A model generated the notes under the pieces. The model worked only from the letters and a program-made list of their open reading frames with translations. It was not told the origin of the DNA and ran no database searches. Positions 1 through 64,000 of a DNA stretch of 64,000 nt are shown here, piece after piece (position 1 is the stretch's first letter; every line of letters starts with the position of its first letter). The position numbers and the translations under genes are program-made. Source of the stretch: Perkinsela sp. CCAP 1560/9 (taxonomy: Eukaryota > Protista > Euglenozoa: Kinetoplastea); contig CBFFSA010000009.1 in the NCBI GenBank assembly GCA_965644495.1, positions 558,001 to 622,000 of the forward strand. Reading direction: 5' to 3'.

Positions 1-344
1 GCAATGCATCTAGCGCTGCTTTCGGCACTCCAGCAAGGTCTTTTGGTGAAATAATGGTTACTATTTTTTTTCTGCGACGTAAAATATTTTTTTTCGGTGT
101 AAATATTTTGGTTTTATTGGTTTCTTATGCTTTCAGATATTGCCTCACATATTTTACAGAAATATTAAATTATCGTGCAAGTTGCTTCTTTGGGACACCG
201 TCCTCGAACCTCAGGCGCAATAATGTCTTACCTATAGGGGTCATCCCCCCTTTGGGGGACGGTACTTGGATTTTACCATGAAAGTTTAGAAAAAAAATAT
301 TTCTGAAACTGATTTTTTTACAAGTTTTAAATGAAGCTAAAAAC

Positions 345-454
345 CCCGGGAACGTGCAGATCTCAAAATTGTGGACGACAAAGTGGTGCTGCAACCCCCA
401 TGGGTCCCCGCACGCAAAAAATAAAGGGGGGTGCTTTATTCGTGTCGAGGGGTT
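345..454. mobile_element. Terminal fragment of the Tc1-like family seen at 8763-18064
   Basis: Colinear with 9588-9634 joined to 18004-18064 (GGGAACGT.CAGATCTCAAAATT...GTGGTGC...GGTGC.TT.TT...GAGGGGTT|TA); acts as the uninterrupted version of the LINE insertion site. Confidence 0.65.
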
Positions 455-643
455 TATAGGGGTGGGGTCATACCTTTCGAATGGGACAAAAGAACTACAA
501 GTGTAGCGCCCAAGGAACAGAGCGCGCAAGTTATCAGGCACACATAAAAATGTATCTGTAGGATCAGTGAACGGAAAGGAAATTAATAAAGGAAGATAAT
601 TGAAAAAAAGGTATAGTAGAGCCTTAGAAAGCAAAATGGAGAA

Positions 644-726
644 TTAAGGGACGGTTAATTACGGGACACTTTGTCCTGATGGGGGTGTCCCTTAATTAAC
701 CCGTCCCGTAATAAAGCCACGCACTG
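644..726. mobile_element. Probable Tc1/pogo-type transposon end
   Basis: Internal inverted TTA(A/C)GGGAC repeats ending in ...GCACTG|TA; partner end not found in window. Confidence 0.4.
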
Positions 727-801
727 TAAAAAGAACAATATTAGATATTGTTGTACACAAGAATCAGTCCTGTTTTTTGTGTTTTGGAGATCAAGATCGT
801 A

Positions 802-834
802 TCAGAAGACCGTCGTACACATAGAATCATCATT
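802..834 (+). repeat. 33-bp perfect direct repeat, copy 1
   Basis: TCAGAAGACCGTCGTACACATAGAATCATCATT, identical at 2528-2560. Confidence 0.95.
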
Positions 835-835
835 T

Positions 836-1195
836 TTCGGACCCAAAGAGGCCTTTTTGTGTCGAAAGAATGGTGTGCTTGGAGTCGTATTCTTTACCCA
901 ATATGTTAGGTAGGCTTTGCTTCACCCCTACTAGTGATTTCCCACATCCAAATGTCGGATTTAGTGCTCTGAGAGCAAAAAAACCCGAAAATGTCCCTAT
1001 TTTTACCTGAAAATCGGCTATTTTTGGCTACAATCTTTCCGTTTTCTTCAGCTTTCCCGGCCAATCTTTCCGTTTTCTTCAGCTTTCCTTTTAGGCTCTT
1101 CGCTAAACACGGTGGCAGTTTTCAACGCGAAGCGCGCGGCATGAATGACTTCTAAGTTGAAAACAACTACCGCGTTTAACGAAGAGACTAAAAAA
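836..1195. repeat. Dispersed repeat ending in ~100-bp palindrome
   Basis: Homologous to 59820-60150 and, inverted, to 43424-43760 and 54804-55150. Confidence 0.85.
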
Positions 1196-1197
1196 CT

Positions 1198-1399
1198 TAT
1201 TACTAATAAGACTGGACAAATTTAGCTCGACTTTCTGTATTACAATCCGAGCGTCAAGGCATTGAAAAATTTCAACGAAACAGTACGATTCCAGTGCAAA
1301 TCATTGACAAAAAAAATAAAGGTAGATAATGGTAGGGAAAAATAAATATACTTACTTTAAAGTACCTATAATATAGTTTTATAGTTATTCGGACCCCTG
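1198..1399. mobile_element. Right end of hAT-like non-autonomous element
   Basis: Matches 43245-43415 plus 44336-44360; ends in GTTATTCGGACCCCTG. Confidence 0.7.
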
Positions 1400-1712
1400 C
1401 TAATTTTTTTAAGATACTTTTCGACTGCATTTCATCAAAATTTCATTTTACTAAAAGTAACTGGAACGTGTACATCTCAAAATTCTGAAAATGATAAGAG
1501 GGTGTATAAAATTGCTAAACTCCTGAATATCTAGGAGTGATCTTTTTCGGGGCACTGCATTTTTAATTTGAGCCGCACCCGACCGCACCCGGACGCGCCC
1601 GACCGCACCGAACCCGATTCACCCCTCTAATAGAAGATGTAGTACTGTACGAAAATCCATGTTTCGCCTGATGTGCGTCTCCGAACGCACCCCATACTTA
1701 ATCAAAAAAACC

Positions 1713-2351
1713 CTACATCCACATCACATTACGCCTCAAAATACCATTGCATGTTTTGATCTCAGTATCAGTGAAATCGTAAGTTCTATGAGAATTCATG
1801 CCAAAGTTGCTGGGCAAAACATAGGAACCTCTAAGCTTTGAATTTCCGCTGAGGTATAAATCTTTTAAAGAATTTGGCAGCGAATCAAAATCGACCCATC
1901 CCTCGAATTGATTATTGGACAACGAAACGGATTTCAGCAAAGGCAAACTCTTAAAGCACGGATTCCCACTGAACCGGTTATTCTGTAAAGATAGACATAC
2001 CAGTGTTGAAGGCAAAGATTTGAAAGGTACTTCGCCTGTAAGTTTATTCTTTCGAAGAATGAGCCAGATCAGTTGATTTGGCAAATACTGCCAATCCAGA
2101 GAACCACGAAGACCATACGAACGCCAGTCAATAACTTGAATGATCCCTGCAGCATTGCAGTTTATTCCACTCCATTTACACGCAGGAGTAGTGGTAGTCC
2201 AAGTGGAGTGACTATTTTCAACGTCTTTCAGAAGTCGCACTAAATCGTATTCTTGTGGTACGGACACTCCACTTACCTTTTTAGGCTTTAAGTGCGACGT
2301 ACCTTCGTAATCCATTGATAGAACTGGTGGAGATAAAACTTTCGATAACAT
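1713..2351 (-). CDS. Short leucine-rich repeat protein (LRRNT cap + LPxxLxxLxLxxNxxxG repeats)
   Basis: WTTTTPACKWSGINC cap; repeats such as LPNQLIWLILRKNKLTG and LPSTLVCLSLQNNRFSG. Confidence 0.9.
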   Translation of the reverse strand: MLSKVLSPPVLSMDYEGTSHLKPKKVSGVSVPQEYDLVRLLKDVENSHSTWTTTTPACKWSGINCNAAGIIQVIDWRSYGLRGSLDWQYLPNQLIWLILRKNKLTGEVPFKSLPSTLVCLSLQNNRFSGNPCFKSLPLLKSVSLSNNQFEGWVDFDSLPNSLKDLYLSGNSKLRGSYVLPSNFGMNSHRTYDFTDTEIKTCNGILRRNVMWM

Positions 2352-2527
2352 CTATCAAACTAGAGATATAAAAGTTGAGGGTTTCTAAACCTTAAGGTCT
2401 GCACCTCAAGTTGTGGTCTTCCTTTATTTCTTTTTGATTGCCTTGTCATCAAAAGCCTTATCATCAAGCCTTATTATCAAAATTAACTTCAGTTCACTTT
2501 TGTAGTGTTTATGAAGTCATGTTCGCG

Positions 2528-2560
2528 TCAGAAGACCGTCGTACACATAGAATCATCATT
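2528..2560 (+). repeat. 33-bp perfect direct repeat, copy 2
   Basis: Identical to 802-834. Confidence 0.95.
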
Positions 2561-2642
2561 AAGAATCAATAGTATCACCCCTCCTTTACACTTGATCCGG
2601 GTTTGGGTAGCGGAGAACTTTTGGAACTGACTTTTGGAAGTA

Positions 2643-2998
2643 CTGTACCCCCCTAGTTATCTGTCACTACTTTTCGGGAAAAGATGAACAATAAGTAGGG
2701 GGGATAATGGTGAGACAGATAACTAGGGGGGTCAGTGTGCGACAGATAGCTAGGGGGGTCTGTCACCAAAAAATATAAAGAACAAAGAGCTACAAAAAGA
2801 ATTACTCCCAAAAAGGTTTGTCCAGCCCACAGAAGATTCCTATCTACCCAGTATTTCTTTCTTTTCTTCCTATGCACTTTTCAAACTATTAACTTTCAAA
2901 CTGAAAAGAAGGGAAGTAAAAGTTTCGCTTTTCTGAAAGTGATGAAAAAAGTGACAGTTAACTAGCGGGAGGATGACGTGTGACAGATAACTAGGGGG
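2643..2998. mobile_element. Degenerate pogo/Tc1-type MITE relic
   Basis: TA|CTGTACCCCCCTAGTTATCTGTC start with several inverted GACAGATAACTAGGGG sub-repeats. Confidence 0.5.
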
Positions 2999-3538
2999 AA
3001 AGCTCCTCGGAAAGCGTTTTAAAACGCTTATTAGGGTTGCTTCCCGCGGCCCCGACATGTGGATACCCCCTACTGAGTAGGTGGGTAGTAATCCCTATGC
3101 GGCTCCTGTAGGTCTCCCGAGCCAAACCTGTTTCACTAGGGGCCAGACCAAATAGGGTCTAACCTCTATCGCTGGGGGTCTATTACATTATTGTACTGGG
3201 GGGGTCTACGGTAGAACCTTACCGTAGCAGGAGGATCTATTTAGTAATCCAACATTCGAGGCGTTTCTGCATTTGAAATACTATCTGCAAATTATGTACA
3301 TTGTACACGTTTACTATAGTATAAATTGTTTTCGATTATAGATTTCCTGAAAATGTAAAAAAATGACAAAAAAATGCTGTTCATAATTATAATAACTTTT
3401 CATGTAAGCCCTTTATCTTTCTTCTAAGAACAAAGAACAACACAATCTATTTCTGAAAGTCAATACACGATTAAACCGTGCCATCTTGAATCGCGAAACA
3501 TCGACCTCAACGGAACCGTCTACACTGGTCCCTCTCTC

Positions 3539-4990
3539 TCACACCGCACTCTCACGGACCTCCTTCGACGGGCTTTCTGTTCGTTTCTCCTGTTTTTCTT
3601 TATTTTTGTTTTCCACGGTGCGCTCCCATAGAAAATACAGCAGCGCGCACATGGAGAAACACACCAGGGCGCCCACCATGCAGCCTAAATGCAGCCCGTA
3701 GTCGCGGCCCTCCACCGCGGCGTGACCTTTTGCACTGGAAAACCCAAACCAGGCCCGGGCAACGGAGTGCACCAAATTCGTCAGCGGCCCACACACCAGC
3801 CCGAGCAGCGTAATGAACGGGACGGAGCGGTAGCTTAAATACGCAATGGTGACTAAATTTAGCCAGAGACCGAAAATGTAAAGCACACAGGGGAGCAGGC
3901 CGGAGCCCTGGAATGCACTCTCGGTGCTGAGCTCCACAGGGGACGAGTAGCACAGCCGACGGAGGTTGTCCGCGACACCGTGAAAGGTGGCGCTGAACGA
4001 GGGGCTGTGACCCAGGACGTGTTCCCGATCCAGCAGGGCGTAGAGCACCATGAAGGCGAGCTGGAAGGTGGTGTTGCCGACGAGTACCGTGAGTCGGGCT
4101 TGCAGAGGGTGTAGCGAGGAGGTCGCGTGGGTGGCCTGGTGCTGCTCCTCGCGCGCGACGCGGTCAAAGAAACGCTCCCCTTGGACGGGTTTTACGGAGA
4201 CAACGGGGGGATAGGCTCGGACAGATTGTAGCACCCAACCCGTGAGTAGGTTGTAGGTAATCATGCAGCAACTTGAGAGGAGAAACCAGAACACAGGCAC
4301 GGCACGGGGTCCTATGATCACGACGAAATGAAGCGGGGCAAGCGTAAGAACCACACCCACAGCTACGAAAATAATCGCGAGAAGAGGGTATAGATTTATT
4401 GGGCTCAAAAGCCAGTACCATACAGTCTGGCATCGTGAACGACACGCCACTTTGTGCTCCCGGTCGTAAGATTCTGATGGAGAAGATACTTGAATGGATA
4501 GAGGCTTGGTTTCTTTTTCTTGTTTGTCGTCGGTCAGTTTTGGTTTATGATGTGCCAGAGCTACAATACGCCGTGCTATAAAAAATGACGGAATCATCAA
4601 AGAAAATCCTAGAACGTTTTGAGCGGAAATAGGTATCCGTGCTAAAGGGTAGGTATAAAAAATTCCGGCCAATCCGTTGAAGGCACCAATAGCTGCCACG
4701 GCTAGGAGCCGCAACCCATGGTATGGGTCTTGCAGAAATATTGAGAAGCACGGTGCGAGAAAATTTCGCCGTCCGACACACGCTGCGGTCACTAAGAAAA
4801 TAACCCAAAAAAGGAAAGCATTGACTAAACTTGGAATAAAAACGGTTGAGTACTCAGGAGATCCCATGTTATGGTCGTACAGTACCCGCAGCCATCGGTT
4901 GAGCGATAAAATCATGAGTGGTACGGATGAGACATTCAGTACACTGACAACAGCGATCGTCGCGTTATCAACGCAACGATGAAACTTCAT
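3539..4990 (-). CDS. Multi-pass membrane transporter, CRT-like (DMT superfamily)
   Basis: About 10 hydrophobic segments; IGAFNGLAGIFYTYPLARIPISAQNVLG and TTFQLAF segments resemble CRT-like proteins. Confidence 0.6.
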   Translation of the reverse strand: MKFHRCVDNATIAVVSVLNVSSVPLMILSLNRWLRVLYDHNMGSPEYSTVFIPSLVNAFLFWVIFLVTAACVGRRNFLAPCFSIFLQDPYHGLRLLAVAAIGAFNGLAGIFYTYPLARIPISAQNVLGFSLMIPSFFIARRIVALAHHKPKLTDDKQEKETKPLSIQVSSPSESYDREHKVACRSRCQTVWYWLLSPINLYPLLAIIFVAVGVVLTLAPLHFVVIIGPRAVPVFWFLLSSCCMITYNLLTGWVLQSVRAYPPVVSVKPVQGERFFDRVAREEQHQATHATSSLHPLQARLTVLVGNTTFQLAFMVLYALLDREHVLGHSPSFSATFHGVADNLRRLCYSSPVELSTESAFQGSGLLPCVLYIFGLWLNLVTIAYLSYRSVPFITLLGLVCGPLTNLVHSVARAWFGFSSAKGHAAVEGRDYGLHLGCMVGALVCFSMCALLYFLWERTVENKNKEKQEKRTESPSKEVRESAV

Positions 4991-5093
4991 AAACAAAGTT
5001 GCGCAGCAACCTTTTCGTAAATAACCTAATTCTGGTTTAAAAGTAAAATATCACGATGCTATATGTTGTATTATATACGCCACTCTTCTCATA

Positions 5094-6161
5094 CAGGGGG
5101 TGACACGAAAATATGAGGGGGGTCAAAATTTTTATAACTTGTCCAATTTGGAAAGTAGCACCGCATTCGAGAGCTCTCGCAGAGATACGTGTCACCTGAT
5201 ATTGCGTTTCCCGTATCCAGGGGGGTAGGTCCCTATGCCAAAGGGGCTGAAAACAGGAATTGCAAGTTTCGAATTTTGAAAAATACTGTACCCCCCCGGT
5301 TTATAATAGCCTCGCTTTTGCCCAAATGAACCTATAAAGGGGGGAGGGCGATTGAAGATTAAGAGTTGGCACAGAAATCGCCCTACATTTGGGAGCGAGG
5401 AACCAGGAACTATTCAATCGCTAAGTGGGCCCCGGCGCTCTTCCAAAGTAAAATGTCCAGCACGAACACGCACCATACCTCGAAGAACTATATGAAAATA
5501 AATATCAAAATATTTAAGACAGTGCAAGAAAATTAAAAAAAATCTTCCCCAGTTTGCCAAAAAAAGAACCTATAAAGGGGGGGAGGGGTCGAGGCTATTA
5601 TAAACAGGGGGGGGTACAGTATGTCATTTAATATCCACAATGATCTCCATTTTTTTGTAATGTAATCTTAATATGAGGTGGAACAGTTTTTGAAGTGTGT
5701 AAAAATGTTTTGTTCTGTTCTCCTTTCAACAATTCAATCCCAGATGCGATCGTCGATCGCAATTCTGACCGATTTGTGGGGCATAATGAGCTTTTGTGGG
5801 CATAAATTATTTTTGACCCAGTTTCTTCATACTTCTTTACTAAAAGTATGCGGTGGGTGACTATAAGCTGTACACGAGGACTGTAACAATGACGATCACG
5901 GTGCTGTACACCCTTGTATTGGAATAAGCCCTTTTATGTGGCATAACGCGGCGGAAAGGTCAAAAAATAGAGGGAAAATACATAAAATATTGACGTATAT
6001 TTTAATGTATTTTTTTGTCCAAAATTAAAAAAATTAAAAACACGGGAAACGCAATAGCAGGTGAACGTATCTCTGCGAGAGCTCTCGAATGCGGTGCTAC
6101 TTTCCAAAATTGGACAAGTTGTAAAAATTTTGACCCCCCCATATTTCCGTGCCACCCCCTG
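5094..6161. mobile_element. Non-autonomous Tc1/mariner element
   Basis: ~120-bp TIRs (CAGGGGGTG.CACG.AAATATG...GCATTCGAGAGCTCTCGCAGAGATACG); TA TSD at 5092-5093 and 6162-6163. Confidence 0.9.
5286..5619. mobile_element. Nested pogo-type MITE
   Basis: TIR CTGTACCCCCCC..GTTTATAATAGCCTCG; TA TSD at 5284-5285 and 5620-5621. Confidence 0.85.
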
Positions 6162-6303
6162 TACATAGATCATACTTTACAGAGATCATACTTTACAGAG
6201 ATCGTACATTTGTCTTATTCGGTTCAAAAATAGGGCTAATACAAGGTAGAATCAGTACCGAAATGTGCCTTCAGGTTGTAAACCTTATGTTCTTCTTTGT
6301 GTG

Positions 6304-8004
6304 CTATCGTGGCCCCCGCGGTTTGGGTGTACGGAGAATTTCATCTGTAAGCCTCTCACCTCGGCGTCTGGTCAGCTTCCAGTAGGCCCCTTGATGGGAT
6401 TTGTCGCGGAGAAACGGCAATTGGCTCTCCATCGTGGTATACGCCTCATGTGGAGTCATGTTAGATGTGCTTACGGCACCGTAGAGATTATCCAGCTGCT
6501 GATCCACCAGACTTGGAGCTTCCTCCACGACGATCTCTTCTTCGGCCGCTTCCGTATCAGCATTCCCAGAAATTCTGTTTGTGTCTTCGTTTGGACTACC
6601 TGACACCGACGAGTCTCCTGCTAGAGTCCGCTCTTTGCTAAGTTGTTTTGGATTGCGGTTCCCCGTTTCCGTTTCTAACCACCGACCCTGCATCTTTGTG
6701 CCGCGATCGCTGGCATCCTCTTCTTGAAGCTTCTCTATTATCTCCCCTTGCTGACCCTGTACCCACAGTTTGTCCCGTTCTTGTCGCTCTGTCCGCTCCT
6801 GACACGCCGTGGCCTCACAGTCGGAGCGGTAACTCTCCGCGGCCTGCGCGCGACTGAACGCTATGGGACCCAAGTGACGTAGGGCGAAAGTCAAGGAGGC
6901 ATCTTGTCCCACGAGATTTTCCTCCGAGGCTATAGTCGTAACCGGAAAAACAGGCAGCTCCCCGGAAAATCGTTTCCGGAGTTCCTCACACACCACAGCC
7001 GTGTCTCTGCCGTGGTTATCATAGGCGAGATCCGCTTTGGTGGCCCAAATCGCCACGGCTCGGGTAGACAATCCGGAGTCGTAGTACTCCATCTCCCTTC
7101 GCAGCACCTCCACTACTTCCCAGGGTTCCAAGTATCGACCCTGGAGCTCACTGTGGTAGACGTTGGCGAGATCCACTATGTAAACAAGCGTGTTTGCGCG
7201 TTCCGCGTGCCGCAGCAATCCCGAGCCGAGGCCTTTCCCCGCATATGCCCCCTCGGTAAGTGCGGGTAAATCCGCCACCCGGATACTTGCCCCACCATAG
7301 GCTTTATGCAGATACCCCACATACACTTCCCGGGTCGTATAGGGGTACGGCGCCACCCTCGGTCGCGCCGTCGTCAACGCCCCCAGCAACGCACTCTTCC
7401 CCACATTCGGCAGCCCCACCAACGCGACCTCACACGCCGTACGCAGCTCCAGCTGCACCAGCATACTCTGCCCCGGGAGTCCCTGGGTACACTCCCGGGG
7501 GGCCTGGTTCCGGCTGTGGGCGAACCGCACGTTCCCCTTCCCCCCTCGCCCCCCCTCCAGCAGCAGCACCCCCCCCTCCTGGGTGAGATCAAACAGGGTG
7601 TGGTTGCCGTCGAGGTCCCGCACGGTCGTCCCCAGGGGGACTTCCAACACGAGATCGGCCCCGTTCCCCCCACACAGGGTCTTCGCCGCCCCCGCGTTGC
7701 CGGGGCTCGCGTGCAGGGCGTACCCCATGCCGTCGATGTGCGCGAGATCCGGCCTGCGGGGGGTGGCCGCGAGGTAGACGTCCCCGCCGGCGCCCCCGTC
7801 CCCGCCCCCCGGCCCCCCGAGGTTGTCGTTGCAGGCGTGGAGGAAGGCACTGCGGCCGTCCCCGCCGCGGCCGCTGGTGACCAGCGCCTTCACGGTGTCG
7901 ACGAAGGGGGCGTGGCGGGTGTAGGTGCGGGGGGGGAGGGGGGAGGTGAGGGCGGTGTGGAGGACGGAGGCCATGCGGCTGAGGAGGAGGGGGGTGGGGG
8001 GCAT
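6304..8004 (-). CDS. Obg/CgtA-family GTPase, probably mitochondrial (MTG2-like)
   Basis: FVD...SGRGGDG and GGPGGGDGGAGGDV Obg fold; G1 GLPNVGKS, G2 YPYTT, G3 DLP, G4 TKAD. Confidence 0.93.
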   Translation of the reverse strand: MPPTPLLLSRMASVLHTALTSPLPPRTYTRHAPFVDTVKALVTSGRGGDGRSAFLHACNDNLGGPGGGDGGAGGDVYLAATPRRPDLAHIDGMGYALHASPGNAGAAKTLCGGNGADLVLEVPLGTTVRDLDGNHTLFDLTQEGGVLLLEGGRGGKGNVRFAHSRNQAPRECTQGLPGQSMLVQLELRTACEVALVGLPNVGKSALLGALTTARPRVAPYPYTTREVYVGYLHKAYGGASIRVADLPALTEGAYAGKGLGSGLLRHAERANTLVYIVDLANVYHSELQGRYLEPWEVVEVLRREMEYYDSGLSTRAVAIWATKADLAYDNHGRDTAVVCEELRKRFSGELPVFPVTTIASEENLVGQDASLTFALRHLGPIAFSRAQAAESYRSDCEATACQERTERQERDKLWVQGQQGEIIEKLQEEDASDRGTKMQGRWLETETGNRNPKQLSKERTLAGDSSVSGSPNEDTNRISGNADTEAAEEEIVVEEAPSLVDQQLDNLYGAVSTSNMTPHEAYTTMESQLPFLRDKSHQGAYWKLTRRRGERLTDEILRTPKPRGPR

Positions 8005-8915
8005 GGGGGGAGGGGGGAGGGGGGTGGGGGGTAGTGGGAGTAGGGGTTAGATGGATGGATGGATTTAAACCAAATCGGCTTGTGTCATCCGATTACGCTT
8101 TCTCTAAGGAGGGTAATCTTAGATGAGGTGAATGGAAGGGGGGTGGGGGAGAGGAGGGGGAAGGGGAAGGGGGAAGGGGAGGAGGGGTGGATAGGGTGGT
8201 CATGGTGGAGGGGTTAGAGCGTAGGGAATGTAGCAAAGAGAGGAAAGAAAGGTTTTATGGTGAAGTGACGAGTGGGAGAAATATGACCATTTCAAGGCTT
8301 TCGAAAAAGGTTGGTTTTGCAAATGGTGTGTATGAGCGATAAGGATACTAGGGGGGCTGTAGGTCTCGTTGAAACCTCGTGAAACCTCGACACCCGCAGC
8401 CCCTCACATATCGCCGTTGCCCATTGCGACACAAGCCAAACTCGTTAAAGGGGGGGTTCGTCTATTATTAACAATTTTTTTTGTTAATAATAAACGGTTT
8501 GTTACTAATAGATGAAATAATACCCACTTTTTCAATAATGGATGAATTTTTCATCTATTATTAACAATCAACCTTTTGGGCTTGTTTTAGGCCTGTTTTC
8601 TACCCTAACCCCCACGAATACACCAAGTTTACGAACAAAAAGCCCGCTGAAAGTTAAATTTGGCGATTTTTCCTTTAGGGAAGCTGCGAAAAATGAAGGA
8701 AATTAATTCTTGTTAATAATAGATGAATGTTAATACTAGATGAAATAATACCATTGTTAATAAACCCTCCGCACCAATAAGGCACCCGCCCTTAAGTTTT
8801 CAGCCAAATGTCCGTTTGGGTTGATTTTTGTTGCATTTTGCAGATCTCAACATAAAGACTTTGCGCGTGAAGAAATGAAACAAAAAGAAACGAATACGTA
8901 TATTTTAGAGAAAGA

Positions 8916-9290
8916 TTACCATTTTGTCACCTTTTCTCCGTTACTCGCCACACAAACTTTGAGGCGAGCATCTAAGCTCAAAACCCAATCATCAATATAA
9001 TCTTGAGACAATTTACGCCAAGCTTTACGTACGCTTTTTATGAGATCTTCTTTATTTGCCGGATTGTATTCATCTACAAGACTTTGTACCATGCTCCACA
9101 CGTTTTCTATTGGTGAGAGATCGGGGGAGTTGGGCGGCCAATTTTTCAATAATTTCATGCTGCCGTCATCAAGGTACGCTTTTGTTTCCTTCGCAGTGTG
9201 AGGTGTTGCCCCATCTTTCTGAAAAATACCATTTGGGGTGAATGGTACTTTTTTTAATGTTTTAATGTACGAAACACATGTAATTGAGTT
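8916..9290 (-). pseudogene. Tc1 transposase C-terminal fragment
   Basis: FQKDGATPH...WPPNSPDLSPIENVW motif. Confidence 0.9.
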
Positions 9291-9635
9291 GGATGGAAGA
9301 ATAACAAAGTGTCTTTGGATTCTTTTTTTACTTCAGGGCTCAGAGTGTAAAGAATTTCAGGCGAATTGTTTTTCAAATATTTTCCAATATGTTTCACATT
9401 GACATTAAACCCGCGGGCTAGTTACCTTATCGCAACCCCGTGGCCAAGCCTCATGCGCCATAACACTTTTCCACTTTCTGTAAGACCACCCCTGGGGAGT
9501 CGATACGTATTTGTTGGCATGAAAAGTGATTTTTTTTAAAAAATACATTCAACTTTTTTATATTTTTCGAAATGACCTAAAGACAACGGGAACGTACAGA
9601 TCTCAAAATTTTGCACGATAAAGTGGTGCGATAAC

Positions 9636-9652
9636 GTTTCTGTACCTTGTTG
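9636..9652 (+). other. Spliced-leader exon 3' relic
   Basis: GTTTCTGTACCTTGTTG, identical to 18615-18631; resembles the kinetoplastid SL 3' half GTTTCTGTAC....TTG; followed by a 34-nt UTR and ATG, with no GT donor. Confidence 0.8.
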
Positions 9653-9686
9653 ACTTTTTTTTCTTTTCCCTACCCTTTACAACGAC

Positions 9687-11595
9687 ATGTTTTGCTTACT
9701 ACTAGGGAAGGGCACACACCAGGCGTCGCAGGACTCTCCTAAGAGACCACGCGACGTGTCTAACCAAAACAAAAACCTGTCCCTGAAAGGCACTCTCACA
9801 GACAGGGTTGCAAAATCTGCTACCCGAACCGTCCAGGCTCTCATATCCCAAAAGAGCAATGAGTCCCTTACCAGCGACACAGGAGAAGTACCCCCAGCTC
9901 CATGCAAACATCCTTGTAAGGACAAAAGCACCTGCGGACACCCCTGTTGCAAGCGGGGTGTAACGCGGCCACATATCCTGGTCACTCCTCACACAAACGA
10001 ACTTCCCCCTCACCCCGTCCCCCCAACCACACAACAAACGGTTCCGGAATGCAAACACCGCTGCAAGGACAAAGCTCACTGTGAACACCCATGCTGCAAA
10101 CGACACCTGGTACGCGTAGCAAAACCGGATACGTACAACAATAAGTGATGTGACGCACCGGTGGATGCAAGAGAAGACGTAAAGGTGATCACGGCTGTGA
10201 GTGTAATGCCGGTACAACGTAGCACACCCTGTAAGCATGTCTGTAAAAACAAACAGACCTGCGGGCACCCATGTTGCAAACGTAATCTAACGGCACTCCC
10301 TCAACCCCGGCGGTAACCGTACGACCTCACAGCAGCACCGGACAGGAACGCTTGTCGTACACAATAGCACCCTGTCCAAAAGACGAACACGATTTACATG
10401 TACCCCCACCCAAGGAGGTTACTCCCCATCAAAAATCACCCACTGTTACCGTCGGTGGTGCCGTCGCATCAACTGCCTGCTCGCTTGCCAAATTCCTACT
10501 TTTCAACGGCGTTCCATATCAAACTCCGGAAATTAATAAAACTCCGGACTCCCAAAGCCTCCCCAAACCTAAATCTCCAACACAACTTCAGGTCCACGCC
10601 TTAACTAGAGTATGCAAGCATATCTGCAAGAGTAAAGATCAATATAAGCACGTGTGCTGCAAGCAAGGCCTAGGCCCCGCTTCCGAACAAGCAGACCGTG
10701 TCGAGCCCTGTAAACATAAATGTAAGAACAAAGCAGGGTGCGGCCATCCTTGCTGCAAACGCACTGGCACACCGTTGACTTCGCTTGACACACCGATAAG
10801 CAAACTGGATGGGCAGAATACTCTACCCACCGGCCCATGTACCCTTCCCAAGAATTTCGTCACACCGTCCCTAAACACAACCACTACGACAGCTGACCGT
10901 GCCGTTGCCAGGGAACCAGCCATCCCGACTCCCAAAAACAAGGCACCGGAAAGTATCATTCTCTTGGACTCATCTTCCACAGCACACCAACACAGTCCGC
11001 GGAATGAGAATGGCGATGACGAAGTCCCATCCTGGGTTTTCCAACAAGCGCACAGCGTAGGGCGAATACAAAGCCCGCCGCTTGAACAAGGAAGCCTCTT
11101 ACCCCCATCACAACTGGACACCCATTTACATTCGGATGAATCCGAGGGTACCAAGATTCCCACACAAACTCCCGACAGCCCGTCACAGTATCTCCCGCCG
11201 CCCCAGGACCCCACGCATCCCGTAACCCATAACCGACACAAGCAACGTTTCCACTTTATCCAGTCCCGGTCAAAACCTGTCAAACTCCACCTCGTCAACG
11301 ACAACACATGGAGATATTTCCCGGATGTGCATGCAGCTTGCGTAAGCCAACTTGTGCGTAGTCGTATCCCTTCCCCCCAGGGGGCTGAAGCCGCCCTGTC
11401 CAAAGCGCTCAATGGGAAAAGTGCAGCACACGACATCGTCGTAGAAACGTGTACCGTAGACGAACTTATGGAAAAGAGAGCGTGTGACTTTTTAGAAGTT
11501 AGTAGAGTAGACTCAACAAGTCACATTTCTCGCCACGCGAACTGGGTATCTCTTTTTCACGACAGCCGCCTGGAATTATACAACCACTACGCATC
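9687..11595 (+). pseudogene. LINE ORF N-terminal part with five CxHxCKxKxxCxHxCCK motifs
   Basis: In-frame TGA at 10146 and a stop/frameshift near 10314-10352; joins 14582 in frame (NHYAS|PSSMGK). Confidence 0.8.
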
Positions 11596-12523
11596 CCCGG
11601 ATGTTCAACTCCAGTGCACCACCCCATTGTCAACTCCAGCGCACCACTTTTTTCACCATAGTCGACCGTCATTCCCTTTTTCTGCGCCTCACCATAGTTG
11701 AACATCGTTCCTTTTTCCTTTCAACATAAAAACTTATCCAGAGTATTTAAAGAAAGCGTAATACAAGTGTAAGATCTGAGTAAGAAACTTTATTAGACAA
11801 GAATTTCTTCACCTTTACAAAATGCTTAAATTTATTGTCATTAAATTTCCAACACTAGCAGGCTAACTTTACAAGCTTTCTCACGTACCTTTGCTTACTT
11901 AGCTTCTTTTACTTACGCAGTTCATTCACAAAATCCATTGGAGAACGATAATTTAATAATTTCCGAGGACGAGTGTTCAATTCCAATGCTGTTTTGTTTA
12001 ATTCACTTTGGTTCAAATTCTCAAAAGATTCGGTTTTCTGATGGAATTGTCGGATCAAACCGTTTGCATGTTCCACAGACCCTTTCTCCCACGAATGATA
12101 CGGAGCGCAAAAGAAAGACTTGCATTTCAATTTTTTGTTTACTTCTTCATGGTGCCTCCGTGTCTGCTCCGTTGTCGTATGTGATTGTTTGAACCTTGTA
12201 ATTCTTTAACCCGTCTTCAATTTGTTTGTTTACCCCCTTCGCGTGCTTAGATTCCAACTTGCGAAGAACAAGGAAGCGACTCTTACGCTCGCACAGGGTA
12301 AGAATATATCCGGTATGTCCTCGACCCTCGACCAAGTCTGCTTCCCAATCGCCGTAGCGCCGACGCTTATTAACAATTTCTGGTCGATTTTCAAGTGGCG
12401 TTCGGTTGGGAATCGCGCTGCGATCAGGTCTGGTGCGACGACGGTATGGCCTCTTTCGCTGGATCCGCAAATGGGTGTACAACTTGCCGCCTAAGGACGC
12501 GTTGCGACGAATATGGCGATATA

Positions 12524-14079
12524 CAGGGGTGCAAATCAGATGCTGGGGGGTCTAAAATTAACAATGTTTGCGCAATTTTGGAAAATAATAGCGCATTCGA
12601 GAGCTCTCGCAGAGATCTATGTATTTGGATAGGCGGTTTCCCGGGGTGTAAGGGGGTGGTCAACTGAGGAGAAGCCCAAAAACGTCAAAATGCAAAAAGT
12701 GAAAGAAAAATTTTGTACGTTCAATAATTACAACTTTCCCCTTTTTTTTCTACTACTATGTCGAAACGCCGCGGCATGCTGTTTAAAGTATTTATGAGCA
12801 TGTCATGACCATCTGTTTTAATGTAATCAAACGCCTTTTCAATAGAATACAAAACTTCAGTCCTATTTTCTGGGTTTGTACCATCTTTAATAAAGGTGTC
12901 CATGATGTCCCAAATGTTTTCAATAGGGTTAAGATCTGGGGATTTTGGGGGAAAGTCTAAAACAAAGACTTGGTTTTCTCGAAAGGTTTTAAAGGTGCCA
13001 TTGTGACAAGGAGCATTATTCATTGCAACTCTAGTACCGCTATGACGCTTCAAGTAACTTAAGAAACCCCCCCTTTTTGTCATAGCTGCTTTAAAAACAT
13101 TTGAAGTAATTGTAACTTTCCCATTTCTGACCCTGTCGGGAAAGACGTGATAAAAAACTCCATAAATAAGGCTTATACCCATCCAAACGTTTACTCCATC
13201 CCCCCCAAACCATTTTTGCGCAGCTTTTAGGGGTGGCTTGGGGGGGTCACTCGCTCGGCAAATGTAAGAACGGCTTTCGCGCCCAAGTTGACAAGTAAAC
13301 TTTTTTTCGTCACACCAAATAATGTGACGAAGCTGTGCGACGGACCACTTCTGCATTTTCAGTGCAAATGTTAGTCGCTTGGCCTTGTGAACTTCAGTTA
13401 AGAACAGGCCTTTAGAAAAAAATCGTTGGATCATCCCTTCGTCCTTCAAAAAATTTACTAGGGCCGGCCTGCTGCAGGAGAAACCCCTTTTCCTAACCTC
13501 TCGAAGAATAAAACTCCACGAGGGACAACCTCGCGCACTTGTCGCGTTGGACGCGTCAATAATTTCGCGGCATGCCTCAAGAAGCTCCGGCGTTGTCAGT
13601 GCGTTCGCGAGGAGGCGTAGCACGTTCAACATCCCCGGTTTCCTCAAATCGCTTAACCCACAACTTAACAGTGCTGTCGTGGACGCCTTGTCTTTGGCAA
13701 GTGGCATTGTAGGAGTTTGTATTCTCGTAATCTTTAACGAGAAGCATCCTGTGTGAATATTTTGTGTGCCCCCGGGGTTCGTGTGATCTATCAGATAAGC
13801 TTTTACTGTTTTGCTTAGAGAGGGATCGCTTTTGCGGCATTATAGTGAGCTGAAAAACAAAAAAAAACACGGAAAAAACTGCAAAAATTGAAAAATCTGC
13901 AACTTTTAGGGGGGTAAAAAACCTTTAAAAAAATATCTTTTTCAAATTTGTTTTCTTTTAACGTGATAATAGCGCCAAAACATAGATCTCTGCGAGAGCT
14001 CTCGAATGATCTATTATTTTCCAAAATTGCGCAAACATTGCTAATTTTAGACCCCCCCAGCATCTGATTTGCACCCCTG
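12524..14079 (-). mobile_element. Tc1/mariner element, layer 5
   Basis: ~100-bp TIRs CAGGGGTGCAAATCAGATGCTGGGGGG...; TA TSD at 12522-12523 and 14080-14081. Confidence 0.95.
12721..13840 (-). pseudogene. Tc1-like transposase, frameshifted, second catalytic D changed to N
   Basis: HTH STVKLWVKRFEETGDV in one frame; WCDEKKF, MNNAPCH and FPPKSPDLNPIENIW in another. Confidence 0.9.
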
Positions 14080-14581
14080 TATGGTAGAAGTCGAGGCGGT
14101 ACGACAGCTACGGATCGTATTTGCAATCTGTTCCGGGCTGTGCTTCTTTTGAAGTCGAGAGCTGACTTCCTCTTCCAAAAGGCCTTGTATCTTGTGAGGC
14201 TTGACCTTTTTACACGAGAGGCGTCTTTTCGAAATGCGCTGTGCCCTCGTCCCCTCATAGCGCTGACCCCTTCTTGCATTACGCGCCAACTCGCGACAAA
14301 CAGTGCTGTGACTTTTGCCAATTATGCGAGCTATGCTTCGCCGACTCTCGCCAGATGTAAAGAGTGATTGAATACGATTACGATCGTAATGACTGAGTCT
14401 TGAATAATGGCGCATTTGTAGTGTAGATCCGAAGGATATTATAAAATAATACTTCTTTAAATAATTGATGGTGCATTGGAAATGAGAATACAGTTTTTAA
14501 GAAAAAGTGGTGCACTGGAAATGACAAGAAAATTATTTTTTAGGAAAAAAAGTGGTGCGTTGGTGTTGACAATCCGCCATC

Positions 14582-17500
14582 ACCTAGCTCAATGGGTAAA
14601 GCGGTAAATAAGGTACTGAACGGGAGAGCGGTCCCTGGGTTATCGGCGTTTCGGATCGTTCTGCTCCTTCGCACCGACGACAAAGAAGAAGTACAGCCAT
14701 CAAAGCCCCAAACGGTCCCAACACTTCCACCATACGAGATTATTTCGCGTGACCACGCCTCCTCCTTGAAGCGGACGCACCCATGCCAACATCGATGCAT
14801 AAGTCAACTCAAATGCAGCCATCCATGCTGCAAAATCTATGGACCATCCCTCGATCAGGGAATCGAAGGAGACTCTGAGGGGAGCCCCAACGCAGGACAA
14901 GAGCAAGAACACCCCGAACTTAACCCCCCCACTTCCGCTTCCTCTCCGAGACCACTCGACGAGACGGAGTACCTTTTCCGCACGGCACGATACATCCAGG
15001 GGGGCAAGTTAAACATAAACTTGGCTGACGCGCACTGGCACGAGGTGGAACGTAGGGCCCTCCACAGATGCAACACCTTGCTCACTGTCTCTGGCGACGC
15101 ACTCCCCGCCGTCCATAACGCAGAACTACTGAGTGCAATACTAGCGGTGTCGGCATATGAAGTGGCGCGAGACGTCGACTCCAGGAAGGGTTTCATTATC
15201 CGAACGGCTCGAGGACACACAAAGGGGAAAGTCCGTCCATTAGAAAGCGAAAAAGTTGCCTTTTCCTTCTCTCGACATGTAAAACAACTACAAATGAAGC
15301 TGCGATACACACACGGCAAGGCTCCCCGCATGGCGTTGAAACAAAAGATTAAGGAAACCAAAAAGGCGGAACGTATATACAGCGCAGAAGCCATGGCCCA
15401 AAAACGGGAACTGGAAAGTCGCTGGGCACTTCAACAATTCAACCGCAATCCATGGACGGCTGCGAGTCAAACCTTGGACAAAAGCACAGAAGCAGAAAGT
15501 GTACCGGCCTATCCGACTTGCAATGTACAGAAAGTGGAAAGTGTGTTCACAACATTACTTACGGACCCCACTACAGTGCATCACTTACCACCCCACGACG
15601 TCCTCGGAATCCGTCCTCTGGCAGAAATGACCTGGGACGAACTGGCTTCAATCGACATTTCGAACGCTCTCACATCAAAGAAAAACAGCAGTGCTCCAGG
15701 CCAGGACTCCATTACGTACCAGACTCTAAAGCGATGCCACAGCTCCCACACCCACATGGCAAACGTCTTCAACGCGCTAGTGCGCTTCAGCACATGTCCG
15801 ACGTCGTGGAAAATATCCGTCACTCGCCTCATTTACAAAAAAGGGGAGCCTGACAACCCACAAAGCTGGCGTCCCATCGGCCTGACTAGCGTACTAGGGA
15901 AACTCCTGCATTCCATCATCAGCCGGAAAATGACGAAATTCCTAATTGAAGCCTCTGTCATTGACCCCAAGATACAGAAAGGCTTTCTCCCCGCCATTAA
16001 CGGTACTCTCGAACATACGCAATCCCTCTCAGAGCTCCTACGCCACTACCGGAAGAACAAGTTGAACTACTGCATGGCCGAGCTAGACCTCAGTAACGCC
16101 TTTGGTTCAGTCCCCCGCAACATCATCTTTGAAGCACTGGAATGGGCGAGAATCTCCCCAAACATTATTAAATACGTCCAATGTTTATACACTGACGCAA
16201 GTACCCGCATTAAATGTTACGAAGGTCTGTCCAGCGCGATCCCAGCTAAACGAGGTGTCTTACAAGGTGACACTCTCTCTCCTACGCTCTTTCTGGTGAT
16301 TATGGATCTAGCCCTACGTTACATGGCAAAATCGTTTCCCTCATTTGGATTGAACCTCCCTGGATTTCCAAAAAGCTTCCTAAAAGCGTACGCCGACGAT
16401 CTCACGGTCCTGACGAATAGTGAAAAAGAAATGCAACTGGCTGTTGAAACACTATCCACGGTACTCGGTTCGCTTGGCCTTTCCATCAACGTCAAAAAGT
16501 GCAGAGTCCAATATATGGCGTCCAAGAAAAATGATGAACACCCCGGCTACATGACACGACGTCCTCAAATTTTCATCAAGAACGAAGCTATACCGCATAT
16601 ATGCGACGAAGGAAGTACGTTTCTTGGCATGAATATTGCCCCCGGTTCTCAACAATCCCGAGCCCTTTTCACGAAAGTTAGGCCCTTATTGAAGCGATGG
16701 CTTCATAACATTGACCAGTCGGCCCACGACCTCCCATCAAAAATTTGGATATATCAGCACGCAATCATCTCTCGGCTACGCTTCACCTTTACTATACACC
16801 CATGTATCACGCTAAACTTTATTTTACGCCTTCAGAAAATGTGTACTCACTCCCTGAAACGGTGGATCAATGCGGCTAGAACTACATGCAGCGAAGCAAT
16901 CTACTCTCAGCGTGGATGGAACATCTGCAGCTTGTCCAGACTCTGGGAAGACTGTACAGCTGATCTTCTCTGTCAAATGAAGCGGTCCCGAGACCCGAAC
17001 GTTACCGCCGCACTGCAGGAAAGAATACGGGCTGAAGAACATAAGCGCAGGAAAGGCCAAATTCGACCAGCATGTGACATCACACACATACTGGAGGATC
17101 GCGACCTCGCAAAACGAACTCTTCTTGAGCTTAATGAGGACCGAATGATCAACGCACTACGCCGCAGGTCAACGTTCGCTATTCAGTGGTGGGATATAAC
17201 CTCCGAGGAAGAACAGGCGAAAGATTTCAGCGCCGCGATAAACGGATTACGTAGCACTTCCCTTAGCCGCTTCGCAACTTCTTTAATGGTACAAAACACT
17301 CTCCCTAATAGGACAATGCTGAGGACATGGGGAATTCACGGCACAGATACAGTACAATTCCGAATTTGTAAACAAGAACCGGAAACATTACGACACCTCT
17401 TATCCTCGTGCAAGGTATCACTAGAACAGGGACGTTGCACATATCGCCATGATAGTGTACTCTCCACCTTTGCAAACGCGATACTCTCTTCCCCCCATAC

Positions 17501-17921
17501 CGCAGAGGCACATTTTGATCTCCCACACCTACGTCAACTACCCGCATGGTGGTCCGACCTGGAAACACAGCTTCGCCCAGATGGAATCGTCAAACTCAAC
17601 GACGGAACTGAATTTATCGTTGAGTTGACGATGCCCTGGGAGGAAAACGTACACGAAGCCCACTGCCGAAAAGTAGAAAAGTACATAAATATTCTACACC
17701 GACGAAAAATAAGGTACTCAGACTGCCACTTGATATGCTTTGAAGTTGGAGCTAGAGGTCTCCCTTCTACGACGCTGCGTCACATCAACCGTCTCTTTTT
17801 GGGTGACAAGGCACTCTCAGATAAGTGCCGTGTCGAAGTCATCCGAACGGCGATCCGGAGCAGCTTTCAACTCTGGCTGAAAAGGGAATCCCCTTTATGG
17901 GACAACCAAAGCTTTGGTTAG
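14582..17921 (+). CDS. LINE ORF: reverse transcriptase, zinc knuckle, restriction-like endonuclease
   Basis: SAPGQD, WRPIGL, QKGFL, LDLSNAFGSV, GVLQGDTLSP, YADD; ICKQEPETLRHLLSSC...QGRCTYRHDSVL; LRPD...VELTMPWE...KVEKY. Confidence 0.95.
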
Positions 17922-18164
17922 CAAATGGTCTAGCAGGCGACGTCATATGCGTACGTCCTGTTAGACTTTATTACTCTACAGGTAATGCCCTGTATAGATA
18001 TAATTCCCCTAGCCCCCCTCGTGCGAAAAATAAGGGTGGGTGCCTTTTTTGATGCGGAGGGGTTTAATAGATGGTTGTTAATAATAGACGAACTCCCCCT
18101 TTAGAAAATTTAAACCGCTGGAATCACTTTTCATGATAAAGTAACTCTGTACTCCGTGAGAGAG

Positions 18165-18262
18165 CTCGAAACCCACATGGCACCAGTATTTAATGATGTG
18201 CTCAAATTAGGCGATTGCCCTTCAACGTGGAAGACTGCTGTGACTCAGCTGATACAGAAAGG
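18165..18262 (+). pseudogene. Older RT fragment of a related LINE
   Basis: LETHMAPVFNDVLKLGDCPSTWKTAVTQLIQKG versus HTHMANVFNALVRFSTCPTSWKISVTRLIYKKG in the LINE. Confidence 0.75.
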
Positions 18263-18608
18263 ATCTGTTTGTGTCTTCTCCATATAGTATGCATTTTGCA
18301 CGATGGACACAGTAGACGTGGAACATAGTAGAAATCATCGATGGTTGCACTGCTACCAAGCGCTCATTGATAACATAGTGTCCGAGCTGAAGCTAAAACA
18401 TGTCACTGTAGTGCACAGTTCCCGCTGTTTTTAGGTCTTTTGAGAATAAGAATAGAAAAACAAATAATGCATGGGATCATGTCCAACTCCCTACCTCCCA
18501 CCATGAGGGAGCTGCTCACTGGGGCGTCCCTCAAACTCTTTACCAAGCCGGGCGCCCCGGTTGGGCACCATTCCTCTTACCAATGCTTCCTAAAGGTTGC
18601 GGGATAAA

Positions 18609-18631
18609 GATACAGTTTCTGTACCTTGTTG
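18609..18631 (+). other. Spliced-leader exon 3' relic
   Basis: GATACAGTTTCTGTACCTTGTTG; GATACAGTTTCTGTAC matches the trypanosomatid SL core. Confidence 0.85.
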
Positions 18632-19061
18632 GTACATTTTCCCTAGCTCATCCTTTCTTTTCCCGGAAACGGGCATACTCTTAACCTTTCATGTGTGTCC
18701 GTTTCCGACTGGCGCTAGGGCCGGAAACTCTTCTTTCCGTTGAAGAGGGGCCGCCGCTTCGCACACCCGTGCAGCGGGTCAGACGCGCCGAGTGCCCCCG
18801 CTGGATGGACGCCAGGGAGAGCCTCTCAACGACGCTGCGTAGCCGAAAGGCTTCTTGCAGCCTCTCAACGACGCCCCCCGCAGTGGAAGTCCAGTGCCCC
18901 CTTCACCCCCCCATGTGCTGCAGGACCTCCCTGGAGGACCACGCGGCGTGGCCATAGGCCGAATCCCTGCGTACGACCGGCGTTGAATGCGCTGTAATGG
19001 CCGTTGATAACAGTCGTCGTACGTCAGGCGCTCACTCTTCAGGTTTTGCCCCGCATGAAAT
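18609..19061 (+). mobile_element. SL-headed SINE-like non-autonomous retroelement
   Basis: Starts with SL-like 23-mer; 3' end resembles the LINE 3' end; ATAAA TSD at 18604-18608 and 19062-19066. Confidence 0.72.
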
Positions 19062-20222
19062 ATAAATAAATACTGGAGAAGGTGAGAGAAAACCTACCCT
19101 CCTACTTTCAAGGCATTCAATTTGGGGCGCAGTACACCCAAGGGTGCGAACACATAATCTACAGTGTTCGTCAACACTTTAGGGACAGACCGGGCGAGGT
19201 CACAGTGGCAGCCGACCTCGAGAATGCCTTCAACAGCATCTCGAGGTCGGCCATCTTCAGGGCCCTAAAGGGAGACTCCAAGCTACTCCCCCTTGAAGGT
19301 ATCAACCTCTTCGGCTACGGGAAGCCTAGCACCCTACACCTTGGGGAAGGAATCTCCATAATGAGCTCCAGGGGGGGTAAAACAAGGGGACCCCATGGCC
19401 CCAATCCTATTCGCCATAGGAATCCAAGGGGACATAGCCAAGGTGGCGGCTAAGTTCCCAGGCTCCCTCAAAATATGGGCTTACCTTGACGATGTCACCT
19501 TCGCGGGTGAACCAAAGGTATGTGGGGCGGCTCTGGAGGTTCTTGAGAGGGAAATCAAGCACCTTGGGCTTAACACGGGGTAAACTATAGTGGCCACCCG
19601 CCAACACAGCCTCTACTCAGAGTTCTCCGGAAACAGAATGGTTCACTCCCATGGACAGACATTCCCCCAAACAAAATAAACATTACTGGTGATTTTGCTC
19701 TATTATTTTGTTTTGCTCTATTATTTGTAGGAACCCCGATTGGTTCGGCAAACCACTGCAGCGCTTTTCTCCACACGAATGCGTTACTCCATCTATCGAT
19801 ATCTACATTGCGGACAATAAAGAGAATCGAGGACCCACAAGTCGCGTTGACACTGCTGTCTCTTTCATAAATAATTATATCTGAAAAAGCTCCTAAAAAT
19901 GAGAAAATGAAGACTTTTTTCGATCACTCATTTCCCATCACCGCGAGAACAAATATTGGATGGGGGACAATTCTGGTACGTGGGTCGCTGAAGTTCAAGG
20001 TGATTTTATCGCTTTTTTGGCGTAATATAGAATTTCCATATCGAATATGGAAATGAATATTAGCCATCGTAAACGGATATTATCAAACTGATAATCTCTG
20101 TAGAATCTTTTCATCATCTCAGCATGAAAAGCGCTACAATTTTACAAAATCGGCGACGTTTTACGAACCTTAAATTCGTACACCCCGTGAATACAAGTGT
20201 AAATCGGTTTTTTGAACCTCCG

Positions 20223-20912
20223 CTAACTAAAATTTTTAGGTTGAAGCGTAGGAGCCTGTGAACGAAACATTCTCGAGCTCTCCCCCGGAAGCCATTTCAC
20301 CTTTCCTTCCTCCCCCTTTTCCCCATGAGCATTCTCCTCCCCACCTCCTATCCTCCCCTCACTCGAGGACGTTCCACTCGTGATCGCCCCCGTACTCCCC
20401 TGCCCCCCCGTCACCCCACACCCCTTGGGGCACCCCTTTCCCAGAACCGTTCGACGGTCCAGGGACATACAGTAGCGCTCCCCACACCCCCCGCACACCC
20501 ACCACAGGGGCTGCACGGTGGTGTTGATCACCACCGCGGGGTGCAGGTGGCGGGGGTTGCGCTCGTAGTCCCACTCCGCGGCGATCGCGGGGTGGGTCTC
20601 CCGTAGCCGCGTGTGTCGGCCGTAGACCACATAGTTAAACGTACACATGGAGCGGCAGTTGGCGATACGTGTGGTCTTCCGGCGCCGGGGGTGGGCGGCG
20701 CGGTAGAAGGCGACGGGGGTGTGGAGGAGTGAAGGGAGAGGGAGAGGGTGGGGTGCAGCATGGGGGGAAGAGAAGCGGTTGGGAAGGACGTTGGAGGGGG
20801 GAAGGTGTGGAGGGGGAGGGGAGGAGAGAGGGTGGGGGTGGCGAAGGATGGATAAAGGAAGCCGTTTGTAGAGGGATGGAAGAGTGAGCTGATGGGGTGT
20901 GAATAGGGTCAT
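20223..20912 (-). CDS. Zinc-ribbon (treble-clef, DUF4379-like) protein, possibly mitochondrial
   Basis: LRETHPAIAAEWDYERN...WWVCGGCG...RRT..GKGCP; N-terminus lacks acidic residues. Confidence 0.7.
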   Translation of the reverse strand: MTLFTPHQLTLPSLYKRLPLSILRHPHPLSSPPPPHLPPSNVLPNRFSSPHAAPHPLPLPSLLHTPVAFYRAAHPRRRKTTRIANCRSMCTFNYVVYGRHTRLRETHPAIAAEWDYERNPRHLHPAVVINTTVQPLWWVCGGCGERYCMSLDRRTVLGKGCPKGCGVTGGQGSTGAITSGTSSSEGRIGGGEENAHGEKGEEGKVKWLPGESSRMFRSQAPTLQPKNFS

Positions 20913-21896
20913 GGATGAAAGGGGTTAGAAAATAGGGCGCAGAAATAGAGGTTGCAAATAAATAGAACGGATGCGTAAGAATGACTGCTCAAAATAATCT
21001 TCCATCAGATGCGTTCGAATGTTACTGCATATTACTTTATTTTTACTTGTACCAAGTAGAACCAAACTAAAACTGATAAAATGATTCAAAAAGCTGTGTT
21101 TCATCGTCGCGTAGCTCACAACAGTCCTCACCGACAAACTAACATCAGGTTCCATCAACAGACGACCCCTCAATGTACTCCAAGACGCAACCCTTAAAGA
21201 ATTGCTTTCAAATATCCTTCTCCCAGGGGTCTCCCAAGATAATGTACAGACCCATATCATCGATATTGGGACAAAAGTCTAGCAGGTAAAAAGTAGTCGC
21301 GAAAGGAAAATAAAGGTGGATTCGTGCGCTTCAGGACAGAGAGAACCCCGGAAAAATATTTTGAATCAGGTCGCAGTCCCCGAACGTTGTATACAGTCTC
21401 GTGAAAACCAGATTTTGTACAAAAGAAATGAAATTTTTGGTTTTCAGTATTTTGATAGCCCCGTGACTTTGCTCATCAAGAAATTTCAGAAAACAATCAG
21501 AAAAATGTGCAAAGTCAGGGGGAAACTTGTAAAAAGTATGAACTTGTAAAAGTGTGAACTTTTTAAAGCGTAAGCATGAACTGAAAAAGGACTTTGATAA
21601 AATACGTTACTGATTTGATTTCAACCTTTTTAATCAGATATTATATGCCAAACGCGGGGTGGATATTATGCTAAGACAATTCTGGTGAACTTAAACATAA
21701 GAAAGTCAAATCTATGTGTGTAATTGTACATGCCCGATAAGTCCTCGTTACCTTCCAAGTTCAGTATACGTACGTTTGAAAATTTAAACGTGCCTGAAAA
21801 TCTGTTCCATTCCAAATGCAGATTTTCCAGCGATCGTGGAAGCAACGCAGTCTCCACTTCACCGCGCAGCTCGTTCTTGGAAAGGTCCAACTTTGT

Positions 21897-23126
21897 GGTG
21901 AAACTGAACCAATATTCGCACTTTTCTCAATCTGGCAAAATTTTTACCTGAACGTTTTATCGCTCCTTTCTTTTATTCTGAATCATGGTTCTGCACATTA
22001 ATTTTATATAAGCATTGTGTTTTTTGAATCCATTAGTACTTGTTTATTGCTCTTCTCACCTTTTAATGACGTGCACTGGGTGCGGTGGGTTCTCGTGCCG
22101 TTCGAAACTTACGATCAGAAGAATTTCTTCCTGGAGTGAGAATCAATGTCTGGACTGGATGAAAAACCACTCTCTAGTGGCGCAGAAAGTTATTTGCTAC
22201 AAGAAAAATCACAGAGCTCCGCACACCATGGCATTAGTCGGGAATAAATGGGTCTGCCCCAAGCATTGTAAAGGGAGGTACGGAGCTATGGGGCCGCTGT
22301 TGCCCAGCAAGAGCCAGCGAAGTGCTAAACAGACTCTCCTGTACATCGTTTTGTACTCTAGGGGTGGGCGCCATGCGTCTTCAGTGGCGGAAACGGAGTT
22401 AAGCGAAAAAACGGTGATTAAATTGCGTCAATGGCTGGATTCCCTCATGGCCACAACGCATATACGCCGACGAGTTCGACTGCGATCCAAGGTGACCACC
22501 ATGCAATGCGATGAAACTTTTTTTTCTGTCCGAAAGAGGGGCGGTTGCCATCGAGCAAAACGTGTTCGCCAAGATGGTAATCAAATTGCTCAGACGATAG
22601 CGGTCACAACGAGGGACAACAAATTATCTGAAATTCTCATGGAAGCTGTTCCAAATCGAACATCTCAGAGCCTTCTTCCGAACATCCAGAATCTAGCTTC
22701 GGGAAGTCGTACAAAAATTTGGACTGATGGTGCCCGCCATAATTTGTCTCTCCGCGGCAAATATAAGTGGGAAAGTGTAAACCACAAGAGACAGTGGGTT
22801 ACGAATGAAGGTGTGCACACTAATACTGTGGAGTGCGCGAACTCCATGGTCAAGAAGCGTCTAAAGCGGGACGGCAATGTTCTAGGTCGAAAGTTGGAGA
22901 AGAGGGGGGATCGAATACAAGCATACGCAGAGGTATGTACCGGAAGTTTGAAGTGCAATGGGGGTGATACACTGCTTCAAGTCTTACAAAATTTGAAGGA
23001 GCACTGCGTATGCCTCCATTTGTAAGAAGTAATCAAGTTTAAGTGGAGAAAAGTTTAAAGTGTAAGCAAAAAGGGACGTGAAATTTTGAAAATTCATAAA
23101 TTTGCGAATATTGGTTCAGTTTAACC
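21897..23126 (+). mobile_element. Intact Merlin (IS1595/IS1016-like) transposon
   Basis: 24-bp TIR GGT(G/T)AAACTGAACCAATATTCGCA; 8-bp TSD AACTTTGT at 21889-21896 and 23127-23134. Confidence 0.95.
22066..23025 (+). CDS. Merlin/IS1595 DDE transposase
   Basis: QCDETFF, VPNRTSQSL, IWTDG, VNHK, GVHTNTVE; N-terminal Cys motifs. Confidence 0.92.
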   Translation: MTCTGCGGFSCRSKLTIRRISSWSENQCLDWMKNHSLVAQKVICYKKNHRAPHTMALVGNKWVCPKHCKGRYGAMGPLLPSKSQRSAKQTLLYIVLYSRGGRHASSVAETELSEKTVIKLRQWLDSLMATTHIRRRVRLRSKVTTMQCDETFFSVRKRGGCHRAKRVRQDGNQIAQTIAVTTRDNKLSEILMEAVPNRTSQSLLPNIQNLASGSRTKIWTDGARHNLSLRGKYKWESVNHKRQWVTNEGVHTNTVECANSMVKKRLKRDGNVLGRKLEKRGDRIQAYAEVCTGSLKCNGGDTLLQVLQNLKEHCVCLHL

Positions 23127-23718
23127 AACTTTGTTAATCCCTGAGAAAGACTCTCCAATTGAAGTTCCCCGGTCAGATAGTTACACTGAGTACGATGCCC
23201 TCCGCATTCAAAAAAAATCAAAGAAGCAGGGGTATTTTCCCAATGCATCGGGCCGCGCAGCTCAAGAGCGTTCCATTGAATCGCAGTCACTTCGCCGGAT
23301 GGGTCTAAATGTACACCAGGCCATTCGCTGGCTGGGATTTCGTCCCTCCATTCAATCGGAGTGTTTAGCAGATCTTTAACCATACGAAATAAGTAAAACT
23401 CCGGAGGTAGCGTTGCGCGTGAGACTTTCCCACAGCGTGAAATTCGTGGCTCTTCCTCAGCGCAAGAGTACAGCAGAATCATAAAAAAATCTATGCGTTA
23501 ATGAACATAGTGATGGGAGTAAAAATGTAACCGTTTATACGCCGAGGTGGAACTCAAGCTGAGTCTAAAAAAATGTCAAAATACAAATTTCGGAAAAGGC
23601 TTACAAGCAATCGTATTACTTTCATCTATGTAGGCTTTTTACAATAAAAATACTGCACAACATAGGATCTTATTCCTAAATACAGTGGAGCGCTTCGCAA
23701 CTATTTCCCATTTTATGA

Positions 23719-24052
23719 CTACTCCTCTTCTCATTAATTTCTATAAATGCCATTCCTAATTTTTCAGAAAAAAATTATCGATCTTCAAAAAATTATATTT
23801 TTAAAAAGAAAACAGGAAAAACTAGGATAGAGGGGAGAACACCGCAGAAAAAATTGACCCTCAATTTCGACAAGGGCTTTGTATCTCACGCTCCGCGATA
23901 GCTTATCGCAGAAAAATAGCGTTTTTCCATCAGGCAGGATCATTAATCAGGACTTTTTGCCTAACCATTCTCATTAATTTCTATAAATATAAATATAAAT
24001 ATAAATTTTCTTTTTTGTTATAATTTATAGAAATTAATGAGAGGAGGAGTAG
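23719..24052. mobile_element. MITE
   Basis: TIR CTACTCCTC.TCTCATTAATTTCTATAAAT; related end near 25543. Confidence 0.7.
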
Positions 24053-24691
24053 TAGTACAGAAACTTCAGTAGTACAACTTCAGCAGAAGCAGAAGCAACT
24101 GAGGTGTTGATCCCACCTTCGTTATCGTTGACGGAGGCAATTTGGGAAGCGTATCGTTTTCTGCGGTACGACACTCCTTACGGGATCCCCTTTGTAGTTG
24201 CGTTGATGCATGGGGCGGCGGAGCTTTTGTTTCAGAATACTCTTCTTGAGTTTGTGGATATGGAATTTACGAATAAGAGCAAGCCGGAACGTTCTACTAT
24301 CGCCCAGCAGCTCATGGAGGCGCGAAAAGCACCTCGGAAAGTATTTCCTGACAGCGTATGGAGGCCTCTTCGATATCCGACTTGTTCGGATGCTGGAGAG
24401 ACCACCTCCTTCGTGTGGTCGGCCCCTTCAGTGGGGTGTGCCTGATTCTCCATGAAAGTGCCTTTTTTCTGGCCTTCGTGGTGCCAGGCCTGCCATGGTG
24501 CGTCTACTGCGCCGTGATAATGGCGGGTTGGTGGACCCTCTCTGGGTAAACCCAGATTAGGAATGCCAACCCTCACAATTTGTCATACGACAATATCGAT
24601 GGTGTTCGGTATATACGAAAAGCCCCTTCCTTTATGCAATACGTTGAGAAGGGGTCAGGTGTAGAATTTTACCCCAAAAAGGCACAGCACC

Positions 24692-25093
24692 ATGATAAGG
24701 CTTCTCAAGGAAACTTTCCAGTGGAATGGGGATTTGCCTATGCATATCACAAAGGCTGTGTGGCCCTCAACACAATTAATTAAGAGCAAAGAGAAAGTAA
24801 AAGATACGGAACTTGAACTTAAAAAAGCAAAAAAGGAGTTGGAGTCCGAGTACACGGATCTCGACCCCTTTTCGATCACCGTGAAATGCATTCCTGTGGA
24901 AGTGAGCAAGGAAAGTTTTCGAACGTTTTTTTCGTCCTTCGGAACGATAGTCAAAATGACCCTTCTGTCTAACAAACATCTCGCCTTTGTTTGTTATGAA
25001 ACAATCGAAGAGGCGAAACGTGCTGAACACGCATGCCGATGCATGCAAGTGCATCTAAAAGGAAAAAGAAAAAAGCGGAAGGAACGGGATTAA
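24692..25093 (+). pseudogene. Coiled-coil + RRM fragment, antisense to the gene cluster
   Basis: ITVKCIP...FRTFFSSFGTIV...LAFVCYETIEEAKRA; the same frame upstream contains stops. Confidence 0.6.
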
Positions 25094-25809
25094 GATTGGT
25101 AAGGAGTCAAGGGTTCGAAAGCAGATTTTTTAATAGATAAATTTTACTGTTTTTCTGGGATTTTTTCCTTGCACGTTTCCTTATTTTATTTTTTATCCAC
25201 TTTTTCCGCATCATACTTTTTTTTATAAAACGCATACAATTTTTTTTAGCACGTCATGTCGATCGTAGTCATTTAGTATAGGGGTGAGAAAGTAAAAGCA
25301 TGACCCTACATGTGTTTCTTTTAGTGTATTGTAAAAGTGTTGTTAAACCTCTTGTTTTCAGTGCAAAGCGCACTGCAGTTTATTGTCCTACAGAACGTTT
25401 CTATTTTATTCGATTTCTACACCTTCTTTGAAAATGGTATTATTTCCTATCGAGCGCTTTCTGATGAATTGGTCTGAACTGGGCCGAGTAAACAAGTGGA
25501 AATACTAGAAAACACCATTAGGTGCCAGTAGCCCCTACCGAGCTACTCCCCCTCTCATTAATAATTATAAGGCTCCAAAACTCATTAAAGGGTTCGTTTA
25601 TAGAAATTTAATGAGATTATAATTCTGAGTCTCACTTCTATAATTATAAACCTCAAATTCTTCATTTTTTATCTAGAAAGACACCTGTACGACATACTTT
25701 GCACTAAAAACTGTTTCCAAGTTGAACGAATTGTCTCGAAAATCAAGAATTTCAAGTCCATAATAAGAAAAAATCACTTTTCGAATCTCATTAATAATTA
25801 TAAACCATA

Positions 25810-26835
25810 CAGTAAACGTCACTATTCTCAGAATGCTCAGTTGTACGTTGACACAGAAAAAACGGCTTTTTCGTCACTATTCTCAGAATTGGTCTGTTGA
25901 ACGTTGACAGGCACTTTTTCATGAGGTCGAATCATAATTCCCATTTTTAAAAAAGAAAACGCTTTGCATGAAAAACGGTAGCAGTGGAGCAACAGGCCGC
26001 TTTGGGTGCACAAAAATGACCCCCAGAGATCTCCAACTATCTCATTGGTTTGTGGAGTCGCCGCTCTATCAGAAGAACACCGCGCAGTCAAACAGCGCCA
26101 GTTTTCCTTTTGTGTAATAGCGTTTTGTTTTCAGAAAAACAAAGTTTCATTATTCGTAGTCACCTAAATCAATGTTTTCTTTTCTTTTTTAGGCTCACTA
26201 AGATATTTATGTGCCTTTCATGAATGGAAGAAGAGAAGGGACAACGATCAAAATGATCTCCAGTGATCCTCTGTGATCCCAATCTATCTCCACCTACCTA
26301 TAGCCCCCAGTAATAGAATCGATTTTGGACCATAAAGGCCAAATATTTGTTACTGGGTGGGGTATGCTTTAGGCCTTTTTCGTTCATGAGTGCGTTGATC
26401 TTCTGTCCAGCCAACCCCGAAACCACGCGATTCGGTACTGCACAACCACCCTCTTCCCGTCCAGACACCCCCCCTCCAACAACCCTCCCGAGACAAATCC
26501 TTGTTACTGTGTGTCGGCCCAAAAATGGCGAAATCTCTGCTACTGGGGGGTCCATTACTGGGGGGGTATACGGTATCCCCAGTGATTTCCACCGATCTCT
26601 CGCATACTCTGCAGTGAGTGAAGATGAAGCAGTGAGTTAAGCAGTGAAAGAACGAAAGAGTTTGTTTTTGCAATTCTCATTCTTGAGTGTAAAATTGAAT
26701 TGAACGTTGACACATGACCGAAGCTCCATTCTCATTTTCCAAGGTGCATTCTCATTTTAGCCAGTTGTACGTTGACAGCCCAATTCTCGCGACTCTCAGA
26801 ATGGTTTGCGACTCTCAGAATGGTGACGTTTACTG
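25810..26835. mobile_element. Non-autonomous Tc1/pogo-type element
   Basis: TIR CAGTAAACGTCAC.ATTCT.AGA; TA TSD at 25808-25809 and 26836-26837. Confidence 0.8.
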
Positions 26836-26989
26836 TAATTATAAATATAAACTAAAAAGGTTTATAGATTATATTTTTTTTTCCAAATATATATTTATAT
26901 TTTCACCCCCGCTCCTAATTGTACTTACACATGGAAAAGAAAAATGTTTAATTGTGCTTAATGACGCTTAGTTTACTCGGAGCGAAGTC

Positions 26990-27700
26990 CAGGGTATGGC
27001 CGTCCTCAGGGTGTGGGACGGCTCAGCGGCCTCCTTCCCAACGTAGGAGGGTACCAAGGGGTTGACAATGGTTACATCAACGAGGACGGTTTTCCGCCCC
27101 AGCTGAAAGCTTATATCCGGACCCCGCCCGTTGTCGAACTGGGGTTCACACAGGTCCGGATTAAACCCGGAGGAGGTTCCTTAATGTTTAGGAGGAGGTT
27201 CCTTAATGTTTCCTTGCCCCCTTGTGGCGGGAGGCCTGGGTTTTACCCTTAACTTTTTTGCAATCCAGTGCGTGGATGCAAAACTCCTTATTACGGAGGG
27301 TTGCTCCACACACGCACTGGAGTTCCGGTTCCGAAGTAGGCCCACCCAGATACCGGAGGCGGGCTGCAGTTTCCCACTGCGGGTCCCGTATATACATATG
27401 TATATATAAAGTTTGTATGTAGTATACATATATGTAGTACTCCGGCCGGTTGGGCCAGGCATTTATCCATTTGGTGGAGTGTATATCCTGAATCTGTCTC
27501 ATGCAGACCAACTGGGTAGCAGTGGGTGATTTCCCCATGGCCGCCTCACACAGGAGGTGGCGCTGCTCCTTGGCCGGCTCCCCTGGGGGTAGACCTTGCA
27601 GGGCGTTTTTAGCCTTGGCCTGCATGTCCACGGCTTTGTGCTCGAAGAGGATGGTCCCCAGGAAGTCCGCCGTAAAAAGGTTGTTCGAAAACGGCGTGTT
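26990..27700 (-). pseudogene. CRE-like retrotransposon C-terminal relic (zinc knuckle + REL endonuclease)
   Basis: WINAWP...CVCG...HALDC...SRH; GRGPDISF...VLVDVTIVNP. Confidence 0.75.
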
Positions 27701-27789
27701 TCCCAAGGAATTATTATTGATTTTTTGGAGAATTGATTTCCTTTTTAGTCGCTCCTTTACTGTAAAGGAGTGTAAATTACAGTCGTTCC

Positions 27790-27895
27790 TCTAGTCGCTC
27801 CTTTACACGCGGAGGTAGTTTTCAACTCGAAACGCGCAGCAGTGCTAGCCTCTAAGTTGAAAACAACCACTGCTTATAACGAAGCGACTAAACAT
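27790..27895. repeat. Solo ~100-bp palindromic repeat
   Basis: ACGCGG.GGTAGTTTTCAAC...GTTGAAAACAACCAC...TAACGAAG. Confidence 0.75.
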
Positions 27896-27911
27896 GATTA
27901 CTGTTGTGTAC

Positions 27912-28670
27912 CTATACCATCGCCGTTGTATTTGAGGGAACACCGTCGGAATGCCGCACCACGGCGCCATAAATCTTATACCCTACCAGAAAACAGAGTG
28001 CTAAAATCAGCAAACACAAGGTCGTCATAAAAAATTTATCGGAGGCAAGAGAGCGGACAAACCACTGCAACTCCCGTCGCACGCGGCGTAAATGACTTTG
28101 CATTCGGTCCAGCTCTCGATCCACCTCCAGTAGTGTCTCCCGTTGCTGTTGCAGACCCTTGGCCGCCTCTATAGCGTGTTCCTCTGAGCGCTGCACGAGG
28201 CATTGTGAGCGATGCAGTGAGGCGAGCGTGTCTTGCTGCACCTCCCCAGCCTGCATCAGTGTCTTCCATGCCGAGGGCTGATTCGAGGGTTGATTGACGC
28301 CAGCGGAAAAGGGTTTGATAGGGGTGATTGGTTTCGTTGGGGATGTGGATTCAGGAGGTGTCGGGCTAGAGAGTTCCACGGTGGCCGTCGACAAAGGGGC
28401 TGCACTCCGCTCGCGGAGAAGCGTTTCGAGTTCTCGTAGTTTCTTTTGATGTTCCTGTTGTTTGGCCTCGTATTGCTTAACTCTTTTCGGGGAATCGCAG
28501 CGGTGAAGGGCAATTTGGAGTTCAATGAGCTCTGATTTAATGAATTTTCGGGCAGGCTGATAAGTGAGATAGTCAAGATTGGGTTGAACGTCTGGTGAAA
28601 TTAGACTCTTTTCCCATTCTGCAAGAGCATCTGTGATACGTGTGTCGTGGTAGTCCAAATCATCTGACAT
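27912..28670 (-). CDS. Qb-SNARE, NPSN-like
   Basis: SNARE heptads with central Q (LQQQRETL), SLASDKF motif, C-terminal transmembrane helix. Confidence 0.8.
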   Translation of the reverse strand: MSDDLDYHDTRITDALAEWEKSLISPDVQPNLDYLTYQPARKFIKSELIELQIALHRCDSPKRVKQYEAKQQEHQKKLRELETLLRERSAAPLSTATVELSSPTPPESTSPTKPITPIKPFSAGVNQPSNQPSAWKTLMQAGEVQQDTLASLHRSQCLVQRSEEHAIEAAKGLQQQRETLLEVDRELDRMQSHLRRVRRELQWFVRSLASDKFFMTTLCLLILALCFLVGYKIYGAVVRHSDGVPSNTTAMV

Positions 28671-29018
28671 AGGTATCACAGTAAAATGTTGAAATTCGTA
28701 AAACTTCGTATCTAACAGAACCCATGGTTCTATTGTAAAACGAAAAAATGTTCAGTTTCAAAAGTACTGTGCATCGGTCTATTCTTTTAAATTTTAAGAC
28801 ACAAACTTCTGTCGCTCCATTTAATAGTGTACAGACTCAATGCATCATCAGTAAACCCTTATTCAGAGAATTTTGGTACGATTCAATGCAAACGGGCACG
28901 TAAAAGCAATCAAATACCGGAGAACAGTCCTAGCGGGGGCCGTAGAGACTACAGCGTCATTCCACAAACGTGTTTTCCCATCGCTTTCCGGCACAAGACA
29001 CAACTACACCAGTTGACC

Positions 29019-32000
29019 CTACCTTCTTTCTCCTCCATCTCTACCCTCCACACGCCGCCGCAGCAACAACTTACACCGCGCCACGAGGTGATACAACGTC
29101 GCATGACGCGTTCCCTTCCCCCCTTCCAACAGATACCACCCCTGTTTTAACACACAAAACGGGTACCACACAAAGTGTCGTCTCCGGCTTCCGGGGTCCA
29201 GCGCCACAAACGCCAGACGCAGCGGGGATCCTGCGGAGCAATACAGCCGCCACGGCACCGAGGCCTTCTCTCTCACCTCCGCCACCAACGCCTTCTCCAC
29301 CTCTTGCCGCCGTGTCACGCAACACAACGCGGGGTGACGCTGCAGCTCTCTAAACCGCAGGCACAGCGTGGAGACGTACTCCATGTTCACATGGTCCACG
29401 TCCTCAAAGGAGTGACGGGTGCCATCGGGCTCCACCAGCCCATACCCCACGCCATGGGGGGTACGCTCCTCCGAGACCCGGGCATGCACCACATGCGCCG
29501 GGCTCAGCTGGAAGGACAGCACAAAGAGGTTTTTCTCACTGTACCGTACCAGCAACTGTCCTACGGCAGCTGCCGACGAATTTCCACTCGCCTTCTGCAG
29601 CATCGCCTCGGCTTCCGCTCCACTACGACAGTGTGGGCGAAACAACGGGTGGGTCGTTGCCTTATAGGCAAACATCCGCGCTGCTCTTTTCCTCGCCTCC
29701 GCGTTCCGCCGAATTGTGGTCGGCACCCACGAGTGGTCCCGGGAGCTGCGCACGGGGCGTCGAAGGTCCCGATTCCCCCGCAGCCCCCCACTCGGGCCTA
29801 GCCTCATCCTGTTTTCCGCCCCCTCCTCCCGCGGGGCCCGGAACGTTGCCCCCCGCAGTGCCTCCTTGTTCTCACAGCACCGCACGTCCCACGCGAGGGT
29901 GAGCGCCAGCCTGCGGTAGTTCACCTGCAGCAGCTCCCCCTCCAGGGTGTCCCCGACCCGGAGCAGCGGCTCCTCCCGGGCCAGCCCCTCCAGCCACAGC
30001 GCCTGGGCCGCGACGTTGTCCTCCTCGGGGGAGTCCGCGAAGCTGCGGGCCGCACACAGGTGGCGCCGTGCAATCAGCCCCGGGAGCAGCCGGTTGGTTT
30101 GGGTCACGATGAGGTCCGCGCTGATGTGGAGGACCTGGCACGCGACACGCTCCCCTTGGCGAAGGACGGTGCCGGGGGGAGGGGAGGGGGTGCCTTGGAC
30201 CGTGGCACGAAGGGAGAGCGTGTTGGGGTTCTCATCGTTACCGTTGTTACTATTACTACGGTTACTCGTGTTGGTCCCCACCGCCCCGTCTTGGGGCTGA
30301 AACGTCACACGGCACATGGACTCAAAAAAGCGGATTTGGGTGACTTTGCGGAAACTGCGGAGGTGGACGGAGCGTCGTGTGAGGTGGGTAAGTTCGTCAA
30401 GGACGAATTCGAGATCACGCCCGTGGAGGGGGGAGGGGGGCGCCATAGCGGTGAAGGTGGATAGGGAAAGGGTGGGGGAGAGTTCACGCAGGCGAGAGCG
30501 TAGTTGGGAGGGTGCTAGAGTGGCGATGTAGGGTAGTGCTTTCTGTAGATCCCACGGGGCGGTTGTCATGGTTGTTGTGGAAAATCTTGTGGAAATCCCC
30601 TCAACAGCAGCGTCAGTGGTTGTGACATCCGGGTGAGCGATGCGTCGCAAGATTTCAGCCACTTGAGGGTAGTGTTCGGGATGAATCCGAGTGCTATCTA
30701 AAAGAGCATGCAAAGGATCAATGGCAGCATCGTCGTCTGTTTGCTCTTCCTGTTCCTCGTCCCGGCGTTTGATTTTTGCACCTCCAGGGTATGTACGAAT
30801 ACAGGCAATGGCGTTTCTGCCAACAGTAGTTTCACCTTCGAACTGTCTCTGTAAATGTCTTCGTTTGGTCGCTATCTCGGGATTCTCCCGCAGGGCAGCA
30901 CAAAACTCGCGTGTTTTCCATGGCCCGAGCCCGGAGACGAACTGAAGCACGGATTCCGGTTCCCCTGTGGCGAGCAGCTCCCCGATGCTCACCCCGGTGG
31001 CACTCACCCACAGCGATAGCATCTCATCAACCCGACGACGCAAGTCAATGCGGGGCAGCAAGTGTTGGTCCTCGTGAAGGGTTAGATCGAGAATATCATT
31101 TTGCGTGTTACACAGCCGCGCCATTTCATACATCGGGGAGCGCAGTCGACGGGCCAGAGCAATGGCCATACGCTCCTGGCGGCTCAGTGAGGGGAATTCC
31201 TTGTCCGCGGCGATGGAGTTGGTATAACACGTTGCCAGGTCAGTAGGGGTCCATATTACCTCGGTTGACTGGGATTGGAAGAACTCCTGCAGCGTGGCAA
31301 AGACACTTTGCGTGGTTCTGGACGAGTTGTGCGCCCCGGGCGTGAGTCCTACAGCGATTGCATGGGGGGGATACTCCTCCATGTAGCGGCTAAGCTCCTC
31401 CAGCTGCTGCTCCTTGACACGGATGGAGTACGGATTGTCCCCACGCAAGGAGGGCCAGCGCCACGTACGAATCAACAGGCCAGACTCACTGAGTTGCGCG
31501 AAAATAACAGGGTCGTGTGCTGTGGGGACGTAGACACCGAGAATACGAGGGGAGTAATCTGAGGGGTTGTCGAATGCCTCGCTAAACTCACTGCTGGGAA
31601 GGGACTCCATGGATTCCCAGTTGTATTCCCAGGTATCCTCGAGATGAGGCGCCTCTACTTTTTCCGTCGGTGGTAAAGTCACTTTGTGGTAACCCCTTTC
31701 CCAGAGAATGGCTTCCATACGGCTGAGCACGCTATCCATGACGTGCCACTGTGCAATCTCCAACAGATGGGAACGCATGGTTGTGTTGAGGTGACGTTGA
31801 ATCTCGCGGATCAGTGCGGGTTGAATGGCCGTGCGTAATTCATTCCACGCACGAGAAATCTCATCGTCGTAGGGGGCTACAAAAAACGAGTCCAGACGCA
31901 ACAGGTCGTTCCACGTGTTCTCGGAAAGGGTAAATCGAAAGTGGATGCTTGGATCGTGCAACAGGGAGAGCAGTCCTTCCGGTTCTTTGCACAGACGAGA

Positions 32001-33998
32001 GAAGAGTTTCCGTGCCACCCCTTTTGATCCTTTCACCTCGACGATGCCCCCTTCACATAGCTGACGCGCCACTAGAGACAACAAGATCGGTTGTACCGCA
32101 ACATCCGTGACAGAATACCGCTGAAGCGCCGACAGCACATCCTGAGGCTCCGGAAGCATCGCACATGTAAACTGGGAGGCCCACTCCAGGGGCAGTATAT
32201 TATGTCGGGGACACTTGTGCATATTCGTGTGCACCACCAGGTTTCGCGCGTACGCGAACCCCTCCACCGCCCACTCATGGTACGCCTCCCAGAGCTTCCC
32301 TTCCGTGATGTGTTGCATCTCCGGGAATTTCTTCATCGTAACCCACTCGACCGGGGCACTTGCTGCAGAACTTGACATCGCTCGCAGATACTCCTCCCGG
32401 AACTGCGCATAGGAGTCTAAAAACTCGATCTCATAGGGGTGACACAACGAGCTCGCGAGATACACCCCGGTCTCCTGGAGGGGGAAGTCCTCCGCGTGGG
32501 TCTGTAGCAGTCGGTTCATCCGTCGTGTCGCGCGGTGAAACTGTGCGCTTAATTCCACAATATCCCACAGCACCCGCCCGAGCTGCACGGAGCACGGACG
32601 ACGTTCCACCGTGTCCTCTCTGCATTGGACGCAGTTTGTGGCGTAGCTCACGAAATACGACGTCGGAGTATCGGGGGAATTTATGTGATTTCTGTTTTTT
32701 GTTTCCGCCACAACCCCTGGAGGCTGTCGTGTGCCACAGTGCGAGCAGACCGCGTAGTCGGGATGCGTCCAGCGCTGTTCGAGACCTTGGAAGGCGATCA
32801 GCCGGGTGTCGGATTTTAGAGGGTAGCCATGGGCAAGACGTACGAGAGGGCTGAGGGCTTGCTGTCGGTATAACATCAGAAACGCAGGTTCGAGGTGTTC
32901 AACACGAACGTGGTGGAGCACAAAGGTGAGAGCTTCGGAAAGGGAAGAACCTTCTGGGGCCTCTTCATCAAATAGGGACACATCTCGGTGGTGACGAAGA
33001 AAGGTGAGTTCCGAGAGTTGGGCTACGATCCAGGGAATTTCTCGGTTTTGTAGTGCCGAGGCAAACATATCGGCGCCGTCATCCCCATGCTGCACGTCAG
33101 GGATGAGATCCGGGAGTAGAATCTGAATACGCTCCGGGATGGGTACCAATAGTGCCTCCTCTCCACGTCGTTGGATCTCGAGCTCAGACTGGAGCTGTGC
33201 ACGGGTTGCGACCTTTCCTTTGCTCAACTCCGGATCGTGGGGTAAAAGCAAAGGTTGGAAGAAGGAGCGCACGAGCTGTTCACCCGGAGAGGCGAGCGTG
33301 GCACCTCGATCTGCCCCATGCATGTCAGTTAGACCCAAGTCATCAATAAACATATCCTCATGGTCGCCGGAGACTCGGCCTCCCGTAGGGGCCATGAGAT
33401 CCTCTAGCTCCCGTGCAGCCTCCGCACGGACCAGTCGTTGATCTCGTCGAATTTTGCGCGTGCGGCCGGAGGGCTCGGCTGCGCTTTCCGCCTCACTTGA
33501 GCTGGGGGCCTGGGTAGGGGGACGGTAAAAGACAAAATGGAGAAATCCGGACTTCAACGTGTCATACTGCAGATCGGGATCAATGATTTGATCAATCCAG
33601 TCAAGTGAAGGTGGCTCTGGGTCTTGTAATGTACTCTCGTCGCGGGGGAGATCAGTAGGAAGAGGTACTTCGGCTTCGTATTCTTCTTTGTCGAGAAGCG
33701 CAAGAGTGGTGGATATCAGATCATGATCGGTGGGTACGTGTGCTTCCAACCTTGTCGCCGGTTCGTTGCCGATAATCATTGTGTCGGGAGGACTTTGTCC
33801 AGAATTATTCACCGCAGTCATGCTGTTTCCACTCGCATCGATCGTTGATGTGCCGTTCGATTCGGCTAATTGTTCCGCGGTTAAATCGTTAGATTGAGCG
33901 TCTATTTGGCCAACGGTTTGTTCTTGTACTTCGGAACCTTCAAGTTCAACATGAGGGACTTTAGCTTGGTGCTCCTCAGTATTTTCGAAATCTTGCAT
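29019..33998 (-). CDS. SPT6: Transcription elongation factor SPT6
   Basis: Acidic N-terminus; AIALARRLRSP, QFVSGLGP.K, LDSTRIHPE.Y; S1-like and SH2-like (HPLF) C-terminus. Confidence 0.9.
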   Translation of the reverse strand: MQDFENTEEHQAKVPHVELEGSEVQEQTVGQIDAQSNDLTAEQLAESNGTSTIDASGNSMTAVNNSGQSPPDTMIIGNEPATRLEAHVPTDHDLISTTLALLDKEEYEAEVPLPTDLPRDESTLQDPEPPSLDWIDQIIDPDLQYDTLKSGFLHFVFYRPPTQAPSSSEAESAAEPSGRTRKIRRDQRLVRAEAARELEDLMAPTGGRVSGDHEDMFIDDLGLTDMHGADRGATLASPGEQLVRSFFQPLLLPHDPELSKGKVATRAQLQSELEIQRRGEEALLVPIPERIQILLPDLIPDVQHGDDGADMFASALQNREIPWIVAQLSELTFLRHHRDVSLFDEEAPEGSSLSEALTFVLHHVRVEHLEPAFLMLYRQQALSPLVRLAHGYPLKSDTRLIAFQGLEQRWTHPDYAVCSHCGTRQPPGVVAETKNRNHINSPDTPTSYFVSYATNCVQCREDTVERRPCSVQLGRVLWDIVELSAQFHRATRRMNRLLQTHAEDFPLQETGVYLASSLCHPYEIEFLDSYAQFREEYLRAMSSSAASAPVEWVTMKKFPEMQHITEGKLWEAYHEWAVEGFAYARNLVVHTNMHKCPRHNILPLEWASQFTCAMLPEPQDVLSALQRYSVTDVAVQPILLSLVARQLCEGGIVEVKGSKGVARKLFSRLCKEPEGLLSLLHDPSIHFRFTLSENTWNDLLRLDSFFVAPYDDEISRAWNELRTAIQPALIREIQRHLNTTMRSHLLEIAQWHVMDSVLSRMEAILWERGYHKVTLPPTEKVEAPHLEDTWEYNWESMESLPSSEFSEAFDNPSDYSPRILGVYVPTAHDPVIFAQLSESGLLIRTWRWPSLRGDNPYSIRVKEQQLEELSRYMEEYPPHAIAVGLTPGAHNSSRTTQSVFATLQEFFQSQSTEVIWTPTDLATCYTNSIAADKEFPSLSRQERMAIALARRLRSPMYEMARLCNTQNDILDLTLHEDQHLLPRIDLRRRVDEMLSLWVSATGVSIGELLATGEPESVLQFVSGLGPWKTREFCAALRENPEIATKRRHLQRQFEGETTVGRNAIACIRTYPGGAKIKRRDEEQEEQTDDDAAIDPLHALLDSTRIHPEHYPQVAEILRRIAHPDVTTTDAAVEGISTRFSTTTMTTAPWDLQKALPYIATLAPSQLRSRLRELSPTLSLSTFTAMAPPSPLHGRDLEFVLDELTHLTRRSVHLRSFRKVTQIRFFESMCRVTFQPQDGAVGTNTSNRSNSNNGNDENPNTLSLRATVQGTPSPPPGTVLRQGERVACQVLHISADLIVTQTNRLLPGLIARRHLCAARSFADSPEEDNVAAQALWLEGLAREEPLLRVGDTLEGELLQVNYRRLALTLAWDVRCCENKEALRGATFRAPREEGAENRMRLGPSGGLRGNRDLRRPVRSSRDHSWVPTTIRRNAEARKRAARMFAYKATTHPLFRPHCRSGAEAEAMLQKASGNSSAAAVGQLLVRYSEKNLFVLSFQLSPAHVVHARVSEERTPHGVGYGLVEPDGTRHSFEDVDHVNMEYVSTLCLRFRELQRHPALCCVTRRQEVEKALVAEVREKASVPWRLYCSAGSPLRLAFVALDPGSRRRHFVWYPFCVLKQGWYLLEGGKGTRHATLYHLVARCKLLLRRRVEGRDGGERR

Positions 33999-34448
33999 GA
34001 GTAATTCGTAATTAATCTGCCAAAAAATAGCAAATTGGCCTTTCACAGATGAGGTTGTACTATTGGGAATCACAAATTGTAGTAAACAAAATACTATTAT
34101 TTCTTATGTCAACAGTGATCAGTGATCGATGAAATCGGTAGGTGAGAGAACTTTACCTGTGTACATGCGCAGGTACTCAAATTGCGAGTCGGTGATGCGA
34201 GAGCTCGAAGATTTCAAGCACCACATTGGAGCAAAAGAGTGGAACGGTCATGTAGATCGGAACACTAGTATCATTGACCTTGAAAGCTTACAGCCTACAA
34301 GCATTACATGGAACGCGACGAGCTGGTATAGTAGTGCGCCGAATCAACCAATGCGAGGCGCAAGAGAAAACACAAACATGACACTAGAACATACTAACCG
34401 TTACCGATATTGAGTCAGTAGCTTGCTGTAAGACGTCGTAACATGGTG

Positions 34449-36353
34449 TCACAGCCTGGGAGGACTTCGTCCCGGTTTAGCTACACGTTCCGATATCTCG
34501 CGAGACGCGAACTCTCGGAGCTCGCTTCCCTCCTCTTGACGTACACTCTGCTGACAATGAGGAGCCGGGATACCACTTTCCCTTTGTGCGCCGACACATC
34601 GCTTCATCCCCTCCACAAGTAGTTTTTTGAGCTCCTTTCCCTTTTCCAGATCTGAAAATGTTTTGGGAAAACGCCAAGCCAACCAACAGTATGCCTCAAG
34701 TAGACGATAGCGCCACTCCAGACGCTTAAGGTCTGAATCAATGGCGGCACTCAGAGCGTCGCCTAGCTCTACTTTGTGTGGAGGAGTACAATGGGCCTGT
34801 GCCCACGCGTGCACCAACTGATAGGACTCCCGAGAATTATCACTCAGGGGGACAAAACAAAACAGAATTTTATCGGCCAACGGCAAAGGCACGTCATCGA
34901 GTATGCGTGACATGGGAAGAAGTGAGCGTGAGATATCACACACGTGAAAGTATTTCACTGTCGTGGATTCCCGCACAAACGCCTGAAGCAACTCGGAAAA
35001 TCGAGTGAGTTCTTTACGAAGCGTGGCGTAAATGTGTAAAATATCGACCGTGGGCAACAGCCCAGCGGTGGTTACCGGGGACAAGCGGCTAGCGAATGCG
35101 GCACGAATGACTTCGTTGTCTCTTGAATGAAAGGAAGTGACATATCCCGCATCCGCAAAACTTAGTCCGAAGCGTCCCGCTCTTCCCCCAATCTGTAGCA
35201 CTTGACTTGTGCTGAGTGGGGCCATGGTGCGCCCGTTGTATTTTTGTGTAGTGGAAAATATGATTCGTCGAATGTTCATGTTTAGACCGTAGGCTATAGC
35301 ATCCGTGCTGACAAGAACGTGAAACTTCCCATTTTCCACTCCGGCGTTGTATGCGTCACACTGCGCTTGACGAACATCGAAGGGAAGCCCACCATAAATA
35401 ATGTTCACCACAGCCTCAGGATGTGCGGCCTCAATACGTTGCCTCATTTGAAATACCCCATTACGCGAAAACACGACAATACAGTCCCCACGAGAGAGAT
35501 CTTTAAGATTCGGACTCACGGGATCATGTTCCAAGCGTAAAGGAACCAGACGATTGTGTTGCACAATTTCGAGATTATCCCAATCCCGGGTCGCGTAGAG
35601 TAAATGTTCCACAACATTGAGCGCACGAAACTCGCCACATAAATGTATCTCCCGTGCGGGAAGGCCCAGAAGCGCCCGGGTCCAGGCCCATCCTCTATCC
35701 TTATCCTCGATCAGTTGAATCTCATCAATCACACCAACCTCCACCATCTCATCGATAGGCGTCATCTCCATCGTGCATGAGACATGTTCAGCAAATCCGG
35801 GAAAAACTCTCTCATCCCCGATAAGCAAATCACACGGTGTGACGTCGTTGATTCGACGCCATACTTGTGCAGCCAGCGCTTTCAGCGGGGCGCAGTACAC
35901 TCCGGACTTTGCTTTCGTAAGTCTCTCCAGTGCAGCGTGTGTTTTACCCGAGTTAGTCGGTCCTGCGTGGAAGATCACTTTTCGACGCATTGCGCGAGCT
36001 TTCGGGTACCATCCCCACGGTTCATTCATGTGGACAACAGAAGGCGCTCGCATCGCAAAGTACCATTTCACAAATGTGGCACAGAATAACTCGATTTTCT
36101 CAATGTCGGTTTTGCTTTTTAAGCACTCGATTTCATCTGCCTTCCATTGGTATATCGAAGCAAAATCACGGACTTGACGTAAACACGTCTCAATCGCAGG
36201 TTCATGTAGTTCTTCTTTTAGTCGAGTTCGAATCGTGGAACTGCGGATCGCAAGTTCGTAAAAATATGCCCCTGGATCTCTAAACGGCGTACCGTTGGGA
36301 CTTTTTACCAGAGATCGCAACCCCTTTTGAAGAGCGGTGAAGGATCTCCTCAT
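34449..36353 (-). CDS. SUV3: Mitochondrial RNA helicase SUV3
   Basis: WYPKARAMRRKVIFHAGPTNSGKT, IDEIQ, RGWAWTRALLG, QIGGRAGRF. Confidence 0.96.
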   Translation of the reverse strand: MRRSFTALQKGLRSLVKSPNGTPFRDPGAYFYELAIRSSTIRTRLKEELHEPAIETCLRQVRDFASIYQWKADEIECLKSKTDIEKIELFCATFVKWYFAMRAPSVVHMNEPWGWYPKARAMRRKVIFHAGPTNSGKTHAALERLTKAKSGVYCAPLKALAAQVWRRINDVTPCDLLIGDERVFPGFAEHVSCTMEMTPIDEMVEVGVIDEIQLIEDKDRGWAWTRALLGLPAREIHLCGEFRALNVVEHLLYATRDWDNLEIVQHNRLVPLRLEHDPVSPNLKDLSRGDCIVVFSRNGVFQMRQRIEAAHPEAVVNIIYGGLPFDVRQAQCDAYNAGVENGKFHVLVSTDAIAYGLNMNIRRIIFSTTQKYNGRTMAPLSTSQVLQIGGRAGRFGLSFADAGYVTSFHSRDNEVIRAAFASRLSPVTTAGLLPTVDILHIYATLRKELTRFSELLQAFVRESTTVKYFHVCDISRSLLPMSRILDDVPLPLADKILFCFVPLSDNSRESYQLVHAWAQAHCTPPHKVELGDALSAAIDSDLKRLEWRYRLLEAYCWLAWRFPKTFSDLEKGKELKKLLVEGMKRCVGAQRESGIPAPHCQQSVRQEEGSELREFASREISERVAKPGRSPPRL

Positions 36354-36747
36354 AGGGTATGCTTACCCTCTTTAAACTTGCGAAAGTTTATTCGCACTAT
36401 TTCATGAATAGTAGGATAAAACTACAAAATGTAACGGTCCTTATAGAATTCAGCAGAACTAAACCGTAGTCACGAGTGAAACATGAACATCGAGCACAAG
36501 AGCCCATAATCACCCAAACGTTTTTAATGCACTATACAATTCATACAGGTAAATACGCGGTGCAGGTACATGTGAGGACAAATAAAAAATGAGTACGGGA
36601 TTCCAGTTCGGTACTTGCTTCACTCACTGTATCCTACATTTGGTAGGGGAACCCATTCGTAAAGGACAAAAAAGATTTCGAAAAAGGGAGAGCAGATTGC
36701 GATAAAACGTATTCCCTGTTTTCTACACTTTTCGTGCGTTATCTTTC

Positions 36748-38973
36748 TCACTTCCTATTGGCGGTGATCATCTTAAGCATTTCGACGTGAATTGCCTCCA
36801 ACACGTGCAACCCATGATCTCGATGCACCAAAATCCAGTCCTTTTCCAACCCTCGATAACAAACTACGTTGGGAAATGTCTGTGCAAGCTTTTCAAACTC
36901 CTGGCTAAGAACAGACCCTTGTTGCGTTCGGAAGGAGGCCAACTCGGGATCTCGTGAAATCGAGCTCCTCGGGTCCGAGAAATGCTCATCCACAACGTGG
37001 GGTTCGACGGCAACAAAGAGATACTGCGCCGTGGCGCTGTTTAACGCGCCAAGGACCAGACAGTCTCGCGCTGGGCTGTTCTCCAATAGTTTTTCCTTCT
37101 CCCGCTGTCGCTTTTGTGGGGCCTCACGCCCTGAACGGCGTGCGCGGGATTGTTTTCGGTTTCGTGAGACCAACTCGTTAGTGAGATATTGTCCCAGACA
37201 CCGCAGCGTGGAAGGATTCAGATAATGTACCGGGAGATCCTCCTCCTGTAACAACACATACGAGAACGTCTTCGTAGACTTCATCTCCCCCCGCTGCAGC
37301 AACCGGGTCGCGGTTTGCGCCAAATCTTTATAAAACGCCGCACACTGCGCGACGTGGGTACGTGTCACCGTCGCCCTCTCCGCCTTCATCAACTCCACCG
37401 CCTGAAAAAACGCCACCCGGCGAGCGGCACTCCCCCCTTGTGGGTTACCCCTCCCCGCCCCCTCCTCCCCAGTAACTTGGTTATCGCCCTCCCCCGCATT
37501 CGCCACCACCCCCAGCGCCGCCCGGGCCACATCCCCGGCCCCGTACCCCGTACTGTACCCGGTGTGTTTCCGCACCGAGGGGAACACCAGCCCCCGCCCG
37601 AGCGTCGTCCCGGGGTACCCCGTGCCACTGAGCCCCGCGACCACCTCCTGCCGCCGCCCCGCGGGGAGCTCCCCCCACGGGCCCTTGGCCTCCCGCACGG
37701 TCACCCCGCGCGAGACCAGCAGGTGCTGGACCCGCTCCCGCGCGAGGCTCTCCCCGTGGAGCAGCCCCAGGCGGTGGGCGCTGAACGGGGAGACCGCGAG
37801 GGCCTCCCAGAGCGACCAGTGCGGGAGGAACAGCAGCGGGGTCTCCACGGCGTTCACCAGGCGCGTGCGGTGGTAGGCCACCACGCGGAGGCCCTCGGTG
37901 CCGGGCCCGGGGTCGGGCGCACGGAGACCCCGGGGGGGCTCGGCCTCCCCCGGGGGGGGCACGACGGGGGGGGGCGCCAGCGCCCGGGCATCGGATTTGG
38001 AGAGTTTAAAAACGTTCACGGCGTCCTGGATACGGAGCATCTCGGTGGTGTAGGGGGAGGGGGAGGGGAGACCGAGGGCGGGGTGGTGGTAGGCGGTGAG
38101 GGCGAGGGCACGAAACCAGAGGGTGTCCTCCTCCATGGTGGGACGGAGCTGGCGGGAGATTTCGAACCAGAACAGGGAGGGGGAGGTGTTGGGGAGGGCA
38201 CTGCGGAGGTAGGCCGCGCGGCGGGGGGCGGAGAGGTCCTGGAGGGTGCTCCAGGAAAAGGGGCGGGGTTTTTGGGGGGGCGCCCCCGGTTGCGGTTCGC
38301 TGTCCGAGTCGGTTTCGTCCTCGCTTGAGGAGGAAGTGGAGTCGTCGGAGAAATCAAGGGAGGGATCACTTTTTGCGTGCTTTCTCTGGGTGCTCTCCCC
38401 TTCTTGTGTAGCATCTGAAGTCCGTGTGGAGCGCTGAGATTTTCGTTCATACCTCTGTCGTTTCGATTCCCTTTTTTGTGTGCGCCACGCATCACGGAAG
38501 TAAAGCTCAAGCTCCTGCTGCAAGTTTCCTCCGTCCCACAGGTAGAGACGAGCTGAGGGGTGTAATAACGTGGAAAGGGCCACTGAGCCAACGCTATCCA
38601 TAACATGGACATGAAATCTGTGTAAAGCAGGCAGAAGCGCCGTAAGATCCAATGTTGCGCCACAATTCAACAATATGAGCTGGACGGATTCTTCCTCAGG
38701 TTCGTCCGCTCTAGATGAATTCTTCTCACCCTCGTCGACTTGAAAATCAGAGTGGGACGAAATCACCGCATGCACGTCATCACGGGTGTAGACTACGTGA
38801 AGTTCAAAAGCAATGCTATCGGCCTCAAAGCATTTTTGTAACAGACACCACGTAGCCGCAGTGTCAACGGAAAGTAAGCAAAATATGTGAACTGGAGTGG
38901 AGGAACTTCGGTACGCTTGCCGGATACGATCGTATGCCGTTAAATATGCCTCAGGCGGAACAAACACGACCAT
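36748..38973 (-). CDS. CDC45: Replication initiation factor CDC45
   Basis: SVDTAA, LLNCGATLDL, HVMDS, acidic loop, HWSLWEAL. Confidence 0.85.
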   Translation of the reverse strand: MVVFVPPEAYLTAYDRIRQAYRSSSTPVHIFCLLSVDTAATWCLLQKCFEADSIAFELHVVYTRDDVHAVISSHSDFQVDEGEKNSSRADEPEEESVQLILLNCGATLDLTALLPALHRFHVHVMDSVGSVALSTLLHPSARLYLWDGGNLQQELELYFRDAWRTQKRESKRQRYERKSQRSTRTSDATQEGESTQRKHAKSDPSLDFSDDSTSSSSEDETDSDSEPQPGAPPQKPRPFSWSTLQDLSAPRRAAYLRSALPNTSPSLFWFEISRQLRPTMEEDTLWFRALALTAYHHPALGLPSPSPYTTEMLRIQDAVNVFKLSKSDARALAPPPVVPPPGEAEPPRGLRAPDPGPGTEGLRVVAYHRTRLVNAVETPLLFLPHWSLWEALAVSPFSAHRLGLLHGESLARERVQHLLVSRGVTVREAKGPWGELPAGRRQEVVAGLSGTGYPGTTLGRGLVFPSVRKHTGYSTGYGAGDVARAALGVVANAGEGDNQVTGEEGAGRGNPQGGSAARRVAFFQAVELMKAERATVTRTHVAQCAAFYKDLAQTATRLLQRGEMKSTKTFSYVLLQEEDLPVHYLNPSTLRCLGQYLTNELVSRNRKQSRARRSGREAPQKRQREKEKLLENSPARDCLVLGALNSATAQYLFVAVEPHVVDEHFSDPRSSISRDPELASFRTQQGSVLSQEFEKLAQTFPNVVCYRGLEKDWILVHRDHGLHVLEAIHVEMLKMITANRK

Positions 38974-41207
38974 ACAGTGACATGAAGTGAAGAGAGGATA
39001 AAGCTATAGGGGACCACAGTTAAAATGCACTTTGTGCTAAAGTGTGATCTGGTTCGTTCTAAGGTCGCAATGCTATAGTAGATCATACATGTATAGATGT
39101 ATTATTAATTTTTTTAATAATTATTATTAATAATTTTTATTAAAAAGAAAGAGTCAATTACTAATAATAGTAAGCACTACTCCAGCCTACACTACTGTAA
39201 TATTAATAATTATTAATAATTTTGCATTTTAGTTTTTTGGTCCGCGTTATTACCATCGGTGAGATCAAACAAGATCAAATAAAGTGGAAGCACGTCGCAT
39301 GTACGTAATACGTAAGAGACAGTAAAGAATTCTGAAGTATGTAGGTCTTCATAGACATCCGTGAAGTCCATGAAGTCTTCATGTATAAACTGCCAAACTT
39401 AAATGGAGTGACACGCTGACATGATCATTCAGAGCTGCATTCTCCTTTTTAAAACTAGACCTTTAATATCTATTTTTTTAGGATACATTTCGACTGCATT
39501 TATTAAAAAATTATTTTGAAAATATGCAAACTTGGTTCAATCTGACGAGGTTTACGCGACGCAGCTAACAAGCAGGGGTCGGAATAACTTTATATAGTTT
39601 ATATATAGGTAAAAAAAAAATAAAGGTACTATGAAGTACCTATACTACCTTTAAAGCTTTATGTACCTATAATTTTAGAGGTCGACTTTTTGTGCAATTT
39701 GGGTGAAGAATCTGTGCAGTCTGGGTGCTCGGGTCGCGGAGAGTAGGTCTTGTTGGAGGGAATGGTTTTTCTGATTACCTAAAATACATAGGAAACAACA
39801 ACTTGCACAGGTATACAGTCAGTAACAATATTTTCAACAGCATTTCGAACGGGCAGTGCGTTCGATGAATCATTCATCCAACGGGCACTGCTGCACGAAT
39901 TTTTTGTTTCGATTTTTTTTGAGGAATTCGAACATTACCCCATCTCGGTTACATGTCGGGAGGCAAGGCCCAACTGTGAGCGAAGCCCAAGTAGGCAAGC
40001 AAGGCCCCCGTTTGCGAGCAAGGCCCAAATGTGAGCGTAGCCCTGGGACATAATTATAATTTTTGGCGACCCGCGCACTGAGGACCTGTGTCTGCCACTT
40101 CCGCAGGATTGTGTATTTGTTTTCCTATACTGCGACACCTAGTTTACGTGTCTGGAGGCAAGACCCAACTGTGAGCGTAGCCCTGGGATATAATTGTATT
40201 TTTTGGCGACCCGCGCGCTCCAGCGCACGGGTCGCGCACTGAGGACCTGTGTCTGCCACTTCCGCAGGATTGTGTATTTGTAGGTTATGATTTTATATTT
40301 GTAAACTTATGAAGCAAGAGTTTTAAGAATCCTTCTGCTTTTTGATAACTTTTCGGATTTCTTTGTGTCTTATGGATCAAGGTAGCAGCCAGGAGCATGA
40401 TGCAGACCGAAACGAGCGAATGTTCGCCCGATTTATGGCTCTCCTGGAAACTGCTACTTACGAGCGGCCGCCTACTGGGCTGCGTGAATTACCTCCTCCC
40501 CAACAAGAACAACTCGATTTCTCTATTTTGCGCAGACGACCTGTTCCTGTCCCGCTTTTACCTGTGTTTCTCATTGGCGGAGTATTACAGATATTCCACA
40601 AGGACGGATGCAACAAGGACTGGTGCAGAAGACTGGATGCGGAATCATGATTTGTTTTTCCCACCTATTTGTCCTTCGCACGGGATGCACTTTATGTCCG
40701 ACGTTCCAGGGAAACCAAATCTAAGTATGTGTGGGCATCGAGAACCCGGCAAGGTGAACCGTTGCCGATTGAAAGTTTGTAAGTGGTCACCATTTATTTC
40801 TCCCCGTACGCAACTTACTCCCGGGCAAGTCGTGCTCGTATGGACAGACATTGCGAACAACATGTGCACGGGTCAGATAACGCGTAATCGTGGACTTGAT
40901 CGCAAGGTGGTTCAGGATCTCTTGCACACTCTTGCGGATGCAGCGCTCCGTAACGAAACCATGTCTCATTATGAATTCAGTCGAGTGCAGGTCGATGAGA
41001 CCTTCATCGGGAAACGGAAGTATAATCGGGACCGTAGACAGCGGAAAAGGGGATGGTGGTTCGCAACTGTCACGGAGTCTCGTTGGGGGCTTACAATGGT
41101 TTGGACAAAGTTTGTCGTCACTACTCCGTGAATCATAGTAAGGAGTTTGTGAACGAGAACGGGTATCATACTAATGGTGCTGGGAGTGTCCACAACACCA
41201 TTAAGTA

Positions 41208-42543
41208 CTGTGACCCCCCCCCTTTAATATGCACACGTTTTTGGAGTTTGTGCATAATAAAGGCCGCATAATGAAGCGGCGCCGATTTTTTTCTTTCATA
41301 TTATTTTCCATGTGCCCCCCCTTTTATTAGGGCCTTTTGCCCAAAATCGGAGTCCTATTAAATAGGGGGGGATAGTAGTTACTAATGTAACTGATTCATA
41401 GGATACTATAATATTATTTCGATTGTTGAACGCCCATAGTAGAATATGCCTGGAGAAGCACTCCGAGGACTTACACGACACCGAGTAAAAACCACAGGAA
41501 TTTGTGTTGACCACCTTCGGTTGCGGGCATCCGATCTGTGCTAGCGTATATCCTTGTATCTCACCGTTTACGAACATCGCCGTTTCGTCCCCGAAAAAAG
41601 CAAAACGATATTTCCGAACAGCATTCGGAAGGTAAAATTTTTGCGCCCACTGTGATATCCTATGTTCCACGTCTGCCGGAGACAGGCACTGTATCCTTCC
41701 CCACCTTCTCCAAACCCACCCATAATGCTTCCGAAAGCGTGCATATGTGTCTTTCAATGCTGAAACCGAAGTCAACTTCGTGTTTTGGCGTATTAGATCG
41801 ATTACAATGGATTTGGTCAAGGGACACCACAAGGAAGATGCCTTTTCACAAGCACTATGAACTTCACACATTGCCTCTGCCTTATTGTACGTGACAGACT
41901 CCGGGTCGTTGTAATCACCTCCTTTGGTGTTAAACCCTCTGTTACGATACTGGTTCCCCATATCTCGATTTATTAATTTTTGATAATTCAATATCCCAGT
42001 CGCACGGATGTCGTACACTGTTCTCTGAGATATCCCGTACTTTTCTCGAATAGCCTTCACCGAATCCTGGGATCGACAAATCTCGCGTTTGTCGTAAATT
42101 GTGAGTTCAACTCGCTGCCGCTTTTTTTCGTTTACCGTTGGAGGTGCATTCGTTTGTAGAACAGGTGCCCGTTCCCCTACCTGGGGGGAGGGTGGCGCTG
42201 ACCGAGCCCAACTCGACAGCGGACCTTTTATCATATGCACGGTTGTCGGTACACCGTCCGTGTGCGGCATGTGTTGACGAAGAGAAACAGAAAGAGCAGA
42301 TAGAGAAAGCTAAAAAGTCTACAGTATTGAGTAACTTAATGTTGGAAGTTGGTAGCCTAAGTGACTTTCCAAACAGAATAAAAAAAGAAAAAATCAAATC
42401 GGTCCCACCACACGAACTTTCTTCAGCTTCAATTTTGTGCATATTAAAGGGGGGGTCCCACGACACAAATTTTCTTCAGCCTCAATTTTGTGCATATTAA
42501 AGGGGGGTAAGGGGGGGGTGCATATTAAAGGGGGGGGTCACAG
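41208..42543 (-). mobile_element. pogo/Tigger-like element
   Basis: TIR CTGTGACCCCCCCCTTTAATATGCAC; TA TSD at 41206-41207 and 42544-42545. Confidence 0.9.
41296..42270 (-). pseudogene. pogo transposase, C-terminally truncated
   Basis: psq/CENP-B HTH (LTIYDKREI...KYGISQRTVYDI), RFRKHY, GDETAMF. Confidence 0.78.
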
Positions 42544-43423
42544 TATTGGGTAAGACTCCAACACTATAATTTTGGGGCAACAACGTTGGAGTTGCAACGA
42601 AACGTCGCGCTCCAGTGTGTAAAGTATGGGGATACCCATAATGGCCGCGAGCAGTCTTGGCAGAGTCGCTTTGTGAATATAATGAAGTGTATTAAAGACA
42701 ACTACGGTTTTCCCATTCCCGAAGAATTTGAGGAACTCAGTTCCGATAGTTGCGCATCAGACTACGAGGGATGACGCTTTTTATAATATTTGTTCATACG
42801 CAGTCTTTTTTTTTTGTGTATTACTTATTTTGCTGGGACTCAGGGCTCAACCTGACTGGATAAAAAAAACAAGAAAAAATAAAAAAAAATTGTTTTGGGC
42901 GCAAGAATACCATGTAAGCAAGGTTTAATCCTTCAAGGCATAAAGATGCTGTTTCTGTACGTGTCCTCACGATCCCTATTACTGCGCGCAAGGGCTATAA
43001 CCTTTTCCAACGGTAATTCAGTCTCGCTTACAATAAAAAACCTAGCTCCGTTCGTCGAGCTTTTTTTACAAAAGAAATTGCGTTTTTATTCATCGAACAT
43101 GGCATCCTGTTCGATGAATGATTCATCGAACGGGTCGTACTGCAATCCGTTCATCGAACAGAATGTCCTGTTCGATGAATATTCATCGAACGCACTGTCC
43201 GTTCGATGAATATTCATCAAGTGCCCCCCCTCCCCCAAGGTTTTTACTAATAAGACTGGACGAATTTAGCTCGACTTTCTGTATCAATCCGAGCGACTAG
43301 GCATTGAAAAATTTCTACGAAATTTCTACGATTCCAGTGCAAATCATTGACAAAAAAATATAGGTAGACAAAGGTAGGGAAAAATAAATATATAGTTACC
43401 TTAAAGTACCTATAATTTCTTTT

Positions 43424-44335
43424 TTAGGCTCTTCGTTAAACGCGGTGGTTGTTTTCAACTTAGAAGTCACTCATGCTGCGCGCTTCGCGTTGAAAACTAC
43501 CGCCGCGTTTAACGAAGAGCCTAAAAAAGAAAATTTAGCCTGGAAAACGGAAAGATTATAGCCAAAAATAGCCGAATTTCGGGTACAAATGGGGTCATTT
43601 TCGCATATTTTTGCTCTCAGAGCACTAAATCCGACATTTGCGCGTGGGAACTCACTCGCAGGCATGAATGAAAGCCTACCGAACGTATTGGGTAGAGAAT
43701 GCGACTCCAACCATACCATTCTTTCGACACAAAAATGCCCCTTTAGGTCCGAAAAATACTTTTTCACCTTTTTTAGTCAAAATTGGGTCATTGTGAGGGG
43801 CGCACCACGGTTCGAAGAAGTGATACCTTGCGAAAACAACTGCGGAGAAAGCTAGTGTAGGTCTCAAACTATCAAAATGCAATAGGGGAAACGATTTTGG
43901 AAAAATATTTTTTTTGTCATTTTTTTCGCCAAGTTGAATTTTTTTTCAAAATTTTTTTTCAGAAAAAATCCGAACTTGGCGGACCCGTCATGCGGATACG
44001 CGGGGGGGTCACCCCCGGGTAGGGGGGTGGAAAATGCGCGCCAAGACCCCGGCTACCCTTTCTGCGGTTTTTTTTCGAAAACTAATTTTTTCGAAAAAAT
44101 TTGCTCGACCATGCCCCCCCCCCCTGGACCCCCCCCCTGGACCCCCCCCATGGACCCCCCCCATGGACCCCCCATTTTTTTCAAAATTTTTTTTCTGTTT
44201 TGGACCACCGGAGCCCCCTTTTATATTTTTTTCTTCTATTATATTACTGTGTTCCTCTTTATATTTTCACTGTTTTTGTTCACTTTTTTTTCAATAATCG
44301 AGTGTAGAGCGGTAGTTTTACAACCACCGCAATAA
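43424..44335. repeat. ~910-bp dispersed repeat, inverted copy of 59249-60150
   Basis: Near-identical reverse complement; begins with the ~100-bp palindrome; contains (TGGACCCCCCC)n. Confidence 0.92.
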
Positions 44336-44594
44336 AGTTTTATAGTTATTCGGACCCCTGCTAACAAGCTATATCAAGCTATATCAAAGTACAGTAGAAA
44401 AATTAAGAATCTTCAGCCCGCATATTCCTGAAACATACATGTATTCCTCTAAGAAGTCGCTCAGAAAATATTTGATAAGAGAGGCAATAACAAGTGAAAA
44501 GTTGAACGTGAGAACATAGCGTAGAATGAGAAAGCTTGGAATTCAAAAACATTAATTACTTATCATCTGATTGCCTTATCAGGAACATTTTCAC

Positions 44595-45533
44595 CTACAT
44601 GAGATAGTGACGTATGACATTTCCATCAACATCATACTCCCACCACTCGCTTAGGTCAGTGGAATCATCGGAACAGTCGATTTCTTTGTCTTGTGGGAGG
44701 TATAACAGATCTCGTGGGGCCGATTCCTCTGCGGAATAGCCTTCTAATTCATTTTTTCGAACATCTAGCCTCAACCCACCTTTCAAGTGTTCCTCGTGTA
44801 AAGCAGGAAAAATTATTTTTCCACTAAACCGATTCCAACCCAAGTTCAATTCTTTTATCGAGAGAGGAATATTACGAAAATGAAGTTCACCTTCAAGTTG
44901 GTTATGTGCCAAGTTGACGAGTCTCATGTACTGCGGAAGGTGCTCCAAGTCTACGGGGCCTATAAAGTGGTTACGCGAGGCGTCGAGCTCGAGGAGTGTT
45001 TGGGGGAGAACGTTAAGCTCTACCGTGCCTCCCAGTCGATTACGGTAAATACGGAGAGTGCGAAGAGCAGGTGGAAGGGCGTCCCAAGTTACATTGCCAT
45101 GGATACCCAGGTGATGTGTCACTGTAATGCGAGCGAGTGAGGGAGGCAAATACCTCCAGTCGAGTTCTCCTTCTAAGCTCAGTGGGAGATCCTTGCGCTT
45201 TGTGACAGTCCCTTCGTCACCTTCTAGGTAGACTTTCTTTAGACGAAGCACAAATTTTGACCAGTCTAGGGCGATAACACGCCTCTCGTCGTTACATGCA
45301 ATGCCCATCCACGTACAAACGGATACAGCGACCTCTCGCCGAAACCAGTTCTTCTTTATCAAGCGCCATGATGGGTGTTTGTAGTCAAGCGGTTCAGCGA
45401 ATCTTCGCAATAGTTCTTCTTGCGGAAGGCCACTTGAAAAAACTTTTCCGCGGCGAAGGTCTGACCCGTCATCTACACATTGTAGACATAAAATTTGCGT
45501 TAGAGACGAGAAGTACCCGATTGCTGCGTCCAT
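44595..45533 (-). CDS. Leucine-rich repeat protein
   Basis: VCTWMGIAC cap; LPPALRTLRIYRNRLGG and LPQTLLELDASRNHFIG repeats. Confidence 0.9.
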   Translation of the reverse strand: MDAAIGYFSSLTQILCLQCVDDGSDLRRGKVFSSGLPQEELLRRFAEPLDYKHPSWRLIKKNWFRREVAVSVCTWMGIACNDERRVIALDWSKFVLRLKKVYLEGDEGTVTKRKDLPLSLEGELDWRYLPPSLARITVTHHLGIHGNVTWDALPPALRTLRIYRNRLGGTVELNVLPQTLLELDASRNHFIGPVDLEHLPQYMRLVNLAHNQLEGELHFRNIPLSIKELNLGWNRFSGKIIFPALHEEHLKGGLRLDVRKNELEGYSAEESAPRDLLYLPQDKEIDCSDDSTDLSEWWEYDVDGNVIRHYLM

Positions 45534-45711
45534 GAGAAACAAATAGGAACAAGGTACTATAAAGAAAATAGGGGATTACGCGACACACCTCTTCCAGACA
45601 GAATCCTACCTTCAAAGGATAAGAAATTGTTCACCAAGTTCAAGAAAAAAGAAACGACCCTGACACTTCAGGCATAGAACTAATGAACACAAATGCATTT
45701 TAGCTAACGAG

Positions 45712-48522
45712 TCAATCACAGAAAAGCACTTCGGGGCGTGCCTGCCCTAATTCTCCTCCCGACGCCGCAATCTCAAGTTCGACTGGTACCGACCCTTCCT
45801 GGGTTTGTCGTATGATTGTTTCGTCCTCCTCAAGCACAATCTCTGTATCATCGACAACTTCCGTCGCATTTGCACGTGCGCCGGTTCGTTGTACCTGCTT
45901 CACATGACACACCTCTACCGAAACTCCAGCACTTAACAAGACATGGTGCCACGCCCGCTGGCTGTCACTTAAACTGTCATTCGGAGCCTTCACCTCCACA
46001 CAATGCAGCCCCGGAGCCACCCCCTCCCCTTGCGTCCACAGCCACACATCCGGAAGCCCACCAAACGAGAACTCCGCAAGAATATGCCGAAAAATCGGCA
46101 CCAAACTCCCCGTCGCCACCAGCGCTGCCGCAACCCTCGAAAGCACCTTCGGGCTCACCCCCCTCCCCCCGTGCTCGTCTCTCCCCCCCACCCCCCTCCC
46201 CCTTCCCCCACACAACCACACCACATACCGCTCCACCTGGCTCGGGGAAACCCTCTCCAACCTCCCCAGCATCCTCCGTATCCGGTTCTTCCGTAGCCGC
46301 ACAAACAGCTCCGTGCCGTACTCCACCGGGGTCTCCCCCACCCCACACGGGAAGCACGCACTCCCCATCCGAGCCAGCCCCCCCTCCCCCCGCCCCTCCC
46401 CCGCGCGTGCCACCGGGCGGAACACCACCGCGAACAGGGCCTGGAGGATCCCCCCCTCGCAGTGGGACCCGTGCCACGGGGGCCCTCTCCTTCGTAACTG
46501 GTGGCACAGCACGAGATGTTCCACGGAGGAGAGGGCGTGGGGGGAGACGTCGGGGGGCTCGGTGGTCATCGTGGCAGGGAGCCACAGACGTCGGGGGGGG
46601 AAGGCGTGGCTGCGACGGGCGGAGAGGGCGACCCGCGGGGCCGCACGGAGGGGGGGGTGTTGCATGAGGGTGGAGAGAAGGGTAAGGGGGGAGGGAGAAG
46701 ACAGAGAAGATAAAGAAGAAAGAGACGAAGAGGAGGAAGAGGAGCCCCAGGCGTGGGGGGGGCGGGAGAGGGAGCGGGCGGTGCGGTGGAGCGCGAGGAG
46801 ATCACGGAGACGGAGGGGGAGGGGGAGGGGGGGGGCGGAGTTCGAGGGTTGAGGGAAGAGTCCGGGACAGTGAATCCCGGTGTGGCGTTCGTAACGGTCG
46901 TAAGGTTGGGGAGGGGGGGTGAGGGGGTAACGTTGGAGGTGGGTGGTGAGGAGGGAGAGGGCGGATTGGGGCTTTCCTTGTTTGGAGAGGGAGAGCATGA
47001 GGCGGTGGAGGAAGAAACCGCGGCGAAGGGGGCGGAAGTGGGGATGGGCGAGGAGAGTGGACCAGAGGGTGGCGGCGGTGGGGTGGTCCTTGACGAGTTC
47101 GGCGCACTGCGCAACGGAGAGGGCGAGTTGCAGGGCGAGGTAAGGGGGTTGTAGGGGGCGTAAAATTTCATCACGCAGGGGTAGAGTTTCCGTAGGATTT
47201 CTTGAGGAAGCCTGGGGGGACAGAGGATCGGGATACAGCGTCGTATGCTCTTTGATGAACGATATTTTCTGCTGTAGCCACTCCGAACTTAGCAGTTCTC
47301 TTCGCCGTGACAATAGGATACCTTCCGCCTCCCAACCCTCTCGCAGAGCACGCACGGCCTTCACAAAATGCTCTGCAGTGCTCCATACCTCGCTGTTCAG
47401 AATTTCATGTACGGATGAGTCCAATGAGTGCATCGCTCCGGTATCTTTGTTTGGAGTGTACATCCTTTCTGGAGTACGTGTTGGAGTGTTGTGAGACGTA
47501 AAGGTCTGTATTTCGTTCGGAACTTGTGAATAACTGTCACGATCTTCGAGTATGGATGTCTGCGAGTACGTCACTTGTTGCTCTACTAAGATTTCAGGTA
47601 TCGACTTTCCTGGCGAGTCTTGCGATGCATAGTCCTTTGAGACAAAACGCGGGTTCCCTTCCTCTTCTAACAACGATGTCACGTGATACGCACGCTGATG
47701 TAACCCTCCCAGTGCCTCGTGAAGGAATAAATTAGCTCTGTCGTGAGATTTTCGTGACCCCCAAGGACGGATGTGTGCCACTTGAGTACACTTGTTCACA
47801 CAGAGATAGATCGCTTCACAACAGAGAATGTACGCCGCCTTGACAGGAGGTGGGATGTACCAAAACGTTCGACAGCTTTCACCTTCGTACTGTTCATCTT
47901 CGGTTGAAATTTCCAAGAAAAGCTTCATGAGGCGTCGTCTCCTCGCCTCGGTTACCATTGTCCTTAGGCATTCCTGTAGTTTCTGTTTAGATGAAACACC
48001 CGAATGCGGCGCTTTATTTACGGATATTTTTGTTTCTAACCGGGAAATCACAATTTTCAGCTGATCGACGGTCAAAATATCTACACAGTGATCTAGAACC
48101 TCAAACGAACGTTTTCGACGTTTCGCTCGCCTCGCCTCCCCAGGACTCGTCAAAAGTTCATCCCAAATATTTTCTACATGCGAAAATCGTACTTCTCCGG
48201 CCTCATAAGTTGCCGCGTTCACCGGCAAAAGAAACCGATACTCGCGAAGTTGACGAAGGGCAGAGGCATTTAAATCGGGATAGCGATTAAATAAGTCGCG
48301 AACGACAAAAAGATTCGGGCGTCGTAATAGGAGTAAATTTGCTACAGAAGAGAATGAGCCCTCGGCAACACTGAGTAAAGTACGCAGCGAAGATCGCCCG
48401 ATTGTTGTGTTCTGTAGAAATTGATAGGTTCCAATCCGCTGATTCTCTTGCAGAAGTCTTTGAAGGATTAGCTGGTACTCTCCATCCGGAACGCGAGAGT
48501 CGGACTCTATGTTGGGGCACAT
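45712..48522 (-). CDS. FAN1: Fanconi-associated nuclease 1 (VRR-NUC)
   Basis: HCEG, GGLPDVWLW, VEVKAPNDSLSDSQRAW, VEVCHV. Confidence 0.9.
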   Translation of the reverse strand: MCPNIESDSRVPDGEYQLILQRLLQENQRIGTYQFLQNTTIGRSSLRTLLSVAEGSFSSVANLLLLRRPNLFVVRDLFNRYPDLNASALRQLREYRFLLPVNAATYEAGEVRFSHVENIWDELLTSPGEARRAKRRKRSFEVLDHCVDILTVDQLKIVISRLETKISVNKAPHSGVSSKQKLQECLRTMVTEARRRRLMKLFLEISTEDEQYEGESCRTFWYIPPPVKAAYILCCEAIYLCVNKCTQVAHIRPWGSRKSHDRANLFLHEALGGLHQRAYHVTSLLEEEGNPRFVSKDYASQDSPGKSIPEILVEQQVTYSQTSILEDRDSYSQVPNEIQTFTSHNTPTRTPERMYTPNKDTGAMHSLDSSVHEILNSEVWSTAEHFVKAVRALREGWEAEGILLSRRRELLSSEWLQQKISFIKEHTTLYPDPLSPQASSRNPTETLPLRDEILRPLQPPYLALQLALSVAQCAELVKDHPTAATLWSTLLAHPHFRPLRRGFFLHRLMLSLSKQGKPQSALSLLTTHLQRYPLTPPPQPYDRYERHTGIHCPGLFPQPSNSAPPLPLPLRLRDLLALHRTARSLSRPPHAWGSSSSSSSLSSLSSLSSPSPLTLLSTLMQHPPLRAAPRVALSARRSHAFPPRRLWLPATMTTEPPDVSPHALSSVEHLVLCHQLRRRGPPWHGSHCEGGILQALFAVVFRPVARAGEGRGEGGLARMGSACFPCGVGETPVEYGTELFVRLRKNRIRRMLGRLERVSPSQVERYVVWLCGGRGRGVGGRDEHGGRGVSPKVLSRVAAALVATGSLVPIFRHILAEFSFGGLPDVWLWTQGEGVAPGLHCVEVKAPNDSLSDSQRAWHHVLLSAGVSVEVCHVKQVQRTGARANATEVVDDTEIVLEEDETIIRQTQEGSVPVELEIAASGGELGQARPEVLFCD

Positions 48523-48634
48523 ATTTGTATCCTACAGTATGGATATTGTAAATAATCCGAATAGTTTGTGGCGCGTCAAGAATAGAAACAACACATTACA
48601 TCAGATATTCAATTTTTGTTAACTTTTCTCTTCT

Positions 48635-48735
48635 TAGCTCTTCGTTAAACGCGGAGGTAGTTTTCAACGCGCAGCACGCAGCAGTGGTGCCTTCTATGTT
48701 GAAAACAACCACCGCTTTTAACGCAGAGCCTAAAA
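48635..48735. repeat. Solo ~100-bp palindromic repeat
   Basis: GCTCTTCGTTAAACGCGG...GCTTTTAACGCAGAGCCTAA. Confidence 0.8.
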
Positions 48736-49304
48736 AATAAAAATCCTACATGCACATTGATGGAACAAATAACAAAAAAGGAGACACAAAAATTCTCCCG
48801 AAGAAACAAGTTATCCGTCGTTTGGATCCGTCCGTAGTGGGGGCAATCGCGCATGCAGTACTCTCCTATTCAACTGCTCTTTGTTGCGGCATAAGGTTAG
48901 AAAAAAAAGAACCAACCAGCGTTATAAAGAGTCAGCGCTTTTCAGTTACAAGGAGAATGCAGACTGATTATCTGTCCGCAGCAAAGTATGTTGCCGAACA
49001 CGACTAAAAATATAATGCACAGAGCAAAATGAAGAACGCCGACGCGAGAGAAGTTAAATATCTCATCACAAGCCTCGAAACGCCAAGAGACCACAAGAAC
49101 TTTATAGCCTGGAAGGCAGACTGTGGAAATTCAAGCGAAGCTCTCGAACATCCATTATTTCCCAACAAGGTCGTACGTGTTGTATGCAAACTTCCAAATC
49201 TCAAGGCCACAAAGATATGATAGTTTCGAAGGCCCAATGTGGAATTTCGACCACAGCACTCTTCTTCGACCGCGGCTCTTTAACCTCCATCCCTCCCCTC
49301 CCCG

Positions 49305-52300
49305 CTACAAATGAAACAGTGCACACAAACTGTCCACAACCCCCCTCTCCGCACTCCTCCCCTCATCCGACCCCACCCACTCCATCACCTTCCTTACCAG
49401 TGCCGGACTCTCCTCCGACACCCTCCTCGCTGCCCTCTGCGGGAGTGTCACCAAATCCCCAACAGTCTTGGGAAAATGTTCCTCCCAATAGCTTACCGTA
49501 TCCCGCCATACTTGTTGTTGTGCCTCTTGTTGTAGTTGTTGTTGTCCCTCTCCCCCCTCCCCTCCCCCTCTCCTCTCCCACACCCCCCTGGCCACCAACT
49601 CCGGTATCACCTGGGCGCTACACCACGGGACCAGCGGCCCGGGGTGCAGCCGTACCGCCAGGGACACGGTGGTCATAAACACAGGGGGCAGCGGGACCCG
49701 TTTAAGGAGCTGTTGGATGGAACCCGCGAGTCGTTCAGCGGAATACAGCGGTACCCCTGTTCGAGTAGTCGTAGTAGCAGTAGTAGTCGTACTACTACTA
49801 CTCTTACTCGTAGCGTTACTACTCGTCGTAGCCGTAGCGCTACTACCACTACTACTGGACCTCTCCTGTAGGTTACGTACCCCCCGGGGGTGGGTAACGG
49901 TGTCCACCCCTACAGGGGGGGACCCCGTGAACTGGAGTAGGGTGTGAAGGGCAGTGGTGAGGGAACCCGCTGGGGGGATAACCTCAGGAGTGTGAAGCAG
50001 CAGGAGAAGCTCTTCGGGGGAGAACACCGGGCGGGAGGTCTCGGCGACCGGGAGGAGAAGGTCACGGAGCGCCCGGGAGAAGGCAGAGGGGTGGGAGGTG
50101 GCGAGGGGGGGGAGCTGGGGGAGGTAGGTGGAGCGAAGGAGGGAGGGGGGGAGGAAGGGGAGGAGGGGAAGGAGGTAGTGAATGTCGTGGTGGTGACGGG
50201 TGTGGAGTTGGGTACAGATCGCGACGAGGAGGGAGATGGGAAGGGAGGCGGGAACGACAGTTCGTGGAGGGGTTTCGGTGGACTGCTTTTCTTTCCGGAA
50301 TGTGTTGCGGAGGGCAGTTGCCATAATATCCACCACGCGCTGGATAAGGCGGCTGGAGCTCTCGGGTGCAAGCAGAAGAAAAGTGTACCATCCTGTCTCG
50401 GATGCGTATACTGCAAACAGTTGCGCAAGCTCTGGAAGATCAAGAAAGGTTTCCTCCACAAGGGCAGCTCCACGAGTATGTAGTTCACCTCCTACCTCAA
50501 AAATCTCCGCAAGGTATGAAGTATCTCCTTTACAGAGCTCAAAAAGTAGAGCGCAAAAACATGCAATTTTTCCCCGTAATTTATCCTTCACCGCCTTTTC
50601 TTCTGAGTTCTCCATGCCCATAGACATTTCAGGCATGGGTGATAAAAGGTTACGGAAACTCTGTTTCGCATGATTTACGATCATGCTCGCAAGACTGCAT
50701 CTCGTAGGACAGTTCTCGTCTCCATTGTTCAAGGGCGATAAACTTCCGAGTACCGGGTCGTTCCACACGTGACGAGCAAGAAGTTTCACCGCACCTATAC
50801 GCAGGGGCTCAATCTCGGACATAGCATAGTGCAGAAGCAACTGCAGCGACTTTAATCGATACGGTCCTCGATGCCTCATTAACTCATACAGCGCACGAAG
50901 TCCTGAGGCAGTACGAAGACGGAGCAATGCAATGTTTCTGTCTTTCGCTACTCCTGCGGATTCCGACGCCGCACTTGAGGGCGACAACGCCTCACAAATG
51001 TGTTGGTGAAAAAATTTCCATGCAAAGGGCGTGATGGCTGGAGAGCACAGGAGCACAGAAGAGAGAAGAGAAGAGCCGTAGGTCTCAGGCAACTTTGGCG
51101 TCGCGGAGGATGTAGATATCTCCAACGAACACCACATGAACCGAACCAAAAACAAATCGTGGAGCGTGGGTTGTTGAGTTTCATACAGAAAGGATAATCC
51201 CCCCGTGTGATACTGACTGTAGGATGCCCCGGACTGCGTGGGTTCACCGTGCCCATCTGAAAATGGTTCCTGTTTTATACTCTCACCTGGCAAAGAGTGC
51301 TCTGCGTCATTCTCAACAACTTCAATACCCTCATCCACTATGAATTGAGCTTCCACGGGTACGTTGCGAACATCGAGAATAGGACACTGTGCTCCGTACA
51401 ACGTGTAGAGGATTTGCACAGCTAGACCCCAATAAAGGGAAAATGCATCGTGCAGACGACCAAAGAGCTTATCCAACAATAAACTCGTGAAGGGTTCGCC
51501 GCAGTGGAGCAACATGCGGGAGAACAGTGCGCCGGCACGCTCCTGCTCCTCTGCTCCACGAAGTTCAGTATAGCCTTGGAGCATCTCTTCGGTGAGAAGG
51601 TGGGACACTTGGTGACGAGCCGCCGAGGTGGCCATTTGTGTGTGTGCGAGCTCGTCAGCCCGACCTTTGGTAGCAGGAAGAAAGTCAAGTCTCTGACCCA
51701 ACGGCACATCCGATAGGGAAGAAGGGGCGGGCTGGTGTATGATGGCTTTCATCTCTTTTAATTCGACTTGACCATGGGACGTTTTCTCAGACATTTTTAA
51801 GTACAGTTTCTTCAGCGAATCATTCACCAAGGTGTGAAATGGAAGGAGCTCAATGTACTTGTGTGCCACATTGTTGGTTTGTCCTGCATGTAAACAAAGG
51901 TAAAATTCATCAATCAAATGCTTCGCTGCCATGAGTTCGTCCTTATCTCTATTACATTGCTGCATAAGGCTTTTCCAAGCTTCGGAGGTGGTTATAAAAT
52001 TAAGTCCAGGCAATTGTTGATCATTGCTAGCATCATGTAAAATACGCTCTAAATGAAGAGTTACATAAGTTACGAATCGTCTTGTCATTGGTCGTGTGAC
52101 GTACAAAAGACGAAACGCATCCAGTGCTGCGCTAATAACTTGTTGCGCTTGCCCTTGCCTTAGAATCAGTAGCCATATCCCATACAAAAGATCTTCGTAC
52201 GTTTCAGCATAACTCTCAGCAGATAAAACGTTGTGACGCAATTCAAATGCTGGAGTCTGCATGTTGGCAGAGGCGACAGGCGGATAGACACAAAACGTAT

Positions 52301-52904
52301 ATTTCAAGTTTTCGCACGAAACTTGAGGAGAAGTCTGGTCACATTCCAATAAACTCTGTAAGAGTGTCACACAATATTCAATACAAGCCATTTGAATTTC
52401 TCTGCTATTTGTTGTAGACATCAAACGAGATACTTCTTGATGAAGATTTTGAAATTCGGTCCAAACAGGTTGTGCAAAAGAGCTTAAACTAGAATTGTGG
52501 AGTAACACGCGGAATAATGTGCAATAGGTCAAACTGAAACACTTCACTCCCAAAATCAAGATGGATGTCTCGTCTGAAGAAACGAATTCTCGTAACGCGA
52601 AAGATAGAAGCATCATGGCTTGCAATCCCATATTCTTTGAAAAAAGCGAAATCAAAGCGTGCAGAAAAGTAGAAAGTGTTAAAAGTTCGTCCTGCGATGC
52701 ACTATCAAGTAAATCACACACATCGTTTAATACTAGTAACACAAATTTATCTGTTTCGGAACTCTGCGACTTCCAGGGTTCAAGACTTTTGCCTCCTTCC
52801 CTTTGAATATGCTTCTGAAATTCTTGTAAAATCCGCAACCCATGGGCTCTTGATTCGCGCTTTCGGAGAATAGGGATCAAGTCCCTTAAAGTGGTTACAT
52901 TCAT
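49305..52904 (-). CDS. Symplekin-like 3'-processing scaffold
   Basis: HEAT-like helical N-terminus; GLRALYELMRHR...LRIGAVKLLA; PLPPVFMTTV...ELVARGVWE...VW. Confidence 0.78.
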   Translation of the reverse strand: MNVTTLRDLIPILRKRESRAHGLRILQEFQKHIQREGGKSLEPWKSQSSETDKFVLLVLNDVCDLLDSASQDELLTLSTFLHALISLFSKNMGLQAMMLLSFALREFVSSDETSILILGVKCFSLTYCTLFRVLLHNSSLSSFAQPVWTEFQNLHQEVSRLMSTTNSREIQMACIEYCVTLLQSLLECDQTSPQVSCENLKYTFCVYPPVASANMQTPAFELRHNVLSAESYAETYEDLLYGIWLLILRQGQAQQVISAALDAFRLLYVTRPMTRRFVTYVTLHLERILHDASNDQQLPGLNFITTSEAWKSLMQQCNRDKDELMAAKHLIDEFYLCLHAGQTNNVAHKYIELLPFHTLVNDSLKKLYLKMSEKTSHGQVELKEMKAIIHQPAPSSLSDVPLGQRLDFLPATKGRADELAHTQMATSAARHQVSHLLTEEMLQGYTELRGAEEQERAGALFSRMLLHCGEPFTSLLLDKLFGRLHDAFSLYWGLAVQILYTLYGAQCPILDVRNVPVEAQFIVDEGIEVVENDAEHSLPGESIKQEPFSDGHGEPTQSGASYSQYHTGGLSFLYETQQPTLHDLFLVRFMWCSLEISTSSATPKLPETYGSSLLSSVLLCSPAITPFAWKFFHQHICEALSPSSAASESAGVAKDRNIALLRLRTASGLRALYELMRHRGPYRLKSLQLLLHYAMSEIEPLRIGAVKLLARHVWNDPVLGSLSPLNNGDENCPTRCSLASMIVNHAKQSFRNLLSPMPEMSMGMENSEEKAVKDKLRGKIACFCALLFELCKGDTSYLAEIFEVGGELHTRGAALVEETFLDLPELAQLFAVYASETGWYTFLLLAPESSSRLIQRVVDIMATALRNTFRKEKQSTETPPRTVVPASLPISLLVAICTQLHTRHHHDIHYLLPLLPFLPPSLLRSTYLPQLPPLATSHPSAFSRALRDLLLPVAETSRPVFSPEELLLLLHTPEVIPPAGSLTTALHTLLQFTGSPPVGVDTVTHPRGVRNLQERSSSSGSSATATTSSNATSKSSSSTTTTATTTTRTGVPLYSAERLAGSIQQLLKRVPLPPVFMTTVSLAVRLHPGPLVPWCSAQVIPELVARGVWERRGGGEGGEGQQQLQQEAQQQVWRDTVSYWEEHFPKTVGDLVTLPQRAARRVSEESPALVRKVMEWVGSDEGRSAERGVVDSLCALFHL

Positions 52905-53077
52905 GCTAGTAATGGAGTTCTTTAATGAGGGTATAACTAGATAATAGTGACCACAAACTTTATTAATGAAGTATTTGTATCAAACTTATAATTTTATTAA
53001 AACTCGCTAGAAATAGGAAAAATGTTTTAGAACCCGCTAGAAACAGGAAAAAGATTGTATACTTTTAGAACATTATA

Positions 53078-53552
53078 CAGGGGTGTAAATTTGGATATGG
53101 GGGGGTCTAAATTTTGGAAAATTTTGGAAAATAATAGCGCATTCGAGAGCTCTCGAACAGAGCTCATGAACGTAACAAGGCCGAACTAGGCACAAGGGGG
53201 TATTGCCCCCTAGACAAAGTTTCGTAATCGGCAACAAGAACCATGCACCAACTGGATTTTACGTGGCCAGGCGAAGAATAAGCCCTTTCGTAGTCTTTGC
53301 GTTCAGGTGATCGCCCACAACCCCGTCTTTGTAGCATGAATCAGGGGAGAAATCAGAAAAACTGTGAAAAATGCAAAATTTTACCTCCCAAAAAAACTAA
53401 TTTTTACGTTCACTCGAAAATCTAATTAACGCAGATGCCATGCACGCATGTTCATGAGCCCAGTTCGAGAGCTCTGGAATGCGCTATTTTTTTCCAAAAT
53501 TGGCCAAGTTTTACAAATTTTAGACCCCCCCACATCCAAATTTACACCCTTG
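53078..53552. mobile_element. Tc1-type MITE
   Basis: TIR CA.GGGTGTAAATTTGGAT.TGGGGGGGTCTAAA; TA TSD; shares the GCATTCGAGAGCTCTCG motif. Confidence 0.88.
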
Positions 53553-53730
53553 TATAATAATGAAACATAAGAATATGGGGGGCTGCAGGTGATACCTCGT
53601 GAAACGTTGCCACTCGTAGCCCCTCAAATATCCCTAGAATATAAATTTCCCTGAAATATAAATTCATAAAATACTTTATAACTGCATTAACTTTACAACT
53701 GCATTAACTGTATTAGCTTCTAAAATGTGG

Positions 53731-54201
53731 TCAAAAATCTCTCATCCGCTCATGGTTCTCATCCTCCAGGTGCACTTCAGGAAGAGCAGAATCTGCTGAT
53801 TGCGTCCGTTCACCATCTAGCTCTAAGGACATCAAATGGCGAAACCCTAATTTAGAGTGGCGTGCGTGGTGGAGAACATCTCGAAGTGGTATCCTAGGAA
53901 ACAACCGATGGAAAGTCTCATGGTAGAATTCTACCAGTGCGGATAAATCCTTTAGTTCACTTCCACTCGCACCTTCAAGCCGTGGGGGATTCGCAGTGTT
54001 TCTCAATGCACGAAGGCCCTGGGGTCCGAACATCACTTTCTCGAATTGTTTACGAGAGCTATTGGGGGGGACCGGAAGTTGATCCGCCGAGGTAGATGCG
54101 ACAGTTGCCCCAGCAACTGAATTAGGCTTTTTAGCTTTAGTAAAATGTGAAACATCTGTCATGGTTGAACTCGAACTAGGCTTTCGTTCATTGACATTCA
54201 T
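53731..54201 (-). CDS. Replication fork protection protein Tipin/Swi3/Csm3-like
   Basis: GPQGLRAL...GSELKDLSALVEFYHETFHRLFPR. Confidence 0.72.
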   Translation of the reverse strand: MNVNERKPSSSSTMTDVSHFTKAKKPNSVAGATVASTSADQLPVPPNSSRKQFEKVMFGPQGLRALRNTANPPRLEGASGSELKDLSALVEFYHETFHRLFPRIPLRDVLHHARHSKLGFRHLMSLELDGERTQSADSALPEVHLEDENHERMRDF

Positions 54202-54803
54202 AGCGTATAATAAATGTAAATAAAAATCTATATTTATTTAACGTAAAAGACTAATCAAGACCTGTGCATTTGAATGAACGCAAATTCATTAATGAATGGA
54301 AATTAATTTAATTTTAGGTATTTTCCTTTACAAAGACAGCTAGATTTACCTGTTTGTAAACAAAAATAAGTCGTCAAAGTGATCAGAGACAACGAATACC
54401 TGGCACAAATTAGTCAATACGCCGAAAGATTCACTCGAAATGGTGCAACAGGTGGCAACATCGTCGAATCTCCGTTCAAATACGCAAGAATCATAGCTTG
54501 GAATATCTAGGAATCATAGCTTGGAAGGTATTGATGACAATGTTCCAGAAAATAATCGCATTGAGGTACAGGGGGGTACACTACAATTTGTGAAATGAGT
54601 CCATGGCTAACTTTTTTGTTGTATTCGGCAGCTCCCGCCTGGAATTATGGAGAGATACAGGTACGTAGGTAACGTAGAGCTCTCGAATCTTGTAAAAATC
54701 GGCAAAACGTAGAAAACAATTGATTTAGATTTCATAGAGGGGGGGGGGTCAATATGACGCAGACTGTATACGCGTTTACTTTTCTTTTGTTTTTTATCAA
54801 GTT

Positions 54804-55355
54804 TTAGGCTCTCCGTTAAACGCGGTGGTTGTTTTCAACTTAGAAGTCACTCATGCAACGCTCTTCGCGTTGAAAATTACCACTGCGTGTAACGAAGTGC
54901 CTAAAACAGAAAAACTGGATTCGAAAGCTGGAGAAACCGGAAGGATTGTAGCCAAAAATAGCCGATTTTTGGGCAAAAATAGGGTCATCTTTGCGTATTT
55001 TTGCTCTCAGAGCACCGAGTCTGACATTTGCGTGTGGGAAATCACTCGTACGCATGAATTCAAGGCTACATAACGTAATGGGTAGAGAATGCGACTTTAA
55101 TCACACCATTCTTCCGACACAAAAAGACCCCTTTGGGTTCGAAAAATCCTTTTTCACATTTTTCAGTCAAAAACTGGTCATTTTGTGGGGCGCACCACGG
55201 CTCCAAGAAGGCGTATCTGGTGAAAACAACGACGTGATCTTTTTGGCATTTTTTCATTTTTAGTCGCTTCAATAAATGCAAAGGTAGTTTTCAACTCGAA
55301 GCACGAAGCATGAGTGACTTCTAAGTTGAAAACAACCACCGCGTTTAACGAAGTT
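54804..55355. mobile_element. Element bounded by two inverted ~100-bp palindromes
   Basis: Palindrome at 54804-54905, shared core, degenerate inverted palindrome at 55262-55355. Confidence 0.65.
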
Positions 55356-55616
55356 AAATTCAATGAAGCACATCGAAAGTGTACAACTTTCGATGAATCT
55401 TCATCGAAGGTGTTTTTCACTTTTTTTGACTTTTTTTAACTTTTTGTTTTCGAACGAATTTTTCCATTGGCAGTTGAAAACACGTTGCATGAAACATATA
55501 ATTTCATTTTAAATTCAATAATTTTTTGTTTTTTTGTCTGAATTCTGACTTTCCGTTTTCTTTCACATTTTTTAATCACTAACCAACAAGATCCCCTTAA
55601 CGGAAACCCGGACGCC

Positions 55617-57571
55617 ATGCTCCGCAGTTTTGTTGCTCTTCTCGAGGCGGCGACTTACCGAGAGCATAGGCGTGGCCCACTTGGGGACGCCCCAGCCACA
55701 GTTCAAGACCCCCGCCTTCTGAATCCTGCGCTCTGGCGTGACGTACCTTTACGTCCGGTTTGTACTCAGTGTCCTGCGTTCAACTGCGTGAAGCGTTGGC
55801 GCAGTGTCGCAGATATCCTCCTTGGTGCGGACGCCGAGAGTTGGATGCGAAACCATGGTTTTCTTTCTCCCTTGTCCTAGAGGTCTCCCTTGTCCTCCCT
55901 TTCTTTCTCCTCTTGTCCTAAGCACGGTGTTGCGCATACAGGGGGGTAAATCAGATGCTGCAGGGGGTCTAAAAATTGCAAAACCCTTCTAATTTTGGAA
56001 AATGATAGCGCATTCGAGAGCTCTCGCAGAGTTCTATGTTTTTGCGCTATTTTCACCCAAAAAGAAAGCAATTGTGTTTATGGCATTTCTTTTAAAGTTT
56101 TTTTGCCACTCTAAAATTTGCAGTTTTTCCCAAATTTGCTCATTGTTTCGTTTTTTCTCCATTTCGTCGCAGTTTTATGCCGCGAAAGCGATCCCGTTCT
56201 ACGCAGAACAAAGGATCTCTCTCCGATAGATCTCGTTGTTTTGGACTTTCCCCCAAAAATCCCCAGATCTTAACCCCATTGAAAACAATTGGGAAATTAT
56301 GGATGCCTTTATTAAAAAAGGTACAGATCCAGAAAATAGGACTGAACTCTTGTTTTCTATTGAAAGAGCGGTTGATTACATTAAAACAGATGGTCACGAA
56401 ATGCTCATTAACTTTAAACAGCGTGCCGCGGCGTTTCGACATAGTAGTAGAAAAAATAGGAGAAAGTTGTAATTATTAGTCATCTAAAACCCTTCTCACA
56501 ATTTTTATGTTTTGACGTTTTTGGGCTTCTTGTCAGTTGAACATCCCCCTATACCCCGGGAAACTGCCTTTTCTAAAACATAGAACTCTGCGAGAGCTCT
56601 CTAATGCGCTATCATTTTCCAATTGGATTTTCCATTGGAAAGGTTTTGCAATTTTTACACCCCCCGCAGCATCTGATTTACCCCCCTGTATGGTGGACGT
56701 TCCTGGAAAGTCCCACATACAAATCTGTAACCACCGAGAGTCTGGCTCTCGAAATGCCTGCAGAATCAAGAAAGGCAAATTTGAACCTTACATTTCGATG
56801 CGCAGCCATCCCACTCCAAGTATTCTACTACTCATCTGGGCCGACATCGCGAATCAGATGTGTACCGGCCAGATTTGTCACAATAGAGGGGTGGGTCGCA
56901 GAACTGTGCAGGAGGTTCTACGCTCCGCGGCGGATGCAGCCCTTGCTCAAGAGCAGATGGATCAATATGAATTTTCCCGAATTCAGGTTGATGAAACCTT
57001 TATAAGGAAACGGAAATATCAGCGGGGGAGGCGACAGCGCAAACGGGGGTGGTGGTTTGCGACAGTTACCGAGATTCGAGGTCAAGAAATGGGAAGAACC
57101 CATTGGAAGCTAGTGAAACGAAGAGATACGGAAACTCTTCATAACTTTATTCTTCCTCACTTGACAAGTGCGAGGGCTGTCGTGGTTAGCGACTGTTGGG
57201 GGGCGTACACCACACTGGGTGACTTTTGTCGCCACCACGCTGTGAATCACAGCGTGGAGTTTGTGAACTCCCAAGGGTACCACACGAACACCGCTGAAGG
57301 GTCACATCGCATCATAAAGGACTGGGTGCGGAAACAGCACTACAATTTTGGTGCCACGTCCTTGGAATTGATGCGAAATGTGGCCCTTCAGTGTGCGAAG
57401 TTGGGGGACGTCCACAACGGGCGAGAGACCGCGTGGCAAGTTCGCATGGCAAACCTTTTCACGTGCTTCCTGGAATATTACGGAAGTGATGTAGATGATT
57501 TTGAGGACAGTGTCAGTTTGAGTAGTTGTCCGTCAGATTACATAAGCGAAGATGATTTCGTTTCAAGTTAG
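55617..57571 (+). pseudogene. Merlin family 2 transposase, copy B, split by a Tc1 derivative
   Basis: IQVDETF, VVSDCWGAY, HTNTAEG; rejoins as CPKHGVAH|MVDVPGK; element spans about 55365-58156. Confidence 0.9.
55939..56688 (+). mobile_element. Internally deleted Tc1, related to 12524-14079
   Basis: TIR CAGGGGGGTAAATCAGATGCTG; TA TSD; MPRKRS.. fused to FPQKSPDLNPIEN. Confidence 0.92.
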
Positions 57572-58369
57572 ACTGACAGTATTACAATGGAAGACAATTA
57601 ATATTTCCTTTTTTTGTACATAACGAACTCATATGTACATAGTTTGCTGGGACTCAGAGCTGAATCTGACTGGCTAAAATAGAACCAAGAAAAAATGAAA
57701 AAAAAATAGAAAAAACTAGTTTTGGGCGCCGAAAATTACTGCATGCAAGGATTGAATCCTTCTCCAGACAAAGATTCAGTTTCTGTAGCCCTCATCTGGA
57801 GGCAAAAGCCCCCGTTTGCGAGCAAGGCCCAACTGTGAGCGTAGCCCTGGGACATAATAATATTTTTCGGCGACACGCGCGCTGGAGCGCGCGGGTCGCG
57901 CACCGAGAACCTGTGTTTACCCCTTCCGCAGGATTGTCGCTCAAAATATGTATATTGATCAGTCAAAAACGCTTCGATGAAGATAAACTGAAAAAACGGT
58001 GAAATTCCTATACGAGCCTTCACAAAACACTACGATGAAGCACCAAAAAAGTCAAAATGTCTATACGGATCCGCGAAAACCCTTTCCGTGAAGATTTGAA
58101 AAAATAAATAAAAAATCAAAAACACCTTCGATGAAGCTTCATCGAAGGTCCCCCCTACCCTATATGACAACGTACTACTTATATAACTAAACTCGAAGAA
58201 CGTGTATCTAGATGCTTTATAGTAAGCTAGTTTGTAGGTTCGCAAGTCATTTGGCTAGTTTGAATGCTCATGAGTGAGTCACTTTGAGTTTAAGCGGCGA
58301 GCTAGCTAGTGGATTGCTTCTTCGTTCTTTAATTTCGTAAAATTCGTTTCCGGTAGATGAAAAATTCGT

Positions 58370-59172
58370 CTAGAAATTTCGTAAAATCCACCAATGATAA
58401 AAAACATGCCTGTTGCCTGCAATGGCCCCCCAAATCATTATTTTTGTCGAATGATGCGTTCTTAATTTGTAAACAATGTCAGTTTCGCTTTGCCACGCCC
58501 CTCTTGAAAAATCCCCTGCCTCCATCCAAGATTCGTCGGAAAGCACCAGCAGACCGAAAAATACGCCGTTTGTAGTTGCATTCTCTTTTAGCATTGCGAG
58601 ACAGAAAGCGACTCGTGCATTCATTTGGCGTTGTGACAGAGCTAAGTTTGGTGCTTTGGCTTCGAAGGAGTAGCCACCGTAATATAGAAGGGCGCGCAGA
58701 CGAAAACGAGGAATTATGAGACAACCGCCGCTCATTTCGATGAAAGCACATCTCAAGCTATTGAGAGAGCGGTGCGTCGGGTGAGCCGCCACTTGGCCCT
58801 TGCGCTTCGCTAGGTTCACTTACAAAGTTGTCGACGTCAATGGGGACGTGCTGCTGAAGAGGGGTGTTCAGGTCGAGATTGGAGTGAATTTTCTGGACTT
58901 TTCCTCTTGTCGATGCTTTACCCCTTCATCCCTCCCCGGCTCACTCTCCTGGAGTGAGTTTGCTTCCCTCTCGGCTTGTGACGTGATGACAAAAGGAAAG
59001 CAACATGTCAAAAACTTAAAAAAAGTTCAGACCATATGGACTCAAAGCGGACGCTCAGGTGTCAAAAAAATCGTCAAGTGTTTTCGTCCATTGAAACAGC
59101 TTAGCTTTAGCGGGTGCGGCTTGGTGCGGCCGGGTGCGCCAAGTAATTGTAATTTTGGCGATCCACCCCTCT
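58370..59172 (-). pseudogene. Tc1-like transposase relic with one terminus
   Basis: SDESW...KIMIWGAI; end CACCCCTC|TA with GGTGCGG repeats, also seen at 1570-1628. Confidence 0.65.
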
Positions 59173-59248
59173 AATTAAGGTACCAATAATTAAGGTACCA
59201 GAAATTAAGGCAATAATTATGTGCCAAAAAAAGTTACCTTAATTTATG

Positions 59249-60610
59249 TTATTGCGGTGGTTGTAAAACTACCGCTCTACACTCGATTATTGAAAAAAAA
59301 GTGAACAAAAAAACTGAGAAAATATAAAGAGGAACACAGTAATATAATAGAAGAAAAAAATATAAAAGGGGGCTCCGGTGGTCCAAAACTGAAAAAAAAA
59401 TTTGAAAAAAATGGGGGGTCCAGGGGGGGGTCCAGGGGGGGGGGGTCCAGGGGGGGGGGCATGGTCGAGCAATTTTTTTCGAAAAAATTAGTTTTCGAAA
59501 AAAAACCGCAGAAAGGGTAGCCGGGGTCTTGGCGCGCATTTTCCACCCCCCTACCCGGGGGTGACCCCCCCGCGTATCCGCAGGACGGGTCCGCCAAGTT
59601 CGGATTTTTTCGGAAAAAAAAATTTGAAAAAAAATTCAACTTGGCGAAAAAAATGACAAAAAAACTATTTTTCCAAAATCGTTTCCCCTATTGTATTTTG
59701 ATAGTTTGGGGCCTACACTAGCTTTCTACGCAGTTGTTTTCGCAAGGTATCACTTCTTCTAACCGTGATGCGCCCCTCAAAATGACCCATTTTTGACTAA
59801 AAAAGGTGAAAAAGTATTTTTCGGAACTAAAAGGGCATTTTTGTGTCGAAAGAATGGTATGGTTGGAGTCGCATTCTCTACCCAATACGTTCGGTAGGCT
59901 TTCAATCATGCCTGCGAGTGATTTCCCACGCGCAAATGTCGGATTTAGTGCTCTGAGAGCAAAAATATGCGAAAATGACCCCATTTGTACCCGAAATTCG
60001 GCTACTTTTGGCTATAATCTTTCCGTTTTCCAGGCTAAATTTTCTTTTTTAGGCTCTTCGCTAAACGCGGTGGTAGTTTTCAACGCGAAGCGCGCAGCAT
60101 GAGTAACTTCTAAGTTGAAAGCAACCGCCGCGTTTAACGAAGAGCCTAAAATTCTTAATTAATGTTTTCACGGTAACTGAGGTCCAAAACTCTTAAAATA
60201 CGTTTTAGGAGTCGATTTTGGAAAAATAAATTTTTACTTTTTTTTTTATGGCCAAAAACAATTATTTTTGGTCACCCCAAAAATTTCGGAAATTTTGACC
60301 TTGTCGGAACCCTCCTGAGCGTACCAGGGGGGGTGGAAAATTATCGCCGCGGCCTACTCTACCACTTTCCTGCGCTCGATTTCGAAAAGCAAAATATTCG
60401 AAAAAAAAATTTTACGTATACCCCCCCATGGACCCCACCCCTAGACCCCCCATTTTTTTCAATTTTGTTTTTCATTTTTGGACCACCGGAGCCCCCTTTT
60501 ATTTTTTTCTTCTATTATATTACTGTGTTTCTCTTTATATTTTCACTGTTTTTGTTCACTTGTTTTGCAATAATCGAGGGTAGAGCGGTAGTTATACAAC
60601 CACCGCAATA
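59249..60610. mobile_element. Long-TIR (about 190 bp) non-coding element
   Basis: TATTGCGGTGGTTGTA... at 59250 is inverted at 60420-60610; no clear TSD. Confidence 0.7.
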
Positions 60611-60804
60611 CTTTATACCAGACCAATGATCGGCAAAGGCCACATGTCTTCCCACGCCTCTGTGTAAAATGATCACAACGAAAATATATAGAACTCCGAT
60701 TCTGTTGAAATTATATTTCCGTCCCCCTACAACCTGTTCCACGCAAATCGTTGGATCACAACCTGTTGGATCACAACCTGTTCCACGCAAATCGTAATAT
60801 CCCA

Positions 60805-62109
60805 CTACTGATGTACAAATAGCGTTGAGTCAATATTTGTCTCTTCCACGCTTACTGTGAATAATTTCTGGGGCATAATCGATTTGTCAAGGACACCTTC
60901 AAGCTCAGGATTACCGAAAAGATGGATGACTGTGATTCTAGGGGGAAGATTATCAAAACAGACCTCGCCAGAAAAACAATTGTTTTTACAATGCAGCGTT
61001 TCCAATGTTTCAGGCAAGCTATCCAACTTGAGCCGTCCGGTGAATGAGTTGTCTGATAAATGCAAATTGAACATTCTATGGGGCAAACAAGAAAGATCAA
61101 CAGCGCCAAAAAGCAGATTGTTGTTTAGCTTCAAATTTTCCATTTCCGATGGCAAGTGAGTAAGGTCGACGTTTCCTTCAAACAAATTACAACCTAGGTT
61201 ATGATCATACGCTCGTGGCGCAGAGATACGTCTCTCTGTGTGACGGCCGATACCATCGGCGCATGACCCGCATACGGCGGGTGTCACACAGAGAGTGGAG
61301 TGCGAGGTAGGAGACGAGACGCCCATCGGTCATGCTACAGCACGTATAGCCATGGTTCATGCTGCAACACGGTCAAGCCGTGGGTTCATGCTGTCAGATG
61401 GTCTATCGTGGATCATGATGCATCATGGGGAGGTCCGTTACCGCCGCACTCGCTACAGCATGTAGGGAGAGAGGGGTGCAAGTTCGCATCCCCTATACAC
61501 GCATACAACGTGTCCTCCCGCTGTAGCACGCCCAGTGGTCCTCAAGGGAGGCCACCATGGCGCATAGCTCCCGGGAGAAGAAAGCACGAGAAGGAGAGAG
61601 CCGGGGAGGGAAGAAAGCTCACTCGAAGAGAGCGAGCCGGGGAGGGGTGAAGAGTGCGAAGTGCGTCCCCTGTTGTGTGTTATTAATGTTTGCGGTAAAT
61701 GCGCTAATTCCAACTTTCCAGAAAATCTGTTCTCCTCGAGATTAAGAGTCACAAGTTCATGTGGCAGCGAGTCTAGAGGTACAGTACCGTTCAATTCATT
61801 TCTTGCAAAGATAATCGTCTGCAATGTGCGGGGTAGCCAATCAAAATTGAGCGACCACTTCAACTTCCAATATTCGATGTGTATGCTCGAGACGCTCTTG
61901 CCATACTGGCAGGTCACACCCGTCCACCGGCACGCCCATGTTGATGCCTTCCACGAGTGATGCGATTTGTCTATGTTTTCGAAAAGCCGTACGAGCTCAT
62001 GTTCCTGTGGTAAGTTTATCCCGCTTCGAACTCTACCAGGGCGTCCACGCTCTAAATTCACAGACACGTCGGACCCGTAGCAGAGACGAAGTAACAGGCA
62101 ATCATTCAT
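60805..62109 (-). pseudogene. LRR gene interrupted by a ~470-bp insertion
   Basis: ACRWTGVTC cap; removing 61204-61677 gives LPQTLITHN|LGCNLFEG in frame. Confidence 0.85.
61204..61671. mobile_element. Unclassified insertion
   Basis: Flanked by GTTATG/GTTGTG; part is homologous to 58925-58975 (inverted). Confidence 0.6.
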
Positions 62110-62512
62110 AAACGAGAACTGGGAAAATACTTCCAGAGATATTGAAAATGTCTTAGAAATATAGTATAGGTATACTTCCTTAGAAATGGAATGAAAAGTA
62201 AATTGAAAACAGAATGTCTCAGAAATAACTTTGTAAGTCATTGTCAGTGTTTGGACTATTATTGTAGGAAAGAGGCAGAGGTAAATTGATTAATGTGTAA
62301 GTGACGCTTTGGAATCGGTACCCAATTTTCCTAACCACTGTTTGAATCGTTTTCTATAAGGTTCATATATAAGATACACGTATGTACGTCTGCGAGAGCT
62401 CTCCAATGCGCTATTGCTTTCCAAACTTGGATATTTTTACCAACACTAGACTACCCAACAACTTCCTTGTAGACCCCCCGGAGGATATTCTTCTCCGAGA
62501 GCGGCTCTGCTC

Positions 62513-64000
62513 CTATTTTCGTATCGAATGTTCCACCGTGCATCTTAACAGTGCATTTCCTAAATAATCACAGAATTCCATGGCGTGTTTCCCATCCAAA
62601 GGGTCGAATTTCAAAGAAACGGGTGGGGATTTTCGATCCGTTTCGACTTTCTGTGTTTGATGAAAGCTACGCTCCGTTTTCTTCCCCTCGGATGATTTGT
62701 CATCGTTTGCTTTCAGTTCCTCGTGGTGAGAAAAATATGAAGCTGCGGTCCTTAATGGGTGAAACTCTGGGAGGGCTTCGACAAGAGACGGGATGCAGCG
62801 TTCCATAACATGTCGCAGGACAGGAATAATAACCGTCAACGTGTCCTTCTCTTCTTTGAGAAAAACATTAAGGACGCGCAGGGCCTGGGTGTAGGGGTAG
62901 ATGAACTCTGCGTTACGCTTCGTTTCAGATGATGTAACGCAACAACAGGTGACTGTATTTTGATCGAATTTGGTTGCTGCCAACCATTGATCTTGTGTCT
63001 GGACTTGTTCCTGTTTCTCCGTGGTTGTTGCTGGGGTCGAAGCATGTCGTAACAGTCTTGTCAGCACAATGTTGTAAAGGGTGACACGGTAGCCCGACTC
63101 GCAAGGTGGAAGCTGATCTCGATCCTCCGGGGATCTTTCGCGCGACACATTGCGCTCAACAGTTTCTTGCGGGATCTTGGGAATCAAGGATCCTGTCTGA
63201 CTGCTCTGTATTGTGCTTCGTAACCGCTTTTGCAACACGTGGAGAGACGTGCACCAGCACGATTGAGAACGTCCAAGCAAGGCAAGCAGTGAGGCAGCTT
63301 CACGATCTGTGAGTGTGGATCCGTATTTAAGGAGGAGAGGGCGCAGAAGTTCTGATTTTCGTGCCTCGGCAAGTGAGTAAAACAGAGCAGCACACGGAAT
63401 GGCATTGTAATGTGCCAGCCCTCCATTAATATCATTAGAGTTCTTTGTTGTGGGCTTTTGTTGATACGTAGTTGGTGTACCTTGACCTCCGCATTGTTCG
63501 GCATACAACCGCAGTGCGATCTCCCATTTCCGCGCTCGTCTCATCTCACGAATTAGATTGTGATAAATGCGGATATTTAAGCGTCTTGGTGGAACAAGGC
63601 AATGGTGAGTTTCCGTCCCCGATAAGGCCTCCGCGTAAATGCTGTTTTGCCGTTGAGCTGTATCTACATAGAGCATACAGGCAAGACTCCATGGAGGCGT
63701 ACGTTCTTTGTAGCGACCTCGACTCATGGTGACTTCACGGGAAACGGGCGGAGTTTTTCTAGACAGAGAGAAAACGTTCAGCACACCATCCAGTAAATGA
63801 ACAAGGGCGTTCTGATATTGCAAGGCTATGGGTTGATTTGGGAACACCAGAGACCGTGGTGTATTGTCCGTGGAAAGAATATCCAATGTATCGCCCCTGT
63901 TTGTGGCAGGTTCACAAGTTTCGTCCCTGCCTGACGAAGAGCCATGTTTAACAGAATACGTGGGTGTCGCCTCAAAATCTTTACTAATTCGGCGAAAATG
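62513..64000 (-). CDS. PPR-like helical repeat protein, 5' end outside window
   Basis: IYHNLIREMRRARKWEIALRLY and LYNIVLTRL motifs; frame is open to the window edge. Confidence 0.55.
   Translation of the reverse strand, partial: HFRRISKDFEATPTYSVKHGSSSGRDETCEPATNRGDTLDILSTDNTPRSLVFPNQPIALQYQNALVHLLDGVLNVFSLSRKTPPVSREVTMSRGRYKERTPPWSLACMLYVDTAQRQNSIYAEALSGTETHHCLVPPRRLNIRIYHNLIREMRRARKWEIALRLYAEQCGGQGTPTTYQQKPTTKNSNDINGGLAHYNAIPCAALFYSLAEARKSELLRPLLLKYGSTLTDREAASLLALLGRSQSCWCTSLHVLQKRLRSTIQSSQTGSLIPKIPQETVERNVSRERSPEDRDQLPPCESGYRVTLYNIVLTRLLRHASTPATTTEKQEQVQTQDQWLAATKFDQNTVTCCCVTSSETKRNAEFIYPYTQALRVLNVFLKEEKDTLTVIIPVLRHVMERCIPSLVEALPEFHPLRTAASYFSHHEELKANDDKSSEGKKTERSFHQTQKVETDRKSPPVSLKFDPLDGKHAMEFCDYLGNALLRCTVEHSIRK

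What the first reader, a model, noticed from the sequence alone, without database searches (positions are those of the whole stretch)
9631..19066. Spliced-leader-headed LINE/SINE pair with shared 3' tail and ATAA target
Seen: the LINE (9635-17999) and the 453-bp element (18609-19061) carry the same GTTTCTGTACCTTGTTG at their 5' ends. Identity stops exactly at the TTG where a kinetoplastid SL exon ends. Their 3' ends align (ACTCTACAGGTAATGCCCTGTATAGAT|ATAA versus ACTCTTCAGGTTTTGCCCCGCATGAAAT|ATAA), each with CGTACGTC just upstream. Both are flanked by ATAA(A) duplications. Known: kinetoplastid mRNAs are SL trans-spliced, and SINEs borrow LINE machinery through shared 3' tails. Inference: this is a retrotransposon system that copies trans-spliced RNA, so full-length inserts carry an SL relic. 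The relic's own AG, or the pyrimidine tract that follows it (TTTTCCCTAG in the short element), could provide a new splice acceptor in each generation. This differs from CRE/SLACS, which insert into SL genes.
Basis: partly seen in the sequence, partly recalled or inferred. Interest (0 to 1): 0.9.

Follow-up and report, generated by a model that had tools for sequence, protein, structure and literature searches.

The report
Spliced-leader-headed LINE and SINE family

Summary
The shared 17-mer is real. It is the last 17 nt of this organism's spliced-leader (SL) exon. In the SL RNA gene (L004) it is followed by GTATGAG, the start of the SL intron.

The long element is an R2-like non-LTR retrotransposon. 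It carries a reverse transcriptase and a C-terminal restriction-like endonuclease. This copy is dead and holds two nested DNA transposons. The short element is one of at least 83 SL-headed SINEs.

Empty sites show that the SL relic arrived with the inserted DNA. Seven LINE families in all, and every SINE subfamily, share two features:
- an SL relic head;
- a 3' module of CTCT, a hairpin whose stem covaries, ATGA (ATAGA in the window LINE), and an A/T-rich end.

The genome holds 540 copies of the 17-mer, and only 6 lie in SL RNA genes. Tandem relics (11 loci) and SINEs re-spliced at their internal TTTTCCCTAG acceptor (16 loci) point to repeated rounds of trans-splicing and retroposition, as in dinoflagellates.

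The ATAA duplication is refuted. The 3' ATAA belongs to the element. The 5' ATAA belongs to the host repeat (LINE) or to the SL relic itself (SINE).

No RNA data were available. How the 5' ends at SL nt 22 (LINE) and nt 10-13 (SINE) are set is unknown.

Two unverified first-reader notes (s1-682828, s1-673020) reported SL-headed elements elsewhere in this genome.

The parts
9560..9635 (.). Left half of the ~140-bp MITE-like host repeat into which the LINE inserted. It ends in GCGATAAC.
   Evidence: At least 40 other copies are uninterrupted.
9636..9652 (+). SL relic heading the LINE, equal to SL exon nt 22-38.
   Evidence: Exact match to the end of the SL exon in the SL RNA gene L004. It is absent from empty sites of the host repeat.
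9653..9686 (+). T-rich 5' UTR of the LINE, up to the ATG at 9687.
   Evidence: Conserved in all 5 full-length copies, with a T-run of variable length.
9687..11594 (+). N-terminal part of the LINE ORF, with repeated Cys/His motifs (CKHxCKxKxxCxHPCCK). In this copy it is broken: the first stop is at codon 154, and frameshifts and a ~209-bp deletion follow.
   Evidence: Translation. The same region is open for 604 codons in copies L062-L064. No Pfam hit.
11595..14578 (.). Nested insertion that is not part of the LINE. TIR element X occupies 11595-12523 and 14080-14578. It is itself split by TIR element Y at 12521-14082.
   Evidence: The pieces are contiguous elsewhere in the genome. The whole insertion is absent from the allelic contig L100.
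14579..17921 (+). C-terminal part of the LINE ORF (ATG-to-stop ORF of 1109 aa at 14592-17921). The reverse transcriptase is at about 15837-16535. The CCHC motif and PD..D..K restriction-like endonuclease are at about 17295-17762.
   Evidence: Pfam RVT_1, E 9e-30. The best solved relatives are R2 proteins 9nl3, 9dou and 8gh6, and the alignment runs into the endonuclease domain.
17922..18005 (+). LINE 3' UTR. It holds a long hairpin at 17930-17964 (containing CGTACGTC at 17950-17957), then CTCT at 17974-17977, a terminal hairpin ACAGG/CCTGT at 17978-17993, and the tail ATAGATATAA(TT) at 17994-18005.
   Evidence: Fold z-score -3.56. Identical in 6 copies. The module is conserved with a covarying stem in other LINE and SINE families.
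18006..18070 (.). Right half of the host MITE-like repeat (CCCCTAGCCCCCC...).
   Evidence: Contigs of DNA runs join GCGATAACC directly to position 18006.
18603..18631 (+). SL relic heading the SINE, equal to SL nt 10/11-38.
   Evidence: Matches the SL exon. The same head, starting at nt 6-18 (mostly 10-13), is present in all SINE copies examined.
18632..18646 (+). GTACATTTTCCCTAG. The GTAC pairs with the SL's GTACC, giving a hairpin like SL RNA stem-loop I. TTTTCCCTAG is a pyrimidine tract plus AG that has served as a trans-splice acceptor in other copies.
   Evidence: Fold of the head, z -4.75. 16 loci join the SL end directly to the base after this AG (L035).
18647..19034 (+). Non-coding body of the SINE (subfamily A/B). 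It contains a 15-bp hairpin at about 18664-18707 and CGTACGTC at 19018-19025.
   Evidence: About 8 near-full copies at 82-95% identity. No tRNA, 5S or other Rfam match in L031.
19035..19072 (+). SINE 3' module: CTCT, a hairpin TCAGG/CCCGC that is degraded in this copy, ATGAAATATAA, and the extension ATAAATA.
   Evidence: Aligns to the LINE tail. Copy L038 has a perfect stem GCAGG/CCTGC.

Best explanation
The 8.4-kb element is a dead copy of a dispersed non-LTR retrotransposon of the R2-like architecture. It has one long ORF with N-terminal Cys-rich repeats, a reverse transcriptase and a C-terminal restriction-like endonuclease. It lives in a deep-branching kinetoplastid. Transcripts of this LINE clade, like other mRNAs of the cell, receive the 38-nt spliced leader by trans-splicing. 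Target-primed reverse transcription starts at a 3' module (CTCT, hairpin, ATGA or ATAGA, A/T-rich end) and can run into the leader. New copies therefore begin with an SL relic that ends exactly at the splice junction.

The 0.46-kb element is a non-autonomous SINE. It carries the same kind of 3' module, and its subfamily A tail is closest to this LINE's tail. It is therefore most likely copied by the LINE's enzyme. It too starts with an SL relic.

Relic-bearing copies are transcribed again and can be re-spliced at an AG inside the relic or at the SINE's TTTTCCCTAG. This gives tandem relics and shortened heads. Integration makes no ATAA duplication. The outcome varies from a small target deletion to a 6-12-bp duplication.

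Shown here: the anatomy, the copy numbers, the empty sites, the covarying hairpin and the re-splicing footprints.

Inferred: trans-splicing of the element RNAs, recognition of the tail by the RT, and the way the 5' ends at nt 22 and nt 10-13 are set.
For: SL identity: the SL RNA gene repeat reads exon then GTATGAG.

The relic is part of the insert:
- The host repeat's empty sites lack it.
- An allelic contig (L100, 99% identical) lacks and gains elements. A 0.58-kb SL-headed SINE-C is present in L100 and absent at window ~21815-21820. Its relic lies inside the inserted DNA, 5-6 bp of target are lost, and there is no ATAA.

Generality:
- The 17-mer occurs 540 times, 6 of them in SL genes. 232 relics run from nt 3, and 83 have SINE heads.
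- The longest relics start at C3, never at A1 or A2, as expected if the RT stops at the modified cap.
- Seven further LINE loci have SL heads joined at G38 to different UTRs 23-46 nt before the ATG: L096-L099, L101, L002 and L084, at 45-50% aa identity for those compared.

Re-splicing footprints: (L035).

Enzyme: RVT_1 plus an R2-like endonuclease. The ORF is open in three copies that are 97-99% identical.

Tail: a significant LINE/SINE alignment. The stem covaries across 12 tails, with A-T, T-A, C-G and G-C at the third pair.
Against: - No RNA data. The only candidate RNA run held nothing, so SL on element transcripts is inferred, not seen.
- The window LINE family never has more than SL nt 21/22-38. 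Starts are 22, 22, 21/22, 23 and 29. All 5 copies of its 5' UTR carry the relic, so no relic-less source locus exists in the assembly.
- Re-adding the SL in register would need a TG acceptor rather than AG. The relic may therefore now be inherited rather than renewed.
- SINE heads start at nt 6-18, mostly 10-13, and never at nt 3.
- The SINE's first bases after the SL (GTA) match the SL intron. This leaves an SL-RNA origin possible.
Confidence: 0.75

Rival explanations
1. Fossil-head variant. The SL relic was acquired once by trans-splicing and 5' truncation, and is now simply part of the element. Element RNAs would begin at relic nt 22 (LINE) or nt ~11 (SINE) through an internal promoter or an RNA-processing site. 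They would not need a new SL in each cycle.
For: - 5' ends are tightly clustered within families: the LINE at 22 +/- 1 in 4 of 5 copies, the SINEs mostly at 10-13 in 28 copies.
- No relic-less master locus exists.
- No AG lies in register.
- There is precedent in kinetoplastids. The Pr77 internal promoter of L1Tc/ingi gives unspliced transcripts that start at +1 (PMC1874656, PMC8190864).
- The SINE head is strongly structured (z -4.75).
Against: - Relic length differs between close relatives: L096 starts at nt 11, L002 of the same family at nt 21, and L084 at nt 26.
- The same two hot spots (about nt 11 and about nt 22) recur in unrelated families. This argues for a mechanism acting on a longer SL rather than for inheritance.
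- No ribozyme was found by Rfam, and the LINE 5' end is not unusually structured (z -0.8).
Confidence: 0.35
2. Chimeric retrocopy. The RT reaches the 5' end of an uncapped element RNA and jumps onto a free SL exon (the first-step trans-splicing intermediate) or onto SL RNA. This would add the SL piece without the element RNA ever being trans-spliced.
For: - R2-type RTs are known for end-to-end template jumping (established knowledge).
- 5 of 41 hairpin tails are followed at once by another element's head.
- Partial head copies lie upstream of full heads in L052, L099, L055, L033 and L016.
- The SINE has GTA after the SL, as SL RNA does.
Against: - A jump onto SL RNA should bring in its intron, but beyond GTA there is no similarity (alignment z about 1).
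- Junctions in all other families fall exactly at G38.
- The re-splicing footprints at AG sites are what the spliceosome would make, not what an RT would make.
Confidence: 0.1
3. CRE/SLACS-like origin. The elements are, or recently were, inserted in SL RNA genes, and the SL piece is co-transcribed or transduced target sequence rather than a splicing product.
For: - The enzyme has the same architecture as CRE/SLACS/CZAR, the only RLE-bearing LINEs known in kinetoplastids (PMC12278014).
- SINE heads start at about nt 11, next to the classical CRE insertion point between nt 11 and 12 (that site per PMC5814959).
- SINE-C copies in L049 and L052 are flanked by duplications made of SL nt 16-24/25.
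Against: - None of the 5 LINE copies, nor the SINEs examined, lies in an SL gene.
- The SL piece is at the 5' end of the element and ends at the exon border. A CRE-type insertion would instead leave nt 12-38 plus intron at the 3' side.
- The empty site has no SL sequence.
Confidence: 0.05

Closest known systems
Relic DinoSL retrogenes of dinoflagellates (mRNA recycling; PMC6050394, PMC5585692)
   Same: DNA copies of trans-spliced RNAs carry the SL at their 5' end. Re-transcription and re-splicing at an AG inside the relic give truncated tandem relics.
   Different: Here the carriers are mainly retrotransposons and their SINEs rather than cellular retrogenes. The host is a kinetoplastid, and relic lengths cluster at set positions.
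CRE clade: SLACS, CZAR, CRE1, CRE2 (PMC12278014, PMC5814959)
   Same: Kinetoplastid non-LTR elements with an RT plus a restriction-like endonuclease and N-terminal zinc-finger-like motifs, and an intimate link with the SL sequence.
   Different: CRE elements sit inside SL RNA genes at a fixed site and end in poly(A). This family is dispersed, carries the SL as its own 5' head, and ends in a hairpin plus an A/T-rich or microsatellite tail.
R2 retrotransposons (solved structures 9nl3, 9dou, 8gh6)
   Same: Best sequence match. The domain order RT - linker - CCHC - PD..D..K endonuclease is the same. A structured 3' UTR is presumably read by the RT. Target duplications are variable or absent.
   Different: There is no 28S rDNA specificity, the N-terminal DNA-binding part is different, and no 5' ribozyme was detected.
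L1Tc/NARTc and ingi/RIME pairs with the Pr77 head (PMC1874656, PMC8190864)
   Same: A kinetoplastid LINE and a short non-autonomous partner share a short 5' signature.
   Different: Pr77 is an internal promoter that gives unspliced transcripts. Those LINEs use an APE endonuclease and poly(A) tails. Here the shared 5' signature is the SL itself.
Stringent LINE/SINE pairs sharing a 3' stem-loop, such as UnaL2/UnaSINE1 (from general knowledge, not checked here)
   Same: The SINE borrows the LINE's RT through a conserved terminal hairpin and short terminal repeats.
   Different: The SINE head is not derived from tRNA, 5S or 7SL and has no Pol III promoter.
SL trans-spliced transposon transcripts in Hydra (PMC12220107)
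   Same: TE transcripts use the host's trans-splicing machinery.
   Different: That paper reports SL on RNA reads only, not SL relics fixed at element 5' ends in DNA.

Membership tests
Non-LTR retrotransposon with restriction-like endonuclease (R2-like architecture) | Reverse transcriptase domain of the LINE type | tested here: met
   Pfam RVT_1, E 9.1e-30. R2 proteins are the best PDB hits, E 1.5e-29.
Non-LTR retrotransposon with restriction-like endonuclease (R2-like architecture) | C-terminal CCHC motif followed by a PD-(D/E)xK nuclease, and no N-terminal APE domain | tested here: met
   The alignment to R2 chain 9nl3_A covers query residues 902-1057, with C..C..H..C, PD, D/E and K aligned. 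No Exo_endo_phos hit appears even at E<=1.
Non-LTR retrotransposon with restriction-like endonuclease (R2-like architecture) | Insertion without LTRs, 5' truncation, and variable or absent target duplication | tested here: met
   One 5'-truncated copy at C4:499k. There is no duplication at the window site. SINE target duplications range from 0 to 12 bp, and one insertion deleted 5-6 bp.
CRE clade (SLACS/CZAR/CRE1/CRE2) | Site-specific insertion in the SL RNA gene | tested here: not met
   Five copies lie in unrelated flanks. The 6 SL genes are elsewhere.
CRE clade (SLACS/CZAR/CRE1/CRE2) | Poly(A) 3' end | tested here: not met
   All copies end in a hairpin followed by ATAGATATAA(TT/ATA). Only one of six has an added A-run.
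CRE clade (SLACS/CZAR/CRE1/CRE2) | Phylogenetic grouping of the RT with SLACS/CZAR | not tested
   No named CRE protein appeared among the 17 hits, and no reference sequences were at hand for a tree.
SINE | Short, non-coding, dispersed and multi-copy | tested here: met
   About 0.46-0.58 kb. There are 83 exact heads and 282 candidate loci. One insertion is polymorphic.
SINE | 3' end shared with a partner LINE | tested here: met
   The window LINE tail is the closest of the five LINE tails seen to the subfamily A tail.
SINE | Head derived from a Pol III transcript (tRNA, 7SL, 5S) with an internal promoter | tested here: not met
   No Rfam family matched L031 at E<=0.1. The head is SL nt ~11-38. 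Internal T-runs would stop Pol III.
SL-relic retrocopies (dinoflagellate type) | Relic equals the SL exon and ends exactly at the splice junction, outside SL genes | tested here: met
SL-relic retrocopies (dinoflagellate type) | Tandem truncated relics made by re-splicing at an AG inside the relic | tested here: met
   9 loci have TTG|TTTCTG and 2 loci have TTG|ATACAG.
SL-relic retrocopies (dinoflagellate type) | SL present on the corresponding transcripts | not testable with these tools
   No RNA run holds the region. Run X5 gave no contigs.

The most novel reading that the evidence does not exclude
This LINE clade may be an evolutionary intermediate between the SL-gene-specific CRE/SLACS elements and free-living LINEs. 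On this reading its endonuclease still recognises SL DNA, so the SL heads would be both products of trans-splicing and preferred landing or trimming sites.

That would explain several observations together:
- the recurrent relic starts at about nt 11 and about nt 22;
- the partial heads lying upstream of full heads;
- the target duplications made of SL nt 16-25;
- the frequent tail-to-head SINE dimers.

It would mean that the elements seed their own future targets across the genome.
Probability: 0.2. Interest if true: 0.85.

Novelty: new variant of a known kind. Interest (0 to 1): 0.7.

Why it matters
The retrotransposons described so far in kinetoplastids either sit in SL genes (the CRE clade) or make unspliced RNA from an internal promoter (ingi/L1Tc).

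This is a whole clade of R2-like LINEs, with abundant and still active SINEs, whose DNA copies start with the spliced leader. Eight searches of the held papers found no description of this in kinetoplastids.

It gives a genomic record of trans-splicing and of repeated RNA-to-DNA recycling in Euglenozoa, parallel to the record in dinoflagellates. It marks full-length insertions unambiguously. It offers natural reporters of which acceptor sites the trans-spliceosome uses. It also raises a testable link between SL-targeting endonucleases and SL-carrying elements.

SINEs with an SL head and no Pol III-type head would also be a new way to build a SINE.

Tried and rejected
- ATAA target duplication: rejected by comparing copies and empty sites.
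- SINE as an SL RNA pseudogene: the region after the SL does not resemble the SL intron (score z about 1), and nt 1-9 are missing.
- Ribozyme or known RNA family at the heads: Rfam at E<=0.1 found only a 5S rRNA gene beside the SL gene.
- RNA evidence: the look-up of sequencing runs gave four DNA-like runs and one possible RNA run. The RNA run laid nothing on window 17600-19600. No empty allele of the window SINE was seen there either.
- Relic-less master locus of the LINE: only 5 copies of the 5' UTR exist and all carry the relic.
- A pattern meant to find AG|GTAC source loci of the SINE was badly designed and uninformative.
- Clade assignment by named relatives: one search returned only unnamed ENA proteins, and the protein atlas gave generic RT clusters.
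- The paper of Teng et al. 1995 on CRE2 is not held.
Full-length copies elsewhere in G000 could therefore be compared only by coordinates. ENA contigs fetched with the look-up of encoding contigs filled part of the gap.

Full report
**What is at the coordinates.** The 17-mer GTTTCTGTACCTTGTTG lies at 9636-9652 and at 18615-18631. Chance would give 0.01 matches in the window. The window is contig C9:558001-622000 of a 21.0-Mb genome that holds 540 exact copies of the 17-mer on both strands.

A 297-bp tandem unit on C1 (L004/L005) reads AACTTTAACGATAAAGATACA plus the 17-mer, followed by GTATGAGAAGC. That is a kinetoplastid-type SL RNA gene: a 38-nt exon (L004:1798-1835:-), then the conserved start of the intron. 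A 5S rRNA gene lies beside it. Only 6 of the 540 copies have this intron.

The organism's SUV3 helicase is 56-57% identical to the EukProt transcriptome entries labelled PhM_4 and PhF_6. It is 46-50% identical to Trypanosoma and Bodo proteins. I read these labels as prokinetoplastid isolates from my own knowledge, not from a tool. The host is therefore a deep-branching kinetoplastid.

**The long element.** Five full-length copies exist: the window copy, C4:601557-607132, C10:383718-389298, C11:212593-218181 and C3:1290958-1296520. A sixth copy is 5'-truncated. The copies are 97-99% identical.

The window copy spans 9636-18005. Positions 11595-14578 are foreign: a TIR element X, itself interrupted by a TIR element Y. 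An allelic contig from another assembly (L100, ERZ24900291, 99% identical, same flanking OBG gene) has the LINE at the same site without X and Y.

The 1109-aa ORF at 14592-17921 has RVT_1 (E 9e-30). Its best solved relatives are R2 proteins. The alignment continues through the CCHC motif and the PD..D..K restriction-like endonuclease. No APE domain was found.

The N-terminal part carries six repeats of a Cys/His motif with no Pfam match. It is open for 604 codons in copies L062-L064 but stops at codon 154 in the window. The window copy is therefore a dead member of a family that looks recently active.

**The SL relic came in with the LINE.**
- The LINE's flanks (9560-9635 and 18006-18070) are the two halves of a ~140-bp repeat with at least 40 uninterrupted copies.
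- Those copies read GCGATAACCCCCCTAGCC and contain no SL sequence.
- Contigs of three DNA runs also join GCGATAACC to position 18006.
- The other four full-length copies start with GTTTCTG..., GTTTCTG..., TTTCTG... and TACCTTGTTG... after unrelated flanks.

**The ATAA duplication is not real.** All six 3' ends read ...CCCTGTATAGATATAA followed by TT, TTA or ATA, whatever comes next. This ATAA is the start of the element's own A/T-rich terminus. The 5' ATAA of the window copy is part of the host repeat. The insertion lies between GATAAC and CCCCTAG, with at most one C lost.

For the short element, the 5' ATAAA is SL nt 11-15. The relic starts at 18603/18604, not 18609. A second copy with the same tail (L038) has no ATAA in its flanks.

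**The short element.** About eight near-full copies exist (82-95% identical), with two tail types. The first ~160 nt are shared at about 80% with a much larger set: 282 candidate loci and 83 exact SL-plus-GTAC heads.

One very uniform 0.58-kb subfamily (here called C) was aligned from 14 loci. All subfamilies start inside the SL. Relic starts fall at nt 6-18, mostly 10-13, in 28 copies. None reaches nt 3.

The sequence after the SL does not resemble the SL intron beyond GTA. No tRNA, 5S or other Rfam family matches. The head is strongly structured (z -4.75). It includes a GTACC/GGTAC hairpin that mimics the stem around the 5' splice site of SL RNA.

A subfamily C copy is present in L100 and absent from the window at about 21815-21820. 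The inserted DNA begins with SL nt 12/13 and ends in CATCAAAA(T). Five to six target bases are lost, and there is no duplication. This is direct evidence that SL-headed SINEs are mobile units and were active recently.

**The shared 3' module.** The last 32 nt of the LINE and the SINE align with score 27, against 14.3 +/- 2.3 for shuffles. 2 of 1000 shuffles and 0 of 1959 genomic controls reach this.

Five LINE families (the window family, L096, L097, L098, L101) and five or more SINE tail types all end in the same module:
- CTCT;
- a 3-6-bp hairpin;
- (T/C)ATGA, or ATAGA in the window LINE;
- an A/T-rich or microsatellite end.

The stem changes by paired substitutions. The third pair is A-T, T-A, C-G or G-C, and the fourth is G-C or C-G. 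This indicates a conserved RNA hairpin.

The stem in the window SINE is degraded, while L038 has it intact. Of the LINE tails seen, the window LINE's tail is closest to SINE subfamily A in stem (CAGG), loop (T..TGC) and end (ATATAA).

**Generality of the SL head.** Seven further LINE loci carry an SL relic joined at G38 to a different T-rich UTR, 23-46 nt before the ATG. For those compared, the proteins are 45-50% identical to the window ORF. Relic starts are:

| Locus | Relic start (SL nt) |
|---|---|
| L096 | 11 |
| L002 (same family as L096) | 21 |
| L097 | 13 |
| L098 | ~7 |
| L099 | 11 |
| L101 | 10 |
| L084 | 26 |

Other families, often preceded by the poly(A) of an upstream copy, carry the relic from C3. 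There are 232 such sites genome-wide, including the 6 SL genes. No relic includes A1 or A2. That fits an RT stopping at the hypermodified cap, which is an inference from what is known of kinetoplastid cap 4.

**Footprints of repeated cycles.**
- 9 loci read TACCTTGTTG followed directly by TTTCTGTACCTTGTTG. A new SL is joined just after the AG at relic nt 21-22.
- 2 loci read TACCTTGTTG followed directly by ATACAG..., joined after the AG at nt 15-16.
- 16 loci join the SL end to the base that follows the SINE's internal pyrimidine tract and AG. These read TTCATC (12 loci), CCCTTC (3) and CTCATC (1, which is L035).

These are the products expected if relic-bearing copies are transcribed, trans-spliced at those acceptors and retroposed again. 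The same logic explains relic DinoSL in dinoflagellates (PMC6050394, PMC5585692).

**What remains open.**
- No RNA data were available.
- The window LINE family always starts at nt 21-23 or 29. All five copies of its UTR carry the relic. No AG would let the SL be re-added in register.
- The recurrence of starts near nt 11 and nt 22 in unrelated families argues for a mechanism, not only for inheritance.
- 21 of the 30 copies of the 17-mer that lack an A just upstream (relics starting at G22) have T at that position. Nine of these are tandem relics.
- Partial head copies (nt ~11 to ~21-27) lie just upstream of full heads in L052, L099, L055, L033 and L016.
- 5 of 41 hairpin tails are followed at once by another element's head.
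- The subfamily C copies in L049 and L052 are flanked by duplications made of SL nt 16-24/25.

Either R2-like template jumping or a residual preference of the endonuclease for SL DNA would explain these last three points. I could not separate the two.

**Comparison with what is known.** In architecture the LINE works like R2 and the CRE clade. However, it fails two defining CRE features that were tested: insertion in SL genes and a poly(A) tail. RT phylogeny was not tested.

The LINE/SINE relation works like stringent pairs that share a 3' stem-loop. The SL relics work like dinoflagellate mRNA recycling.

Full-text searches for the SL sequence, and for SL-carrying retroelements in kinetoplastids, found nothing. 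Reviews list only ingi, CRE, VIPER and TATE in trypanosomatids and Bodo (PMC12278014, PMC4728078). In Hydra, TE transcripts are known to be SL trans-spliced at the RNA level (PMC12220107).

Two first-reader notes of this scan (s1-682828, s1-673020) had seen SL-headed elements on other pieces of this genome. They were unverified and agree with what I tested here.

**Verdict.** I rate it a new variant of known kinds, with interest 0.7.

Noticed in passing
window 9560-9635 and 18006-18070; L066-L086: A ~140-bp MITE-like repeat with at least 40 near-identical copies hosts the LINE. Its uninterrupted form reads ...GTGGTGCGATAACCCCCCTAGCC...
   Followed up: partly
window 11595-14578: Two nested TIR DNA transposons lie inside the LINE. 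X (~1.43 kb, at least 8 copies at 97-99%) is split by Y (~1.56 kb, ~108-bp inverted ends, many copies). The allelic contig L100 lacks both, so the insertion is polymorphic.
   Followed up: partly
window ~21815-21820 versus L100:13346-13921: A 0.58-kb SL-headed SINE (subfamily C, minus orientation) is present in the ENA contig and absent in the window. Five to six target bases are replaced and there is no duplication.
   Followed up: yes
L047, L050, L051, L053, L056 (SINE-C flanks): Several subfamily C copies sit at the same position of an LRR-like coding repeat. The flanks translate to ..FEG.VDL..LP upstream and N(E/D)(L/F)SG downstream. This suggests sequence-specific targeting and agrees with note s1-682826.
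   Followed up: no
L052, L099:2715-2760, L055, L033, L016: Partial copies of the SL head (nt ~3/11 to ~21-27), sometimes several in a row, lie directly upstream of complete heads.
   Followed up: partly
L004 (C1:~661.3-661.6 kb), bin 18605-18671: The assembly holds only 6 canonical SL RNA genes. In DNA run X2, however, the summed depth over the bin covering the SL relic and SINE head is about 1450 times single-copy depth. The SL arrays are probably collapsed in the assembly. The SL unit lies next to a 5S rRNA gene.
   Followed up: no
window 18480-18602 and 19073-19453: The SINE splits the remnant of another reverse-transcriptase gene. The flanks translate to ...CFLKVAG and LEKVRENLP...AADLENAFNSISR.
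   Followed up: no
L011, L027 (ORFs after SL heads): Poly(A)-tailed SL-headed families begin with ORFs containing LGSWDQFAANK. This is the motif other first-reader notes called an Ataxin-2 LsmAD-like domain of CRE elements. Other SL-headed units (L024, L025, L083) start with a CxxC...HxxCxxC finger.
   Followed up: no
window 9687-11594; L063:1549-3360: The LINE N-terminus has six repeats of CKHxCKxKxxCxHPCCK(R/Q). No Pfam family matches. It may be a new DNA- or RNA-binding zinc module.
   Followed up: partly
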